Assembly (NCBI GenBank): GCA_003345555.1
Contig: PRDJ01000036.1
Span: 19,809 to 83,808, forward strand
DNA: 64,000 bases
Origin: Candidatus Thorarchaeota archaeon
Lineage (GTDB): Archaea > Asgardarchaeota > Thorarchaeia > Thorarchaeales > Thorarchaeaceae
Direction of reading: 5' to 3'
Shown here: positions 1 to 64,000 of the stretch, one piece after another
Numbering within the stretch: position 1 is the first letter of the stretch
Layout of the letters: the number at the start of each line of letters is the position of its first letter
Position numbers and translations under genes: made by a program
Notes under the pieces: generated by a model
Seen by the model: the letters and a program-made list of their open reading frames with translations, nothing else
What the model was told of the DNA's origin: nothing
Databases searched by the model: none

Positions 1-2229
1 CTCGAAAACAGCTTCGACGCTCCAAGAATTGCTCGCGGAATCAAACGCGTAGACTGCAAGGGTATGAAATCCGTCTGATGAAGGAAGGTTGGTGACGTAT
101 GGCGATGACCACGTCGAGTTCGAGACCGTATCGTCCCATCGCATCAACACACTTGCGAGATGCTCGTCAAAGATGTCAAGGGTCACCTCAGTACCTCCGA
201 CACAAATCGAAAGATTCGCTGGGCGGACCAACGTAATCTGGGGTTGCAGATCGTCTACGATGAACTGGTAATGAGTCTCAGTGACCAATGCGCGACTGTT
301 GTTCGCCCACACAAACAGAACCGGGTTCTCCTTGCCGCTAGGCACGAGAGTTTCAAAAGGTGCCGACCATCGAACATAGTCTGAGACGTTGTCCCAAGCA
401 TACAGGACAGTGTCCAATTCCTGATCCATTACGGTCACTGTTAATTCGAGCCCGCTTCTCACAAGACTGCCATTGGGTAGGCCTTGCAGGGTGATCATGG
501 GCGCGCCATCGTTAGTATAGAAAACGTACACTCTCTCCGCGACGTTTCCAGCGCTGTCATATGCTTGGACGTGAATTGTGTGCTCTCCGTCACCTGCAGG
601 GAGAGTCGTCTCGTAGGGTGCAATCCAAGTTGTGTTCGTGGCTTCGTTGTCCCAACGGTATAAGATTTCATCAAGATGATCGTCACTGACATTCACGGCA
701 ACTGTAACGCCCGAGTAGTGTACTGTGTCATTGGGAGGCGTGAATAGAGTTATGGATGGAGGCGAACTGTCTGATGTAAAGACGAAAACCGCACTTGCCC
801 AGTTGTTGTATGTATCATTCGCATAGACATACAGCCAGTGGGCAACCTCGCTCGTCCGAGCAGCAAGATCGTACGGCGGGGTGAGAGTGTCGTTGGCTAT
901 GGCGTCCCAGTGGTATAACACCACGTCGACGCCGCTTTCGTCGGTGATGTTCAGGTCGATGGACGTGAATGGCTTGACCACAGAGTCGTTCGCAGGACTA
1001 TTGAGCACAATGTCTGGCGCTGTCAACTCATGAGGAATGTCCAATGACAAATGTGCAGACATTGCATCAAAGATGTCGGTGTTGTGGATTGTAGCACCAT
1101 TGGTCCAGCCCTCAGGCAATTGCCCCTGCTGGAACAATGGCACATTAGCTGGGGTGTGGCCGGTACCCGCCCAAGAAGTGGTCACATTTAGAGATCTTTC
1201 AATCCGAAGCGACCTGTTGTATTCCTCGGTGTTCCCAATCAATGGGATTTCTGTCCCGAGACTATCGGCAGTTATCGAAAGACCGCCGGTTTCGTGATCT
1301 GCTACAACAATCAACATGGTTGTCGGATGCGTACGTACGTAGTTGAGAGCGATACTCACTGCCTTGTCAAAGGCTATGGTTTCAAGTGCGACATCGACTT
1401 TGCCGTTGACGTGCGCTGCTTTGTCGATGAGTCCGCCTTCTACAATGAGAAAGAACCCATCCGAATCGGCAGATAGGATGTCAATAGCCTTGCCTGCCAT
1501 CTCTGCAAGAGACGGTATGCTCGTGTAGTTGCGATTCTGCTCATAAGGGAGATTACTGTTGTCGAAGAGACCTAGGATTCTTTCCGATGAGACCGACAGG
1601 AGACTAGTCCTATTCGTAACGAAGGCATATCCATTTGACTGCATGGTTTGGAGCTGCTCAGCGCTGAAATCCGTCAAGCCGCCACCGAGGATTACTTCCA
1701 CTCTCGAATCTTCAACTATCTGCCTGATGATTTCACTGTAACTGGTCCTGCTGAGAACATGTGTCATGAAAGCGGCTGGTGTAGCATCTCGAACCGCAGT
1801 CGTGGTCACTATACCTGTAGACTTGTTCATGCCCTGAGCGATCTCCAGAATCGTGTCGAGAACCAAACCGCCGGGGTCAATGGAGAGTCTACCATTGTTT
1901 GTCTTGTGACCTGTGGCCATCGCAGTGGCGGCCGCGGCAGAATCGGTGATTGCAGAATCCGCACTATAGGTTGTTACTGAGAGAGAATGGCCCAGGGTTG
2001 CCATCGTCAGATTGGCTGCTTTCCCGACCTCAACCCATGACCCAAGTTGAACATGCCCAAAGCCCATTCCATCGCCAACCATCAGTATAACGCTGTGGGG
2101 CGGCCCGCTGTCTGAAGAATAGAAGACTAAGCCGTGGCTTGGCTCAGGCAGGACTGTGATTGGACCGAGCAGGGTGACCGCAGAAGCAGCAAGCAGTAGA
2201 ATGACAACCGCCGTGGCCGCGTATTTCAT
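1..2229 (-). CDS. Secreted alkaline phosphatase (PhoA family) with four C-terminal ~95-aa beta-sandwich repeats. C-terminus truncated at the window edge.
   Basis: Manual minus-strand translation from ATG 2229 gives MKYAATAVVILLLAASAVTLLG, a signal peptide. It contains the 'DSAAAATAMATGHKTNNG' active-site serine motif and GDGMG. The frame stays open to position 1. Repeated 'LDxxLYxWDN' modules follow the catalytic domain. Absent from the ORF track because there is no stop codon inside the window. Confidence 0.8.
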   Translation of the reverse strand, partial: MKYAATAVVILLLAASAVTLLGPITVLPEPSHGLVFYSSDSGPPHSVILMVGDGMGFGHVQLGSWVEVGKAANLTMATLGHSLSVTTYSADSAITDSAAAATAMATGHKTNNGRLSIDPGGLVLDTILEIAQGMNKSTGIVTTTAVRDATPAAFMTHVLSRTSYSEIIRQIVEDSRVEVILGGGLTDFSAEQLQTMQSNGYAFVTNRTSLLSVSSERILGLFDNSNLPYEQNRNYTSIPSLAEMAGKAIDILSADSDGFFLIVEGGLIDKAAHVNGKVDVALETIAFDKAVSIALNYVRTHPTTMLIVVADHETGGLSITADSLGTEIPLIGNTEEYNRSLRIERSLNVTTSWAGTGHTPANVPLFQQGQLPEGWTNGATIHNTDIFDAMSAHLSLDIPHELTAPDIVLNSPANDSVVKPFTSIDLNITDESGVDVVLYHWDAIANDTLTPPYDLAARTSEVAHWLYVYANDTYNNWASAVFVFTSDSSPPSITLFTPPNDTVHYSGVTVAVNVSDDHLDEILYRWDNEATNTTWIAPYETTLPAGDGEHTIHVQAYDSAGNVAERVYVFYTNDGAPMITLQGLPNGSLVRSGLELTVTVMDQELDTVLYAWDNVSDYVRWSAPFETLVPSGKENPVLFVWANNSRALVTETHYQFIVDDLQPQITLVRPANLSICVGGTEVTLDIFDEHLASVLMRWDDTVSNSTWSSPYVTNLPSSDGFHTLAVYAFDSASNSWSVEAVFE

Positions 2230-2444
2230 GTCAGTCACCAGAAGACGTGGTTAAGGCCATATAAGGAAACCTTCGCCGCCTCCGGTCGAAAAAAGAGAAG
2301 CAATCCCGCATTCAGCAGCTGCGAGCGTCTTGCTTGCTGAGCAAGGGGGCTAGGCGAAGACTCAAATGCGGGACCAAACTGAGTGAGTCCTCTAAGCGCG
2401 TACATTTGTGCGCCATCGTCGATCAAAGAAAGCGGTGAGCAAAC

Positions 2445-4631
2445 GTGGTGCTGAGAGAGTTCACCTACAAGCTTCCAGTCTTGAACAAGGGATACGCAGG
2501 ACAGACTCTGTACGTAGATTTGAGCGACAACGCCATATCAATCAAACCTGTAGACGAGAAGATGAAAGACACGTTTACTGGTGGCAAGGGCTTCGACCTA
2601 TGGCTGATGTGGAACAGCCTGCCGATGGACAAGGTAGTAAAGTGGAACGACCCAGAGAATGAGATCTGCATTGCCTCAGGTCCCCTCGGGGGTGTGCCTC
2701 TTTACCCGGGGGCGGGAAAGTCGCTTGTGACGACTATATCGCCGCAGACGGGGCTAATCATGGATAGCAATGTCGGCGGGTACTTCGGGCCGATGCTCAA
2801 GTTCGCCGGCTTTGACGCACTGGAAATACAGGGCAAGAGTCAGAAGGATGTCTATCTTTTCATCGATGGTGATGAAGGTAGAATACAGATACTGGAAGCG
2901 GGCGACTTGCCCACGTACGCCCACGAGATAATGAAGATTCTTACTGAACGTCACACTGGCAAAACGGGTATGGACGTATCGGTTGTTACCACGGGTCCAG
3001 CCGCAGAACATGTCATGATGAGCTGTCTGAACTTCTCTTGGTACGACACATGGCGGAAACAGCCCCATTACAAACAGGCGGGTAGAGGAGGCACAGGGAC
3101 AGTCTTCAGGGACAAGAAGATCAAGGCAATCGTTGTCAAGAAAGCTAGGATTACTCCGGACATGAATAACCCCGCAGACCTTGAGGCGTTGAAGGCCGTA
3201 GGAAGAGAACACAGTCAAGAAATCATCCAGCTCGACCCGAAGCAGAACCGAATGCGTGTCATCGGCACAGGTCATCTGCCTTCAATAATGAATGAGTTTG
3301 ATTTACTGCCGACACGAAACTTCAGAACTGGCAGCGACCCTGAAGCCAAAGGTCTCTCAGGCGAAGTCTGGGAGAAGATGTTCACCAACACGGGCAAAGG
3401 TTGGGACGGGTGCTGGATTTCATGCGCCATCAATTGCTCCCACTGCATAGAAGGCTTCGTGCCAACAACTGGTCCTTTCAAGGGCAAGACTGTCACAGTA
3501 GACGGACCTGAGTACGAAACGATCGCTGGCTGTGGGTCCAATCTTGCTATCTTCAATGCGAGAGATGTTGCAGAGATTAACTTCTACTGCGATACTTATG
3601 GCATCGACACTATCAGCTTTGGCACAACAATGGGCTTTGTTATGGAGCTGTTTGAGGGAGGTCAAATAACGGACAAGGCAACGGGAGGACACAAGCTCAA
3701 GTGGGGAGCGGTGCCTGAAGTCCTGTCTGTTCTTCACGAAATGGCGACGGGTAATGGTTTTGGCGGTCAGCATTTTGGAAAGGGGATTCGGTACCTCAAA
3801 GGCTACTTTGCTGAGAAATTCAAGGTCGACAAGTCGCTCATGCAGGATATCGGCATGGAGCACAAAGGTCTCGAGTACAGTGAATACGTCACGAAAGAAA
3901 GCCTTGCTCAGCAGGGAGGGTACGGTCTTACACTCAAGGGGCCGCAGCACGACGAGGCATGGCTCATATTCATGGATCAAGTCCACAAGTATCTCCCAAC
4001 CTTTGAGAAGAAGGCAGAAGCACTTCACTACTTCCCGATGTGGCGCACATGGTTCGGCATTAATGGGCTGTGCAAGTTGCCTTGGAATGATGTTGTCCCA
4101 GTAGACAACAAGCAGACCTCAGAGCCTGGAAAGGTTCCAGGTCACGTCACATTCTACGCTAGGTTCTTCGAGGCCATGACGGGAAAGAAAGTGACCGGTG
4201 CTGACTTGATTACTCAGTCGGAACGCGTATACAACTTCCAGAGAGTCTTCAACCTCCGTCAGGGTCACGGCCTGAGAGCGGATGACTCGGGGACACCATA
4301 CCGCAGCATGGGACCAGTGACTGACTGGGAATACGAGAGCAGACAGGAGAGGTATGACAAGCAGCTCAAGGAGCAAGTCGGAATTGACCCTTCAAGTATG
4401 AGCACCACTGACAAACGAAAGAGACTCAGAGAGTTCAGAGAGGAGCAGTACAAGCTTCTCACCGACGCCGCGTACAAGAGACGTGGTTGGACTAGGAACG
4501 GGGTACCAACTCTGGAGAAGGTCAAAGCATTGGGAATTGACTTCCCGTCGGTCGTCAAGTTCGTTTCCAAGTTTGAAAGTACTGAGCCGCTGAAACAGAG
4601 TCTGCCCAAGAACGACTCAGCTTGGAAGTAA
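2445..4631 (+). CDS. aor: Aldehyde:ferredoxin oxidoreductase (tungsten-containing AOR family), 728 aa
   Basis: N-terminal AOR_N-like 'EICIASGPLGGVPLYPGAGKSLV...DSNVGGYFGPMLKFAGFDALEIQGKS' and 'DTISFGTTMGFVMELFEGG'. Full-length AOR architecture plus a ~100-aa C-terminal extension. Confidence 0.85.
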   Translation: MVLREFTYKLPVLNKGYAGQTLYVDLSDNAISIKPVDEKMKDTFTGGKGFDLWLMWNSLPMDKVVKWNDPENEICIASGPLGGVPLYPGAGKSLVTTISPQTGLIMDSNVGGYFGPMLKFAGFDALEIQGKSQKDVYLFIDGDEGRIQILEAGDLPTYAHEIMKILTERHTGKTGMDVSVVTTGPAAEHVMMSCLNFSWYDTWRKQPHYKQAGRGGTGTVFRDKKIKAIVVKKARITPDMNNPADLEALKAVGREHSQEIIQLDPKQNRMRVIGTGHLPSIMNEFDLLPTRNFRTGSDPEAKGLSGEVWEKMFTNTGKGWDGCWISCAINCSHCIEGFVPTTGPFKGKTVTVDGPEYETIAGCGSNLAIFNARDVAEINFYCDTYGIDTISFGTTMGFVMELFEGGQITDKATGGHKLKWGAVPEVLSVLHEMATGNGFGGQHFGKGIRYLKGYFAEKFKVDKSLMQDIGMEHKGLEYSEYVTKESLAQQGGYGLTLKGPQHDEAWLIFMDQVHKYLPTFEKKAEALHYFPMWRTWFGINGLCKLPWNDVVPVDNKQTSEPGKVPGHVTFYARFFEAMTGKKVTGADLITQSERVYNFQRVFNLRQGHGLRADDSGTPYRSMGPVTDWEYESRQERYDKQLKEQVGIDPSSMSTTDKRKRLREFREEQYKLLTDAAYKRRGWTRNGVPTLEKVKALGIDFPSVVKFVSKFESTEPLKQSLPKNDSAWK

Positions 4632-4717
4632 TTCTACTTGGTCAATTGGCCATAGGCCGACTCTCGCGGACGACTTCCTGAGTAGAGGAAATCCGGTTTC
4701 TACAATGCGGTCTGTGC

Positions 4718-6145
4718 TTATTCAGATCGTCTTGTCCGAATCATGAGAAACACAGGTATGGCTATGACGATGATAGACCAAGAGAACCACATGGCGAGTC
4801 CGAGGTCTTGAATTGGGAATCCATCGATAATCCCGTTTGTTGTGTTGGAATAGGCCCGAGGATAATGATCCACACTGCCAGCATCGCCTGGAATCTGATA
4901 GACACCAAAAAGCGAATAGTCGCTCCATTGGTTGCCGGTATCTACGCCATTGTCCCAGCTATTTCCAGAACCATCGTCCCGTGCGTTCACGCCATTATAG
5001 TGAATCACGTTGCTGAACAAACGACAGCCCGACACACCGTATCCCAACGCGATTCCGTAGCCGGAGTTCTGCCATACGTTGTTTCCAGTTACTAGCCCGT
5101 TGATTGTCTGGACGCCTCCCCATCCATCTATGAACCCGATGCCGCCTCCATTATTGTATATGCTGTTGTCAATTATGGTTGCATTCGGTCCGAGAATCAT
5201 AATCCCGTCGAATGAATTCGAGTAGACAATGTTATTCTGAAGAACGCAGTTGTCCGACCGGTTTATCAGTACTCCAGAGTACATATTGCCGTAGAATTCA
5301 CCCTCTGCAACCATGACACCGCCGCAGGTGAGGACGACGACACCATATTCTGAGCCGTTTACATTACAGGACAACAAATAACAATCATAACACGCCATCA
5401 GCAGTATACCATATGGAACTCCCCATAGGTTGCCGCCAGATAGGGTGACGGATGTGCAATTGACCAGAATCAGCTGACCGAACGAACTAGCATCGATGTT
5501 CTCGCCCCAAACGCCCGAGAAATAGCCAAGCGGGCGTCCCATGACTGTGTTATCGGAAAATGCATGCTGAAAACCGGCGTCATCCACCGAATCTAGCAAG
5601 ACCCCTCCGTTTGTCAAGATGTTCCTAGTAAAGGTGCAATTGTAGCTGTCTTTGACCACTACAACATCACGGGACCCCTCGATAAGATTCGAATCAAGGA
5701 TGCAATCGCGGGCGTAGTAGAATTCGACTCCTATGTATACCGATTGAACAACGCAACCTTCAATGCATCCATTCGAAGTGTTGCTGAGAATCACGCATGG
5801 GCCGTAGGAGGTAGTAAGCAGACTGCAATTCCGAACTAGAAAACTGACCGACACTTGGCTGATGCTTAAGCAATAGGACGGGTCTTGAATAGTATAGTTC
5901 TCTATCAGATAGGGGTTTGAAGCAGATCCATTTCCCGACCAACCCTCGACAACCGACTGATTGGCAAAATCGTCGTTCCCGCATATGATTATGTTGCTGT
6001 GAGGTTGTTGTGCTTGGTTGAAGAGGGGTGACAGATTCGCTGTTCGACGAATTGGAGGACGCCCTGAGATTGAAATCAGCATCATGAGAATCGATAGTAA
6101 GGCTATAGTACGCCCTTTCAATTGCTTCCTCCTCCGCAGCTTCAA
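4718..6145 (-). CDS. Secreted right-handed parallel beta-helix (NosD/pectin-lyase-like) surface protein with C-terminal TM anchor
   Basis: N-terminal signal peptide. Many N-x-S/T sequons. Repetitive G/N/S/V-rich beta-helix-like coils. C-terminal 'WSIIVIAIPVFLMIRTRRSE' hydrophobic helix plus basic tail. Confidence 0.6.
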   Translation of the reverse strand: MKLRRRKQLKGRTIALLSILMMLISISGRPPIRRTANLSPLFNQAQQPHSNIIICGNDDFANQSVVEGWSGNGSASNPYLIENYTIQDPSYCLSISQVSVSFLVRNCSLLTTSYGPCVILSNTSNGCIEGCVVQSVYIGVEFYYARDCILDSNLIEGSRDVVVVKDSYNCTFTRNILTNGGVLLDSVDDAGFQHAFSDNTVMGRPLGYFSGVWGENIDASSFGQLILVNCTSVTLSGGNLWGVPYGILLMACYDCYLLSCNVNGSEYGVVVLTCGGVMVAEGEFYGNMYSGVLINRSDNCVLQNNIVYSNSFDGIMILGPNATIIDNSIYNNGGGIGFIDGWGGVQTINGLVTGNNVWQNSGYGIALGYGVSGCRLFSNVIHYNGVNARDDGSGNSWDNGVDTGNQWSDYSLFGVYQIPGDAGSVDHYPRAYSNTTNGIIDGFPIQDLGLAMWFSWSIIVIAIPVFLMIRTRRSE

Positions 6146-6302
6146 GAAGATATTCGTGTAAATGGCTCTTATCCGTTTCGTTCATTCGTGGGTCATTTCG
6201 GAAGATGGCGGTGGAAATGGGCCTTAACTAATCCAGTGACTACGTGAATTGTGACGAGTTCTCAGATACAGACAGCTCGTGCGAGAGGAGCAACGGATAC
6301 TT

Positions 6303-7721
6303 TCATGACTGACTTGTTCCCAGTCGAGTCCCCTTTGTTCGAATTATGAGAAGCGCGGCTATGCCGAGAAGCGCCGCCGACGAAAGACCCCAGAGGGCGA
6401 GGGTGATTTCACCGGGAATGAAATCGGAAGGATTTGTGAGGACTGTCCCGTTAGCGTAGTGATCTATACTTATCGCGGTTCCCCCTACTTGGTAGAATCC
6501 AACATCGTAGTAATAATCATCCCACGCGTTACCCATTCCTATGCCGTCATCCCATTGGTTTCCCGAGGCATCGTCCCAAGCATTTGGCGCATTGGAATGG
6601 AACCAATTGCCGTACACTCGAAAGCCTGATACTCCATTCTGCAGCAAAATTCCATGCTTCGTATTACCGTGGATGTCGTTGTAGACCACCAAACCTCCGT
6701 ACGTTTGTACTTCTCCGTTTCCAGGAATGGCCAAAATACCGCCCTCGTTAGAGGAAATCAAGTTAGAGACGATACGCACGTTCGGACCGAGAACATCAAT
6801 GCCGAAACCCCGATTCGAGTAGATTGAGTTTGTAAAGATGAAGCAGTTGCTTGACCTGTTTATCGATAACCCCGAGTATAGATTAGAAGACAGGCTGCAG
6901 TTTGAAATCGTGACATTGCCAGAGGTCAGGATGACAACGCCATATCTCGATTGATAGGCAACACAAGACACCAACTCACAATCTTGACAGCCTACCAATA
7001 AAACGCCGTAGGGTACGTCCCGGAAGTTGCCAGTGGATACATAACAATGGTCGCTCCCGATGATGAATAGCTGACCGAATGAACTGGCATCGATGTTCCA
7101 CCCAGTGACATTGTAGAAATAGCCGAGCGGGCGGCTCACTACTGTGTTGTTAGAGAATGTGTGACGGAAGCCAGCCAAATCCGCAGAATCGAACGATATT
7201 CCACCGTTTGGAAGTACGTTGTTGGTAAATGTGCAGCTGTAGGATTCTCTGAGTGATAGGCTTTCCCGACCTCCACCAATCCAGTTGGAATTGAGAGTGC
7301 AGTTTCTGACCAAATACAATCCGACGCCAATCGCGAACGAGTTTATGATACAAAGCTCGATTACAGCATTTGAAACGTTGTTGAGACTGACACAAGGTCC
7401 ATACAGGAAGACGCTAGTAAGCCTGCATCTTCGAATCACAAAACTGACTGATACTTGGCTTATGGACAGAGCGTACTCTAGACTACTGATGGTGTAATTG
7501 TCGATAACATAAGGACTAGAAGCCGTTCCGTTTCCCTGCCACCCCTCTGTGATCGACTGACTAGTGAAATCAGCATCGCCATTGATGATTATACTGCTGT
7601 GTGACTCTTGTGCCAAGTTGAGGAATGCTAGCGTGTCCGCAGTGGGGCATTGCGGCCTCCCCAGCTGAAGTGGAACGAAGACTATAACAAGCCACGCCAC
7701 AAATAATGTTCGGGCCTTCAA
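6303..7721 (-). CDS. Tandem paralog of the 4718-6145 beta-helix surface protein (472 aa)
   Basis: About 50% identity over the whole length to the neighbouring gene, e.g. 'GNGTASSPYVIDNYTIS' vs 'GNGSASNPYLIENYTIQD'. Signal peptide and C-terminal TM anchor 'LGIAALLIIRTKGTR'. Confidence 0.6.
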   Translation of the reverse strand: MKARTLFVAWLVIVFVPLQLGRPQCPTADTLAFLNLAQESHSSIIINGDADFTSQSITEGWQGNGTASSPYVIDNYTISSLEYALSISQVSVSFVIRRCRLTSVFLYGPCVSLNNVSNAVIELCIINSFAIGVGLYLVRNCTLNSNWIGGGRESLSLRESYSCTFTNNVLPNGGISFDSADLAGFRHTFSNNTVVSRPLGYFYNVTGWNIDASSFGQLFIIGSDHCYVSTGNFRDVPYGVLLVGCQDCELVSCVAYQSRYGVVILTSGNVTISNCSLSSNLYSGLSINRSSNCFIFTNSIYSNRGFGIDVLGPNVRIVSNLISSNEGGILAIPGNGEVQTYGGLVVYNDIHGNTKHGILLQNGVSGFRVYGNWFHSNAPNAWDDASGNQWDDGIGMGNAWDDYYYDVGFYQVGGTAISIDHYANGTVLTNPSDFIPGEITLALWGLSSAALLGIAALLIIRTKGTRLGTSQS

Positions 7722-8119
7722 GAATCTCCGCCTCCATTAGCTCAAGGTCACATACCATAACTCCGCTCTTAGGCGTTTCGTCGCGCCATCGGTCAGGCAA
7801 GAAGGTGCAACACAGAAGTATCTGATCCGAACACTATAGCTGGGAGCCGGAAATGACCGGACGGTCCTGTATGGAGCAGTCATGATAGTGCTCGTACTTG
7901 GTGGAACTATACTGGGGAGAATCAGTGCGATAACAGTATGGCTCATGTTGTTGCCCGCCGGGTTGGAAGCGATCAAGGGTCGAGCAAGTACGCGCGACAA
8001 AATAGGTCAGAGTCTGTCTACGACTAGCTTCATCCACCAGTGTTCCGAGGGAGAACCGCGGAAGTGCCCGCCAAGATGCAGACATATATCGCAATACTCC
8101 ATAAATAAGACCACGGCGG

Positions 8120-8863
8120 ATGGAGAGGCACGCATTCCAATCATCTGACTGCAGGTTGAGTGATACTATGGCCTTCGGGATTGTCAACTATGCTTATGCA
8201 ATTGCGGCCGCTCTTGCTTCTGTGTGCGTCATGGCTGTGCTAAGCAGATACATCCGACGACGGCAGGGCTTGGCCCTCTTCTTCGTGTTCTTCTTGGCCG
8301 CCTGTGTGGTGTTGTGCTTGACTTATGCGCTGAGGGGCTTCTATGAGGTCTATCAGGCTCCGGAGCTACTACTGTGGCTACTGCAAAACTACATGTATAT
8401 CGTGATCACGGTGCCTCTCGCTCTCTTCCTGATCTATCCCCTGTTACAACAGACAAGAGGACAAAGGTCTTACTACATCCTGTGGGCGGTCATTGCGGCT
8501 ATTGGGTTGATTGCACTGTTCAATGCGTTGATGATTGCCGTTTCGCAGATTGAGTTTACCTTCACGGACAACTACGGATTGGCCCACTATAGGCTGGTGT
8601 ATCTGCCAATTCCCAACGTGTACATCATCACACTGGGACTTGACGTGATGGTATCGAACGTATCACTCGTTCTGCTGGCAATCAGCTACAGAAAGGAATC
8701 GGATCCCTTCTACAAGCGCAGAGCCCTGTTTCTCTTTGTGGGTTGGACAATCGTGACGTATGCCCAGCTCCTTCACCTGGAGCCATCGCTTGTCATCCTC
8801 AATCCCTTTGCCCTAATCATTGGCACAATTCTTGTCTCGATCGCTGTTTACTTCGGTCCGTGA
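8120..8863 (+). CDS. Polytopic membrane protein (about 7 TM), function unknown
   Basis: Long ORF with several hydrophobic helices. The start may be the internal Met 'MAFGIV' about 16 codons downstream. Confidence 0.4.
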   Translation: MERHAFQSSDCRLSDTMAFGIVNYAYAIAAALASVCVMAVLSRYIRRRQGLALFFVFFLAACVVLCLTYALRGFYEVYQAPELLLWLLQNYMYIVITVPLALFLIYPLLQQTRGQRSYYILWAVIAAIGLIALFNALMIAVSQIEFTFTDNYGLAHYRLVYLPIPNVYIITLGLDVMVSNVSLVLLAISYRKESDPFYKRRALFLFVGWTIVTYAQLLHLEPSLVILNPFALIIGTILVSIAVYFGP

Positions 8864-8876
8864 TTATGCAGGACCG

Positions 8877-9596
8877 TCACGGTTTCAACCGCACCATGAC
8901 GACAACTGGTATAGCTATAACACTTACAGAAATCAAGAACCAAAGAATCGTGTTGAGAGGCGGTAAGTCTGGATCTTCAGACTTCTCGGACGACATGAAT
9001 GATTGAATGTTGCTCTGGCCAAGCACGGTTGTGGACCAACTCCAGTAAGCCTCAGGATAGGCATGAAGCGAGGGACCGTGGCTCTCTGATACACAGACAA
9101 GAACACCAAGAGCGGACTCGTAGTAGAAGTCTCTCTGCACATCGTAGTCACTCTGAGTCCAGATAGTCTGGCATCTCCAGCACGTGAAGGTACCCACGGG
9201 AACATTCACCACAGCAGTTGCCGTGTCATACACAGGAGCCATTGGGTTTGCTGGCGGGATTCTTCCTTGGCCCTCGCCCAAAGTGGCAGTGTCCATCCAT
9301 AACGGATCCATGAATGCGCCCGCTTCTGTACCGTTCGAGTCCACGATACTCCAGCTTGGGAGCTTCACGTACTGCACATTGTCATCTGAGTATTCTATTT
9401 CTACAATCTCCTGCTCTTTCAGCCAGCTTAATACTTCGTACTTCACCTGTGAGCTGGCAGCACTAGTACCAGAGGCCGAATCAAAGACATCATATTCCAA
9501 CAGGAGGCCTATAGGAAAGTCTGCAGATGTCGGTTCTGCACTTGCTTGGGCCTGCACAGGTATGCCACCCATAAGAACGAAGAGGACTGAAACCAA
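8877..9596 (-). CDS. Secreted protein with C-terminal TM anchor, unknown function
   Basis: Signal peptide 'MVSVLFVLMGGIPVQAQASA'. C-terminal 'ILWFLISVSVIAIPVVVMVRLKP' matches the 'IAIPV' anchor motif of the beta-helix proteins. Confidence 0.45.
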   Translation of the reverse strand: MVSVLFVLMGGIPVQAQASAEPTSADFPIGLLLEYDVFDSASGTSAASSQVKYEVLSWLKEQEIVEIEYSDDNVQYVKLPSWSIVDSNGTEAGAFMDPLWMDTATLGEGQGRIPPANPMAPVYDTATAVVNVPVGTFTCWRCQTIWTQSDYDVQRDFYYESALGVLVCVSESHGPSLHAYPEAYWSWSTTVLGQSNIQSFMSSEKSEDPDLPPLNTILWFLISVSVIAIPVVVMVRLKP

Positions 9597-9860
9597 GATA
9601 GTGGCCTTTTAACACGCATGAACTACACGCACTACGACCGCCTCTCCCTTACCACAGCACAGGGCAACCAAGTCTTCTTGCGCATCAACTTGGTTTAGGT
9701 TTCTTGGTCCCTAATGACAGTACAATTCGAAGCGTGGCACTGGCATAGAAGCAAGACGTGCCTTCATACAATAGCGAGCCCTGCCGCGCTAGCCGGTGTT
9801 TCGCTTCGATAGTCACGCTTTAGAGCCGGATAATCACGCACTCATCCGAGGTTCCGACGT

Positions 9861-11069
9861 TTGAACGTACGACGAGCAACAGCAGACGACATCGATGCGA
9901 TAACAGAGTTGTCTCGATATGCCTACGGAGAACCTGAAAGTGAGTCCGCGATATCGCGGAAAAGGGCAGAATTCGGATATGAGCGGTCCTATGTTGCTGA
10001 AGATGATGGTCGGATTACTGCTGCATTGCGGGTTTACCGCTTCGAGCAGAACATTCGAGGAACATGGAAGAGCATGGGGGGCATTGGGGACGTCGCCAGC
10101 GCTCCCGAGGTCCGACGGCAAGGGCAGATAAGAGACCTATTCACCCAAGTCATGGAATCGATGCGGAAGGAAGGTCTGGTCATTAGTACGCTATGGCCCT
10201 TCAAGAACTCTTTCTATGCCCAATTTGGTTATGCGACGTTGCCCCCCAACCGTCGACTTGAGGCTGACCCGTCTATGTTCTCCCAGTGGCCGTTACCTCG
10301 CGGCTATCGCTTGGAGAGATTGCCATTTTCCACAGGCATCAAGCAGTACAGCAAAGTGCATGCAGCAGCCGTCGAGTCAATTCACGGAGCCGTTCGCAGA
10401 GATGAGGCACGTTGGACGGAACTGGGGATTGGAAACAAGGATGAGATAGCCATTGTGTACGGCCCGACTGGCGAACCCGAAGCAGGAATGTGGTACAAAG
10501 CACAGGGCTATGGAGACCCACCCGATGCCAGTGAGAAGCCTGGTACAATGAGGGTCATCGAGTGCTATTGGCTTAACCCTAGGGCACGGGCAGCATTGTT
10601 CAACTACATCTACCTGCATTCTGACCAGACAGTAAGTGTCCGTATCCCCGTCAGTCCGTCTGATGAAGACTCCTATCTTTGGATCGACAGCTTCAACCGC
10701 AAGGCGGTGCTGATTAGGACAACGGGCACTGCCATGGCCAGAATCATCGATGTGGTCGATTTCATCCGGGGTTTGCCTGCCAGCCAAAAGGATCGCCTCG
10801 GAGTCAGAGTTAGAGACCGGCAGTGTACTTGGAACAATCAGACATTCCAGCTAGAGTGCGATGGTCGCCTGATGACCGTCTCACAGGCTGGTAATGCCGC
10901 AGCAAGGACTGAATTGACAATCGAAGGGTTGACTGCGCTCTGCTATGGCGCCCTGACGACGCGTGAGCTGAGGGAGTACGGATGGTTGAGTGCTCATTCC
11001 GAGGATGATTTGCGGCTACTGGATACTTGGTTCCCTACGAAATGCCCTTGGCTAAAAGAACCATTCTAG
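9861..11069 (+). CDS. GNAT N-acetyltransferase, Eis-like (GNAT plus SCP2-like C-terminal domain), 402 aa
   Basis: N-terminus 'RRATADDIDAITELSRYAYGE', then 'RGQGQIRDLF' (acetyl-CoA-binding Q/RxxGxG/A-like motif). Length and layout fit the ~400-aa Eis family. Confidence 0.55.
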   Translation: MNVRRATADDIDAITELSRYAYGEPESESAISRKRAEFGYERSYVAEDDGRITAALRVYRFEQNIRGTWKSMGGIGDVASAPEVRRQGQIRDLFTQVMESMRKEGLVISTLWPFKNSFYAQFGYATLPPNRRLEADPSMFSQWPLPRGYRLERLPFSTGIKQYSKVHAAAVESIHGAVRRDEARWTELGIGNKDEIAIVYGPTGEPEAGMWYKAQGYGDPPDASEKPGTMRVIECYWLNPRARAALFNYIYLHSDQTVSVRIPVSPSDEDSYLWIDSFNRKAVLIRTTGTAMARIIDVVDFIRGLPASQKDRLGVRVRDRQCTWNNQTFQLECDGRLMTVSQAGNAAARTELTIEGLTALCYGALTTRELREYGWLSAHSEDDLRLLDTWFPTKCPWLKEPF

Positions 11070-11125
11070 GTCCTATGTTATCGAGGCGAATCGCGTTCTG
11101 GACAGATGGCAATTCCTCAGGCGGT

Positions 11126-11809
11126 CTAAACAAAGCCTCTTGGAGGAGCTCCAGTGAGCCTCAGCTGAGGAGCCCTAGAATCGCCGACCTCCTCTCTCGA
11201 AGATACCTCTCTCTTCAGCTTCTCGTACTCACGCTCACACGTGGCTGATAGCTGGAACTTGCTCCATTTCAGCTTGATTTCCTTTGGCGTGATGCTCTTG
11301 ATGAACTCGTCCGGAACGAGGAAGTCGATATTCGGCCGCGTCCCTATTCTCTCAAGGGTTTCTTCGACGAAGCCGCCACCTAATACAAGCCAGATCTTAT
11401 TGGCTGTGTCAAACCAGATGTCGATCACGTTACCTATGTTTAGGCCATCCGAATCCAAGACCCGGAGCTTGGCAAGTTTGGTGAGCTTCATGTCCTCTGG
11501 TGTTATAGTCCCAGTGTCCAGTGTCGTCTGTAGTGAGTTACAGTTGGTCTTCAGATACACATGATCCGTGACTTTGTCGATACAGCCGAGTTGAAATACA
11601 GGGTCCTTGTCTCGAATGACGTGGACATCTTCCAACAACTCTTCCACGCGGCTGCCGCCGAGAACCACAGACTTCAATGCTATCTTGTTCTCAGTAAATC
11701 GGAATATGAAGTCGGTAACCCTACCGATCTTCTTGCCATCTGAACCGTATACAGACTTATGCTTTAGCTCGGAGAGCTTCAGATTGCAGCATTCGAACAC
11801 TGTTGACAC
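11126..11809 (-). CDS. Tandem PRC-barrel domain protein
   Basis: Two repeats of a 'GSDGKKIGRVTDFIF' / 'DSDGLNIGNVIDIWFD' PRC-barrel-like core. Confidence 0.5.
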   Translation of the reverse strand: MSTVFECCNLKLSELKHKSVYGSDGKKIGRVTDFIFRFTENKIALKSVVLGGSRVEELLEDVHVIRDKDPVFQLGCIDKVTDHVYLKTNCNSLQTTLDTGTITPEDMKLTKLAKLRVLDSDGLNIGNVIDIWFDTANKIWLVLGGGFVEETLERIGTRPNIDFLVPDEFIKSITPKEIKLKWSKFQLSATCEREYEKLKREVSSREEVGDSRAPQLRLTGAPPRGFV

Positions 11810-11921
11810 CTACTGTTAGCGTTGACCATTCAGTAACATGCGGGGCATTCAAAAGCTTTTGCCTTGAGCAGGCATTCGTGCAGGAGGTGTCCTTGCCAGA
11901 GATACTAGGGCGTATTGCCTT

Positions 11922-12890
11922 CTACTTAACAACGGTCCTTTTCAGAGTCTCATAGGAACCGTATCCGCCAGTTGTACCGTCCAGCTCAAACTGACCAAAA
12001 GACTGAACGAGTATTGATTTTGTGCCCTTTTCATCCAGAAAGGGGAGAGGTATCATCGACCCAGGCCTTGCCACAAGTCTGTGCTTCTTGCCTCTTGCAT
12101 CGATGAGTTCGAGTTCTGTTCCGGCTGGAAGAAGGGCATCCTTTCTTAGCTCGTGCTTCACTAGGCGTATCTCCCGAAGCGGGATATTCTTTCCATTCTG
12201 GAACAAGAAGCCTCCTGCGCCGAGACGACCGTCATCGGTCATGATTGCCGCGGGGTTCACTGCAAGCCTGTCGTTGAACCATATCACAAAATAGAACCAG
12301 TTGCCTACACCAGTCCAGTCACGTATCCCGTGCGTGTGGTCTCTTTGACCAATCACGTTCTTAAGATGTAGCTCAGCGTCTCCGAGTCTGATCAGACCGT
12401 TTACCTTGGCGATTTGCTCCCAGTGCTTGTCTCCGGACTTCTTGCCAAGCTCAAGAGCCTCAGCGGTCATATGTTCGCTATACTCATACTCTTGATGTAT
12501 AGGACGAAAGCCGACATCCATCTTGACCTCTAGCAGGTCAGATATCAGGTCAGGTTTCTCACGCGCCTCAGGAAGCTTCTCCGGGTCTTTGACTACGACC
12601 ATCGATCCGTCGAAGACGTATTTCCATGTTCCATCACCTACACTGATATGAGACATCTGCTCGACTCGAAGTCGTGATGGATAGTTCTCACAGCGGTCTG
12701 TTGCGTGATAGCCTGCCGCCGACCCGTCTGGAAGAAACAAGAAGAAGAAAGTCATACCTTCTGGCTTGTTCGGCTTGAATCCGACTCGACTCATTCCTCC
12801 GATTCTGTTGGCTTTATCATAGAAGACGAAATAGTAGCTTTCATTCCATTCGGGATTTTTGGAGGCAGGAGGATGGGTAATCGGTTCCAT
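11922..12890 (-). CDS. Hypothetical protein. Tentatively an AttH/CrtC-like beta-sandwich fold.
   Basis: 322-aa ORF beginning 'NPEWNESYYFVFYD'. Lies 6 nt downstream of the PEP-utilizing enzyme gene on the same strand, so an operon is likely. The family assignment is a guess. Confidence 0.35.
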   Translation of the reverse strand: MEPITHPPASKNPEWNESYYFVFYDKANRIGGMSRVGFKPNKPEGMTFFFLFLPDGSAAGYHATDRCENYPSRLRVEQMSHISVGDGTWKYVFDGSMVVVKDPEKLPEAREKPDLISDLLEVKMDVGFRPIHQEYEYSEHMTAEALELGKKSGDKHWEQIAKVNGLIRLGDAELHLKNVIGQRDHTHGIRDWTGVGNWFYFVIWFNDRLAVNPAAIMTDDGRLGAGGFLFQNGKNIPLREIRLVKHELRKDALLPAGTELELIDARGKKHRLVARPGSMIPLPFLDEKGTKSILVQSFGQFELDGTTGGYGSYETLKRTVVK

Positions 12891-12896
12891 CTTGTT

Positions 12897-15572
12897 TTAC
12901 CCCTGTTCGCGCAGCAATACTTGGCCCAAGCTTCCGTCTACTGTGACTATTTGACCGGTCTTCAGAGTGCGGCATGCATCCCTGACGTTCGTGACAGCGG
13001 GGATTCCGTATTCTCTTGACACGACAGCACCGTGAGAAAGTATGCCGCCTGTCTCCGTGATTAGTGCTCGTATCGAAGAGAATACCGGGGTCCAACCCGG
13101 ATCTGTTCGAGGAACGACGAGTATCTCCTCAGATTTGACTTTGGGTATTTCCTGAATTGAATAGAGAACCCGTACCGGTCCCGTGGCTTGACCTTGGCTT
13201 GCTGCGATTCCTTGTAGGACTGAACTAGGCTCCGGAAGTGCATCATCGTATTCCCGGTTGCCACACATGAACTTCGGCGGCACAACGTCTTCATTCTGGC
13301 TGAAGTCTCTGAATCTTTGTTCGGCCAGTCGTGAGAAGGTCTCTTTGGTCGTTGTGTCAGGGCTACTATATATCAGCTGCTTGATTTCCTTGCGATGTAA
13401 GAAGAATACGTGAAAGGGATCCTTCAGCGCGCCCTGTGCCACAAGCCGCCGTCCTATGGCAAGGTACACCCTCCGGTTGCGAGTTATCCAGCGGTCGAGG
13501 TTGAATCGTTGGTCTTCGCGAAACACAATGTAAGTTCTGGCAAAGGACAGTATAGCTGAGAACAGCATCCATTTTATGCCCCCGTTTCTCTGGCGACGCA
13601 TTCTCCGCTCCACTTCTTTTTCGACTCGTTGTCTTAGTCGAAGTGTTCTCGCTTCAGTGGCAGTCATGTCCCTGATTCCTTGCGTGACAAGTGATTTGAG
13701 AACGTCAAGAACGCGCTCAGGAGACTCATTCCAACGCGGGTAGTATGGTTCTCGCGTGAATCCTCGATCGCCGAAGTCGTCAAGGAACCTGTTGAATTCC
13801 TCAAGGAACTTCTTCGGCTCGCCTCCGCTCATTGGCCCAAGCGTGGCCATTATCTGTTCTGAAGGTCTCTCCGCTATGACCTTCTTGACAAGAGGCAGGG
13901 AAACTGCGAGTTCTGCAAGTTCACTGATTCGCCTGTTTGTTTCAGTTGTCTTGTGCTCGAGCCCTGATATCAACGGAGGGAAGCATTTCTTCCCAAACTC
14001 CTCACCGAGAAACCTGCGGAGGAGATAGCTTGATGCAAGATTCATTCCGATATTGTGTACAGGAATTCCGTAGCGAACAAGCCTGAAGTGACTCATCATT
14101 GTCTTGTCGAGTTCTTTCGCTAGTTCCATCAGCGACTCTGCGCCACCGTCCTTGTCAAGTGCTGCCATGCGTTGATCGAACGCCTTGCAGAACGCATCGA
14201 ACTCATCATGCGTCCATTTCTTGTACACATTGGCGGTCTTGGTCATGCTACCATTTCCATCGAGCAGAGTCACGCGTACCTCGGCCAGTATTCGATTTTT
14301 CAGCTTGAATGGAAGGGACTTCATTGTGAGTTTACCATACGGTCCGGCACCTTCGGGGAAGTAGTTGAGAACATCCTCGGACCGCAGGAAAGGAGGTATC
14401 TCATAAACGACCTTGTTTCTAAGCACATCGAGATTGAAGTAAACATGTGCCTTGAATAGCTTGAGCAGTCTTGGATCCATCTTTTTGTAGCCCATGATCT
14501 GATTCAGTTCTACATTGACGACGTAGGTTAGCTGGTCGCCGAGAAGGTCAAAGAACAGGGGGCTTACATTATCGTTCCAATAATCGTCCGAATAACCCCT
14601 TGACCAGACAATGTCCTCATGTGTTTCTTTCCTCGTCACCTTTTGCGCGGTAATCGGTCTGGTTTGAAGTACGTATAGCTCGTCTGACTTGTCAATTGCC
14701 CATTCTACATCTTGTGGCCTGTGAAACAGACTCTCGACCGAAGAACCAACTTCGGCCAAGTGAGCAGCTTCAGAATCTGTGATGGAAGCGTTTTGACTTA
14801 GTACTTGAGACCCGGCCGAGACTGCCTTTGCTCCCACCTCTTTCCCTACGATTCGATATTCTTTCTTTCCGTCAGTGGTCTGTTTGGCTATCAAGTATCT
14901 GTCCGGGTTGACTGCACCGGAGACAACCGACTCTCCAAGGCCGAAGCTCGATTCAATGACCATATCACACCCGGTGGATGGTGTCGGGTTCTTTGTAAAT
15001 AGGACTCCCGCACTTCGGGGTTCAATCATCGATTGCACAATGACAGCTATTCTTACCTTCTCGTGAGGAATGTTATTCCTATGCCGGTAGGCGATAGCCC
15101 TAGAAGACCATAGGGACGCAAAGCACTGTTTGATATGCTCGAGAACGCTGTTCACTCCTTGAACGTTAAGATAGGTGTCGTACTGACCTGCAAACGATGC
15201 TTCCGGTAGATCCTCTGCACTGGCCGATGATCGAACTGCGACATTTCCTCCGCCCATCTGCCTATAGGAAGCCTGTACCTCAGCGGCGAGGTCGCGAGAT
15301 AGAGCAGCCTTTTCAAAGCAACTTCTGATTTTCTCAGAACAGGCATCTATGGAGTCTGATCTCTTGTAGTCTATCTGGGCCAGCGATTCCGAGATGACCT
15401 GAGTGAGTGCTTGCTCCGACAGCAGCTGGTCGTATGCACTAGTTGTCACGACGAATCCTTCTGGAACTTTGAAGCCGGCTTTTGCTACTCGCGAGAGATT
15501 CGAGGCCTTGCTCCCTGAGAGGCCTGAACTCCTGCTATCAATTTCACTGATTCTAAGAGTGAATCGTCCCAC
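12897..15572 (-). CDS. PEP-utilizing enzyme of the PpsA / rifampicin-phosphotransferase-like architecture. N-terminal ATP-grasp (PPDK_N), central domain, C-terminal phosphohistidine swivel domain. 891 aa.
   Basis: N-terminus 'GSKASNLSRVAKAGFKVPEGFVVTT'. C-terminus 'ITETGGILSHGAVVSREYGIPAVTNV' is the phospho-His mobile domain. There is no C-terminal PEP-binding TIM barrel. Confidence 0.75.
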   Translation of the reverse strand: MGRFTLRISEIDSRSSGLSGSKASNLSRVAKAGFKVPEGFVVTTSAYDQLLSEQALTQVISESLAQIDYKRSDSIDACSEKIRSCFEKAALSRDLAAEVQASYRQMGGGNVAVRSSASAEDLPEASFAGQYDTYLNVQGVNSVLEHIKQCFASLWSSRAIAYRHRNNIPHEKVRIAVIVQSMIEPRSAGVLFTKNPTPSTGCDMVIESSFGLGESVVSGAVNPDRYLIAKQTTDGKKEYRIVGKEVGAKAVSAGSQVLSQNASITDSEAAHLAEVGSSVESLFHRPQDVEWAIDKSDELYVLQTRPITAQKVTRKETHEDIVWSRGYSDDYWNDNVSPLFFDLLGDQLTYVVNVELNQIMGYKKMDPRLLKLFKAHVYFNLDVLRNKVVYEIPPFLRSEDVLNYFPEGAGPYGKLTMKSLPFKLKNRILAEVRVTLLDGNGSMTKTANVYKKWTHDEFDAFCKAFDQRMAALDKDGGAESLMELAKELDKTMMSHFRLVRYGIPVHNIGMNLASSYLLRRFLGEEFGKKCFPPLISGLEHKTTETNRRISELAELAVSLPLVKKVIAERPSEQIMATLGPMSGGEPKKFLEEFNRFLDDFGDRGFTREPYYPRWNESPERVLDVLKSLVTQGIRDMTATEARTLRLRQRVEKEVERRMRRQRNGGIKWMLFSAILSFARTYIVFREDQRFNLDRWITRNRRVYLAIGRRLVAQGALKDPFHVFFLHRKEIKQLIYSSPDTTTKETFSRLAEQRFRDFSQNEDVVPPKFMCGNREYDDALPEPSSVLQGIAASQGQATGPVRVLYSIQEIPKVKSEEILVVPRTDPGWTPVFSSIRALITETGGILSHGAVVSREYGIPAVTNVRDACRTLKTGQIVTVDGSLGQVLLREQG

Positions 15573-15720
15573 TGGGCAATACTCTCCGATAGGTTTCTGT
15601 CACACGGCTGGGTGTAATATCGGTTGCGCCAGCCGCGTTCGGCAATGGACGACATGTACTACTGTTGATGGTCACTGCCGAAGTTGTTCCAATCCGTCAC
15701 AACTGACTAGGTCAGGACAG

Positions 15721-16515
15721 ATGGAGGTCGCTACCCGGTTTTTCCTTCAAGGGTGGCTTCCGTCTGTCGCTCGCCATCCAAAGGACTTTAGGCAGCGATT
15801 GCCCTTCTTCGTTCCGAGGAATCGCGGATTGAGAGTTACCCCTGACAAGATGAATGACCTTGATGGCAAGACATGTTTCATATGCGGCAAGTATCTCCTC
15901 AACAACACGGAAGATGACTTGGCCTATCTGGAAGTGCACACAGGATCTTCTGCAAAAGCCAAACCAGACAAGTACTTCCTGTTTACGTGCTCCAGCTGCG
16001 GAAAGACTGCTCACAAGCGCTGCTGGTACGACATAGGAGAGAAGCGATTCAAGGACGGACTATTCAGCAAGACACAATGGCGACTTGAATGTCCAAGTTG
16101 CCATCAGGTTCTCTCTCCTGCAAGACCCGGTCGAATAGACTGGAAACTGGGGTACCAGGTTCCGGGACATGGTGACGCAGAACTCATCGAATTGCAGATT
16201 GCGGACGTCCTTTCTTGGAAAGCGTCTCGAGTCACCGGAGTAATTGGGAAAGCCATTGATGGCCTCTTCAGATCAATCGGACTCGGCGCTCTGACCAATG
16301 CGCAGAGAAATGCGATTTCTCAAGCGGCCGACCGAATAGGCAAGTCATTTGGGTTTGTCACATCTGCTGTCTCACTTGACGCCACACCCAAACAGAGGAG
16401 ACAACTGAGGGAGCTCAAGTGCCAAAACTGTGGGGCACCCCTTCCGCTTCCAGGACTCGCGGAATCGGCGGTGGTATGCCCACATTGCGGCACAGCACAT
16501 TTACTCCCCACTTAA
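15721..16515 (+). CDS. Zinc-finger/zinc-ribbon protein. Start ambiguous, with an alternative ATG at 15850.
   Basis: 'KTCFICGKY...FTCSSCGKTAHKRC...CPSCHQ' and a C-terminal 'CQNCGAPLP...CPHCGTAH' ribbon. The 5' extension listed in the ORF track overlaps the divergent gene and was rejected. Confidence 0.4.
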   Translation: MEVATRFFLQGWLPSVARHPKDFRQRLPFFVPRNRGLRVTPDKMNDLDGKTCFICGKYLLNNTEDDLAYLEVHTGSSAKAKPDKYFLFTCSSCGKTAHKRCWYDIGEKRFKDGLFSKTQWRLECPSCHQVLSPARPGRIDWKLGYQVPGHGDAELIELQIADVLSWKASRVTGVIGKAIDGLFRSIGLGALTNAQRNAISQAADRIGKSFGFVTSAVSLDATPKQRRQLRELKCQNCGAPLPLPGLAESAVVCPHCGTAHLLPT

Positions 16516-16533
16516 ACCCATTAACTACCGGGC

Positions 16534-16908
16534 TTGTCGCAATATCATATAAATACGTTAACCCCCTTCTCATTGTTCAGAATTCGACCGGAGCTGAAAA
16601 GACTCATGCCTGTCCATCTTGAGTTCAACCAGTCCACAAGTCAGTTTGCCGAGACGACCAAGAACACGAGCAATGAATCGATTATCCTGACTATCGATGA
16701 CGCAAAGAAGAAACTCTCCATGAATGTTCCCTCAAACGTCGGTATGATCGTCAGGAGAGCGGCCGAGCGTCAGGCGCGCGGAATCACGAAGTCTGGTTTT
16801 TTGATTCGTACCGGGGGTCGAGTAGGAGTTGGGTTCGAGCTTGAAGTCGAAGGAGAAGGCGGGAAACTACCTGACAGACTAACCTCGAGCCCGAGGGAAG
16901 TGTACTGA
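16534..16908 (+). CDS. Hypothetical small protein. The likely start is the internal ATG at 16606.
   Basis: ORF only. No motif recognised. Confidence 0.25.
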   Translation: MSQYHINTLTPFSLFRIRPELKRLMPVHLEFNQSTSQFAETTKNTSNESIILTIDDAKKKLSMNVPSNVGMIVRRAAERQARGITKSGFLIRTGGRVGVGFELEVEGEGGKLPDRLTSSPREVY

Positions 16909-17090
16909 GCCGCGTGCTCTGTACAATTCCCATCATTCACGCCTGCTCGAGCTTCACGGGTCAGACACTGCTGGCCCGACAAGTACTGTCTTTTTAATAG
17001 TGCAAACGCCGTCTGTATTCGGGCCCGAGTGCCCATCCGTGATGGATATTAACATGTTATCGCAGCACACGGACCCTGCAGGGTGCAGAG

Positions 17091-17759
17091 ATGTTTGACC
17101 TCATACAGGAACGCGATATCTCGAGGGTATACGGCTCTAGGACTCTCGTATACATGATAGTTCACGGTGAGACACTTCCAGAGAACCCCGAGACATTGTC
17201 GCAAAGAGGCCACGACCAAATCATCGAATTGGCGAGGTCTAGAGTGGCGTCCGGCGTTCAGACGTTGTATACCTCGCCTCTCAAGGAGGCTGGCGCGACG
17301 GCAGCAATACTAGCCAAGGAATTCCAAGTCAAAGCAGAGACCAAAGATTGTCTGTCTGAAGTGACACTCGGCAAGAGCAGGTCGTCATCAAAACAACTGA
17401 TGGATCGTCTGCCAGCAATGTGGAACGACACCAATCATGCTCCTCCTGGCGGTGAGTCTTTCAATACGGCCAAGCGCAGGTTTGGCGACTGCATGAACGG
17501 CATCGCCGAAAAGAGCACAGGAGGATCTATCGCCGTGGTCAGCCATCCGATTGTAGGCGCACTGTTCCTGTCCCTTGTAAGAGGCGGGCCGCCTCAGCTT
17601 GAGGACTGGCTGTACTTGGGATACGCGTCATGTGCGGCATATGAGTACGCCAATCGTGGCTGGAGTTTGGTGATGCCGCCTGATGACAGCTACCTTACAG
17701 AACCAGTAAGCGTCAAGGATAGACTGCCGAAGGACATTCTTCGGGCGCTTGGCGTTTGA
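17091..17759 (+). CDS. Histidine phosphatase superfamily (phosphoglycerate-mutase-like) protein
   Basis: 'LVYMIVHGETL' corresponds to the RHGE motif with Arg replaced by Val. C-terminal 'IAVVSHPIVGALFL' matches the second His motif. Confidence 0.5.
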   Translation: MFDLIQERDISRVYGSRTLVYMIVHGETLPENPETLSQRGHDQIIELARSRVASGVQTLYTSPLKEAGATAAILAKEFQVKAETKDCLSEVTLGKSRSSSKQLMDRLPAMWNDTNHAPPGGESFNTAKRRFGDCMNGIAEKSTGGSIAVVSHPIVGALFLSLVRGGPPQLEDWLYLGYASCAAYEYANRGWSLVMPPDDSYLTEPVSVKDRLPKDILRALGV

Positions 17760-17786
17760 TTCGCATCTTGAATTGAAAAGAAGTTC

Positions 17787-17821
17787 CCTTGCCATGGCAC
17801 AATACCCGCGTCATGGCAAGG
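17787..17821. terminator. Perfect 10-bp inverted repeat (CCTTGCCATG...CATGGCAAGG, 15-nt loop) between convergent genes. A candidate bidirectional terminator or structured element.
   Basis: Read directly from the sequence. It lies in the 109-nt gap between the 3' ends of 17091-17759(+) and 17869-21465(-). A second 5-bp hairpin follows at about 17844-17860. Confidence 0.3.
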
Positions 17822-17868
17822 TCTTGACTCATGCATGTTGAGGGGCACCGGAAAATGCCGGTCGTTGA

Positions 17869-20800
17869 CTACCGCTTTCTAAGCAGGACTACAACAATCA
17901 CGATGGCCGCAATTGCACCAGCAACGACGACATAGAAGACGAATTCATTGAGGGTCGTTGGTAAAGTCGTAGATGTCGTGGTTGTTTCACTGACAGTGGT
18001 TGTTGCGGTTGTCGTTGTTGATCCTACTGGGTGAGCAGTCGTGTATGATATGAACACAGGGTCGCATCGCACTTCGTATCCGCCCCAGTTCTTGTAACCA
18101 GCTGTCATGAAGAGCATGGAAGCTTCAACCTTCCAGTTGGTCACTGTATCTCCAGCTGCAGATTCGTACATCGCACTGAAGGCACCGACTGGAGCAGTAG
18201 ACGAAGCCGATGTATAGGTGGTTACGTAACCATCGCCGCCCCATTTGTATGGTAGACCGCCCATTGTGACATTGGCAAATGGGTTATTTGCAGCTCTGAA
18301 CTCGTAGTAAGAGGCATTGATGCTTGCTCCATTGGTATCAGTGATTTGCTTCTCTCCAGCGCTGTACTGACTCCTTGTGGCAGTCCCAAGAACGCCGAAG
18401 AAGTTGACCGCAAGACTGCGGCCTACGACGACGCTATTGTCGAAGTCATAGAGTGTCCAGTTGCCTATGACCTGGTCGATCTTGAAGACGACAGCATGGT
18501 TCCACTTCAGGTGGTCGCTTGGGTTATAGTTCACCATGTCGACGTGGAATGAGACATTGAAAGACATCTCATTGACATACGCAGGCGTTATCCAGTAATC
18601 AAAGTTGGTTGAGTTGAGTCCGACCACGCCTTCATAGGATTGCCTGATTTGCCAAGCACCCCTTACTCCGTTGGAGTTCTCCACCCTGAGTGGATAGATT
18701 GTGACATTCACGTCGCGTATAGTGATGCCAAACTCGACAACAGTTGAGGGCAGAACAATGGCAGACCCGTTATTACTTGTGGCACCTAGAGGTCTTCTCA
18801 ATTCGACTTCGCCCACAGAGTCAATCAGAACGAAGTGCGTAACCTCGTCGGTCACTACTTGCCCATCAACAATTCGGAAGTCGGGCGCTCCCACGGTGCC
18901 ATTACTAGGCAGGTCTCGGAACAGCAGCAGCCCTGCATACTCAGCTCTGAATGCAGCCCACTGCTTGACAGCCGCTGACGTTGAAACCTGGAATGCCTGT
19001 GCCGTTCCCCACGCGAACCATGTATTGGACCATGAGCCGGATTTCAAAGCAGGAATCCCGCTTAGGTCAACTGAACGGTTGACGCTCATCCAAGCGACCC
19101 ACTCGTAACCCGGCGCAGAGACTTCTCCCTGAACAGCCCACATCGTTTCTCGGATTTTGTTCATCTCATCTAGGCCGACGCCCGTCCCGTTGGCATGCTG
19201 CCAAATGAAGGCTTCACTCGCCTCGAAGTTAATCATCATCTTGACAACTCCCATCCAGGTGTAGGAAACGAATTCGTCACCCAGATTCCCAGGCGAGGGG
19301 TCAAAGACAAGTCCAACTTCCATGCCTTCTCTGGTTATGTTGCCCCAGTCCTTCCATGTCCCTGTTCTCAGGACGAAGTACTGGTCTTCTGTAGTGAATA
19401 GATTACCGTCAAGATCTATTGCTCCGTTCTCAGTCACGGCCCAAGTCTGCTGCTCGTAGGCAAACGCATTACCGATAAGAAGGCGTCTTGGGCTCCAAAC
19501 AACATTGTCCGAGTATGTTTCTCTTAGGCTTTCATTCCCTATGGGCACCAAGACGTAGGTGTTCATGTTGTGAACAGAAGCATTCATCGAGTAGGTCTCG
19601 AATATGCCAGAAGTAATGAGAGCCCCGGTGATCATGATTGGAGGTGCTTCGCCTGTGAACATCGCTGTAAACCATAGGTTGGAGATGCCTTCACCAACTG
19701 ATAGATGCCAGACGGATGTTGCCAACATCGTATATGAAGTCAAATTGCCTTCAGCAATGTAGGCGCCCGTGTCTCGGTGGCTCATATGCCAGAAGACAGC
19801 GGACACACCTAAGATAGTACCATGCATGAAATCAATTACTATGTAATGCACTATGCTGTACCTGACTACGTGAGTCTCGTTGCTTTCGATGCCACCGCCC
19901 TCCAAGACGACGGTAACATTCTGTCGCAACCTGTTGATGAGGATGCCATCGATGTCAATGTAGGTTGTACCATTGGGAGTATCAACAGGTACGTTGGTTT
20001 TGTTTACTGGCAGGTAGTACGAGCCATTCACTTTTCCAGGTGGAGAATGGATGTCAAGAGTAACGTTGAGCATCTGGCCGGGCATTGCCCTGTTCACTAT
20101 CCTTCCTGTCAGGTCCCGGACGTATGCCTCAATGAAAGCCGACCTAAAGGCAAGCCTTACTGTGTTCTTAGATGTAATCTCCTGACGGGGATCAAGAATA
20201 CGACCCTTGAAGTCACGAACTCGCCAGAAGCTGGGGTCGGGTGAAATCGTCCCACTGACGTCGTATTCATCCATGTTCATGTCGACGGCAGTTTCAAAGT
20301 GACCTCGCCACGTGAGTTCGGAACCACCAAGGCTTTCGCCTGCGTATAGAGTGTGGTAGAACAGAGACATGTCAATTGTGCTGTTCAGTTTGATGTCGAA
20401 CTTCACAGAGTACACAGCAAAGTCCGACAACCATTCCCAAGTAATGTCGTACAGGTAGCCAGAAAGCGCGTATGTTCCAGTGGCATTGTGGCTAAAGAAC
20501 AGCATCAAGGGCATCCCGGTAACATTAACCCAGTCTGCGGGATCCGTCGAGTATCTGTACAAATCTCTCGGCATGCTCCAGTTGTAGTTGAGCATGTATT
20601 CCTTAGCGACAGAAAGACTGCAGAAGGGAATCGTAACATTGCCAAACGGAACACTCGATATCATCCTGAGAGTGAAGTTGGTTCCATAGTCAACATAGTG
20701 AATGATGCTGCCGTAGTCGTTGACTGCTTCGGCGTAATAATACCTTGGAACTGCGAACTCGCTAACCGGAACCTCTCTTCCCAAACAGAGAGGAGGACTC

Positions 20801-21465
20801 CCGAATTCGCCAGCCTGTGCTCTCGCCAGCCATGAAGGAGACACAGGTTTGCCGTCTGTGTCAATGACCTGCATGCCGGTCCAAAAGACTTCGGGAACTG
20901 GCGCCTGAGCAAACGTTACTGCAAACACGACAGTATACAGCATGGAAGCATTCTCGAATATGGAGTTAGCCGCATCTAGAACCAAGAACCCGGATTCCGG
21001 CGGCTTCTCACTGCCTTCCTTATAGTGAAAGCTTACGCTATTCCAGGTCGCAGAGGTCGCATTGAACTGAAGACCGAACACTGCCTTATTGACAGCGAAA
21101 GTCTCACCCCAGAAACTGACGACATCTAGAATCGCCCCGAATGGAAGGAAGTTCTTCGGGATTGTTATGTTGATCAGCAGCCGATCGCCGGCATTGACCC
21201 TGTATTGTTTGTTGGCTATATTAGTCCCGTTGTAGTCCCAAGTGCTGTTAGCATAACCAATCCAGACGTACGGCTGAGGGCCGAAGACCCACAGCGATTC
21301 TTGATACTCATGCGATATGTCTTCTGTTTCGTTGCTGACTTTCCAACCGACATGTACGACTGGACTGCTGTCGCCCTGAGCACCGACGAAGGCTGTGGTA
21401 GCACCGATGGTGGCTGCTAGCATTGCTATCAGAATCAAACTCATCGCTCGTTTCATCTTGTTCAC
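17869..21465 (-). CDS. Giant secreted surface glycoprotein (1198 aa; candidate S-layer or cell-envelope protein) with a Thr-rich stalk and C-terminal TM anchor
   Basis: Signal peptide 'MKRAMSLILIAMLAATIGATTAFVGAQG'. Dozens of N-x-S/T sequons. C-terminus 'GSTTTTATTTVSETTTTSTTLPTT...VVVAGAIAAIVIVVVLLRKR'. Confidence 0.7.
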   Translation of the reverse strand: MNKMKRAMSLILIAMLAATIGATTAFVGAQGDSSPVVHVGWKVSNETEDISHEYQESLWVFGPQPYVWIGYANSTWDYNGTNIANKQYRVNAGDRLLINITIPKNFLPFGAILDVVSFWGETFAVNKAVFGLQFNATSATWNSVSFHYKEGSEKPPESGFLVLDAANSIFENASMLYTVVFAVTFAQAPVPEVFWTGMQVIDTDGKPVSPSWLARAQAGEFGSPPLCLGREVPVSEFAVPRYYYAEAVNDYGSIIHYVDYGTNFTLRMISSVPFGNVTIPFCSLSVAKEYMLNYNWSMPRDLYRYSTDPADWVNVTGMPLMLFFSHNATGTYALSGYLYDITWEWLSDFAVYSVKFDIKLNSTIDMSLFYHTLYAGESLGGSELTWRGHFETAVDMNMDEYDVSGTISPDPSFWRVRDFKGRILDPRQEITSKNTVRLAFRSAFIEAYVRDLTGRIVNRAMPGQMLNVTLDIHSPPGKVNGSYYLPVNKTNVPVDTPNGTTYIDIDGILINRLRQNVTVVLEGGGIESNETHVVRYSIVHYIVIDFMHGTILGVSAVFWHMSHRDTGAYIAEGNLTSYTMLATSVWHLSVGEGISNLWFTAMFTGEAPPIMITGALITSGIFETYSMNASVHNMNTYVLVPIGNESLRETYSDNVVWSPRRLLIGNAFAYEQQTWAVTENGAIDLDGNLFTTEDQYFVLRTGTWKDWGNITREGMEVGLVFDPSPGNLGDEFVSYTWMGVVKMMINFEASEAFIWQHANGTGVGLDEMNKIRETMWAVQGEVSAPGYEWVAWMSVNRSVDLSGIPALKSGSWSNTWFAWGTAQAFQVSTSAAVKQWAAFRAEYAGLLLFRDLPSNGTVGAPDFRIVDGQVVTDEVTHFVLIDSVGEVELRRPLGATSNNGSAIVLPSTVVEFGITIRDVNVTIYPLRVENSNGVRGAWQIRQSYEGVVGLNSTNFDYWITPAYVNEMSFNVSFHVDMVNYNPSDHLKWNHAVVFKIDQVIGNWTLYDFDNSVVVGRSLAVNFFGVLGTATRSQYSAGEKQITDTNGASINASYYEFRAANNPFANVTMGGLPYKWGGDGYVTTYTSASSTAPVGAFSAMYESAAGDTVTNWKVEASMLFMTAGYKNWGGYEVRCDPVFISYTTAHPVGSTTTTATTTVSETTTTSTTLPTTLNEFVFYVVVAGAIAAIVIVVVLLRKR

Positions 21466-21712
21466 TCACTTCGAGCCCTGAATGCAGCCGTCTCCCAATC
21501 ACTATCTGTGCGAGAATTGGCCTCGCACTTTTCCCACCCCGCTGCACAAAGCTTCCTGACCGGGTGACGAACGTACATCGGCTCACTTATTACGTAGGTC
21601 ATGGGCAGGGTGGCTTGCCCCTGACGAAAGAGAACCGATAAACTGCGGTGCCACATCTGGTTTGGATTCTTATAACCTTGTGTCGTTTCTTCGGACCGTT
21701 GAAGTATCAATT

Positions 21713-22744
21713 TCAGGGTTGCTTGGCACGAACAATGCCTGAGTCCGTTTGCAGGACAGCGAGACCTCGTCGTTCTAGGATCCTTAACAAGTCGTGACAT
21801 TCCGCAAGAGCCAGAATCATGTTTTGAGTATCGTATTGACCGTAGATGACTCTCGAAATCTCATAGACGCTCTTCGGACTCGACTCAAGCAGCTGCTCCG
21901 CCTCGTTAAGCTTCCTGTCATACTCTGCCGCTAGTTCGTTCAGACGATGAACGAGGTCTGTTATCTGTTCGCGGTGTCCGGGTAACACCAGAAAGCCCTT
22001 CAGAGATCTCATTCGTTCGAGTGACCTCATGTGTGTCACCATGGGTATCTCACTCGTAATATCGAAATCCAAGCTTGGATTTGAACTAATGCCGGGCAGG
22101 ACGTGGTCTCCGGAGAAAACAAGTCTGTCTTTTTCTGACACCATGCATATGCTTCCCTGAGAGTGCCCGGGAACCCAGAGGACTCGAAGGTTTCCAATCC
22201 CAGTATGGACAACATCGCCGTCCTGCAGACCTCGAGCACATGGTACTGAGTCGCCCAATCCTATGAAATACCTTGACAATATTCTCGCTGAAATCCCGGG
22301 CATCTCAGTTGATGGCACGCCCGAGTACTTCATGATCTTTACGTACGATTCCGTGCGTCGCTCGGTGAATCCAACGAAGTCCGAAACGCGAACGAGGTCC
22401 TCAGAATGAATCAGTACTGGCACTTCATTTTTGACAAGCCCTTCTGACACTCTCAGGATATGCGCCGCAAGCCCCATGTGGTCAACGTGACCATGAGTGA
22501 GGATAATCTGCCTAACGTCACTTAGCTTGTAGCCTGCTTGGCTGATGCCCTCTGCCAGTGTCTGTAGGGCCTGATCCGTCTTGGGACCGACATCGATGAG
22601 AGTCAGCGGATCTCCGTCAATCAAGTAGCAGTTGACATCTCCCACAGGAAAGGGCGTGGGAACATTCACCCTGTGAATCATGTCGCTTACTTTGCTCACC
22701 CGTGAAGTCCCTCGATTCGTCTTCGCTCGTTCAAAGCTCGTCAA
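21713..22744 (-). CDS. MBL-fold metallo-hydrolase
   Basis: 'ILTHGHVDHMGLAAHI' is the HxHxDH motif. Overlaps the upstream GDE gene by 14 nt, so an operon is likely. Confidence 0.7.
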   Translation of the reverse strand: MTSFERAKTNRGTSRVSKVSDMIHRVNVPTPFPVGDVNCYLIDGDPLTLIDVGPKTDQALQTLAEGISQAGYKLSDVRQIILTHGHVDHMGLAAHILRVSEGLVKNEVPVLIHSEDLVRVSDFVGFTERRTESYVKIMKYSGVPSTEMPGISARILSRYFIGLGDSVPCARGLQDGDVVHTGIGNLRVLWVPGHSQGSICMVSEKDRLVFSGDHVLPGISSNPSLDFDITSEIPMVTHMRSLERMRSLKGFLVLPGHREQITDLVHRLNELAAEYDRKLNEAEQLLESSPKSVYEISRVIYGQYDTQNMILALAECHDLLRILERRGLAVLQTDSGIVRAKQP

Positions 22745-24749
22745 AGTACACCCTGAGAAGCTCTGCTACGCTCCTAGCCCGAGAAGTGCAGCCCCTGTCG
22801 CGATAGGGCTTCGAGCCATCGTACATGTCGGAGATTGTTCCCAAGCACCCCGTCCGGACCGCATGGAGAACCGGTCTAAAGAACTCCTTCTCGGCGTGAG
22901 TGCGGTTCTCCGGGGTTCGACCATTCACGGCGAGGTATGCAGAGATGTAAGGTCCGATAAGCCATGGGTGTACTGCACCTTGGTGAACAGCACCAGCACG
23001 ACTACGGGGACCACCTGTCACGGCGCGCGCAAATCGTTGGTCTCTGGGACTCAGGGTCCTGAGACCGAAGGGAGTGAGGAGCTCATCAGTTACCATCTTC
23101 AAGACAGACTCTGCCTTGTCTCCCTCAAGTAGGGGATACCTAAGCGAAATAGCGAATATCTGGTTTGGTCTAATCGAAGAATCATTCGCTTCATCGGTCA
23201 CGAAATCGTATAGACATCTGAGATCCTCATTCCAGAATGTCTGAAGATACGCCTCCTTTATCCATGAAGCAACCGCCCTGTGCTCGTATGGGTCGAGCCC
23301 TTTCATCTCAGCCATGTCGCCCATGCTCATCAATGCGTTGTACCACAGGGCGTTGGTCTCGACGCACTTCCCGATGCGCGGTGTTGCGCACCAGTTCTCT
23401 ATCCGCTCATTCATCCATGAGACCTCAACGCCCTCAATTCCAGCGGCTATGAGCCCGTCGTGATCCTCGCGTACGTCAAACTTCGTCCCCATTCTATAGG
23501 CCGAGATCACAGATTCCATCGTATCCCAGATTATCCCACTCAGGAACTCAAGATCATTGGTAGCCTCCAAGTACCTTCTCACAGCCAGTATGAACCACAA
23601 TGATGCATCAACAGAGGAATAGGCGGGCTGGATTCCCCTCTCAGGGAAGTCGTTGGGTATGAGACCATAGCGAGAGTATCTTGCGTAAGTTGTGAGTATC
23701 TCTCGTGCGTCTTGGAATCTGCCAATCGAAACGGTGAGGCCAGGCAGAGAGATCATGGCATCGAGACCGATATCGACTAGGTTATGGTATCCCGCAATAA
23801 CAGACCTTGCCTTGGTGGATGCCCGGTCAACAATGAATGAGTCCGCGTTGAATACTAGCCATTCGATATCCTCATCACGTTCTTTTCCAGATAACGAATA
23901 TGCCCTATCATTGAGCACTTTCCGCCGCTTGAGTTCATCGAATCTTAGTCTGGCAAAATCCTTTGTTGTAGCGTTCTTCAAAGGCCCGAGTCCGGTCATG
24001 AGATCAGCTCTGGAGCTGCCTGCCGCAAATAGAAATGAAAGATAGTGAGACCCCGCTCTTAGAACTGTATGGAATACTCCTGCCTCAAAGAGTTCCTCCC
24101 CATACGGAATTCCTTCTGATTTGTCTTCTCGGTAGACTTGAGGACGCGTGGCCTTAATCTTAGAAGGCATGAATTCTGCTTCCGGAGAGAAAGCAAAAAC
24201 CCACGGACTGTTTTGTCTGTCGTCAAAGGCCAGATAGGCATGTTCACTCATGGGCTCAATCTCAGGCGTGAACGGCAGATGAGCAGGTCTCTCATTGATG
24301 TACCTGTTTGTATGGAGTGGCGCGACGGTGAAGACAGTTTCTTCGTTTGTCTTCACCTCGTAGTTGACTATGGTTATGTTCCTCCTGTATGCCATGAACA
24401 CAGTCTTGTCAATTGTAACCGAGTCAGTGGCAAATGACATCTGAGGTAACGGGTTAAGCTCGAAGCGTTTCATGAACCTATACCCGCGAAGCGACATGCC
24501 CTCTTCGTTTTCCTCGGTCCCAAGATTCCATTCACCTTGAGAGGTCCCGATTGCTTCGTAGACTCTGGCAACAGTAAGCCATCTTTCAACGGGTGGGTTG
24601 AGAGAAGAAACTAGGAGCCCATGGTACCCCCTTGTATTGAGGCCGACCACTGTGGACGATGAATAGCCGCCGAGGCCGTTTGTGTACAAGTACTCAAACG
24701 TGACTGCTCTGTTGAGTCTTAGGTCGTCTTCCTCCAGAGCTATCGTCAC
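22731..24749 (-). CDS. Glycogen debranching enzyme, archaeal-type (GDE N-domain plus amylo-alpha-1,6-glucosidase GDE_C), 672 aa
   Basis: N-terminus 'FEYLYTNGLGGYSSSTVVGLNTRGYHGLL', with (alpha/alpha)6-barrel-like C-terminal region. Confidence 0.65.
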   Translation of the reverse strand: MTIALEEDDLRLNRAVTFEYLYTNGLGGYSSSTVVGLNTRGYHGLLVSSLNPPVERWLTVARVYEAIGTSQGEWNLGTEENEEGMSLRGYRFMKRFELNPLPQMSFATDSVTIDKTVFMAYRRNITIVNYEVKTNEETVFTVAPLHTNRYINERPAHLPFTPEIEPMSEHAYLAFDDRQNSPWVFAFSPEAEFMPSKIKATRPQVYREDKSEGIPYGEELFEAGVFHTVLRAGSHYLSFLFAAGSSRADLMTGLGPLKNATTKDFARLRFDELKRRKVLNDRAYSLSGKERDEDIEWLVFNADSFIVDRASTKARSVIAGYHNLVDIGLDAMISLPGLTVSIGRFQDAREILTTYARYSRYGLIPNDFPERGIQPAYSSVDASLWFILAVRRYLEATNDLEFLSGIIWDTMESVISAYRMGTKFDVREDHDGLIAAGIEGVEVSWMNERIENWCATPRIGKCVETNALWYNALMSMGDMAEMKGLDPYEHRAVASWIKEAYLQTFWNEDLRCLYDFVTDEANDSSIRPNQIFAISLRYPLLEGDKAESVLKMVTDELLTPFGLRTLSPRDQRFARAVTGGPRSRAGAVHQGAVHPWLIGPYISAYLAVNGRTPENRTHAEKEFFRPVLHAVRTGCLGTISDMYDGSKPYRDRGCTSRARSVAELLRVYFDEL

Positions 24750-24887
24750 AATATCGTTCTCCTAATCTATCCCGTGAGTGATGGCGAGCCAAATGGCGCA
24801 CTTTAACCATTCTGTGGCAAGACGAGCGTCATAAACAACGTCTTAAGCTGATGGATTCGGCGATGGTCGGCTCAGAGATGAATTGCA

Positions 24888-26201
24888 GTGCCGGATCATA
24901 TGCCAAGCATTCCACCGCCCGCATCCAACTCAAGGGAGGGTTTTGCATTGTCTTCGGGCAAATCATTCCTTGGCCTTAGCAGAAGACTCTGGCGCTTGGC
25001 GATCGTTACCGGTATCGCTCAATTTGCTATCAGTCTGTGGAGTTGGCAGTTTGCCATTTTTCTTAGGAATTCGCTGCTCTTGGAACCTTGGCAGATGGGG
25101 CTCATATACTCTCTTGGAACTGTCGCGGCCCTAATTGGGTATCCGGCATCAGGGTTCATCGCAGATGTGATTGGCAGAAGGTTCACAATGGCTTTCTCAT
25201 TGGTACCGATGTTCGTCGGTCTGACACTGCTTTCCCAGATACCCACATGGCCGCTCATTGCTTTCTCATACGCCTTGACTCTTTTTGGATGGAGCTTCAT
25301 TCTGATCATTTCCAGAGCTATGCCCGCTGACGAAATAGCTGCAGCAGGTCAGTCCGATGCTCCGCGCAAGTTCATGATGGTCGTGATGCCAGCATACTTT
25401 GTTGATGGAATCTGCCCAATCATAGCGGCAACGCTGCTAAAGCAAGGGTACAATGCACAGTTTCTTTTCTTCCTTGGTTCAGTGGCGGCGATTATCGCTC
25501 TCGGGGCTACGCTGCTCGCCGTGCGGGAGACTCTCAGTTCGCAGAATCAAAGCAAAGCAAGGGCCAAAGTCCTCGCTTCTCCGAGAAGCCTTGGAGCTCA
25601 ATTCTGGAAATTCGCAGTCGGGATGCTAGCCTACTATGCAGTTTGGGGATTGGCGATATCATACTTGGGACCTCTCTGTGTTGATGAGTGGGGAGTAGAT
25701 GAGGTCACCTTCGGGTACACTTGGAGTGTCTGCTCGCTGTCGACAGCTGTAGCATCATATACCATCAGCGGCCTGACCGCGCGCAGTACGAGGCTCTGCC
25801 TTGTGCTCGCGCTCATCGGGAATTCGCTTATCGTGGGAGCCTTCAGCATCGGTTCAGGGATTATGATGATGGTATTGCTGAACGCACTCTGGGCGGTGCC
25901 GGTCGTCATGTGGATTGGTGCAGAAAGGACGCTCGTTGTCAGGGGCGTACGTCCAGAAATGAAAGGAAGAGCACTTGGTACATGGCAGCTAATGATGAGT
26001 TCGACTACCGTATTCGCGGCTCCCGCCGGAGCAATGATTTGGACGATCACAGGAACTATTCGATCTCTTTGGACAATCGCATCTGTTCTGGGATTTGTCT
26101 CAATCTTGTTTACAGCGATATCGTTGAGGTGGATGGGCGCCGGGGTAAAGGAAAGTAACGGTAATTCCGACGCTCCAACCGATGGCACGAGCGGCGAGTG
26201 A
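24888..26201 (+). CDS. MFS transporter
   Basis: 'GYPASGFIADVIGRRFTMAF' MFS signature and about 12 TM helices. Confidence 0.7.
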   Translation: MPDHMPSIPPPASNSREGFALSSGKSFLGLSRRLWRLAIVTGIAQFAISLWSWQFAIFLRNSLLLEPWQMGLIYSLGTVAALIGYPASGFIADVIGRRFTMAFSLVPMFVGLTLLSQIPTWPLIAFSYALTLFGWSFILIISRAMPADEIAAAGQSDAPRKFMMVVMPAYFVDGICPIIAATLLKQGYNAQFLFFLGSVAAIIALGATLLAVRETLSSQNQSKARAKVLASPRSLGAQFWKFAVGMLAYYAVWGLAISYLGPLCVDEWGVDEVTFGYTWSVCSLSTAVASYTISGLTARSTRLCLVLALIGNSLIVGAFSIGSGIMMMVLLNALWAVPVVMWIGAERTLVVRGVRPEMKGRALGTWQLMMSSTTVFAAPAGAMIWTITGTIRSLWTIASVLGFVSILFTAISLRWMGAGVKESNGNSDAPTDGTSGE

Positions 26202-28177
26202 GTTACTTATTAAGTGGAAGACCTACACTGAGAGTATGCCATAGGTGGCGGCGAGAAGTAGTGACAGAAAAGGGGTCCCCCATTAGCCGCAGGATAAGAC
26301 ACACAGGTGACCTGCTTCTTGGGGGAGCTCAGAAACAGGTAAGCGACTACAAGCAAAGGTTTGATTCTCTCCAGGGCTCTTACGATGCGTTTCTTTCACA
26401 CATGATTGAGTCCTACCCTGCAGATGCGGTCAGTGTCGCATTTGTTGACGAGTTCTTTGGCAAAAGAGAGCTTACGTTTGCAGGTGTAGACGGTACCGTC
26501 TGCAAGTACCCCGTCTTCGATCTCATCGTGTTCTTCGCTGGAGCCTATTCAGCTCACGGCACTGCTCATGTCAATCCTTCGGGAGCCATGAACATTGAAT
26601 GCGATGACTCTTGTCTGGAGACCGGACTCGGGGTGTCCAGTGTTCTGCCCGTGTACATTAACGATGTATTGAGTATTGACCGAACACTACTCGTTACAGA
26701 TGAAGATGGGTCAGTGGATGATTCTATTACGCTAAGTGATTCCTGGGTAATAGACAATTCTGCCTTCGCGGACTACATGATGAGCCTTGCAGAATTCTAT
26801 CTGGGCTACAAGCTCGTCGCGTCAGAGAAGCCCGTCGATATACTATTCCTGGACAGGATATGCTCGTCAGAGCTGTCATCGTTCTACTTCGAGACATCGG
26901 ATTCCAGAAACGATCTTGAAACACAATGCGGTCTCATTGGTGCGAAGGTTGACGGCAGACCATACACGCCCACGGACTGGGTCTACGCACGCCAAGTATT
27001 CGGCAATGCCTCGCTAGGAACACCCCCTGCGAGAGGGGAGTACTTGTTACCCAGAGTGGTCACCGAACTGCTGTCGGAGAAGGGATCAGGTCTCACACGA
27101 GACCAACTCACTGACCGCTTGGGGCTCACAACTGAATCGTCTAAGGCTCGTCTGGACCATGCCTTAGAGACCGGCATCGGAGGAAAGAGGTCGGCCCAGG
27201 GAATCCTAGTTAGAGAACATGACCATTTCGTCTTGAAACCGGGTGTGAGAGACCTAGGGAAACGCACTGAGCGTCTCGTGAATGACGTATGTGAAAGAAT
27301 GTTTAGTGAGGATTCATCAGTTACGTTTGAAGACCGTTTCAAGATCGGCAGCAAGTGGTTGACTACAACAGACCTCGCATTTCTAGGGCTGTGTTGTCTT
27401 CATCTGATTTCCGAGAAGTGCTGGAAGAACAGGTCCCTCCTGATAGGAGTAGCCAAGGACTCCTCGGCAAGAGACTTGAAGCGGCAACTCCTTCCCGTCC
27501 TGAACTATACGGGGCATTTCAAGGGCAACTTCGCCAACAGTGAGAACATCCCCGACACTGATAGGATGATTCTGCAGTGGGTCTCTCTTCAAGAACGCGA
27601 GAAGCTGAAGGTCCCTTGGGCGACATGCGAATATGATACCGCCTTCAAGACCACAGTCCCGCACTTTGGCGGAGCAAAGGGGTTGGTCTCCGGAGCCCGA
27701 CGCAATCAGATATCTCTCAACAAGACCTTTGCCAAAGCGTATTTCCAGCTATCGGAGGCAAAGTCTGATCCGAAGCTTCGAAGCAACGTGCTTCTCTACG
27801 ACAGGCTCGTCTACCCGGACTTTGATACGAACGAAGATCAGGTTCTCACTCTACTGCACGACTATATGGACAAGCCAGACGAACCTGAGCCCGTTGATGT
27901 TGTTCTCTATCTGGGGAAGGAGAACGCAGTTCAGTCATTCATCATCGCCTTATTCACAAAGATGACCGGCACGAGCATCCCCGAGCTCTTTGGTCACCTG
28001 AGACCGCTGTACATAGCCGACAAGATTGCGAAGTTTCATTACACACAGTTCTCGTCTATGGTAGAAAGCACAGGGTCTTGGTTAACGAACAGGCCTCAGC
28101 TGAGGGAATTCCTGTTCTATCTCAGCACCTTCAGAGAAAGGAGGTCGGAAGTTGAGCAAACAAGAAAGTATGGATGA
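26198..28177 (+). CDS. nurA: NurA-like nuclease, large form (659 aa) with an extra C-terminal region of about 250 aa
   Basis: 'TFAGVDGTVCKY' resembles NurA motif I (xxDGS/T catalytic Asp). GTG start overlaps the MFS stop (GTGA). An alternative ATG lies at about 26408. The 3' end overlaps herA by 26 nt. Confidence 0.5.
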   Translation: MSYLLSGRPTLRVCHRWRREVVTEKGSPISRRIRHTGDLLLGGAQKQVSDYKQRFDSLQGSYDAFLSHMIESYPADAVSVAFVDEFFGKRELTFAGVDGTVCKYPVFDLIVFFAGAYSAHGTAHVNPSGAMNIECDDSCLETGLGVSSVLPVYINDVLSIDRTLLVTDEDGSVDDSITLSDSWVIDNSAFADYMMSLAEFYLGYKLVASEKPVDILFLDRICSSELSSFYFETSDSRNDLETQCGLIGAKVDGRPYTPTDWVYARQVFGNASLGTPPARGEYLLPRVVTELLSEKGSGLTRDQLTDRLGLTTESSKARLDHALETGIGGKRSAQGILVREHDHFVLKPGVRDLGKRTERLVNDVCERMFSEDSSVTFEDRFKIGSKWLTTTDLAFLGLCCLHLISEKCWKNRSLLIGVAKDSSARDLKRQLLPVLNYTGHFKGNFANSENIPDTDRMILQWVSLQEREKLKVPWATCEYDTAFKTTVPHFGGAKGLVSGARRNQISLNKTFAKAYFQLSEAKSDPKLRSNVLLYDRLVYPDFDTNEDQVLTLLHDYMDKPDEPEPVDVVLYLGKENAVQSFIIALFTKMTGTSIPELFGHLRPLYIADKIAKFHYTQFSSMVESTGSWLTNRPQLREFLFYLSTFRERRSEVEQTRKYG

Positions 28178-30017
28178 ACTCTTCACGGACTTCGATGGAA
28201 CCTTCGACGGAGTTCTGGCCCGAGTAATTCCTGTCGCGGCCAACTACACTTCGGAATGGGCGGGCTCAGCGGCACGGTATGACTGTAGGGTGAAGGTTCG
28301 TTACAACAAGGAACTCATGGCGCAGCTCGAGGAAGGAATGATGCTCGCTGTCAAGAACTTCCGAGGCCAGTCAAAACTGTCGCTCCAGAAGGATCTCGAG
28401 AGATATACAGTCATGGTCGTCGCAAAGATATGGCCGCTTCATTATGGATTGGGGGGTGTTAGCGACAGTCACTACTTCCCACTTCAGATGGAAGTGATTG
28501 AACAGGCTCTTCCAGACTGGGATACTGATGACCAAGCCACAATGATGATTCACCTCGATGCAATACCCATCAACTACGATATGATCGTCGATTCATCAGA
28601 CAAGATTGAATTCAAGAAGGGATTCTCATACCCACTGGTTGGGGGCAAGGTTCACGTAATCAATATGGAAACCGTAGACCTGATCTACAACGGAAAGGTG
28701 AAGGATGCACTTGGGTTCAGGAAGAAAGCTAGCACAGCCGATCCCAGGAAGGACCCGAGGATTGGTCTCCTAAGGATGTTCATGGAATCGGGAAAGGAGA
28801 TACCCATCTATGTAGACCTGACGAAACTGGTTCGATACCACTTTGGCGTTTTCTCGTTCACTGGAGGAGGAAAGAGCAACCTATTGGCGAACCTTTTCCG
28901 CAGGATACTCTATCATCAGAAGGACACGAAGCTGGTCATATTCGATGTCAGCTGCGAGTATCCATTTCTCCTCTGTGATGTTTTCGCGGACCCCAGTATT
29001 CCTTCCAGAATCATATTGGAAGACGAAGCAACGACGGCCGATGATTTCGCCCGAACAATAGTGAAGCCTCGCGATTTCGAGGAAGACCCGAAAGCGAATG
29101 ATGCACTGAAGGCGATATTCGATAAAGGACGCGTCTCGTTCTACAATCTCCCTCTTGCCCAAGTGCCAACTTACGCAGACATCATGGATGAGATACAGGA
29201 CCTCAGGTCAGATAGTGCTGGTAAGCCAACCTACGTCCAAGCTATCGACCAAGTTGCAGCCATGGTACAAGGCTGGATGGAGTCGTGGAGCAAGAAGGAT
29301 GGAGACGAAGTTGACGAGAAGTTCATAGACGCGTATCAAGAAGCGGCAGAGGCTGCAATCACGGAGTTCTCAGTTAGTGAGAAGGCAAACCTTCATGCGT
29401 GGTCAAAAACCAGAGGTAAGCTGAAAGATGCCCTTCGCCGCGCCCGTGATGCACCCAAGAAAGGTATGACCGCTAAAGAAATCACTAACCTCATTCGTGG
29501 GAAAGAGAGAGTGGTCTGTCTGTCTATTGCCGACCCAGATACACTCAGAGACTTGGTCATCCGATTGACTGGGTCAGCTCTGAGGTATAGAAAGCGCAGC
29601 TTCGAGATAAAGCCCCAGATTCTATTCGTCTTTGACGAAGCCCAGGAGTTCATCCCTTCAAACGCAACAGGGCTGACAATCAATTGCAGTCGAGCGGTTG
29701 AGACATTGCTACGGCAGGGGCGCAAGTATGGTCTGGGTGGAGCCATCGCGACGCAAAGGATAGCCTATGTAAACACAAACATAATGCAGCAGCTTCATAC
29801 ATTCTTTGTCGGAACGCTGCCGAGACCTTATGACCGCACGGTCGTTAGCAGCTCGTTCCAGATAGACTTGAGTATCTTGGATAAAACTCTCGAGTTCCCA
29901 CCGGGCTCATGGCTGCTCTCGAGCTACATAGCCACTGGATTGGATAGTGTTCCAATCTTCGTAAGAGCGGACAACTCTGAAGATGTACTGAGGGAGCACA
30001 TTCAATCGCTCAAATGA
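28152..30017 (+). CDS. herA: HerA-like (DUF87/FtsK-HerA superfamily) ATPase, 621 aa
   Basis: Walker A 'HFGVFSFTGGGKSNLLANL'. Walker B 'ILFVFDEAQEFIP'. 'IATQRIAYV' (TQR motif). N-terminal beta-barrel-like region. Confidence 0.75.
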   Translation: MSKQESMDELFTDFDGTFDGVLARVIPVAANYTSEWAGSAARYDCRVKVRYNKELMAQLEEGMMLAVKNFRGQSKLSLQKDLERYTVMVVAKIWPLHYGLGGVSDSHYFPLQMEVIEQALPDWDTDDQATMMIHLDAIPINYDMIVDSSDKIEFKKGFSYPLVGGKVHVINMETVDLIYNGKVKDALGFRKKASTADPRKDPRIGLLRMFMESGKEIPIYVDLTKLVRYHFGVFSFTGGGKSNLLANLFRRILYHQKDTKLVIFDVSCEYPFLLCDVFADPSIPSRIILEDEATTADDFARTIVKPRDFEEDPKANDALKAIFDKGRVSFYNLPLAQVPTYADIMDEIQDLRSDSAGKPTYVQAIDQVAAMVQGWMESWSKKDGDEVDEKFIDAYQEAAEAAITEFSVSEKANLHAWSKTRGKLKDALRRARDAPKKGMTAKEITNLIRGKERVVCLSIADPDTLRDLVIRLTGSALRYRKRSFEIKPQILFVFDEAQEFIPSNATGLTINCSRAVETLLRQGRKYGLGGAIATQRIAYVNTNIMQQLHTFFVGTLPRPYDRTVVSSSFQIDLSILDKTLEFPPGSWLLSSYIATGLDSVPIFVRADNSEDVLREHIQSLK

Positions 30018-30058
30018 TGCTGGCAAGCGACCCGTGGCCTATATACTCAAGACTGGCA

Positions 30059-30757
30059 CTAGGCCGGTTCAAGCCGGATTGTCTGATTGCAGTTCTGGCA
30101 AACCACAGTACGGTCAGGTCTGATTTGATCTGAACGATAGAGGTACGCGGCCTTGCAGTGTGGGCACACGGTCCGTGTGACCCCTAGTATCTCTTTGAGC
30201 TCTCTTCGTTTCTCCTGAACCGTGGGTGGCAGCCGAAGAGGATGAGACTTGATGCGATTCCGACCGGCGCAGCACAATGCGCCAAAAGGAATCGAAATGA
30301 CACCTAGCACTGCAATTGCGAACTGCATTGTACCGAAACCGATTAGCAGGAGCACCAACCCAACGACGGTAAGGACGAAGCCACACGGAAAAGTGAACAT
30401 GAGATCGGAGAGCAGCGCGGACTTCCATTGTTCCATACATGCAGGGCAGAAGTATCGACTGGTCATTCTCGATTGGCCCAAGCTGTCGTCTTCCCACCGG
30501 ACGACGTAAAGACACTGCTCGCAGAAGGCCTTACCACATCGATTGCACAACCCTATTGATGGTACCCCGGGATGGTTAGGACATTGCTGATAGAGACCAC
30601 CCAGTTCTGATGGAACAAGAATCGTGCTACCACAGTATCTGCACCTAGCCTGAATCGTACCGGGCTCCAGTTCATAGCCGTGAGGAGCACCGCGGAAAGG
30701 GCAGACGAAAGCTTCTCTCTCTACACTGACCCCGCTAATGAGATGAGTAATAAACAT
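30059..30757 (-). CDS. Membrane protein with an N-terminal double zinc-ribbon/B-box-like module, 2 TM helices and a C-terminal zinc ribbon (paralog P1)
   Basis: 'EREAFVCPFRGAP...CRYCG...CPNHPGVPSIGLCNRCGKAFCEQCLY...CPAC', then TM, then 'VCPHCKAAYLYRSDQIRPDRTVVCQNCNQ'. The true start may be the GTG 12 codons in (VEREAF). Confidence 0.5.
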   Translation of the reverse strand: MFITHLISGVSVEREAFVCPFRGAPHGYELEPGTIQARCRYCGSTILVPSELGGLYQQCPNHPGVPSIGLCNRCGKAFCEQCLYVVRWEDDSLGQSRMTSRYFCPACMEQWKSALLSDLMFTFPCGFVLTVVGLVLLLIGFGTMQFAIAVLGVISIPFGALCCAGRNRIKSHPLRLPPTVQEKRRELKEILGVTRTVCPHCKAAYLYRSDQIRPDRTVVCQNCNQTIRLEPA

Positions 30758-30833
30758 CTTATCAGATTTGTGGACTTCGACAGGCTAATCCACCGAGATT
30801 GACCCAGCCCCTTTCTGTTTTCCGAGACACTCT

Positions 30834-31598
30834 CTAGCTTGACTTGATGCCTTCTCTGGCGGGCAACCCAAGATACTCACGGATGTTATAGTAATGCTCG
30901 CGCTCATGCTCCAAGTATCTTCTCATTACCTTGTACGCTGTCCACTGCTCGCTTGGATTGTTTGTATACTCTGCTCTCGTAAACATCGTGGCTCCCTTCT
31001 TCGGGACAACGTCTCTTAGACACATGACACAAGCTCTTCTTACAACCTCAAGCCGCTGAAAGACCGGCAGCTTGTCAACTTCAGACTCCGACGTGCCCTC
31101 GTACTTCTCATACTTCTGATCTGTTTCTGCTCCGAGTCTCGACAAATAGAACTCTTCGGCGTTGCACACGTGTTGCAGAATACCAGTGATGTCCCGCTTC
31201 TTTCCTTCGGGAATATTGCTCATTTGCTGAGGCGTCAGATCACTTACGAGGCCAAGTAAGTCCTGCCTGTTGTGCCCCATGAGACGTATGAAGTGGTCCA
31301 ACATCCGAGTTGTTACGGTCCTACGATCAAACTCGAACGTGGCGACTTCTCCACCTGATTCGCCTAGATTCACAACATCATGAATCTCCTCTGCCACGTT
31401 CATACTGAAAGCTTCTCGGATTCGAGACTGTTCGCCGTGCTTCCTGAGCCACGAATCATGGTACAAAAGCTCTTCGCGGAGAACCTCTAGCAGGGACTGC
31501 CTGTCCTGAGACCTAGCGTGGGTACCCGGAAGCTCAATGAACCGACCGTACCAGAGACCTGTATTGCCGCTTTCCAGCGCCAAAGAGAACACAGTCAT
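30834..31598 (-). CDS. DinB/YfiT-like (DinB_2) metal-dependent protein with an N-terminal HicB-like domain
   Basis: N-terminus 'MTVFSLALESGNTGLWYGRFIELPG' (HicB/UPF0150-like). C-terminus 'RYLEHEREHYYNIREYL' His-rich DinB motif. Confidence 0.4.
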   Translation of the reverse strand: MTVFSLALESGNTGLWYGRFIELPGTHARSQDRQSLLEVLREELLYHDSWLRKHGEQSRIREAFSMNVAEEIHDVVNLGESGGEVATFEFDRRTVTTRMLDHFIRLMGHNRQDLLGLVSDLTPQQMSNIPEGKKRDITGILQHVCNAEEFYLSRLGAETDQKYEKYEGTSESEVDKLPVFQRLEVVRRACVMCLRDVVPKKGATMFTRAEYTNNPSEQWTAYKVMRRYLEHEREHYYNIREYLGLPAREGIKSS

Positions 31599-31761
31599 TG
31601 CCTTTCCTGCCTAGTGAACAAGCGGAGTGGGAAAAGGCTTACGACGAAATTGGTCCCAATCATGTTACCGCACGCGAGTCTCTCAAATGATACTCTCTCT
31701 CATGCGTATCTTCACACATCCACAGACATCCTGGTACTGGTAGGATAGGTGTGACGCAGTG

Positions 31762-32274
31762 TCAGGGCAAGCCTTTCAGCCTGTCCCCGAGAGACGGCGC
31801 GTCTATCCGCGCCAACCTTAACGCAATCATCCCGAGGAAGACTACTACTGAAAGCAGAAGAGCGACATAGATCTCTGGATACTGTCCTCCACTCCGTACT
31901 GCAAAGTACAGAAAGACGGCAACGGGGACGGCAAACATCACAATGCCGCAGTCTTGTCTACTCCGGACCCGATGTGTTGTTCGCCTCAAGCAAGTAGGAC
32001 AGAGATACTTGCTTTGTCCAACATATCTGAATTCGTGGATACATTTGATGGAATAAGATTGACCACAATCGCGGCAAACCACCAATGCCGGAACATCATG
32101 ATGTACTGGGGACTGTCTGCTAGTAGTCTGAAAGGGAACGGTGACAAGGTTCCCACAGTGTTCGCATTTCGTCCTGACCGCATCTGCTGTCGGCGCATTA
32201 TTCAAAGGGCTCCCACAAAACGGACAGATGACTATATCCTTCTCCACGCTGTGCCCCATTACTTCATTGCGCAT
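31762..32274 (-). CDS. Zinc-ribbon/B-box-like membrane protein (paralog P2)
   Basis: 'ICPFCGSPL...CEHCG...CRDCGQSY...CPTC' followed by 2 TM helices. Confidence 0.5.
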   Translation of the reverse strand: MRNEVMGHSVEKDIVICPFCGSPLNNAPTADAVRTKCEHCGNLVTVPFQTTSRQSPVHHDVPALVVCRDCGQSYSIKCIHEFRYVGQSKYLCPTCLRRTTHRVRSRQDCGIVMFAVPVAVFLYFAVRSGGQYPEIYVALLLSVVVFLGMIALRLARIDAPSLGDRLKGLP

Positions 32275-32328
32275 TGGGCACTTATCAGTCTTCTGAGGAT
32301 AGGCTGCGGAAGCTGTTCAACACCTGAT

Positions 32329-33099
32329 TCATTCGAGGATTCGTCTGAAGAGGATGGTTGCTATTGTAGCGAATATCGCTGTGGCGAGAAGACCAGCGCC
32401 CAAGTCAAGAGGGATATTCGAAACATATCCCGGAAGTAACAGAGCTCTCATCGCATCTGTGATATAGCTCAGAGGATTGTACGCCGATATTATCTGGAGC
32501 CAACCGGGCATCTGGTTAATTGGATAGATTGCACTGCTGGTGAAGAAAAGAGGCATGGTTATCGCTTGGCCTATTCCCATCATCTTCTCTCGACTCTTGA
32601 ATATTGGAGCCAAGCACATGGACAAACACGAGAAGCACATCCCGGCAATCACTATGACCAAGGCAACTCCGATGAGATCTAGCGGATTCAGACTTAGCTG
32701 AACATTGATGATTAGGGCCAGAACGAAGACAACAATGGCCTGGAATATGCCTCTGACCCCGGCCGATATAGCCTTGCCCAAGACTATCGCTGACCGAGGG
32801 GCTGGCGTAGAAAGGAGCTTGTTTAGGAGCCCAAGGTCCCTCTCCCAGACGAGCATTATCCCATAAAAGACGGCAACGAACATCACGGACTGCGACAGCA
32901 CTCCCGGAGTAAGGAATTGGAGGTACGTGAACGACCCGACGTCGATAGCTCTTATGCTGGTTAGTGCGGTCCCGAAAACTAGCAGCCAGAGTGCTGGCTG
33001 AACTCCGCGTATGAATATTTCTGAAGAATCGTGCCTGAGCTTTCGGAGCTCGAATTCAGCCAGTGTGGACACAGTGCGCAAGAACTTTGATCCGATCAT
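32329..33099 (-). CDS. ABC-2 family transporter permease
   Basis: 6-TM ABC-2 layout. Start chosen at the internal Met, which forms an ATGA overlap with the ATPase stop. The longer track ORF 32329-33147 would overlap by 52 nt. Confidence 0.6.
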   Translation of the reverse strand: MIGSKFLRTVSTLAEFELRKLRHDSSEIFIRGVQPALWLLVFGTALTSIRAIDVGSFTYLQFLTPGVLSQSVMFVAVFYGIMLVWERDLGLLNKLLSTPAPRSAIVLGKAISAGVRGIFQAIVVFVLALIINVQLSLNPLDLIGVALVIVIAGMCFSCLSMCLAPIFKSREKMMGIGQAITMPLFFTSSAIYPINQMPGWLQIISAYNPLSYITDAMRALLLPGYVSNIPLDLGAGLLATAIFATIATILFRRILE

Positions 33100-34082
33100 C
33101 CTTTTCGCTTCCTCATCGCTAATCTCGTGACTCGCGCATCCCGCCACGTGCCACCATCCTGAATCCTAGCCCCTGCGTACTTCAGGAACACGTCATCCAG
33201 TGTAGACTTCTTGAGCGAGACAGATTCAACGTGTATCTTATGAGCCTCAAGAGATTCCAATACTGCAGGTATAGCCTTCTCGCCCTGAGCTACTACGAGC
33301 TCGTACGTACCCTCATCGGGTTTTGACACCAACAGCTGCCCATGCTCTCGCAGGATTAATGAACAATCTCCGTCGTGAGCAGTGATTGAAATCATGTCTC
33401 CTCCCATATCGTCCTTCAGTTGTGTTGGCGACCCATCTGCCACAATCTTCCCTTTGTTCATTATCGCAATCTCATCGCAGAGCACCTCGGCTTCATGCAT
33501 ATCGTGAGTGGTCACCAACATTGTAGTCCCGAATTCGTCCCGTAGGTGCATTATCTGGTTCCAGACCGCGGTCTTCGCGGATGGATCAAGGCCAATGCTC
33601 GGCTCGTCAAGAAATAGCATCCTGGGTCTGTTCATGAGTGCCTGGGCTATCTCAAGCCGCCGCATCATTCCTCCCGAATAGGTCTTTGCCAAATCGTGCT
33701 GACGGTCGGCCAGCTCCATGTATTCAAGAGCGTCCTGAATTCTTTGACCCCGCTGTTCTTTCGGCGTGTAATATAGCTTCGAATACATCAGCAGGTTCTC
33801 ATAGCCCGAGAGGTCCGTGTCTATCGAGACCTCCTGAGGCACATAACCCGAGATTTGTCGAACAGATGCCGCGGACTTCACACAGTCGATTCCAAAGACC
33901 TTGATAGTTCCAGAGGTGGGTCTGATAAGGGTGAGCGCGATTCGTATGGTTGTCGTCTTCCCGGCACCATTTGGACCAAGGAGACCGAATATCTGGCCCT
34001 CATCAACATCGAACGATATCGAATCGACCGCCTTGAAGTCTGAGTACATCTTTGTCAGATCCATTGCCTCGACCGCTTTCAT
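33096..34082 (-). CDS. ABC transporter ATP-binding protein (DrrA-like)
   Basis: 'GLLGPNGAGKTTTIRIA', 'LSGGMMRRLEIAQAL', 'LFLDEPSIGLD'. Confidence 0.8.
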   Translation of the reverse strand: MKAVEAMDLTKMYSDFKAVDSISFDVDEGQIFGLLGPNGAGKTTTIRIALTLIRPTSGTIKVFGIDCVKSAASVRQISGYVPQEVSIDTDLSGYENLLMYSKLYYTPKEQRGQRIQDALEYMELADRQHDLAKTYSGGMMRRLEIAQALMNRPRMLFLDEPSIGLDPSAKTAVWNQIMHLRDEFGTTMLVTTHDMHEAEVLCDEIAIMNKGKIVADGSPTQLKDDMGGDMISITAHDGDCSLILREHGQLLVSKPDEGTYELVVAQGEKAIPAVLESLEAHKIHVESVSLKKSTLDDVFLKYAGARIQDGGTWRDARVTRLAMRKRKG

Positions 34083-34248
34083 GTCGGACTTTCCTCCGCT
34101 TTTCGAGGGTCAACTCAGTTATCATCTTGAAATGCAGTCTCTCTTCATCAGACCGTTTCGGTCAAAAGCAAGGCGGCTCATCTGATAAGCTCTACCCTTT
34201 GGCCGCAGTCCTGTATGTTGTGGGTCTCGTACCAGTAAGCTCTCCGAA

Positions 34249-34758
34249 TCAAGTGTCGAGACTCCCACGATGCTCCTTTGCCTTGCTCGCAACTGTAGGC
34301 ATGTTGGTGATTCTGCGCCTTTGGATGATTCCTCCTGCCAAACAATACATGCCAAGGAATAGGGACATCAGCGTTAGTGCTGCAGAATCTCCACCACCTC
34401 GGACACCCGATAACCCGACCACTAGGAACAAGACAGAGAAGCAAATCAAGAAGTAGATGCCCGGTGTAGCCTCGATGGTTGCCAGCCCTGCGCATCTTGG
34501 ACATAGGTATTCCTTAGCCCCTCCTAGTCTTTGGAACACATAGAGACACCGACCACAGAATGCTTGACCGCATCTGGTGCAGAAACCTGTCGTCAGGGCG
34601 TCTGAGTGATTCGGACATCGTTGAGTCAGTCCGGTTAGGCGGCGCGGGACTACAATCATCCCGCCGCAGTACGAGCACTTTACCTGCGTTGCGCTTGATG
34701 GCAATTCACCCTTCTGAGGTGCGCCACAGAACGGACAGACGAATGCCTCTCTCTCCAT
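34249..34758 (-). CDS. Zinc-ribbon/B-box-like membrane protein (paralog P3)
   Basis: 'MEREAFVCPFCGAP...CSYCGG...CPNHSDALTTGFCTRCGQAFCGRCLY...CPRC' plus 2 TM helices. The N-terminus is nearly identical to P1. Confidence 0.5.
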   Translation of the reverse strand: MEREAFVCPFCGAPQKGELPSSATQVKCSYCGGMIVVPRRLTGLTQRCPNHSDALTTGFCTRCGQAFCGRCLYVFQRLGGAKEYLCPRCAGLATIEATPGIYFLICFSVLFLVVGLSGVRGGGDSAALTLMSLFLGMYCLAGGIIQRRRITNMPTVASKAKEHRGSLDT

Positions 34759-34886
34759 TTGAATGCCCGGGCTTTATGCTCTACTCAAGGGGATATCAGG
34801 TTTGTGAACATGAGAAGAGATAGTCCGCTCAAACAGGATAGGTTGCTCGATCTTCACCCTGTGCATCGTGCCATGATGTTTCATCA

Positions 34887-35057
34887 TCAGACTTGGTCGG
34901 GCTCGCCTAGCATGCTGATCCTTCGTCCGCAGTTCTGACAGGAGAAGATGCGGTCAGGTCCAACCTTGTCAGGACCATAGCGATAGCTTGCACCACAGTA
35001 AAGGCACTTGACATAAACAGAATCTGCGCTTGGGAGGAACCCGTTTGTCTCCTTCAT
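34887..35057 (-). CDS. Small zinc-ribbon ORF (56 aa), homologous to the C-terminal ribbon of P1
   Basis: Manual translation MKETNGFLPSADSVYVKCLYCGASYRYGPDKVGPDRIFSCQNCGRRISMLGEPDQV. ATGA overlap with the stop of 35054-35524. Below the ORF-track length cutoff. Confidence 0.4.
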   Translation of the reverse strand: MKETNGFLPSADSVYVKCLYCGASYRYGPDKVGPDRIFSCQNCGRRISMLGEPDQV

Positions 35058-35524
35058 AATCTGCCCGAGAAGGGGATGGTTAATTGGTCCGAAGACTGCC
35101 CAGAGCCCCTCAGTAGTAGGAACAGGCCGTACACTGTGACATCGGATGGGTAATAGGCCCGTCTAGGAGGAATGAAGAAGACAGCAATCATCACGGTGAC
35201 TACACCTATGATTATTCTAGTCATGCGAGCTCGGTTCTTTGTCCTTCCCGAGCACGCTTCGCAGACATAGTTGTCCCTGAGTCTTTGATATATGTAGAGA
35301 CAGTTTTCACAGAATCTCCGACCAGACACGTCGCATGCTCCCACTGAAAGCACATCTGGATGGTTTGAACACAACTCTCTGGTTTCCGTGATATCACTGG
35401 AGAGTAGAATTGGATACCCGCAGGAACGGCATCGTGTTTGAAATGCTCCTTCGGGAGGTGTATCAACTTGAAGCGTACGATAAGAACGACAGATGATAGC
35501 CCCCTTCCTCACAGCTGTTCCCAC
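35054..35524 (-). CDS. Zinc-ribbon/B-box-like membrane protein (paralog P4), with a partly degenerate cysteine pattern
   Basis: 'CRSCG...CSNHPDVLSVGACDVSGRRFCENCLY...CEAC' plus TM helices. The first CPxCG is lost (IICRSY). Confidence 0.45.
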   Translation of the reverse strand: MGTAVRKGAIICRSYRTLQVDTPPEGAFQTRCRSCGYPILLSSDITETRELCSNHPDVLSVGACDVSGRRFCENCLYIYQRLRDNYVCEACSGRTKNRARMTRIIIGVVTVMIAVFFIPPRRAYYPSDVTVYGLFLLLRGSGQSSDQLTIPFSGRL

Positions 35525-35849
35525 ATCATCTGCAAGCCGTATTAGCTTATCAGGCGTGAAATACTGAGTCGGACAGCAGCTTGCCCCAACAATCCCGAGT
35601 CACCAAGTCATCTGTCCGCAAACTGGAAGGCAAGTGTCTCTTTCGTACAGGCCAGTATAGCGAAGCCCGACAACTGGCCTCACCTTCAGAAAGCCCGTCC
35701 ATACAATAGACCTGTCGCTCGGTTGGTTGCGCCCGCAATTGAAACGCGATTTGTTAATATGTCACAAACTTAACTGCAACCAAAATGGTTCACTCTCGGA
35801 CACATTGAGTCAGAAAAGCAGCTGAGCTCTAGAGATTGCATCCAAAGAA

Positions 35850-36113
35850 GTGATCCCCTTGGGAAAGAAGACACTGAGTGATGTCCCATGTCCTGTATGC
35901 AAGGGCCCTGTCACTGGCGTCATAGTTGAAGAGGATTCAATTCTGAATGCCAAGAGAGTGCCGGTCATCGTCCCGGCCAAGTGCAGAAAGGGACACGCAG
36001 TGATTCTGTTCGTAGACAGGGCATTCGTCATTCGTGATGTCGAAGCAGCTGGAGATGCCGAGCAGAAGAAGAGTGCCCTTGACAAGGCTCAGTCTTGGAT
36101 GGACTCATTCTGA
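35850..36113 (+). CDS. Small zinc-ribbon-like protein. First gene of the Roadblock-GTPase operon.
   Basis: 'CPVCKG...CRKGH' (C-x2-C...C-x3-H). Ends 11 nt before the Roadblock start. Confidence 0.35.
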   Translation: MIPLGKKTLSDVPCPVCKGPVTGVIVEEDSILNAKRVPVIVPAKCRKGHAVILFVDRAFVIRDVEAAGDAEQKKSALDKAQSWMDSF

Positions 36114-36120
36114 GGGTGAA

Positions 36121-36665
36121 CGAGATGATCAAGATGGTCTACGTCATTAACGACGCTGGCGAGACGCTCGTTTCAATTCCGCTAGGCGACTTTCATGCCG
36201 ATGAAGCACTGTTTGGCGGATTCATGACTGCTATTGACATGTTCAGTCACAAGATGGCTGGAGACTCAATAAAGGAACTCATTCTCGGAAACAATCGAGT
36301 CGTCGTCGCTCGTGAAGGCGCCCATCTTCTTGTCACCGTGCATGATAAGGGGGATACCGACAGCCAAACCATCAATGCGAGAGCATGCGAGGCTTTCCGG
36401 AAACACTACGGCGGCGTTGTGACCGACGAAATGACAGATGCTATTCGCGAAGCTGTTCTCGGTACCATATCTATTCGGGGCAAGGCAGAAGATTGGGCTT
36501 CAAAGATGCTCTAGAAGGAAACGGAAATGGCGATAGAGGTATACGTTGCAGCGGAATTTCTTATGTTTGTGAGCTTGATAGCAGCTAGCTTTGCGATTGC
36601 GGGATACACTCGTCGTCGAATCAGGGAGCTGCCTGAAGAGGACAAGAAACTGGGCAAACCACTCT
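36121..36665. repeat. Segmental duplication, copy A (Roadblock gene plus 5' end of the membrane-protein gene)
   Basis: Nucleotide-level similarity to 38878-39420, starting at 'gatcaagatggtctacgt'. Confidence 0.6.
36125..36514 (+). CDS. Roadblock/LC7 (MglB-like) domain protein
   Basis: About 129 aa: 'MIKMVYVINDAGETLVSIPLGDFHADEALFGGFMTAIDMFS...LILGNNRVVVAREGAHLLVTVHDKG'. Start placed at the ATG where homology with the duplicate copy begins. Confidence 0.65.
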   Translation: MIKMVYVINDAGETLVSIPLGDFHADEALFGGFMTAIDMFSHKMAGDSIKELILGNNRVVVAREGAHLLVTVHDKGDTDSQTINARACEAFRKHYGGVVTDEMTDAIREAVLGTISIRGKAEDWASKML

Positions 36666-38005
36666 ACGCATACGCAGCTGGCACTTTCGTGATGGGCATA
36701 ACATCCTTTGCCAACTACCTAGCAGGCACGCAAGTTGTGATAGGGCCGTGGGCATGGCGCTTTTGGCCATCATACGCCTATGTCGTCTTAGCCATACTTG
36801 CCCCGGCGTTCATTTCGATAGCTGCGTTGATCGTCCTTGGGCGAGAGCATTTCATGATCCCGACCCTTTTTGCATTGGTGCTTGTTAGCTACGTTTGGAT
36901 ATTGCCAATGATACCAAACCCAATCGATGCTCGTGATGCGACTGCAGATGTGTCCTCCGTCATGTACATACCCGCAGTCCTGCTATTCGGGTACATATTG
37001 GCCAAAACGAGAAAAGCCACCAGTCTCGGGCTTTTCTACGTGGTCACATTCTATCCTCTCTATCGGTTGACTGTTATCGGACTGTCTGCCGGGCCGGTGG
37101 ATCTCAGCATCGTCTTTCTTGCCCTGCGGCTGCTGGCGCCAGTAATTGCCGCCGTCGCATTCCAAGTACGTGATATAGGAATATCATTCGAACTGGCGGG
37201 GTATGGGATGGCATACGCGCTTATTGCATTCTGGCTTTCGTATCTCATGATATCCCCTGTTACCGACCCTGTGCTGATTGCATCTCTCACTCTGATTGCT
37301 CTCGGATCGACAATCGGATTTGGTACGGGTGCATACACGTATGCCCGCTGGAAGAAGAACAGGCTCGGAGCAACATTCGTTCTATTCCTGTCGTTTACTT
37401 TCACAACATGGGCGTTCATACTGGTAGCCCTTCAGGGCCTAGGTCTTGCAACAGCAATCTACTACACCTATGCTTACATTTTCCTGACCTTCATTGCCCT
37501 CATGTGTTTCAATATGGCCGCGTATCTTGCTCTGGAATGGAGGTCGCTTCTCTTGTTGCCCGTCCTGATGATACTGCCGCTATTGTTCTTCTTGTCGATC
37601 CAATACCCTAGTGACCCACGCCTTAATCCGTTCTTCATCCCGGCCATCAGTATAACAGGTGTCGTTGCAGCGATTGTACCTGTTGCGTTGTATCTTTACC
37701 TGTGGCAAAGAATGAGGCAAGCAAAGGCGCCAGCCGCGAGCAGACCCCTGTTGTTGGCCACTGGAATCCTTGGATTGACTCTTGCTTTGGCTGCAGGCCC
37801 CATTACAATGGGTACAGAGGTTCTGAATGTGGCAAATCCAATCAGCGGAGTTCTCACATTCATCGCTTTTCTAGCATGGTGGTTGGCAGTTACTGGTAGG
37901 AACGAACGTTTCATGAAATGGTTGCACTCCACATTCCTGAAACCCAAGCCTGCTCCGTCCACGCCTCCGCCAGCGGGAGCTGCCTCTCAGCCCGGTGGTG
38001 CCTGA
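36527..38005 (+). CDS. Polytopic membrane protein (about 13 TM), unknown function. Lies between the Roadblock and GTPase genes.
   Basis: 492 aa, highly hydrophobic, Pro/Ala-rich C-terminal tail. The stop is 2 nt before the GTPase ATG. Confidence 0.55.
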   Translation: MAIEVYVAAEFLMFVSLIAASFAIAGYTRRRIRELPEEDKKLGKPLYAYAAGTFVMGITSFANYLAGTQVVIGPWAWRFWPSYAYVVLAILAPAFISIAALIVLGREHFMIPTLFALVLVSYVWILPMIPNPIDARDATADVSSVMYIPAVLLFGYILAKTRKATSLGLFYVVTFYPLYRLTVIGLSAGPVDLSIVFLALRLLAPVIAAVAFQVRDIGISFELAGYGMAYALIAFWLSYLMISPVTDPVLIASLTLIALGSTIGFGTGAYTYARWKKNRLGATFVLFLSFTFTTWAFILVALQGLGLATAIYYTYAYIFLTFIALMCFNMAAYLALEWRSLLLLPVLMILPLLFFLSIQYPSDPRLNPFFIPAISITGVVAAIVPVALYLYLWQRMRQAKAPAASRPLLLATGILGLTLALAAGPITMGTEVLNVANPISGVLTFIAFLAWWLAVTGRNERFMKWLHSTFLKPKPAPSTPPPAGAASQPGGA

Positions 38006-38007
38006 AG

Positions 38008-38538
38008 ATGTCTGCCAGAATCCCCGTATTCAAGACTGTTCTGATCGGGGAGGGAGGGGTGGGCAAGACCAGTATCACGCTGCGGTACACGGAGAATCGT
38101 TTCGAAGATAGTATGCGCATGACGGTTGGTGCTAACTTCGCTTCCAAGAAGGTGACTATTGGCAGCACACAGATGACCATCATGCTTTGGGATCTGGGAG
38201 GACAGCCCCGATTTCATGACGTGGTACAGGACTACTTCAAGGGAAGCAAGTTCGGAATCGCAGTCTATGACGTCAATCGACTCTACACTTTGGAGCGGCT
38301 TGAGGAATGGATTCATCGATTGAGAGAAGTTGCGCCGGACTGTGACCTCCTCATTGTCGGTAACAAAATAGACGAGCGAACCAATGACGGTGGAGTAGCC
38401 CTTGCCGAAGGGATTGCGTTCGCATCCAAGTTCGGCGCTGACTGCATTGAGGTTTCAGCTAAGACAGGTCAGGGAGTAAATGAGATTTTCGAGACGGCTG
38501 CAAGGCTTCTCATCAAGAAGTACATACAGAAGGTATAG
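38008..38538 (+). CDS. Rab/Ras-like small GTPase (176 aa)
   Basis: G1 'LIGEGGVGKTS'. Switch I 'RMTVGANF'. G3 'LWDLGGQPRF'. 'VYDVN'. G4 'GNKID'. G5 'SAKTGQGV'. Confidence 0.8.
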   Translation: MSARIPVFKTVLIGEGGVGKTSITLRYTENRFEDSMRMTVGANFASKKVTIGSTQMTIMLWDLGGQPRFHDVVQDYFKGSKFGIAVYDVNRLYTLERLEEWIHRLREVAPDCDLLIVGNKIDERTNDGGVALAEGIAFASKFGADCIEVSAKTGQGVNEIFETAARLLIKKYIQKV

Positions 38539-38886
38539 CATCTTACCAATAGAGCGTAATTCAAGCTAATAGTAAGGCTCCTACCTTGTGTCCCGTCCCT
38601 CACATCATTGACACACAATTTGCTAATATATCGCTCGTTCATGGAAAGCCGAAAGGCCCCACTTCTCCATTGTGGAGTCGCCAGAAGACCAAGAACGATA
38701 TGTGGGTTGAAGGATCGCAGTCGGTATTCATAAGTAGGAAGTCGCTAGATAGTCTTCTCAGGAGAGAGCATCAACAATCACCCTCACTGACTCCGACAGC
38801 TATCTATCCCCACATCAGAAGCAAGGGGATGTCCTCAGCGTTCAATCAGAACCCATCTTGCTCTGAAGGTGATTAGTCTGATCAAG

Positions 38887-39267
38887 ATGGTCTACGTTAT
38901 CAACGAAGCTGGTGAGACATTGTCCGCCATTGCTCTCGGCAACTTCCATGCTGACGACGCGTTGTTCGGGGGTTTCATGTCTGCTATAGATATGTTCTCT
39001 CAGAAGATGGCGGGAGATGTCATAAAGGAGCTCGTCCTTGGTAATGACAGAGTCCTAGTTGCCCGTGAAGGAGTCTATCTTCTAGTCACGATACATGACA
39101 AAGGAGATACTGACAGCCAACTTGTGAGCCGAAAGGTATGCGAAGCGTTCCGTAAGCATTTTGCCGGTCTCGTAACTGAGGAGATGACACAAGCCATCCG
39201 TGAAGCAGCCTTAGGCAGTGAATCTGCAGGCAGAAAAGCGAAGGATTGGGCGTCGAGGATACTTTAG
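38887..39267 (+). CDS. Roadblock/LC7 domain protein, duplicate of 36125-36514
   Basis: 'MVYVINEAGETLSAIALGNFHADDALFGGFMSAIDMFS...' About 80% identical to copy 1. Confidence 0.6.
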   Translation: MVYVINEAGETLSAIALGNFHADDALFGGFMSAIDMFSQKMAGDVIKELVLGNDRVLVAREGVYLLVTIHDKGDTDSQLVSRKVCEAFRKHFAGLVTEEMTQAIREAALGSESAGRKAKDWASRIL

Positions 39268-39273
39268 GAGAAA

Positions 39274-39420
39274 ATGGAGATGGCAAAAAGACATACGTTG
39301 CGGCAGAGCTAATTATGTTTGACGTCTGATAGCGGCTGCCTTTGCGATAGTACAATACACTCGTCGTCGGATTAAGAAGCTTACCGAGGAAAACAGGAAA
39401 CTCGACAGACCTCTTCTTCT
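39274..39420 (+). pseudogene. Decayed 5' fragment of a duplicated membrane-protein gene (homolog of the 36527 gene)
   Basis: Nucleotide similarity to 36527-36665 ('atacgttgc.gc.ga...atgtttg...acactcgtcgtcg.at.a'), but the reading frame is broken (MEMAKRHTLRQS*). Confidence 0.35.
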
Positions 39421-39637
39421 CGCGTTGGGCGCAATTGCCTTCCTTCCAGCAATGCGTGGAGGCAGTATTTCGAATCCGGTCTCTAGCATCATAGTAGTCA
39501 TTGCTTTCCCATGCTGATGGCTAGTGGTCACAGAAAAGCTGGAAGCTCTCACAGAAGATGATATCTTACCGGGCATCTCTAGTGGGCTCGTGTCAGGGAT
39601 ATTTCCCCCGATACTACTCTAGATTACCGGCAGGCAC

Positions 39638-40375
39638 TCACTCTTTTGTCTCGCCAGAAATCCTTTCTATCTCTTTGATAGAAGTTACCCGTGAGTTCTC
39701 CCCGAAGAGATGACCCGCCCGCCTTTCCTTGGTCCGAATATAGAACTCGTTGTAGCGAGTCTGTTTCGTTATGAGTGGGATTCTTTCTAGGATTTTCACG
39801 CCATGCGCCTTGAGCTGCGCAATCTTCTCAGGATTGTTGGTCAGAAGCCGTATCGATTTTACTCTAAGAGACTTGAGCATATGCGCAGCGACTCCGTAGT
39901 CACGTTCGTCAGGTTGGTGTCCTAGGATTACGTTTGCATCGAAGGTATCAAAGCCTTCATCCTGTAGCGCGTAGGCCTTGATCTTCTCTGTGAGACCGAT
40001 GTTGCGACCCTCCTGACGCAGGTAAATGAGCACGCCCTCGCCGGTCTTCTGGATATATCTGAGCGACTCCAATAGCTGGTCTCTGCAGTCGCAACGTTTG
40101 CTGCCCATCACATCGCCTGTCAAGCATTCTGAATGCAAACGGACGACAACGCCCTCCTTGTCAACTACATCGCCTCTTACAAGTGCAGTGTGTTCCTTGT
40201 CATCACAGGGACTCACAAAACCGCATATCTGAAACTGACCAAACTGACTGGGCAAGTCAGCAACTGCAACAAGCCGAACGCAACATTCAATGGGATCGCA
40301 CGTATGCCCGACACTTTCTTTTATTAGAGATGCAATCTTCTCTTTTGACAGCTTCATCCTCGACACCCTATGCAT
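39638..40375 (-). CDS. ribA: GTP cyclohydrolase II (RibA)
   Basis: 'RLHSECLTGDVMGSKRCDCRDQL' is the zinc/GTP-binding signature. 'RNIGLTEKIKAYALQDEGFDTFDAN'. Confidence 0.75.
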   Translation of the reverse strand: MHRVSRMKLSKEKIASLIKESVGHTCDPIECCVRLVAVADLPSQFGQFQICGFVSPCDDKEHTALVRGDVVDKEGVVVRLHSECLTGDVMGSKRCDCRDQLLESLRYIQKTGEGVLIYLRQEGRNIGLTEKIKAYALQDEGFDTFDANVILGHQPDERDYGVAAHMLKSLRVKSIRLLTNNPEKIAQLKAHGVKILERIPLITKQTRYNEFYIRTKERRAGHLFGENSRVTSIKEIERISGETKE

Positions 40376-40575
40376 CCAAACGCATGTGATTGGCCCGGGA
40401 TTGAGGTCGGTCTCTTCCCAGACCTACCTCGAACTTCGCGCTGGAACGAATCGCATTGTCCTTTCCTTCGCTCTTTATACCTTTGTGTCCGTTAGCGTCA
40501 GTGCTATATGGTCATCAGCTACGCGGTTGCCAAGCACATTCGAATGAGAGACGGTGCACGAATTTGACCGACTTC

Positions 40576-41637
40576 ATGGAAGAGAACCTTGTCAAGGCCC
40601 AAGCTTGGTTGAAACAGAATACTAAGAGGTATGCCTTCAAGAAACTCGAGAAGGAGATCGTTAGAACAGAAGTATGTACTGAGTGCGGCAGCTGTGTCTC
40701 CTTCTGCCCCGTGAATGCACTGACGGGAGACTACTCTTCTGGAAAGTATGTTCCGACGCTAACGGGCAATTGCATAAGTTGTGGAATATGCTACACTTTG
40801 TGCCCGCGAACTGTTGTTCTTTCCCGGGATTTGATTGGTGATTTCAAGAGTGCTTGGAGGATTAGGTCAAAGATAGAGAACCAGACACGGCAAGATGGGG
40901 GCGCAGTAACAGCAGTCTTGGCATTCATGCTTGAAAAGCACATGATAGACGGCGCAATCGTTACAAAGCAGGACTCCAGCAAGCCATGGATGCCAGTTCC
41001 GTTCTTGGCGAGGAAGAGACAAGATGTGCTTTCCTCCGCTGGCACGATCTACACTCACTCTCCCATTGTGACTGAGATGATGAAAGCTCTCAGAAGTGGC
41101 CTTCACAATCTGGCCATTGTAGGAACATCGTGTCATATCGATTCTATCCAGAAAATGGAGCGCCACCCGGCGGGATTCTTTGCAGGCGCAAGCGTGTTCA
41201 AGGTAGGCTTGTTCTGTACGGAGTCATTTGGCTACCAAGGGTTGGTGGGCTTCTTTCAAAACGCGGGCTTGGACATTAAGAGCATCGGTCGAATGACAAT
41301 ATCATCTGGCGTCTTCAGCGCTACGACACCCACTGGAAAGCAAGAGTGGCCTGTGAAGGTATTGGGCGGGGTTGCGGCCAAGTCGTGCTCATACTGTCGT
41401 GACTTCACGTGCAAGAATGCAGACATATCATGCGGCAATGTGGGCTCGGATCCCGGCTGGACAATGGTCCTTGCTAGGAGCGAGCAAGGCGAGAAGGTGC
41501 TTCAAGACGCTATAACCAAGGGTGTCATAGAAGGCGAACGGGTAGATGTCAAGTTGCTGGAAGCAATCGAGAAATCCGCGCGTTCAAAGGCGATGCGATA
41601 TTACTCTTTGAAGCCCGGACAAGGAACAGACGAATGA
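40576..41637 (+). CDS. FrhB/FdhB/FpoF-family flavoprotein (coenzyme F420 hydrogenase/dehydrogenase beta-subunit-like) with an N-terminal 2x[4Fe-4S] ferredoxin
   Basis: 'CTECGSCVSFCPV' and 'CISCGICYTLCPR' cluster motifs, followed by an FrhB-like domain. Start moved to the internal ATG because the track's N-terminal 40 aa look non-coding. Confidence 0.6.
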   Translation: MEENLVKAQAWLKQNTKRYAFKKLEKEIVRTEVCTECGSCVSFCPVNALTGDYSSGKYVPTLTGNCISCGICYTLCPRTVVLSRDLIGDFKSAWRIRSKIENQTRQDGGAVTAVLAFMLEKHMIDGAIVTKQDSSKPWMPVPFLARKRQDVLSSAGTIYTHSPIVTEMMKALRSGLHNLAIVGTSCHIDSIQKMERHPAGFFAGASVFKVGLFCTESFGYQGLVGFFQNAGLDIKSIGRMTISSGVFSATTPTGKQEWPVKVLGGVAAKSCSYCRDFTCKNADISCGNVGSDPGWTMVLARSEQGEKVLQDAITKGVIEGERVDVKLLEAIEKSARSKAMRYYSLKPGQGTDE

Positions 41638-41760
41638 GTACTCTTCGGCAAGAGCCTCCTGCACGAGACCGCATTAAGGGAGTACGAACAGCCAGCCCGA
41701 TGAGACCACCAATGCGAGAAGGAACTTGAGTCTCATTCATAAGGTCGTCCTGCAAAAAGA

Positions 41761-42285
41761 TTGGTGATGCGTCGTAACATACTGCTGACCGGAAGACCAG
41801 GCATAGGCAAGAGCACAGTTATCAGGAAGGTCATTGGCGTACTCGGAGAGACACAATTTGAAGGGTTCTGGACGAGCGAAGTTCGCCTCGGGACTGAGAG
41901 GGTAGGATTCAGCATAAGCACCATTGATGGCCAACAGGGCATGCTTGCAGGAATGGACTCCTATTCGGGACCGCGGATAGGCCGATACATTGTAAATGTA
42001 CCTGACATCGATCGCATCATAGTACCCACTCTTAGGCGTGCGAGAGAAACCGGCAAGACAATCGTCATAGATGAGATTGCCAGTATGGAGCTGACATCCC
42101 CCGGTTTTGCTCCCGAAGTCAGGAAGTGTCTCGATACAAGGAGGGTTCTTGGCACGCTCCAGCAAAAGGGAGGAAGCTTCGTCCAAGAGGTGAAGGAACG
42201 TCTTGATGTCGTAGTCCTAGAACTCACAATCTTGAACAGAGACCTAATCCATCGAGACATTCTATCAATGCTACGGCAACAGTGA
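41761..42285 (+). CDS. THEP1-family nucleoside-triphosphatase (NTPase_1)
   Basis: 'ILLTGRPGIGKSTVIRKV' P-loop and 'IVIDEIASMEL'. Size of about 175 aa fits the family. Confidence 0.7.
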   Translation: MVMRRNILLTGRPGIGKSTVIRKVIGVLGETQFEGFWTSEVRLGTERVGFSISTIDGQQGMLAGMDSYSGPRIGRYIVNVPDIDRIIVPTLRRARETGKTIVIDEIASMELTSPGFAPEVRKCLDTRRVLGTLQQKGGSFVQEVKERLDVVVLELTILNRDLIHRDILSMLRQQ

Positions 42286-42287
42286 TT

Positions 42288-44048
42288 CTACCTAGACTTT
42301 GTCCTGAAGTACAGCATTGCTATAATTAGCGACGACAGCAGGCCTAGAGCTAGCAATAAGCCCCAAAGATAACCAGGGCTCTCCTCCTGTAACATAGACG
42401 TGACGACGACTGTCATCCATGGAGTTGTATGGACATTCTTCATGGAAGAATTATCGACCGCGATAACCCTGTAGACGACAATAGATCCTACAGCATATTC
42501 ACCCAGTGAGGCCGAGTACAAATCTCTCCCTTGAGACTGCATCGTTGCGTTCACTGTATGGTTTGTGTCGAGTCCCCATTCGACTCTTATGCTGCTTATG
42601 TTATTGATGTCCCAGCAGTAGACTTGGACGGTCAAGTTGTTGGCGTAGCCTGTGGTGAATGACTGGATGACTGCGAAGCCACTAACCGTCGGGATATGCG
42701 CGTCGGCGGTCACGTTAACGGTCGTGACTGTTACAGCACTCTGGTTGAAGAAATCAGTCAACGTCATGTTGTAAACATGAATACCTACTGAGAGTCGATC
42801 TACGTTAACACTCAGGTTCTCGCCTCGCCACGTACCGTTCATTAGCACAGCACCGTCGCGAGTGAGGTTGTACGACCGCGGGTTGCTCTCATCTGCACTC
42901 CAGTTCAGATAGTTGCCCTTGTAGCCTTCTTCATAACCAAGATAGGCCTTTCCTGTTACAACGGGAGCCCGAATGTCTTTGTAGATTGTGACATTCAATG
43001 AGTCAGTGTTGTTGCGTCCGTACTTATCAAAAAGCAGTATTGTGAATGTGTAGTTACCCAAGAAGATCGAATCCAAGCTTGTTGTGACGTCGTTACCTTC
43101 AGGATCGATGAAAGTCCATGAAGCCATAGTGATGTTTGTGGGGCTATGAAAAGCAGAGACATTACCGTAGCTACTGTTGGTATAGAGTGTTGTCACTCTG
43201 ACTGTGTAGTTCTTGGGATTGCTGTCATACACATGCCAGACTATCTTGTGTCCCCTTGAGCCAAACTCGAAAGTGAGATCATCGGGCTGGGTAACGGTCG
43301 GAGGAGTCACGTCCAGATAGACAGTGACGTTCACCGAGCTGGTGGCATTGTGTTTGAGAGTGTCGTTGACAAACAGGGTATAGACATACCAGTGAGTTGC
43401 ATTCAAGCCGTCCACGTTTATTGATATGTTCGCACCATAGAACTGTCCAGACTTTACAACCGTACGATTACTGGTGGTTTCGTTAGACGTTCTGGTTACA
43501 TTGTAGAAATCGGGGTTGCTCTCCGTGATATTCCATGTCACAGTATGTCCGAAGCTACCCTCTTCGTAGCTGAAGTTGGCAGGGGCACTTATGATGGGCG
43601 ATGTTGTATCGGCAATCAGTGTTACAAGAACCTCATCCGACACGGACTCATTGCTGGTGTTGAACACCTTGCAGACAAAGACGAATAGTGCGGGCAAAGT
43701 ACTCACTAGCTTCTCAGTGTAGAGGTGGTTCAGAAGCACTTCAATGGCTCCACCTGACCAGGAGCCCGATTTGTGAATCGTACCGTTTCTCGTTACAGTG
43801 TAGTTCTTTGGCGATGGGTCCGTAGAATTCCACACGATTTTCTTGTTTACTGTACCATTCTCGTAAGTCATATCAGAAGGACTGCTGATGCTGGGAGCCG
43901 CTGGAGCGAATTGACCCTCTGGCTTCAGATTGCTAACTAGAGAACTGAAGGACGATGAGACACAGGGTGACAGAACCAACCAAAACACTGTCATGACCAT
44001 GATGAATCTGCTGTGATGGCTCGAAAGCATTGGTGCACCATCCGCCAT
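42288..44048 (-). CDS. Secreted surface protein with 4-5 tandem ~100-aa Ig-like repeats and a C-terminal TM anchor
   Basis: Signal peptide. Repeats of the pattern 'P.V..P.D..YE.GS.GH.I.W...DSNP..Y.V.R'. Many NxS/T sequons. C-terminus 'LWGLLLALGLLSSLIIAMLYFRTKSR'. Confidence 0.6.
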   Translation of the reverse strand: MADGAPMLSSHHSRFIMVMTVFWLVLSPCVSSSFSSLVSNLKPEGQFAPAAPSISSPSDMTYENGTVNKKIVWNSTDPSPKNYTVTRNGTIHKSGSWSGGAIEVLLNHLYTEKLVSTLPALFVFVCKVFNTSNESVSDEVLVTLIADTTSPIISAPANFSYEEGSFGHTVTWNITESNPDFYNVTRTSNETTSNRTVVKSGQFYGANISINVDGLNATHWYVYTLFVNDTLKHNATSSVNVTVYLDVTPPTVTQPDDLTFEFGSRGHKIVWHVYDSNPKNYTVRVTTLYTNSSYGNVSAFHSPTNITMASWTFIDPEGNDVTTSLDSIFLGNYTFTILLFDKYGRNNTDSLNVTIYKDIRAPVVTGKAYLGYEEGYKGNYLNWSADESNPRSYNLTRDGAVLMNGTWRGENLSVNVDRLSVGIHVYNMTLTDFFNQSAVTVTTVNVTADAHIPTVSGFAVIQSFTTGYANNLTVQVYCWDINNISSIRVEWGLDTNHTVNATMQSQGRDLYSASLGEYAVGSIVVYRVIAVDNSSMKNVHTTPWMTVVVTSMLQEESPGYLWGLLLALGLLSSLIIAMLYFRTKSR

Positions 44049-44213
44049 TGGTCTTGATTGCGGCTAGCGCCCGCTCGAACAGGGGGCCCGTTTTATACTC
44101 TTCGGTGGCCGCGTCTCTTCTCTCAGAGAAAGGTCTGTATGGTGAATACTATTAAGACCCTGCGTTGCTACTGACACTGGGACCTATCGGACTCATACTG
44201 TCAAGGAGAATCG

Positions 44214-45128
44214 TTGATGCCCAAGGCCATCTATGCAATATGGTGGGACCCCAACCTCGGTCCTTTTCTCGGCCGGTCATACCCAGAGAATGATCCGCTG
44301 ACGTCCGAAGAAGCTGTAGTCATCTTCATGGGGCATGGACTGCAACAAGAAGCGAAGGTCGGCTACACAAAGTTGGCAAAGGGGTTGGTGGTATCTTATC
44401 TTGACAGCCCAAACTGTATCGCGGTACTACTGGATGAGAACGATGATCCCTCAGTTGTCGAAAGGAATCTGCTTAGACTCGTCGGCCGTATCAATTTCAA
44501 CAGCAGCAAATGGGATGCGGAGATAACGCGTGCCTTTCTTCTGTTGCAGGAACTCATCGCAGAGACATCTGGCCAAGAGCTGCTTTCCAATCCCCACGTT
44601 ACCAGACTTGTCGAAGACATGGCTACGGGTAGAGTGTCAGCCCTGGTTCCTAGGCACGTGCTAAGGGCAACTGCAAAATACCCAAAGGCTTCGGACTACT
44701 TGGGACCCGATGAGGAAGAGGTCTCAAGACTGCTTAAGGATCTAGAACGTGCAGGCCACTTGGTTCCGAAGACATATGGAAGAAGAGTTGAATGCAGACA
44801 GTGTGGAGGCACCGAAGTCACTCTCGAACTCGCGTGCCCTTCGTGTGGGAGTAATGACATCTACAAAGTCTATCTGGTGTTCTGCCCCAAGTGCGGTAAT
44901 AGGACTCAGACAGTACTCGTAGATGACTTGACCGAGGTACGGTGCCAACAATGCAAGCAGCCTGCAAAGGTGTCAGAACTGTCTGTCATAGACGTGGAGC
45001 TGCTCTGCAAAGGGTGTGGGCAGGCGACAAACGATCCCAAAATTGTACTGTCTTGTGCGAATTGTGGAAAGCACATGACAAACACTGATCTTTTAGGCGG
45101 GACAGGGTTGGCATACTATCCGGCGTAG
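44214..45128 (+). CDS. Roadblock/longin-like N-domain protein with a wHTH-like middle region and four C-terminal zinc ribbons
   Basis: N-terminus 'AIYAIWWDPNLGPFLGRSYPEND'. C-terminus 'CRQCGG...CPSCGS...CPKCGN...CQQC...CKGCGQ...CANCGK'. Confidence 0.4.
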   Translation: MMPKAIYAIWWDPNLGPFLGRSYPENDPLTSEEAVVIFMGHGLQQEAKVGYTKLAKGLVVSYLDSPNCIAVLLDENDDPSVVERNLLRLVGRINFNSSKWDAEITRAFLLLQELIAETSGQELLSNPHVTRLVEDMATGRVSALVPRHVLRATAKYPKASDYLGPDEEEVSRLLKDLERAGHLVPKTYGRRVECRQCGGTEVTLELACPSCGSNDIYKVYLVFCPKCGNRTQTVLVDDLTEVRCQQCKQPAKVSELSVIDVELLCKGCGQATNDPKIVLSCANCGKHMTNTDLLGGTGLAYYPA

Positions 45129-45165
45129 CTCAAGAGGTCAAAGCGTCAATAGATTGCCAGGCCAT

Positions 45166-46776
45166 TCATGACCTCTTTCGCTCAGTCCCCTTTTGGGGTT
45201 TTGACTTGATGGCTTTCTTCAGAGCATCACGCACGTTCGCAAGTATCTTCTCCGCCTGCGATACGCTGAGACCTTTCGCCTTTGATGACAACCGCTGAGG
45301 TGTCTCGCCTGCGAGTTGCTGTGCCGACTCGTACCCCGCCTCTCGAAGTCTCTCCTCCATTCTTGCACCTATTCCGGGAATCTTGCGTAGTGGAAGTACC
45401 TTCTCCATATCCGGGCCAATTATGTCGTGCATGTCCTTATCGCTGAGCTCTTGCATTCCCATGATGTCAAGCTGGCTCTTTATTGACTCGAATTCCCCTG
45501 ACCCAACGTACTGTTCGACTGTCTGCTTCACAAGGCGTTCGTCGAAATCGAGACTCAACTTCTCTATTTCTATCTCCTTTCCGAGAATCTCTGGGATGGG
45601 TGCAGACCTGTACAGAGCAAGCATTGCAAGAAGAATCGCGATCTGCGTTCCGAGAACTCGCAGATCGGCAGGGGGATACCAGTTGATTACAAAGGAGACC
45701 CGAAGCGATACGGCCCAGAAGAGGGCTACATACCCAGCGAAGAAGATCCATACTGCAGCTGTTCTGCGGCTCTTGGTCCTCGGAGAACCGATTTCGGGCC
45801 ATATCAGTAGCAAGATGAGGCCCAGAAAGAAACCTTCGATGAACCTCTCGGAGACCAGCAAAGCCGCAGCATACAATTGTATGGCCTCCACAGCAATCGG
45901 ACTCAGTATTGTCAGTAGACCAAACAGGAGTACTCCGGTAGTGAAGGCGCCCTTTCTCCCTCTCCGGTCAGCGATTGTTCCAGCAACAACAATCCCTACA
46001 ATCATCATAATGGGCTCATAGAGCGAAAGACCCGAGTACTGGCCCAACGATTCGTACGTGCTAAACCCGGCATCTTGGAGCACCTTGATTATTCCTAGCT
46101 GTGTCCCAAAGTACCACAGGATGTGTCCGGCCATGAGGATTGTGACAGGGATAAAGTACGACAATGCGTTCCCTTGGACGGCAAAGCGTTTGTACTCCAT
46201 TCTCCAAGGTTTGAATGCGAGACCGAGTAGTACCGCGCCAACTGCCAGAATCTCCATCACTGGGATTCCTGATGCATCCAGGTTTATTCCATATGAGCCA
46301 AGAGCTGAGTAGATAGCAAACAGAACCAGTGAGAAGGTCATGAAAGCCGCGATGACCCTTCCCCGATACTTGGCTACCACGGCCTTGCCGAGTTGCACAA
46401 CCCAGCTGAGCAGCATAACCGCCATACCGCTGAAGACGGATACTGTGAACAGCATCTCAAGCCCGGGGGAGGATGTGCTTGGAGTTCCTGTTTGAACGAG
46501 ATACATGCCAACAAACAGGGGAACAATCGCGGCAAACGTCGTAATGACATAGCCTCGTCCGATATAATCGACAATGAATCCGGCCACAAGCAAGGTCAAT
46601 ACTGTAGAAAGGAGACCTATCCCCAAGAACTGTAGATTCTGCCCGCCAAATGCCGGAAAGAGGGCTTGGTTGCTCAATTGAGTAATTGCATACATGAAAT
46701 AGGCCATGGTTGGAGATACTAGCGCGAAGTATGCGGCCTTCCTGAAGGGAAACTCCCTGTACTCAAGCATATCCAA
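45166..46776 (-). CDS. MFS transporter fused to a C-terminal cytoplasmic helix-hairpin-helix (HhH) domain
   Basis: 'DYIGRGYVITTF' and 'ADRRGRKGAF' MFS motifs. C-terminus 'LRKIPGIGARMEERLREAGYESAQQLA' is HhH. Confidence 0.6.
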   Translation of the reverse strand: MDMLEYREFPFRKAAYFALVSPTMAYFMYAITQLSNQALFPAFGGQNLQFLGIGLLSTVLTLLVAGFIVDYIGRGYVITTFAAIVPLFVGMYLVQTGTPSTSSPGLEMLFTVSVFSGMAVMLLSWVVQLGKAVVAKYRGRVIAAFMTFSLVLFAIYSALGSYGINLDASGIPVMEILAVGAVLLGLAFKPWRMEYKRFAVQGNALSYFIPVTILMAGHILWYFGTQLGIIKVLQDAGFSTYESLGQYSGLSLYEPIMMIVGIVVAGTIADRRGRKGAFTTGVLLFGLLTILSPIAVEAIQLYAAALLVSERFIEGFFLGLILLLIWPEIGSPRTKSRRTAAVWIFFAGYVALFWAVSLRVSFVINWYPPADLRVLGTQIAILLAMLALYRSAPIPEILGKEIEIEKLSLDFDERLVKQTVEQYVGSGEFESIKSQLDIMGMQELSDKDMHDIIGPDMEKVLPLRKIPGIGARMEERLREAGYESAQQLAGETPQRLSSKAKGLSVSQAEKILANVRDALKKAIKSKPQKGTERKRS

Positions 46777-46883
46777 TCAGTCAATCTGCATCATGAGCAC
46801 GATATTTACGTTTCGTCAGCAGACAGAGATAGAGAGTCACTATCAGTATCCCTTCCGAAGGCACAGAAAATGCAAAACCACTA

Positions 46884-46897
46884 CAATGCTTAAATCA
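46884..46897 (+). promoter_or_regulatory. Candidate archaeal TATA box (gcTTAAATcacc) about 35 nt upstream of the 46930 start
   Basis: AT-rich hexamer with appropriate spacing, seen in the sequence only. Confidence 0.2.
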
Positions 46898-46929
46898 CCG
46901 CGAAAGCGAGGGTACAGCTGGCAGAGTCT

Positions 46930-47823
46930 ATGACAGGACCGTTGAAAGTGCAGGAGTTCATGGTTCTGACGGTAGGAGGAATACCCCTCTTCCATTATTC
47001 ACCCAATGATTCGAGAAAACTCGATACTCTGCTGTCCGGATTCCTTAGTGCCGTCTCAAGCTTCGCGGCCGAGTTTGGAGAGCGTTCAATCCAGAGCCTA
47101 TCCTTTGAAGGCTCGGAGATTCTCTATCAGACAGAAGCAGATGTTCTGTTCGTATTCGTAGTTGGATCTGGTGCAGAGAAGCGCGTCTTGAGGGCTGTGC
47201 TCAGAGACCTTAGTCGCAAGTTCCTCAGTAGCTACCAAGAGGAAATCAAGGCAGACGTTCTCATCGAGGATGCATTCAAGGGCTTTGCCGACGAGGTCAA
47301 GAGATCCTTCTCGTTCTACGAAGGCGTTCTTGCAGTGGCAGCAAGTCTTAGCTCGTTTGTTGTTCCAAAGATAAACCAGGCAACATTCGATGCGGCTGTG
47401 AGCTTGATGGGGCTTTTGGATGAGCTGCATCGTGATTTTGGTATTGGTGGCAGCAGGATTGTGGATGCAATTGATGGAAAGGCCTCCATCTACGATGTAA
47501 GTCGAATAACCGGAATTGAGATTGATCAAGTAACAGAGGTTGTCGAGTATCTCGTCATATGGGGTGTAGTCAGGGTGTTTAAGATGTGTCCAGCAATTCA
47601 GGCAAGCGACGCCAGGTTCGACATCTACCTCGATATCGTTGGTCTTCCCAAACGAGACAATCAGATTCTAATTCGAGCAAGACCTTTCTGTAAAGGCGAG
47701 AAGTCACTGGTTGAAATAAGCGAGAAAATAGGAGTCACAGCTGAAAAGCTACACGAGATACTAGGTAAGCTTGGCAATGCCGTAAGCTGGAACTACATTG
47801 AAGTTACAAGCCTGTCACACTGA
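46930..47823 (+). CDS. Roadblock-like N-domain plus winged-helix protein (297 aa)
   Basis: 'LTVGGIPLFHYSPNDSRKLDTLLSGFLSAVSSFAAEFGE' and a C-terminal wHTH 'IYDVSRITGIEIDQVTEVVEYLVIWGVVRV'. Confidence 0.45.
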   Translation: MTGPLKVQEFMVLTVGGIPLFHYSPNDSRKLDTLLSGFLSAVSSFAAEFGERSIQSLSFEGSEILYQTEADVLFVFVVGSGAEKRVLRAVLRDLSRKFLSSYQEEIKADVLIEDAFKGFADEVKRSFSFYEGVLAVAASLSSFVVPKINQATFDAAVSLMGLLDELHRDFGIGGSRIVDAIDGKASIYDVSRITGIEIDQVTEVVEYLVIWGVVRVFKMCPAIQASDARFDIYLDIVGLPKRDNQILIRARPFCKGEKSLVEISEKIGVTAEKLHEILGKLGNAVSWNYIEVTSLSH

Positions 47824-48037
47824 ATTGCCTGACCGGATCTACAGGACTCTCGACGACGGATATGGGTCTGGTAAGGTATAATAGCAGTGGCACCCAGTCA
47901 CAGGACACGGCTCACCGGGGGTCACATCGCTGGTCAAAGAAGTCCTCATCCTACGTGAAGGCGGAATTCCACTCTTTCATTACAGTGTTGGCGGCACAAA
48001 GAAGCTAGACGAACTCGTTGCAGCCTTCTTATCGGTC

Positions 48038-49225
48038 ATGGGGTCTCTTGCAGAACGAGTAAGTGAACAGCAAATCAAAGTCGTATCGTTCGCCTCGAAC
48101 AAGTTCGTCTGGCAACAAAAAGGCGACCTTCTATTCATAGCCCTGGTGTCGCAGGAAGACAGTGTAGAGATATACCGTGTGTTACTCCGGGACCTTGCAG
48201 ATCAGTTCGTAAGCACGTTCTACTCGGAACTGAAAAGTGGAACGAGTCAGTTCACTGTATTCAAAAGGTTCGCAGACACCGTTGAAGCTACACTTCAAAG
48301 GTTCGATGGTATTCCGGGTCTGGCCCGACGCTACAAGATAGGCCTCCTGCCTGCTGACGATCTGAAGCGGCTAAGGATTGTCATGGCGCAAGCGGAGAGG
48401 CGTCCTGGCGTGATGAGAGGAGCAGTAATCACGCGTGACGGCTTTGTGCTTGCCTCCAACCTTAGGTCATACGAGATGGAAGCCTTGCTGGATCTTCTGG
48501 ATAGTCTGAGTTCCGCTCCTAAGTTAGCTGAAAGGAGCCTGACTCTTTCCCATACGAGCTTGGACCCGTTGACGCGCTTTTTCGTCACTAGGGCGGAGAA
48601 TAACGTGTATTGTATATTCATCGTGAGTGCAGAGAAACCTGACAGCCAGCTCTTGAAGGGAGTTGAGCCTGTGCTCGCCGCTGTCGCTTCTCTTGACCAA
48701 ACAAGCCTGAAAAGAGTTCTCCCCACATATCTAGCCGAGTCGACCGGATTCTACGAATATGATTTGGTCATACCGTTGATCCCTGTTGCAGAGGCGCTAG
48801 ACAGCTCTAGCAGGTTTCTCGGCGGAATCGAGGACACCCTTCGAGCTAATGCTGTTACCGTCCTCAATATTGTAGACCAGAGGAACACAATCACTGACAT
48901 AGAAAGGAAGACGGGGTTTACGGCTGAGGAAACAACTGAAGTACTAGCCCATCTCGTCTCGAATGGCATTGTCAAAATAGCAAAGCTCTATCCCGTCATG
49001 GCTGAAAGGGACAGACGATTTGCGGCATTTCTTGAAGTCGCAGGAATGAATAATAGGGACTATCGCATAGTCGATGCCATCTGGCAGTATTGTACAGGAG
49101 CGTATTCGCTCAAGGAAGTGTCTGACGAAACAGAAATCCCCGCAGCTCGAATACTTGAGGTGCTCAAGTCGTTAGGCAAATACGTCAGATATGAGACAGA
49201 AAGGGTGATGCAACACGTGCGCTGA
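48038..49225 (+). CDS. Paralog of the 46930 gene with two wHTH repeats (395 aa). Homology extends upstream to about 47921 without a canonical start codon.
   Basis: 'ILREGGIPLFHYSVGGTKKLDELVAAFLSVMGSLAERV' is encoded in-frame upstream of the first ATG at 48038. There is an in-frame stop at 47882 and no ATG, GTG or TTG between. Confidence 0.45.
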   Translation: MGSLAERVSEQQIKVVSFASNKFVWQQKGDLLFIALVSQEDSVEIYRVLLRDLADQFVSTFYSELKSGTSQFTVFKRFADTVEATLQRFDGIPGLARRYKIGLLPADDLKRLRIVMAQAERRPGVMRGAVITRDGFVLASNLRSYEMEALLDLLDSLSSAPKLAERSLTLSHTSLDPLTRFFVTRAENNVYCIFIVSAEKPDSQLLKGVEPVLAAVASLDQTSLKRVLPTYLAESTGFYEYDLVIPLIPVAEALDSSSRFLGGIEDTLRANAVTVLNIVDQRNTITDIERKTGFTAEETTEVLAHLVSNGIVKIAKLYPVMAERDRRFAAFLEVAGMNNRDYRIVDAIWQYCTGAYSLKEVSDETEIPAARILEVLKSLGKYVRYETERVMQHVR

Positions 49226-49241
49226 CATAACGTCGAAGATA

Positions 49242-49979
49242 GTGTGTATCCATAGCTTCAGGGGTGGAACTGGGAAGTCCAATATAGCAGCCAATCTTGC
49301 TGCAGTCGCTGCCCTCGATGGAAAGAGAGTTGCTGTCATAGACACCGATGTGGCGTCACCGGGAATACATGTAATCTTTGGACTAGGCAGGCAAAAACTG
49401 AAACACACACTTAATGACTACCTACGCGGAGAGTGTGATATCAAAGACGCCTGTATGGATATGACGAGCGAACTTGGTATCAGGCGAGGACAACTGTTCT
49501 TGATTCCCAGTTCGATGAGCGCCACCGACATTACGCGTATTCTAAGAGAAGGTTTTGAGGTCAGCGATCTCAAGAACGGATTCACTGAAGTGATCAAGGC
49601 AAAGAACCTCGATTACCTCATTATTGATACGCATCCGGGTCTTGACCGCGAGACTCTGCTGTCGATGGCCACGACAGACTTCCTGTTCGTGGTAGCCAGA
49701 ATCGATGAGCAGGACCTACTCGGCACGGCAGCAACATTGAGCGTCGCCAGTAAATTGCAGGTGCCCGATACTCGAATTATCATCAACAAGAAGCCGAGCA
49801 TCTACGAAGACAAGGCGATAATCGAGGAAGTTGAGCGGAAGTTCAAGACGAAGGTCGTTACAATCATCCCGATGCTGCAGATTCTCACCGAGGTTGGTAG
49901 TAGGTACATCGTCTGTTTGAAACATCCAGAGAGTGAATTCACTCAGCGGATGCAGGAGATCTACTCAGTCATCAAATAG
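49242..49979 (+). CDS. MinD/ParA-family (SIMIBI) P-loop ATPase, GTG start
   Basis: Deviant Walker A 'FRGGTGKSNIAANLA' with Arg in place of the signature Lys. 'IIDTHPG'. Confidence 0.65.
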   Translation: MCIHSFRGGTGKSNIAANLAAVAALDGKRVAVIDTDVASPGIHVIFGLGRQKLKHTLNDYLRGECDIKDACMDMTSELGIRRGQLFLIPSSMSATDITRILREGFEVSDLKNGFTEVIKAKNLDYLIIDTHPGLDRETLLSMATTDFLFVVARIDEQDLLGTAATLSVASKLQVPDTRIIINKKPSIYEDKAIIEEVERKFKTKVVTIIPMLQILTEVGSRYIVCLKHPESEFTQRMQEIYSVIK

Positions 49980-50330
49980 CTCTGCATGCATTTCGTTTCA
50001 AGGCGAAAGCCAATCCCAACGTGGGACAAATATCAGTGCGAGAGCAGAGAGCAGAATAACCAACGATATGAGCAACACTATACACAGAAGATTCCCATCC
50101 GGTTTCCGGTCTAGATGCTGAAAGCGATGATGACGAAAACGATGGATACGAATCACTATCGGCTCACGGTTGGGCGGGCTTGCTCGCATATTAAGTTGGT
50201 GCAGCACTGCCCCTGTTGAAATCCTGTCACGATTCCTGCCTGTCCTCCGAACTCTGATGCGACCACTCGATAACTACTGCTCGTCGCCGCATTCTGGTGG
50301 CGTGACAAACTCTGTGGCCAGAAAGCAGGT

Positions 50331-50477
50331 CTATGTTACTTCAACCTTGGTGATTCGATCTAGGCTTACATCTTTCAGATTTGAAAGTACGGCCATGAAG
50401 ACATCTTTGACAATCTTACCAGCAAACTGATTCATCACGATTTTCTTTCCTTTCACATAGAGTTCGATTTCGGTCAT
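50331..50477 (-). CDS. Small ORF (48 aa), hypothetical
   Basis: Manual translation MTEIELYVKGKKIVMNQFAGKIVKDVFMAVLSNLKDVSLDRITKVEVT. GAGGT lies 9 nt upstream and A/T boxes precede it. Confidence 0.3.
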   Translation of the reverse strand: MTEIELYVKGKKIVMNQFAGKIVKDVFMAVLSNLKDVSLDRITKVEVT

Positions 50478-50484
50478 TTCGTTA

Positions 50485-50527
50485 ACCTCACAACGTTGAT
50501 GATGAATTCCGGCTTTTATGCTTTGGA
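50485..50527 (-). promoter_or_regulatory. Candidate SD (GAGGT) plus TATA-like boxes (ATAAAAG, TATATT) for the small ORF
   Basis: Read from the sequence on the minus strand: gctaTATATTccaaagcATAAAAGccgg...gtGAGGTtaacgaaATG. Confidence 0.25.
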
Positions 50528-50649
50528 ATATAGCATGAGCCGCTTCGTGGTTTTCAGCATGACCTTCGCTCGCTTAGTCCGATACGCATTTATACCACCA
50601 GAAGCGGTCGTTGTCGCGTTACATGGACCATCGCCCTGAGGACTGACGG

Positions 50650-52587
50650 ATGGTACAATCGATTTCTTCTGAAACAGCCGCCTCAGAATCTGAGGCAACT
50701 AAAGCTGTAGATAAGCTCGCAGGAATTGGTGGTCTTGTCGGAGCTGCAGCTGCTGTAATTGGGCTTGCATCATTAGCTTTAGCTGGCATGGTTCCCGCTG
50801 GTACGGTTCTTGAAATCCCTTCACTAGGGCTTGAGCTGACCCAGAACCACACGAATATCGTTATTTCAGCAGTCTTCGTTGCCATTCTGGCTCTCGGGTT
50901 GTTCCTCCAGTACAGGGGAGCAAGAGTGATTGGTTCGCTTACAGAATCAAGGGTATCAATGTTGACACTCATCACGGGAATCGTTGCCCTTGGCACGACC
51001 TCCATAATCTTGGGTGGCCTTGGTGTTCCTGCGATTGAATCTACTCCTGTCAATACCTACAGATCGTCGGTCGCATTGGGTGGTGCGGTTTTCATTATCA
51101 TGTGGCAGTTCGTTTCCATTACATACGTTGACTCAAGCAAGTCTTACAGGGGTATGGCAGCCGGCATGATGAACGGATTCTTTTTCCCTGCCCTAGCCAT
51201 CAATGCTGCGGCAGGTTATGCACTATTACTTGGCGGCCAGCTTGCCATGATGGTTTTCTGGTGGGGTCCAAGATCCCAGATAAGGGAGTTCGCCCGAAGC
51301 ACCGATACTGCCAAGTTCGCTTTTGGTTTGTCAGGATTCCTCACGTTCCTTATTGGCGGCTTTGCGGCCTTCGGGAGTGCACTCCAGTCTGTTGAAGGTG
51401 TTGGAGTCTGGCTGCCTTGGTCGAGCGCCACTGTTGTTGGATCAAAGGTAGTATACACAACTCCGCCTTGGTTTGTTCAGGCCCTTCTCTCATCCATGTT
51501 GTTCTGGTCATTATTAGGACCCAGATTGGGCGCACGAGAGCTGCGCGAGTCCCAGATTTCTGAAGATATTGTCAAGGGCGCTTCGAAGTACTTGATGATA
51601 TTCATGGCAATCCTGGGCATCATCGCCGCCGGTCAATGCGGCACAGGCGTTGCAACACCACGAGATTCGGATTTTCTTGTTCCGGCGTGGAGCATGTTCC
51701 AGTCATTGTGTCCCGCGGCTATTATGTTCCTCATGGGATCTAGCTATATGCGTTCGACTGATGTCGTGACGGGTCTGCCTTTGGTGTTGGCTTCTGTCTA
51801 TGCCTTGATAGGACCCTATGTTCTATCCAGCGTTGCTATCTTCACATGGGCACTCTTGATACTCACCCAAGGAATACTCACGATTGAGACGAAGTTCCGC
51901 AAGTTCACTCACTTCTCACAGAAGTTCCTAACCGTCATCGTGACCGTAGTACCTTCTGTACTCTTTGTCCTTTTCATGTTGGGCGCCTTTGGAAGCGGTC
52001 CTCCTGCCTTATGGCCTGCCAACAGATGGTTCAACGTCGCACTGCTTGCAGGAATTCCACCTGATGTTCAAGGACCCACGATTATAGCCACGGTTTTGAG
52101 CTGTCTGCTTGTCCGGAACGTAGCATTGTCCGGATATGCTTTCGGTCGTGGCTACAGCCGCACAGGAGTGATTGGTGGCGTCAGTTTCCTTTTTGCGTTG
52201 ATGATCATAACAATCTCCGGGAATGCGGGCGTCGTTCATCAGGCCCTGACAGCTGCGGCACTTTCCTTCGGCCTGTATGCCGTAAGCTATGTGCTTGTTC
52301 TTTCACTTAACCTGAACTTGGGCGCTGATATCCTGAAAGCGGGGCATCAGTTGGAAGGTCAGTTTGTAAGAGTAGCAGCTACTGCGGGCCTCGCGGCAGG
52401 AATACTAGTTGCCGTGTTCTTGTTCTTGGTATTCTCCGGAGCCCCTTTGGCTTCGGACATATCGATTGCCATCACTCTACTCGTCATGTTGATAGCAGGT
52501 ATCGAGATCACCTGTGTGATTACTTGGATCTCTGCCGGAATCAGACTCAAGATGTTAACAGAGGGTCTCAGACTCAAGATGCCGTGA
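50650..52587 (+). CDS. Large polytopic membrane protein (645 aa, more than 14 TM), unknown function
   Basis: Long hydrophobic ORF. Confidence 0.5.
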   Translation: MVQSISSETAASESEATKAVDKLAGIGGLVGAAAAVIGLASLALAGMVPAGTVLEIPSLGLELTQNHTNIVISAVFVAILALGLFLQYRGARVIGSLTESRVSMLTLITGIVALGTTSIILGGLGVPAIESTPVNTYRSSVALGGAVFIIMWQFVSITYVDSSKSYRGMAAGMMNGFFFPALAINAAAGYALLLGGQLAMMVFWWGPRSQIREFARSTDTAKFAFGLSGFLTFLIGGFAAFGSALQSVEGVGVWLPWSSATVVGSKVVYTTPPWFVQALLSSMLFWSLLGPRLGARELRESQISEDIVKGASKYLMIFMAILGIIAAGQCGTGVATPRDSDFLVPAWSMFQSLCPAAIMFLMGSSYMRSTDVVTGLPLVLASVYALIGPYVLSSVAIFTWALLILTQGILTIETKFRKFTHFSQKFLTVIVTVVPSVLFVLFMLGAFGSGPPALWPANRWFNVALLAGIPPDVQGPTIIATVLSCLLVRNVALSGYAFGRGYSRTGVIGGVSFLFALMIITISGNAGVVHQALTAAALSFGLYAVSYVLVLSLNLNLGADILKAGHQLEGQFVRVAATAGLAAGILVAVFLFLVFSGAPLASDISIAITLLVMLIAGIEITCVITWISAGIRLKMLTEGLRLKMP

Positions 52588-52664
52588 TGATAGCGTTTCC
52601 ATCACAAGCATTAGGCTCGATTGCTGATAGAGCTTGAAGGAGTCTCGGCTCTCATTGCGTGCAG

Positions 52665-53369
52665 TTACGCAGATGCAAGGTACGAACTCACGATTTTCCT
52701 TCCGATATCGGGGTAATCAGTAATAATGCCATCCACCCCCAATGACAGAAGCTCATTCATTATGCGGGCATCGTTCACTGTCCAGGGGAAGATCAGCAGA
52801 CCTGATTCATGAGCCAAGTTGGCATGCTCCGGAGTCAAGAGAAAGGCCAGTGGGTTGATTGCGTTTGCCCCAAAGTCCAAAGCATACTTGACCGGGTCGT
52901 CCATATATTCATCGTATAGAATCGCTGTCCCAACTTCTGAACTCATAGCCTTTAGATTCCTCAGAGTCGAATGCAGAAACGATGAGAAGAGGACCGAGCA
53001 TATCATGTTTCGCTCGGATACAATTCTAAACAGGACGTCCTCTATGCCTTTGACTTTGATTTCAATATCAACTCCGATTCTGCCGCGGGCGAAATCGAGC
53101 GCCTCTGTAAGAAGTGGTATCCTCTGGCCTTTGCCAACATCGAGACGCCTAATCTCCTCTAGTGTCATCTTAGCGACCAAGCCGCCGGTTTCCGAAACCT
53201 TTGAAACGTCACTGTCATGAATGCAGACTAGTTGACCGTCTGACGTGGCGCGAACATCTAGCTCTATCATATCCGCTTTCATTTTGTAAGCGGTCTCAAA
53301 CGACAGCATTGTGTTTCCAGGCGCATAACCGTAGGCGCCTCGATGACCTATGACAATCACTTTCTGCAA
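52665..53369 (-). CDS. Glycerophosphodiester phosphodiesterase (GDPD)
   Basis: 'VIVIGHRGAYGYAPGNTMLSFETAYKMKADMIELDVRATSDGQLVCIHD'. Confidence 0.75.
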   Translation of the reverse strand: MQKVIVIGHRGAYGYAPGNTMLSFETAYKMKADMIELDVRATSDGQLVCIHDSDVSKVSETGGLVAKMTLEEIRRLDVGKGQRIPLLTEALDFARGRIGVDIEIKVKGIEDVLFRIVSERNMICSVLFSSFLHSTLRNLKAMSSEVGTAILYDEYMDDPVKYALDFGANAINPLAFLLTPEHANLAHESGLLIFPWTVNDARIMNELLSLGVDGIITDYPDIGRKIVSSYLASA

Positions 53370-53420
53370 GAACTACTCCTCCATCAAGAACCTAGCAACG
53401 GTTTCCTTCCGAATATCTCT

Positions 53421-53717
53421 TCAATCGTCCGATCTTCCCTTGCCGGTTCCCCCGCACCGAGGACATGTCTCTGGTCCCTTGACGCCGGGCACCTTCCCGG
53501 TACCCTTGCAGAAGTAGCACTCAATTGCTGATGTATCAAGAGACCTGTCGATGCCTTTTGCCATTGCGCCGCCAACGCCCACTAGTACTACCCCTCCAAA
53601 CATCGCAACTAAAGAGACAATGTACAATTCCTGAATGGGCAGGAGGACAAAGAACGAGATGATGAATACTATGACACCCGCAACTAGTAGGCCAGCACCC
53701 TTTGCCTTTCTACTCAT
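53421..53717 (-). CDS. Small membrane protein with a DnaJ-type CxxCxGxG zinc-finger pair
   Basis: 2 TM helices, then 'CYFCKGTGK...CPRCGGTGKG'. Start trimmed to the internal Met. Confidence 0.4.
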   Translation of the reverse strand: MSRKAKGAGLLVAGVIVFIISFFVLLPIQELYIVSLVAMFGGVVLVGVGGAMAKGIDRSLDTSAIECYFCKGTGKVPGVKGPETCPRCGGTGKGRSDD

Positions 53718-53888
53718 CAGCCTGCACCCTGATATGTCTGCTATTCGCCAGATATGGTAAATCTGGTGGGTAACGTGCTTTTTCCGTCTTGCTGTGGGTC
53801 TATTTATACATCGTGCCTTCTCAATCCACGGTAGCAATCTACGACAAAGATAATAGCGCCCAGTCCAATCTCACGTAAAGGGAGTTCA

Positions 53889-54809
53889 ATGTCTCGGAGC
53901 GACATCTTCAGCAAATACGCACAAATGTACCAGAAAACGAGGTCACGTGAGATTGTTCCTGAAGGAGCCTTTGTCAGGCAGCTCACCGAGATTCCCCGCG
54001 TGGGTCTTGATATCGGTCTTTTTTTCAAGACTCAAAAGGCCGAACAACCTGCACAGGTCTACATAGGCGAACCTCTGCCGCGAGAGTTAGCCCGCAATGA
54101 GGGCTTCTTGGAATCAGAAAGAAGCACCTACTTCAGCAAGACACTCCTCTCCGGGTTTCGATCGCTCGAGTATCTCAAGATAGCCCTTTCCGCCCGACGT
54201 GTCTTGCACAAGAAAGACGAGCGAGTTGAGTTCTTGAAGAAGTGTCAGAGCATCATTGACCTTCTCGTTAGAAAAGCGAGAAACGTTATACTTGCCGGCG
54301 ACTTCTCACCATTCACTTTCGACACAAAAGTGAAGACTCTGGATTACTTCCTGTCAACCGACCTCGGGATGGATGAGGTTTCGGTCGAAGCCGCGGCGAT
54401 ACCTTTCACTATCGCTAGCCCGCAGTACCTCATGCTTACGAACAGCGAAATAATAGTGGTTGGAGAAGAGGCCCAAGTTCCTCACGGGGTGTTCTATTTC
54501 GTGGGCGGCATAGGCTACACTTTCGACAAGAAGGTGGGAGCCGTAAGCAAGGAACGGTTGTTCAAGCCGACCGGTGATCTCTCCGCTCAAGGAATAGACA
54601 ATGCGTACGTTGAGAGAATGATATCTCGGGTAACAGAGGATTTCCAGACGCAGATTCACTCCATCATCTTCTCAGACATCTGGAAGAAAAGCAGTGCGAA
54701 GCCTGTCGGGGTGAACTTCGACGGAGACATGTTGGTCAAGGCAGAACAAAGCAGTGATTTGTGGACGGGTGTTTTCGAGGTGTATCTAAGGCCGCCAAGG
54801 ATATCATGA
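53889..54809 (+). CDS. Hypothetical protein (306 aa)
   Basis: ORF only. Confidence 0.4.
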   Translation: MSRSDIFSKYAQMYQKTRSREIVPEGAFVRQLTEIPRVGLDIGLFFKTQKAEQPAQVYIGEPLPRELARNEGFLESERSTYFSKTLLSGFRSLEYLKIALSARRVLHKKDERVEFLKKCQSIIDLLVRKARNVILAGDFSPFTFDTKVKTLDYFLSTDLGMDEVSVEAAAIPFTIASPQYLMLTNSEIIVVGEEAQVPHGVFYFVGGIGYTFDKKVGAVSKERLFKPTGDLSAQGIDNAYVERMISRVTEDFQTQIHSIIFSDIWKKSSAKPVGVNFDGDMLVKAEQSSDLWTGVFEVYLRPPRIS

Positions 54810-54980
54810 AGGCCCAAGGGGTAGGAGCATAGCCAAGCAGACCAAGCGTTTGAAGCCTATCCTCGAAGGAGAAACCAGTTTGCCGAGCGTGGCAGGGCAA
54901 TCAAGGGATGAGAGGGGTTGCGTTTCGTACAAGTATAAGATAAATGGCAGTTCTGCAACCTATAGGACCGGCAGATACAG

Positions 54981-55250
54981 ATGTTGCAGGGCCTTCCTCC
55001 AGCGGTATACGAGATTCTTGCTATCTTCATAATCATCATCGCGCTTGTTTTCTGTTGCAGTTGTTGCTGTCGAAGAAGACAGAAGGTCGTGAAGGAAGTA
55101 CACTATGTGGAAAGGCCTTCTGAAACTCCAGGCACGAGGGTCGTAGAAACCCAGAGGGTCATAGAGAAGGTCTTGGTAGTGTGTCCGTTCTGTGGTGCCA
55201 AGAACGAACAGGGGATGACCATCTGCAAGAATTGCGGCGCTAAAATCTGA
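54981..55250 (+). CDS. Small membrane protein with a C-terminal zinc ribbon
   Basis: TM helix 'ILAIFIIIIALVFCCSCCC' and 'CPFCGAKN...CKNCGAKI'. Confidence 0.35.
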   Translation: MLQGLPPAVYEILAIFIIIIALVFCCSCCCRRRQKVVKEVHYVERPSETPGTRVVETQRVIEKVLVVCPFCGAKNEQGMTICKNCGAKI

Positions 55251-55395
55251 GAAGAAGAGAGTATGTCTCGTTCTTCGTCTCACGTTGTGCGACCCCACTC
55301 AATGCGATGCTCATGAAATAGCCATCAAGTGACAAAGCGGCCATCCGTCCTCCGCAACCAGCAAGCAGAATACGTGGAACTCGCCACTGTCCAGA

Positions 55396-56598
55396 TTGAA
55401 CACGATGTACGATGTTGCCATAGTAGGCGCAGGACCCGCCGGATCAACAGCTGCAAGGTACCTGGCCAAGCTGGGCTTCAGTACTTGTCTCATTGACAAG
55501 TGTGGATTTCCCAGAGACAAACCGTGCGGCGGGGGCTTCTCTCCTCAGCTGCTCGAAGAATTCAGCTACCTGAAAGCTAGAGAAGACAGCTTTGCTGTGA
55601 GTATCTCGAAGACAGGCGTCCTTCATCCCAGGGGTCGGCTGGTCGCTCTCAGAGGTCGAGCAGATATGATGATGACACTGAGAGAGCAATTCGATAACGC
55701 GTTGCTCAATGAAGCCATCGATTGTGGGGCCCAGCCACTGACTTCCTGTAGGGTCAAGTCTGTTCAAGCCAGCAAAGAGAAGGTACTAGTTCATACTTCT
55801 GAGGGAAAGGTTGTCGAGACAAAGGCCATTGTCGGCGCCGACGGAGTCAACAGCACCGTTGCCCGGGAGACAGGTCTCAACGTACGATGGCCCGCGGGAT
55901 CGTTGACCGCGTGCAAAGTCATGGAGATTCCTGTCAATGAGTCGCGCATTACAGACTACTATGGCGAGGACAGGGAGTATCATTTCTTTGCGAACTTCGG
56001 AGGTCGTCCCGGCTATGGCTGGCTGTTTCCAAAAATCAATACTGTCAATGTGGGACTAGGTATTGTGACTAATGCCGGCGGAAGTCTGGTAGAACAGTTC
56101 TCTCTGTTTGTCAAGATGCTTCAGCATGAAGGACTTCTCATTCCTAGCGCCGAACCAGACTGTGCAAGGGGAGCTCTGGTTCCTACTGCGGGTCCAGTAC
56201 CATGCACGATAGTAGACCGCGCACTTCTGGTAGGTGACTCTGCAGGCATGGTTAGTCCTTTGACTGGTGGAGGGATAGCCTATGCCATGCGTGCAGGCAA
56301 GTTTGCTGCCATTGCCCTCGCAGGGGCCCTAGAGCGGGAAGATCTCCGCGCCAAGTCACTTCTAACATATCAGAGAGCTTGGCAGCACAGCTTTGGACGT
56401 GATATGAAGCGTCAGCTGATTGCCCAGAAGCTTTTCACGAGCTCGATTGCCAATACCCTGTTTGAGATAGGCCATCGCGATTTGAAACTACAAGATATGG
56501 TAGCGCATCTGATGGCATCTGGCTCGACCAGCGCGGCCACTGCGGCAAGGATCGTTGGCAGGGTAGTATGGGTTTGTCTTAGGGAAGTTCTTCACTAG
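55396..56598 (+). CDS. Geranylgeranyl reductase family FAD-dependent oxidoreductase
   Basis: 'YDVAIVGAGPAGSTAARYLAKLGFSTCLIDK' Rossmann motif plus 'CGGG'. Confidence 0.75.
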   Translation: MNTMYDVAIVGAGPAGSTAARYLAKLGFSTCLIDKCGFPRDKPCGGGFSPQLLEEFSYLKAREDSFAVSISKTGVLHPRGRLVALRGRADMMMTLREQFDNALLNEAIDCGAQPLTSCRVKSVQASKEKVLVHTSEGKVVETKAIVGADGVNSTVARETGLNVRWPAGSLTACKVMEIPVNESRITDYYGEDREYHFFANFGGRPGYGWLFPKINTVNVGLGIVTNAGGSLVEQFSLFVKMLQHEGLLIPSAEPDCARGALVPTAGPVPCTIVDRALLVGDSAGMVSPLTGGGIAYAMRAGKFAAIALAGALEREDLRAKSLLTYQRAWQHSFGRDMKRQLIAQKLFTSSIANTLFEIGHRDLKLQDMVAHLMASGSTSAATAARIVGRVVWVCLREVLH

Positions 56599-56767
56599 TG
56601 CGGCAGGGCGCAACAAAACCAAGAACCGCCCAGAGGCATATCACTGGCCTGCCGGCCGGGTCATCGTAAAAGGCCATTTACATAGACGAACGAGGGTCCC
56701 AAAGGGATAAATGGAGCATAACAATCGCTCCGCATACTTCCCTTTGTCATAACAGAGGAGAGAGATA

Positions 56768-58621
56768 ATGGCTAAGAAAGAAGGGAAACCCAAGAAGGAA
56801 GTGAAGAAGCCTGCTCCAGCTCCGGCAGAGGAACCGAAGCCCGCTGCTCCAGCTCCACCCAAACCGGCTCCTGCAGCTCCAGCTCCTGCTCCGAAACCAG
56901 CTCCTGCACCCGCTCCACCGAAACCAGCTGCCGCTCCGCCTAAGGAGGAGAGGCCTTGGCTCAAGAGCTATGTTGGAAAGACTCCACCGGACATCAAGAT
57001 TCCAGATGGACCACTATACGCCGAACTTGACAAGGCTGTAGCGGAGTTTCCAAACAACGTTGCCCTCTACTACGAAGGAATCAAGATCACATACAAGCAA
57101 CTTGGCACGTTCGTAGACAAGGCGGCGAATGGATTCGCATCAATTGGAGTCAAGAAAGGTGATACAGTCGCTATAATGCTTCCAAACTGCCCTCAGTTCG
57201 TGATATCCTACTTCGGCGCGCTCAAGTGTGGTGCCACAGTCACGCCAATCAACCCACTAAGTGTCGCAAAAGAGCTTAGGATATACTTGCAGGACACGAA
57301 AGCAAAGACAATCGTCGTTCTCAACTTCTTCTATCGTCTTGTCGAAGAAGTTCGCAAGGAATCCGACCTTGAAAACGTCATAGTCACAGCCGGTTGGGAT
57401 CATCTGGGCTCAGCAAAGAGAGCTCTTGCTCCGAAAACCGTTTACAAGAAGGAAATGAAGGAAGTCCCGCCTCTTCGCAAGGGCGACCGCAACTGGCTCG
57501 ATTTTCTAGCGGCCGCCAAGCCCGAAGCACCGAAAGTCACCGTCGACCCTGCTAGGGATATCGCTGTCTACCAGTTCACAGGCGGAACCACCGGAACTCC
57601 CAAAGCAGCAATGCTGACACACAACAACCTGAAGGCGAATTGCTGCCAATGCAGTGCCTGGATGGATTGGATTGCCACAAGAGGCAAAGAAATCATGGTC
57701 GCGGCACTTCCCTTGCAGCATATCTTCGGACAGACCGTGTCCATGAACCTTGCCATAGCATGGGCGAGCGGGATAATCCTGATACCCAATCCGCGTGACG
57801 TCAAGCATCTGCTATCTGAGATTGACAGCATCAAGCCAACCTTCTTCCCCATAGTGGCTACTATGGCAATTTCGGTCTATAGTCATCCTGAGGTGAAGAA
57901 GTACAAGCTGACCTCATTGAAGCTGGCAATCGCAGGTGCCATGGCGTTACCTGCCGAAGTCACTAAGCGGTTCGAGGATGCAACCAACGCTATTATCATC
58001 GAAGGGTATGGTCTCACTGAGGCTTCGCCAGTTACTCATGCGAACCCCTTGGACAAGAGTCTCAGGAAGATTGGCTCGATTGGACTGCCGTTCCCAAGCA
58101 CCTACAGCAGGATAGTGGACCTTGAGAACTCATCCAAGGTTCTAGGACCTGACGAAATCGGTGAACTCTCCGTCAAGGGTCCTCAAGTCATGCTTGGCTA
58201 TCACAACCGACCCGATGAGACCTCAGCCGTATTGTCTAGAGACGGTTGGCTGCTCACAGGTGACATAGCTAAGATGGACAAGGACGGATGGACATACATA
58301 GTCGACCGCAAGAAGGATTTGATCAATGCCGCTGGCTACAAGGTCTGGCCAAGGGATGTAGAAGAAATCCTATTCGAGCATCCCGCGGTCAAGGAGGCTG
58401 CTGTCATTGGCGTTCCTGACAAGGTTCGCGGCGAGACTGTGAAGGCGTTCATCATTCTCCAACCCGGCAAGACTGCGACGGAGGAAGACATCCGCAAGTT
58501 CTGCAAAGAGAAGATGGCCATCTACAAGGTTCCAACAACAGTTGAATTCGTCGATTCCTTGCCAAAGACCATGGTAGGAAAGGTCTTGCGCAGAGAACTG
58601 CGAGAGAAGACTCAGACATAG
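56768..58621 (+). CDS. Acyl-CoA synthetase (AMP-forming) with a Pro/Ala/Lys-rich N-terminal low-complexity extension
   Basis: 'YQFTGGTTGTPKAAMLTH' AMP-binding motif and 'GYGLTEASP'. The N-terminal ~60 aa are (PAPAPKP)n. Confidence 0.8.
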   Translation: MAKKEGKPKKEVKKPAPAPAEEPKPAAPAPPKPAPAAPAPAPKPAPAPAPPKPAAAPPKEERPWLKSYVGKTPPDIKIPDGPLYAELDKAVAEFPNNVALYYEGIKITYKQLGTFVDKAANGFASIGVKKGDTVAIMLPNCPQFVISYFGALKCGATVTPINPLSVAKELRIYLQDTKAKTIVVLNFFYRLVEEVRKESDLENVIVTAGWDHLGSAKRALAPKTVYKKEMKEVPPLRKGDRNWLDFLAAAKPEAPKVTVDPARDIAVYQFTGGTTGTPKAAMLTHNNLKANCCQCSAWMDWIATRGKEIMVAALPLQHIFGQTVSMNLAIAWASGIILIPNPRDVKHLLSEIDSIKPTFFPIVATMAISVYSHPEVKKYKLTSLKLAIAGAMALPAEVTKRFEDATNAIIIEGYGLTEASPVTHANPLDKSLRKIGSIGLPFPSTYSRIVDLENSSKVLGPDEIGELSVKGPQVMLGYHNRPDETSAVLSRDGWLLTGDIAKMDKDGWTYIVDRKKDLINAAGYKVWPRDVEEILFEHPAVKEAAVIGVPDKVRGETVKAFIILQPGKTATEEDIRKFCKEKMAIYKVPTTVEFVDSLPKTMVGKVLRRELREKTQT

Positions 58622-58849
58622 TCGACAACGGCGCTGCGGGTAACTATTCTAACCCACAGCGCTTCTGGCTTTTTTGCAGGGCTTGACGCAAGTACTTCCT
58701 CCACGGTCCCGGGTTCAATCTGCACGTCGCACACGTGGTTTCTCAAAAGCCTTCTCGGTTTGGTTGTCGAGTCTTACAAACAGGTCAAGAAAGAATCTCA
58801 GATATTCTAACCACGTTTCTGACTCTCACAATGCTAGTGAGATCATGGG

Positions 58850-59410
58850 CTATCTGTCAGGATGGAGGATATCAGTTCGGAGGTTCCGTATCAGGCAGTG
58901 TATCTCAGGTCGGCCCAGCATCTTACGGCGTGCTTCAGACATATTGTTAATGACACACGCAACCCCCACTACGCTAGCGCCGAGCTTCTGCACGACCCTC
59001 GCAACAGCAAATACAGTCGTCCCCTGAATAAGCCAATCATCTACGATAGCAACTCTGTCCCCGGGTGAGATGGAGTCTGAGACCAGCGCGAGTCTTCTGT
59101 CAGCGAATCTATCTGAAGGTAGAAATTCCACAGGTCTACTATAATCATCAGGTAGGTAAGCAATCGAACGAGCTGGAACGATTCCGCAGCCAAGGTAGTA
59201 AGCAATTGCACTTCCCAAGGCCAATCCTCTTTGTTCAATACCGATTATCTTGTTTGGTTTGAGCTCCACGATTGGTTTGGCTAGGGCCATGACAGCTTCG
59301 TGGAAGATTCTTGGATTCTCTAGCAGCCTGCTTATGTCACAGACAGCTTTGCCGGGTGATGGCCAGTCCTTGATTACCTCGACGTAGTCTCTGAAATCAA
59401 TCTCTGCCAA
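58850..59410 (-). CDS. apt: Adenine phosphoribosyltransferase-like PRTase
   Basis: 'RVAIVDDWLIQGTTVFA' PRPP-binding motif. N-terminus 'FRDYVEVIKDWPSPGKAVCDISRLL'. Confidence 0.6.
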   Translation of the reverse strand: MAEIDFRDYVEVIKDWPSPGKAVCDISRLLENPRIFHEAVMALAKPIVELKPNKIIGIEQRGLALGSAIAYYLGCGIVPARSIAYLPDDYSRPVEFLPSDRFADRRLALVSDSISPGDRVAIVDDWLIQGTTVFAVARVVQKLGASVVGVACVINNMSEARRKMLGRPEIHCLIRNLRTDILHPDR

Positions 59411-59595
59411 ATCGCCAACCTCTCACTCTATCTTCGAAAGTAAGCCGGCTCCTGAGATACGATACGGGTACAAAAACGTTCGCAACGTCCTTTGGGAGCT
59501 CAGCGAAATGGTTATCACACGTCACCGGTATTCTTCGATTGAAACTAGTTCAGTAAGAGGCGGCAAACCTGATAGTACCTGGGACAACTGTTGCA

Positions 59596-60828
59596 GTGAC
59601 TCTCTTGCCGGGTTACGTCGAGGTCCGTGATAAGGGCATTCTAAGAAAGAAGATACCGACAAGCAACAGATCATTTGAAAACGTGTGCTCCGATCTTGAG
59701 CGCTTCTTCAAGGACGCAGGAAAGAAGCTGCCGCCCGGCGTTGTAAGAGAAGCTCTACAGAGAATAGGTGTTCCTCAGGTTAAGATGATAATCTCACAGG
59801 CGGAGCCACTAGAAGAATCACAAGCAAAGGTTGTCAAGGAGATTTCAGCCTCGGTTGAGGCTAGGAAGAAATCAAAGAGAAAGCCGAAGGTAGCCAAGAG
59901 TACAAGTAAGACAGAGGAAGTTCCTGAAGCGGCCAAGAAAGAACCAGCAGGTGACATATCTGGCATTGAGTATCACGACGTTGAAGAAGCTTTGAGCGTA
60001 GTGGAATCCCTGAGTGATTCGTTTCTCTCATCCAAGTCCAAGGATGCATCCCGTGCAACTCCTGACAAGGGTAAAATCAGTATCGAAGTCGAGGGAACCG
60101 AAGAGATAGTCGGTGCTCCCCGCTTGCGGGCGGCCATGCCAGAACAAGTGCCGCATGCGATCAAGGCCACTGCTGAACAGTTTCCGCCCTCACCGACGGA
60201 GTCCGGCAGACCCAAGGAGGCGGCTCAGTCTCCCACACGCATACCCAAGACGCAGGTGATTGCAAAGGCCCTGATTCTGGGGGAAGAAGGCGTAGGCAAG
60301 TCATCATTGATAGCAAAGGGAGGCCTCAAGCCGCTCGAGTCAAGCCCTGAGGCAGAGAAGAGACCGTATGTCACGGAGAAAGTGATTGAGGTTGACAACT
60401 ACAGAGTCAGGCTGCAGGCATGGCTATTTGACGCAGCTTCGGCCTCAAGAGTGACAAGAAAGGCGTTCTATGAAGATACTGGTCTCGTCATCATTGTGTA
60501 TAGCACATCAGACCGTTGGTCATTCGAGAGCATTGATTTCTGGCTCAAGGAGAGCATATCGGCCTCTGGGATACGACCTCCTGTGGTTATCGTCGGGAAC
60601 AAGACCGACGTTCGAGCCAACTCACCCCTCGTGGACAGGGAGCCTCCGGTATCACCAGAAGAGGGATTGAAGTTGGCACATGAAATAGCCTCGAAGCTCG
60701 CATCGGGGCAGAAGACTCATCCAGTAGCCTTCATTGAGACCTCGTGCCTCACTGGCCAAGGTGTTGAGGACCTGTTTAGGATGGCTGCAGAGCTTTTCGT
60801 CAAGTCAATCAATCGACCGAAAGCATAG
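59596..60828 (+). CDS. Divergent Ras-like small GTPase with a ~200-aa Lys/Glu-rich N-terminal extension
   Basis: G1 'LGEEGVGKSS'. G4 'GNKTD'. G5 'ETSCLTGQGV'. G3 is degenerate ('WLFDAASA', no Gly or Gln). GTG start. Confidence 0.6.
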   Translation: MTLLPGYVEVRDKGILRKKIPTSNRSFENVCSDLERFFKDAGKKLPPGVVREALQRIGVPQVKMIISQAEPLEESQAKVVKEISASVEARKKSKRKPKVAKSTSKTEEVPEAAKKEPAGDISGIEYHDVEEALSVVESLSDSFLSSKSKDASRATPDKGKISIEVEGTEEIVGAPRLRAAMPEQVPHAIKATAEQFPPSPTESGRPKEAAQSPTRIPKTQVIAKALILGEEGVGKSSLIAKGGLKPLESSPEAEKRPYVTEKVIEVDNYRVRLQAWLFDAASASRVTRKAFYEDTGLVIIVYSTSDRWSFESIDFWLKESISASGIRPPVVIVGNKTDVRANSPLVDREPPVSPEEGLKLAHEIASKLASGQKTHPVAFIETSCLTGQGVEDLFRMAAELFVKSINRPKA

Positions 60829-60963
60829 ACTACTACTTGCGCTGTACCGCATTGTGTGTTCGACTCGTCACATGAAGTGCTTGTTCACTGAACCATGTGC
60901 CAACGAAAAACCGACGGATTCCATCGTCAGCAAATCCAAGCTCATCCTCAAACAAAACCCTAA

Positions 60964-61353
60964 TTGACTGGGAAGAGTAAAATAGGCGCTGGTCTCTCAC
61001 CCGAATTGGCGGGCATAGCATATACGAGTGGAATGGTGATTACGACGCCGGACTTGTGCGAGAGTTGCGGACAAGAGATAGCACCATTCAAACCAGCCAA
61101 GACTCTCGATGAGAGTTACTCGAATGACGAACAAAAGAGACTGAGCATATGTGAGGATTGCTTCAAGAAGCGGTTCAAAGTGACGACCAAGAGGAGTAGT
61201 GGCTATGGAGGCACAATCTATGACCTGGAAGAAAGACCTGCCCCCCGTTTTGGCATCGGCAGCAAGAAGCTCAGTTGCCTGAAATGCACGTGGGTTGCAT
61301 GGACTGAGGAGGGCCTTGCCGTTCACATGAACAGGAGACATAAACCACAGTGA
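60964..61353 (+). CDS. Small protein with a C-terminal C2H2-like zinc finger
   Basis: 'CLKCTWVAWTEEGLAVHMNRRH', with upstream 'CESCG...CEDC'. Confidence 0.35.
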   Translation: MTGKSKIGAGLSPELAGIAYTSGMVITTPDLCESCGQEIAPFKPAKTLDESYSNDEQKRLSICEDCFKKRFKVTTKRSSGYGGTIYDLEERPAPRFGIGSKKLSCLKCTWVAWTEEGLAVHMNRRHKPQ

Positions 61354-61365
61354 TGGAGTCCTTGC

Positions 61366-62010
61366 TCAACTGCCTACGGCTGCCTGACTCTTCTCTTTGA
61401 CAATTTCATGACCCGATAGGCCCACTCCTCTGACTCTGGAAGCCGCGGTCTCAAGCATGCCAATCCTGTAGGTTGTCGTCCGTGGACCGAGACCCTGAAG
61501 CCATTCAAGCCCGGCCAGATCCAAACGGTTGTTGTGCAGAAAGTAAACCTTCAAGTCAGAGACCAAAGCCGCGCGCCTGTCAAAGAAACCGACAATGATT
61601 CCAATAGTTGGTGCTGCGAAGGCAACCATCACCCATATGGCGGCCAACGGGTCGCTATTGAAGTACTCGTAGAAGAACAAGTACCCTGAGATGACGGGCT
61701 GTACAAGAGCTAGCAGGACCAAGAGCAGAGCCACGTGTTGGGTCGCATCGTCGCTCCCGAGCCCCGACAGCCCGATTACATCTTGATTTGGCGTAACAAG
61801 ATACACGAGCACTGCTCCAGAGGAGATACCCACCACGAGCGCCGAGGCAGCAATCAACATGAGATATGTAATCGGTGACTCAGTCCACACATCGGGAAAT
61901 CCTATGGAGGCCTGGATCAACAGTGACACACCGATAATTGCAGCACCAACGGCAAACCCTCTCCAACTGAAGAACTCGTATCGTTCCCCATGGAGAACTC
62001 CCTCAGACAT
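61366..62010 (-). CDS. Membrane protein (about 6 TM), unknown function
   Basis: Hydrophobic ORF. Confidence 0.4.
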   Translation of the reverse strand: MSEGVLHGERYEFFSWRGFAVGAAIIGVSLLIQASIGFPDVWTESPITYLMLIAASALVVGISSGAVLVYLVTPNQDVIGLSGLGSDDATQHVALLLVLLALVQPVISGYLFFYEYFNSDPLAAIWVMVAFAAPTIGIIVGFFDRRAALVSDLKVYFLHNNRLDLAGLEWLQGLGPRTTTYRIGMLETAASRVRGVGLSGHEIVKEKSQAAVGS

Positions 62011-62280
62011 TCCTTCCGATTCTCTCTGACTATTCTATGGCCAAATATGTCCAATAATGAGATAAAGGTTCTGTTTACTGCTTCAACGCCGGCTCAAAGC
62101 TGCGCTCATCATCTCGAAGACTGCACAGGAACACGGGAAGCTCAAGATGCATGTGCCATTTGTTCCTCTAAGGCCGATTCACGAGGAGGGGATTCCTGTG
62201 CTGGGAGGACCTTCTTTATTAGCAGACGACGCTCAGTAGGAGCGACTTCTCCGCAGAGGCCAGCGGTGGGGAGGAATCAG

Positions 62281-62976
62281 ATGAGTTCCGAGAATGTCAT
62301 CGACCTAGACTCTGTTTCGAAGATATACAGGATGGGTGAGATTAAGGTTCCAGCCCTAAGGGGCGTGTCGCTGAGGGTAAAGAGAGGCGCAGCAATTGGA
62401 ATCATGGGCCCGTCTGGCTCGGGCAAGACGACTCTTCTCAATCTTATCGGCGCGCTCGACCGACCAACGGATGGACGGGTCACTATAGACGGCGTGGACA
62501 TTACACACATGAGCGAGAGCGAGCTAACACTCGTTAGAAGGAACAAGATATCGTTCGTGTTCCAATTCTTCAACCTGCTTCCGGTCTTGACAGCATACGA
62601 GAATGTCGAACTACCGCTGCTCATCAGTGGAGTCCCCGAAGTGGAGAGAAAGGAAAAGGTCGACCATCTGCTCGGACTGGTCGGTCTCACAGAGAGAGCA
62701 GACCATAGGCCGGACGAACTATCTGGCGGCGAACAGCAGCGAGTGGCCATTGCTCGCGCTCTGGCGAAACCAAAAGGCACGACGAGTTCCGTTATCGTCT
62801 TGGCCGATGAACCAACAGGGGACTTAGACACGCTTACTGGCTCAGATGTCATGAAGGTACTAATCGATCTCACCAAAGGAGAAGGAGGAACTCTTATCGT
62901 GGTCACGCATGACCCTGATGTTGGGAAACAGATGGATAAAGTCTACAACATGAGGGATGGCCGCATCGTCGATTAG
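62281..62976 (+). CDS. ABC transporter ATP-binding protein (MacB/LolD-like)
   Basis: 'GIMGPSGSGKTTLLN', 'LSGGEQQRVAIARALA', 'LADEPTGDLD'. Start moved to the ATG at 62281, because the track's N-terminal extension looks non-coding. Confidence 0.8.
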   Translation: MSSENVIDLDSVSKIYRMGEIKVPALRGVSLRVKRGAAIGIMGPSGSGKTTLLNLIGALDRPTDGRVTIDGVDITHMSESELTLVRRNKISFVFQFFNLLPVLTAYENVELPLLISGVPEVERKEKVDHLLGLVGLTERADHRPDELSGGEQQRVAIARALAKPKGTTSSVIVLADEPTGDLDTLTGSDVMKVLIDLTKGEGGTLIVVTHDPDVGKQMDKVYNMRDGRIVD

Positions 62977-62984
62977 CTTTCGGG

Positions 62985-64000
62985 GTGAGCACGACGACCG
63001 CAGCTCCAGCCGATTACGGGTTTGTGCACGATCTGAGAAGGAAAGCTATCACACTCGTGTGCTTTGTTCTCGCATCGACAATCGTAATGGGAATAGGTAC
63101 CTACATAGATTCGACATCCGTACATGAATGGGACAAGACTACGGACATCGGGCCTTTTGCCATGTCAGTCAGCGTATACGACCCATACGCCGGACCTAGT
63201 CTCCTAGAGACTCTTGGCACCATCAGAGGCCTGCCGGGGGTAGAAAGAGCGGCCTATCTCGAAAGGTCATGGGGAAGCTTGAGCATTGTCAATGAGACCT
63301 ACTATACAGGATACTACGGAGAGATGGTTGGTCTGGATTCCGACTTTCTCACCGTCTTTCCGAATTCATACGTCCTGACCAAGGGTCGACTGCCAACGAA
63401 TGTTTCGGAAATCGCGCTCTTTGTAGACGCCTCTCAAGCGCTTCACCTAAGTGTCGGGGACAAGGTGAACTGCACACTTCCTGACTCGTGGTCAACTCTC
63501 AGTGTCGTAGGGGTCTTCTCCGTTCCAAAGGAGCTTTACAGCAGCTGGAGTTACTATTCGGAAGTAGCAATACTCGACAGAGGGCTTTTGCAGCAGGGCA
63601 GCATCGTGCCCATCGTCCTCCTCGATGTCAATAGAACACTTCTGAGCCCGTTTGACGCTAATGGCGCTTGGAACTATCTGTCTGGAATAGAGAAGAGCAT
63701 TCGGACTCTTGATCCAAGCTACAATCCTCCCTCATCCTACTTCTCACGGTTCGTGGTGAACGACCCGCTAGCGAATGCGATTGCCTCTTTCATGGGTTGG
63801 AGGACGGGAATGCGGTTCACTGAACTGATAAGAGGAGGAGCAGTCGTGCTGCTTGTCGTTCTCACGATGTTCTTGGCCATTCGTTTCAACATGAATGACC
63901 GACGATACGAAAGAAGCGTCCTGACATCAAGAGGAGCTTCGAAGTCTGACTTGAATCGCATGGTCATCAGAGAACTTGCAGGACTTGCGTTCACGGGGTT
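62985..64000 (+). CDS. FtsX/MacB-type ABC permease. 3' end truncated at the window edge.
   Basis: Manual translation is open to the window end. TM helix, then a large extracytoplasmic loop, then 'LTSRGASKSDLNRMVIRELAGLAF' (FtsX-like). Confidence 0.6.
   Translation, partial: MSTTTAAPADYGFVHDLRRKAITLVCFVLASTIVMGIGTYIDSTSVHEWDKTTDIGPFAMSVSVYDPYAGPSLLETLGTIRGLPGVERAAYLERSWGSLSIVNETYYTGYYGEMVGLDSDFLTVFPNSYVLTKGRLPTNVSEIALFVDASQALHLSVGDKVNCTLPDSWSTLSVVGVFSVPKELYSSWSYYSEVAILDRGLLQQGSIVPIVLLDVNRTLLSPFDANGAWNYLSGIEKSIRTLDPSYNPPSSYFSRFVVNDPLANAIASFMGWRTGMRFTELIRGGAVVLLVVLTMFLAIRFNMNDRRYERSVLTSRGASKSDLNRMVIRELAGLAFTG

Follow-up and report, generated by a model that had tools for sequence, protein, structure and literature searches.

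A stretch of 64,000 nucleotides of DNA from a Candidatus Thorarchaeota MAG, the whole of which we term the window, contains two tandem genes, here called p1 and p2, followed by the gene of a P-loop ATPase. The locus raises two questions: what the three genes do together, and how the second of them is translated. We observed that p1, p2 and the MinD/ParA-class ATPase are a conserved Asgard module. The best explanation overall, to which we would give about an even chance of being right, is that this conserved module makes p2 from CUG 47930 and that its two longin proteins regulate an ATPase of an arginine-bearing type. The genes and the protein domains that they encode are as follows.

46930..47823, + strand: p1, a 297-aa longin protein, with a longin domain (aa 7-139), a helical linker and two winged helices (aa 187-223 and aa 228-291)
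47930..49225, + strand: p2 at full length, 431 codons
47930-48334, + strand: longin domain of p2 (aa 1-135)
48338-48694, + strand: Roadblock domain of p2 (aa 137-255)
48833-49000, + strand: winged helix 1 of p2 (aa 302-357)
49013-49195, + strand: winged helix 2 of p2 (aa 362-422)
49242..49979, + strand: ATPase gene, encoding a MinD/ParA-class (SIMIBI) P-loop protein of 245 aa from GTG 49242

BLASTP aligned p1 with the p2 frame at both termini (N-terminus: 36% identity over 131 residues, E 3e-26; C-terminus: 29% identity over 146 residues, E 4e-20), which upholds the proposal of an earlier, sequence-only reading of this DNA that the two are tandem paralogs. That reading took the shared N-terminal region to be Roadblock-like and counted one or two winged-helix repeats; we find that the N-terminal fold is that of a longin domain in both proteins, with the element order beta-beta-alpha-beta-beta-beta-alpha(-alpha), that a true Roadblock domain is present only as an extra in p2, and that the winged helices number two in both paralogs. 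In the AF2 model of p2 (pLDDT 82), aa 137-255 have the alpha-beta-beta-alpha-beta-beta-beta element order of the Roadblock/LC7 fold, and Foldseek matched p2 to the Thorarchaeota Roadblock 7f8m with a TM of 0.71, a value for which the output does not give the aligned part of p2. The Pfam model Robl_LC7 scored 13.8 bits on p2 (E 0.05), under its gathering score of 23, and reached E<=0.01 in 1 of 56 p2 orthologues. Fuz_longin_1 (PF19036) scored exactly its cut-off of 26.1 bits on the window p2 and 23.0 bits, under the cut-off, on the window p1, and matched 55 of 56 p2 and 38 of 50 p1 orthologues at E<=0.01; Intu_longin_1 matched 14/50 p1 orthologues against 1/56 for p2.

The public annotation of p2 (C4K47_04460) begins at ATG 48038 and gives a product of 395 aa, while p2 orthologues of 425-433 aa match the full-length p2 end to end. 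The homology between p1 and p2 extends 35 codons upstream of this ATG: the N-terminal BLASTP alignment opens at codon 17 of the frame from 47885, which is nucleotide 47933. The upstream extension had been noticed before and is real, its limit being 47930/47933 and not 47921 as then placed. An in-frame stop at 47882, also noted earlier, is there (TAG 47882-84, with TAA 47879-81 just before it), and between these stops (47879-47884) and ATG 48038 there is indeed no ATG, GTG or TTG. Three elements mark the region.

47872..47886, + strand: TATA/BRE-like element AAGGTATAATAGCAG, in the p1-p2 spacer
47917..47922, + strand: Shine-Dalgarno-like GGGGGT, 7 nt before CTG 47930
47930..47932, + strand: CTG at the conserved p2 initiation position, where the aligned codon of relatives is canonical

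Across 50 distinct orthologous loci, the codon aligned to CTG 47930 is canonical without exception (TTG in 33, ATG in 12 and GTG in 5); TTG, the codon of the closest relatives L003 and L005, is most likely the ancestral p2 start. CTG 47930 is the sole near-cognate codon suitably spaced from GGGGGT, and most orthologous loci have a GGAGG, GAGGG or GGAGA motif 6-9 nt before their p2 start. Outside the TATA/BRE-like motif, the p1-p2 spacers are unconserved. In most of some 50 Thorarchaeota loci this motif, of the form (c/g)AAGGTAT(A/T)AAG(T/A)G, precedes the p2 start by about 45-55 nt, and it is a probable promoter of the p2-ATPase unit. On the path to L003, dN/dS is 0.08 for p2 codons 2-36 versus 0.06 for the remainder of the gene; the 35 codons from CTG to ATG are therefore protein-coding. 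Among the possibilities raised by the sequence-only reading, namely a rare start, an error or a truncation, a rare start at CTG 47930 is by far the best reading. None of the sources that we read reports CUG initiation in archaea, which counts against our main explanation.

The start of the ATPase gene has also changed: the loss of its ancestral ATG in the window genome is an observation that the earlier reading missed. Two elements are concerned.

49202..49209, + strand: Shine-Dalgarno-like AGGGTGAT, within the end of p2, 5 nt before ACG 49215
49215..49217, + strand: ACG at the ancestral ATPase start, ATG in the closest relatives

The ATPases of L003/L004 and P0121 begin M-C-A-D-I at the codon aligned to ACG 49215. 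The start has turned over, with ACG at -12, ATA at -8 and a new GTG at -3 (GTA in L003); this GTG, at 49242, is the last canonical ATPase start remaining and sits three codons before the P-loop strand. The spacing of AGGGTGAT suits the codon at which L003 and P0121 have ATG, and an ATG at the 49215 position would overlap p2, up to its stop (TGA 49223-25), by the typical 11 nt. Such an 11-nt overlap between p2 and the ATPase gene occurs in 28 of 51 loci, and in 49 of 51 the two genes overlap or abut, at a spacing of -29 to +17 nt; this fits translational coupling. The polarity or positioning switch module that had been proposed from the sequence would be compatible with such tight coupling.

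In the window genome alone, two of the three module genes have a changed start codon at a conserved site, and neither the CTG of p2 nor the ACG of the ATPase gene belongs to the canonical archaeal starts (ATG/GTG/TTG). Both differences are single T-to-C transitions relative to the nearest relatives, as they would be if a sequencing, assembly or consensus error hid a true TTG at 47930 and a true ATG at 49215, and a MAG consensus can contain errors. Against this, the window, L001 (ENA assembly ERZ27227667) and L002 (Logan assembly SRR6436091) agree base for base at both sites, and the identical 395-aa p2 product is encoded on eight contigs; no homopolymer is present at these positions, and substitutions falling on two functionally special bases would be an improbable form of error. 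Because the three assemblies are identical, we regard an error as very improbable. Recoding is a second way in which the anomaly could be apparent only. A programmed frameshift could supply the start from ATG 47862, which lies in another frame than p2, and five consecutive G stand before the junction; alternatively, C-to-U RNA editing could restore UUG and AUG and would render both anomalous codons canonical. However, L003 has ATT in place of ATG 47862, a codon that precedes the conserved TATA-like box; the start of every orthologue is at the codon aligned to CTG; no Rfam element was found; and C-to-U editing of mRNA is not known in archaea. We consider recoding extremely improbable.

A more serious alternative, though still a doubtful one, is early pseudogenisation or silencing, in which this lineage is losing the p2-ATPase unit and CTG and ACG are start knock-outs. 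Translation of p2 would then yield nothing, or only a misfolded product of 395 aa that begins at ATG 48038, and the frames would have had too little time to decay. The conserved start is missing from two adjacent, coupled genes, whereas the starts of eight other genes nearby in the cluster are canonical, and UUG-to-CUG start switches are extremely rare and almost never fixed (1/2,468; PMC5622118), a rarity that fits a deleterious change and that we count against our main explanation. The window p2 is also farther from outgroups than is its sister clade (57-60% versus 63-66% identity), and its N-terminal dN to the outgroup L005 is 0.127 versus 0.06 for the sister lineage, over 35 codons only. 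Two damaged starts in one operon together with a raised N-terminal dN could signify early decay. The excess of N-terminal change is nevertheless non-significant (3/35 replacements on the window branch versus 26/395, Fisher p 0.37), both frames are intact (431 and 245 codons), and dN/dS stays at 0.06-0.08 even when the 35 codons between CTG and ATG are included. Moreover, the Shine-Dalgarno-like motifs and the promoter-like box are kept, and the new GTG just before the P-loop strand looks compensatory. On our preferred explanation, full-length p2 would still be produced by low-efficiency initiation at CUG 47930, driven by the retained Shine-Dalgarno-like motif and the upstream promoter-like element, and the ATPase would be produced from GTG 49242 through re-initiation, the outcome being a module that is down-tuned and not dead.

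The N-terminus of the ATPase, M-C-I-H-S-F-R-G-G-T-G-K-S, contains the nucleotide-binding motif.

49257-49280, + strand: Walker A F-R-G-G-T-G-K-S, its Arg encoded by AGG 49260-62

HMMER alignment against the structures of MinD (1hyq, 4v03) and FleN (5j1j) places this Arg on the signature Lys of KGGxGK[ST], as the sequence-only reading had it. The residue is no oddity of a single gene: [FY]RGGTGKS is found in 118 of the 120 closest homologues, and the Arg is therefore a trait of the family, whose members come from Thor-, Hod-, Promethearchaeota-labelled and Helarchaeota MAGs and from Anaerolineae. The P-loop GxxGxGK[ST] and its catalytic Lys are kept, R-G-G-T-G-K-S (49260-49280) lying on KGGTGKT of 1hyq, and switch I (V-I-D-T-D) and Walker B (L-I-I-D-T-H-P-G) align with those of MinD with their Asp residues kept. 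The motifs do not vary among 15 homologues that represent five named lineages; those specific to the family are HSFRGGTGKSN, SPG-H, YLRGEC and DTHPG. Pfam matches were to AAA_31, CbiA and ParA (E 1e-15 to 1e-13). The protein falls under the cut-off of every curated NCBIfam MinD/ParA/FlhG model, including TIGR01969 for archaeal MinD (83.1 bits versus 201.75) and TIGR01968 for bacterial MinD (52 bits versus 212.9). A crude check of the last 16 residues (ESEFTQRMQEIYSVIK, net charge -1) gave no evident cationic amphipathic C-terminal helix.

The ATPase has in common with MinD, ParA and FlhG the fold family, the Walker A GxGK[ST], the Asp residues of switch I and Walker B and the partner or adaptor gene that is typically found alongside, and its nearest solved structures are 1hyq (a MinD-1 entry), 4v03/4v02 (site-determining proteins) and FleN. 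Those proteins have the signature Lys, whereas the ATPase here has an invariant Arg. In MinD, Soj and NifH, the signature Lys touches the nucleotide of the partner subunit; the Arg may substitute for it functionally, reaching across the dimer to the ATP phosphates of the other subunit as a built-in arginine finger. In McdA, a non-basic residue replaces the lysine and a lysine is supplied from elsewhere, unlike the basic Arg in the signature position itself that we observe, and the carboxysome/McdB context of McdA is absent around the ATPase here. Two papers describe the KGG lysine of McdA and other ParA-like ATPases as replaceable, with the ATP-dependent dimer switch retained (PMC6582323, PMC8684754).

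The p2-ATPase pair recurs in Hodarchaeota-type loci (p2 identity 27%, E 9e-67) and in the L066 lineage (p2 identity 29%, E 2e-70). The ATPase family itself occurs in Helarchaeota and Anaerolineae with no longin neighbour, and the ATPase can therefore do without p1 and p2, a point against the regulator model set out below. Downstream of the Anaerolineae homologue comes a small protein whose MarR-like match is weak.

What p1 and p2 resemble was addressed with Foldseek. The best matches of p2 were CPLANE/Fuzzy-Inturned entries and Mon1-Ccz1 (E 9e-9), further top matches being BLOC-3, chains of the GATOR1 complex and 7f8m, and the best whole-length matches of p1 were NPRL2/NPRL3 of GATOR1 and the SEA-complex (E 6e-9 to 5e-6). 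The layout of NPRL2/NPRL3, a longin domain plus a C-terminal HTH module with a whole-length structural match, is present. The Roadblock regulators of the sequence-only reading are accordingly not plain Roadblock proteins; they are longin proteins whose matches in structure are NPRL2/3-like and Mon1/Fuzzy-like. Pfam NPR2 (PF06218) and HTH_NPRL3 (PF24064) had no match in the window p1 or p2, and sub-threshold HTH_NPRL3 and NPR2 signals recur among their relatives (HTH_NPRL3 in 5/56 p2 orthologues, 2/50 p1 orthologues and several distant relatives). Like p1 and p2, NPRL2-NPRL3 and the yeast pair Npr2-Npr3 (SEACIT) consist of a short and a long paralogue, the long one with an extra middle domain. 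NPRL2/NPRL3 (GATOR1), however, work with DEPDC5 and Rag GTPases, neither of which is encoded in the conserved cluster, and the partner gene here is that of a SIMIBI ATPase.

Mon1-Ccz1, Fuzzy-Inturned and HPS1-HPS4 are likewise heterodimers of two paralogues, and longin models of this group (Fuz_longin_1, Intu_longin_1) match p1 and p2 orthologues as given above; the G-x-P-[IL]-[FY] loop before strand 2 of p1 and p2 presumably resembles that of Mon1 and Fuzzy. Rab GEFs of the Mon1-Ccz1 type have three consecutive longin domains per subunit, whereas neither p1 nor p2 has three, the second domain of p2 having Roadblock topology and its C-terminus being two winged helices; no Rab gene adjoins p1 and p2. 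SR-alpha combines an SRX longin with a SIMIBI NG domain, but the longin binds the Arf-like SR-beta and not the SIMIBI domain, and in MglB-MglA the NTPase MglA is a Ras-like GTPase; both systems are without the winged helices and the MinD-type ATPase of the present module.

These matches allow p1 and p2 to be read as a GATOR1-like or Mon1-Ccz1-like GAP or GEF for a small GTPase (Rag-, Arf- or Rab-like) whose gene lies elsewhere, the ATPase being a mere neighbour. GTPase regulators are what the two proteins match in structure, Asgard genomes have many small GTPases, and NPRL2-like proteins are on record in Thorarchaeota (bioRxiv 10.1101/2020.10.19.343400; PMC12290439). No small GTPase is found, however, among the called genes of the inspected conserved clusters, and the overlap of p2 with the ATPase gene is kept across lineages with only 27-29% p2 identity. 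A family with NPRL2-like domain organisation is reported "in most Thor MAGs" (bioRxiv 10.1101/2020.10.19.343400), which may or may not be p1/p2. The p1/p2 loop before strand 2, G-G-I-P, is of the form G-x-P and not the strict GP of GAP-type longins (definition in PMC12290439). We judge a GTPase client quite improbable.

A different reading is that p1 and p2 bind DNA through their winged helices, with the longin and Roadblock domains sensing a ligand or partner, so that p1 and p2 would be centromere- or cargo-binding adaptors or regulators outside any eukaryote-like GAP/GEF logic and the ATPase an ordinary ParA-type positioning motor on the nucleoid. The winged helices of most orthologues match TrmB, HTH_47, MarR and IclR models; the TrmB model scored 23.8 bits on the window p2 versus a cut-off of 25.6 and matched 53 of 56 p2 orthologues at E<=0.01 (best E 4e-12). 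The tight coupling of the genes is that of par operons, the classic layout of which is an adaptor gene tightly coupled to an ATPase gene (ParAB, McdAB, SegAB), and the small protein with the weak MarR-like match after the Anaerolineae homologue points the same way. On the domain content, p1 and p2 could equally be DNA-binding adaptors or transcription factors, and from the TrmB and MarR matches a plain transcription-factor role is possible. The reading as a whole we nonetheless hold to be unlikely: over its whole length p1 falls on GATOR1/SEA-complex chains, in which the C-terminal helix-turn-helix makes protein contacts, and the NPRL3- and NPR2-like signals described above recur.

Our preferred explanation is that of a longin pair acting on the ATPase. 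Longin heterodimers serve as NTPase platforms; p1 and p2 would pair through their longin domains, as do NPRL2-NPRL3 and Mon1-Ccz1, and the pair would bind the ATP-bound ATPase dimer and control its nucleotide cycle or location. We infer this regulation of the ATPase dimer by a p1-p2 heterodimer from gene order only. The known clients of longin and Roadblock platforms are all small or Rag-type GTPases, with no SIMIBI ATPase among them, and the want of precedent for a client of SIMIBI type counts against the regulator model.

Two genes lie before the module in the window.

44214..45128, + strand: TackOD1 zinc-ribbon output-domain protein (Pfam TackOD1, E 7e-18)
45166..46776, - strand: multi-pass membrane protein with a C-terminal helix-hairpin-helix (Pfam HHH_5)

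The TackOD1 gene is syntenic across Thorarchaeota loci, and thereby a member of a wider Thorarchaeota cluster, and is not beside the module in Hodarchaeota-type or L066 loci. The helix-hairpin-helix membrane protein is a possible partner or anchor of the module, and either it or the winged helices might tie the complex to the membrane or to DNA. Its gene adjoins the module divergently in most Thorarchaeota loci with enough flank and also in L059/L060/L065, which are loci of the Hodarchaeota type; the window protein is 25% identical to that of L059 (E 1e-20).

Two paralogous genes, here p1 and p2, stand directly upstream of a MinD/ParA-class ATPase gene in this Candidatus Thorarchaeota MAG. The paralogy, already proposed in the sequence-only reading, is borne out by BLASTP alignment of the two products, which are 36% identical over the N-terminal 131 residues (E 3e-26) and 29% identical over the C-terminal 146 residues (E 4e-20). 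The three genes are placed as follows:

46930-47823, forward strand: p1, 297 aa
frame open from 47885, stop at 49225, forward strand: p2, publicly annotated as C4K47_04460 at 48038-49225 with the NCBI product label 'hypothetical protein'
49242-49979, forward strand: the ATPase, 245 aa counted from its GTG

The homology between p1 and p2 does extend upstream of 48038, the first ATG of p2, as had been claimed, but it reaches 47930/47933 rather than 47921: the first nucleotide of the N-terminal alignment is 47933, 35 codons 5' of the ATG. We confirmed that no ATG, GTG or TTG is present between the in-frame stops (TAA 47879-81, TAG 47882-84) and 48038. The p2 homologues have 425-433 aa, all source-named ones being from Thorarchaeota, and their N-termini (M/L-VKE[VI]) fall at the same point as L-V-K-E-V in the window. 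Reading the codon aligned to window position 47930 in 55 loci drawn from one-genome-per-species contigs, 50 of which are distinct, we observed TTG in 33/50, ATG in 12/50 and GTG in 5/50, in most cases with a GGAGG-like motif 6-9 nt 5' of the start. All 50 distinct loci thus start canonically at the codon for which a CTG start had been suggested, and that suggestion is right; the window has CTG at 47930, with GGGGGT (47917-22) 7 nt upstream. Given that L003 and L005, its nearest relatives (76% and 58% protein identity), both carry TTG here, the simplest history of the CTG is a single T-to-C transition.

The observations of the sequence-only reading, the missing start among them, are real and not chance ones. 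Two further assemblies (L001 from ENA and L002 from Logan, run SRR6436091) are identical to the window across the p2 start and eight contigs encode the same 395-aa product, which makes an assembler artefact unlikely. A frameshift from ATG 47862 is rejected, since that codon is ATT in L003 and lies upstream of a conserved TATA-like box, and since all orthologues start at the CTG-aligned codon. Over the 35 codons from the CTG to ATG 48038, the window and L003 differ by 16.8 synonymous and 8.2 non-synonymous changes, a dN/dS of 0.08, compared with 0.06 for the remainder of p2; replacements on the window branch (3/35 in the N-terminal stretch versus 26/395 elsewhere) are not significantly different (p 0.37). 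From these values we conclude that the stretch has evolved as protein. Its non-synonymous distance to the outgroup is 0.127 in the window and 0.06 in the sister lineage, on too few sites to interpret. In the structural model, without the residues upstream of ATG 48038 the longin domain loses strands 1-2 and half of helix 1, and the annotated 395-aa product would therefore be unlikely to fold; the C4K47_04460 gene model is probably 36 residues too short, with the N-terminal longin strands missing.

The start of the ATPase gene is also anomalous. In 48/51 loci the start codon of the ATPase (N-terminus M-S-G-K-I-V-S-I-H) lies eight codons ahead of the His of HSFRGG, and the same codon is ATA in the clade of the window. 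In L003 and in protein P0121, a close ATPase homologue, an ATG is found four codons further up, with an 11-nt overlap with the p2 stop; in the window this ATG is replaced by ACG (49215), with a good Shine-Dalgarno-like AGGGTGAT 5 nt upstream. The sole canonical ATPase start codon remaining in the window is GTG 49242, which is GTA in L003. At eight other genes of the cluster the start is canonical and conserved, shared with L003 and others, which confines the anomaly to the p2-ATPase unit and gives no local sign of odd start usage genome-wide. In L003/L004 (contig_23502, 916 kb, isolate MFD04408.bin.2.157) the ATPase (7289-8052) and a 645-aa membrane protein (8620-10564) are each split into two frames, probably through indel errors of long-read assembly rather than as real pseudogenes.

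In reviews, AUG, GUG and UUG are the only start codons given for archaea (PMC4705826), and published reconstructions record a UUG-to-CUG switch for 1 of 2,468 ancestral UUG starts (PMC5622118). Real translation initiation at CUG, and perhaps also at ACG, may occur in this Asgard archaeon. Both are near-cognate codons typical of eukaryotic non-AUG initiation. We hypothesize that in the window MAG the p2-ATPase unit is probably down-tuned, with p2 made from the CUG and the ATPase from GUG 49242 by re-initiation. A main rival is that the p2-ATPase unit has entered early decay in the window lineage, a reading favoured by the canonical starts lost from the two genes and opposed by the dN/dS of 0.08 in the stretch behind the CTG. 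TTG is the p2 start in 33/50 loci and in the distant L066 lineage as well (L066 3717), so that a weak start has been kept over large distances; the conserved TTG suggests selection for low p2 translation.

The ATPase starts between -29 and +17 nt from the p2 stop in 49/51 loci, with an overlap of exactly 11 nt in 28, a spacing that, judged from gene layout, is a signature of translational coupling. The p1-p2 spacers are 60-108 nt long and otherwise unconserved around a conserved (c/g)AAGGTAT(A/T)AAG(T/A)G box, which is found about 45-55 nt 5' of the p2 start in most Thorarchaeota loci (L003-L058) and at 47872-47886 in the window, where it contains both in-frame stops closing the p2 frame. This box is probably an archaeal BRE/TATA promoter of the p2-ATPase transcript. 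No Rfam match to a structured RNA or riboswitch was obtained in the region at E<=1, and a scan for sigma-70 promoters and terminators gave results below shuffled expectation and is uninformative for an archaeon.

The AF2 model of p2 (pLDDT 82) has four parts:

p2 aa 1-135: longin domain, beta-beta-alpha-beta-beta-beta-alpha
p2 aa 137-255: Roadblock-type domain, alpha-beta-beta-alpha-beta-beta-beta-alpha
p2 aa 302-357 and aa 362-422: two winged helices

The model of p1 (pLDDT 83.6) has a longin domain, a helical linker and then two winged helices. The earlier description of both proteins as Roadblock-like consequently holds in part: the N-terminal domain has the longin fold, and a Roadblock domain is present in p2 only. 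Foldseek ranks CPLANE/Fuzzy-Inturned, Mon1-Ccz1 and BLOC-3 entries first for p2, followed by chains of the GATOR1 complex, and the matches also include the Thorarchaeota Roadblock structure 7f8m. At E<=0.01, Pfam Fuz_longin_1 matches 55/56 p2 orthologues, the window p2 scoring exactly at the cut-off, and 38/50 p1 orthologues; Intu_longin_1 matches 14/50 p1 orthologues versus just 1/56 of p2. HTH_NPRL3 and NPR2 gave recurrent matches, all sub-threshold. A profile HMM of the p2 family searched against PDB sequences returned only a marginal MarR match, with no NPRL, Mon1 or Fuzzy chain and no eukaryotic relative.

The ATPase P-loop reads F-R-G-G-T-G-K-S, and HMMER alignment to solved MinD and FleN structures bears out the placement of its Arg at the signature Lys, the first Lys of KGGxGK[ST]. 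This residue had been taken as non-canonical; it is, but as a family trait and not a local oddity, [FY]RGGTGKS being present in 118/120 of the closest clusters. All 15 homologues compared, with identity down to 49-53%, carry HSFRGGTGKSN, D-T-D, SPG-H, YLRGEC and I-D-T-H-P-G unchanged; they come from Thor-, Hod- and Helarchaeota MAGs, a Promethearchaeota-labelled MAG and a bacterium of the Anaerolineae. By its Pfam matches the protein is MinD/ParA-like, as proposed, but it lies far under every curated NCBIfam cut-off (archaeal MinD, 83 versus 201.75; the KGGVGR-variant model, 55 versus 90), and its C-terminus lacks a cationic amphipathic helix. Besides SPG-H and DTHPG, the family (P0121-P0240) has an invariant Cys in YLRGEC (window 49440-49460); one conserved Cys in each subunit could make up a site bridging the dimer.

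An exhaustive p2-type profile search of 1.84 billion cluster representatives gave just 15 clusters at E<=1e-30, full-length and fragments, beyond which matches are mainly stand-alone longin domains and some proteins sharing only the double winged helix. The wider cluster is conserved in most Thorarchaeota loci and runs surface protein, TackOD1 protein, HhH membrane protein, p1, p2, ATPase. In L060 (a Hodarchaeota MAG; its Logan duplicate L059 has 27% identity to window p2 over full length, E 9e-67) and in L065 (NCBI label Promethearchaeota), the gene ahead of the ATPase is a lone p2 orthologue, and in another lineage, L066, the ATPase adjoins a p2 orthologue of 419 aa (29% identity, E 2e-70). 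No p1 was seen at the L059/L060, L065 and L066 loci; p1 probably arose by duplication within Thorarchaeota, with loss of the Roadblock domain. In L060/L059 and L065, too, the HhH membrane protein lies divergently upstream (25% identity in L059, E 1e-20):

window 45166-46776, reverse strand: multi-pass membrane protein with a cytosolic C-terminal helix-hairpin-helix (HHH_5)
L059 1954-3474 and L065 2018-3484, reverse strand: HhH membrane proteins of the Hodarchaeota-type loci

A DNA-binding-type HhH domain is unusual on a transporter-like protein. In Helarchaeota and Anaerolineae the ATPase family has other neighbours, without detectable similarity to p2, which argues that the ATPase is older and independent and that the longin proteins are an Asgard addition. 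A shared ancestral partner finds no support, the small neighbours of 107 and 518 aa in Helarchaeota and of 122 aa in Anaerolineae showing no significant profile similarity to p2. The Anaerolineae locus (L061 5001-6962) is a different module around the same Arg-variant ATPase, which is followed by an overlapping 122-aa protein (weak MarR-like match) and a different CbiA/ParA-type ATPase; a divergent ECF sigma factor lies upstream.

Longin and Roadblock proteins form heterodimers that serve as platforms for the binding and regulation of P-loop switch proteins, and MinD/ParA ATPases are ATP-dependent dimer switches in which the signature lysine contacts the nucleotide of the partner subunit and a co-encoded partner drives the cycle. 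Joining these two behaviours, we hypothesize that p1 and p2 would heterodimerize through their longin domains and that the pair would engage the ATP-bound ATPase dimer and set its turnover or position; the conserved Arg would be a trans-acting finger, and the winged helices or the HhH membrane protein would provide the link to DNA or membrane. That p1/p2 are an archaeal longin heterodimer of NPRL2-NPRL3/Mon1-Ccz1 type, whose client is a SIMIBI MinD/ParA ATPase with a built-in arginine finger rather than a small GTPase, is a tentative proposal that we consider rather unlikely to hold in full. One main rival keeps the fold relationships to Mon1-Ccz1 and GATOR1 and has p1/p2 regulate a small GTPase encoded elsewhere; the fixed partner beside p2 is the ATPase. 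Another is a ParA/ParB-like or plain transcription-factor system, which would draw on the winged helices of p1 and p2.

A Thorarchaeota family reported in bioRxiv 10.1101/2020.10.19.343400 is probably of the p1/p2 type, so that the protein type is probably not new; the available passages of that preprint hold no MinD, paralogue pair or ATPase link. Our literature search found no paper on the p1-p2-ATPase operon or on an Arg-variant MinD/ParA family, and as far as the literature searched the module is a previously undescribed pairing of two known kinds of protein. Asgard longin/Roadblock proteins are regarded as precursors of the GTPase regulators of eukaryotes (GATOR1, folliculin, Mon1-Ccz1, Ragulator), and we know of no archaeal partners for them. 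Here a longin pair shares with a defined NTPase a fixed unit that appears to be translationally coupled, is conserved across Thorarchaeota and recurs in Hodarchaeota, and that offers a concrete, cloneable three-protein system for probing the role of an archaeal longin heterodimer. If the heterodimer reading is true, longin-platform control of NTPase switches would pre-date, or have coexisted with, the use of such platforms on Rag/Rab GTPases in eukaryotes. The uncurated ATPase family, with arginine for the hallmark lysine throughout, is a natural test of the role of the signature residue, and the CTG and ACG starts make a clear-cut natural case for studying start-codon strictness in the archaeal lineage closest to eukaryotes.

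The downstream 645-aa membrane protein was rejected as a module member: it has no homology to the 652-aa protein that neighbours the Hodarchaeota module, and unrelated genes separate it from the ATPase in most Thorarchaeota loci. These intervening genes (e.g. L021 7831-10117) are acetyltransferase-like and aldehyde:ferredoxin-oxidoreductase-like, and are missing from the window and L003. The TackOD1 zinc-ribbon output-domain protein (window 44214-45128, forward strand) is a conserved member of the Thorarchaeota cluster, and Pfam gives no match for its first 150 aa. Its stretch 'WWDPNLGPFL' resembles the GP motif of GAP-type longins, but a GP-motif longin in these 150 aa is not supported, the profile comparison with p1 being not significant (hhalign probability 1.8%). 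A 586-aa secreted or anchored protein (window 42288-44048, reverse strand), with dense N-x-S/T sequons, repeated Ig-like modules and a C-terminal transmembrane segment, is conserved at the cluster edge in many Thorarchaeota loci.
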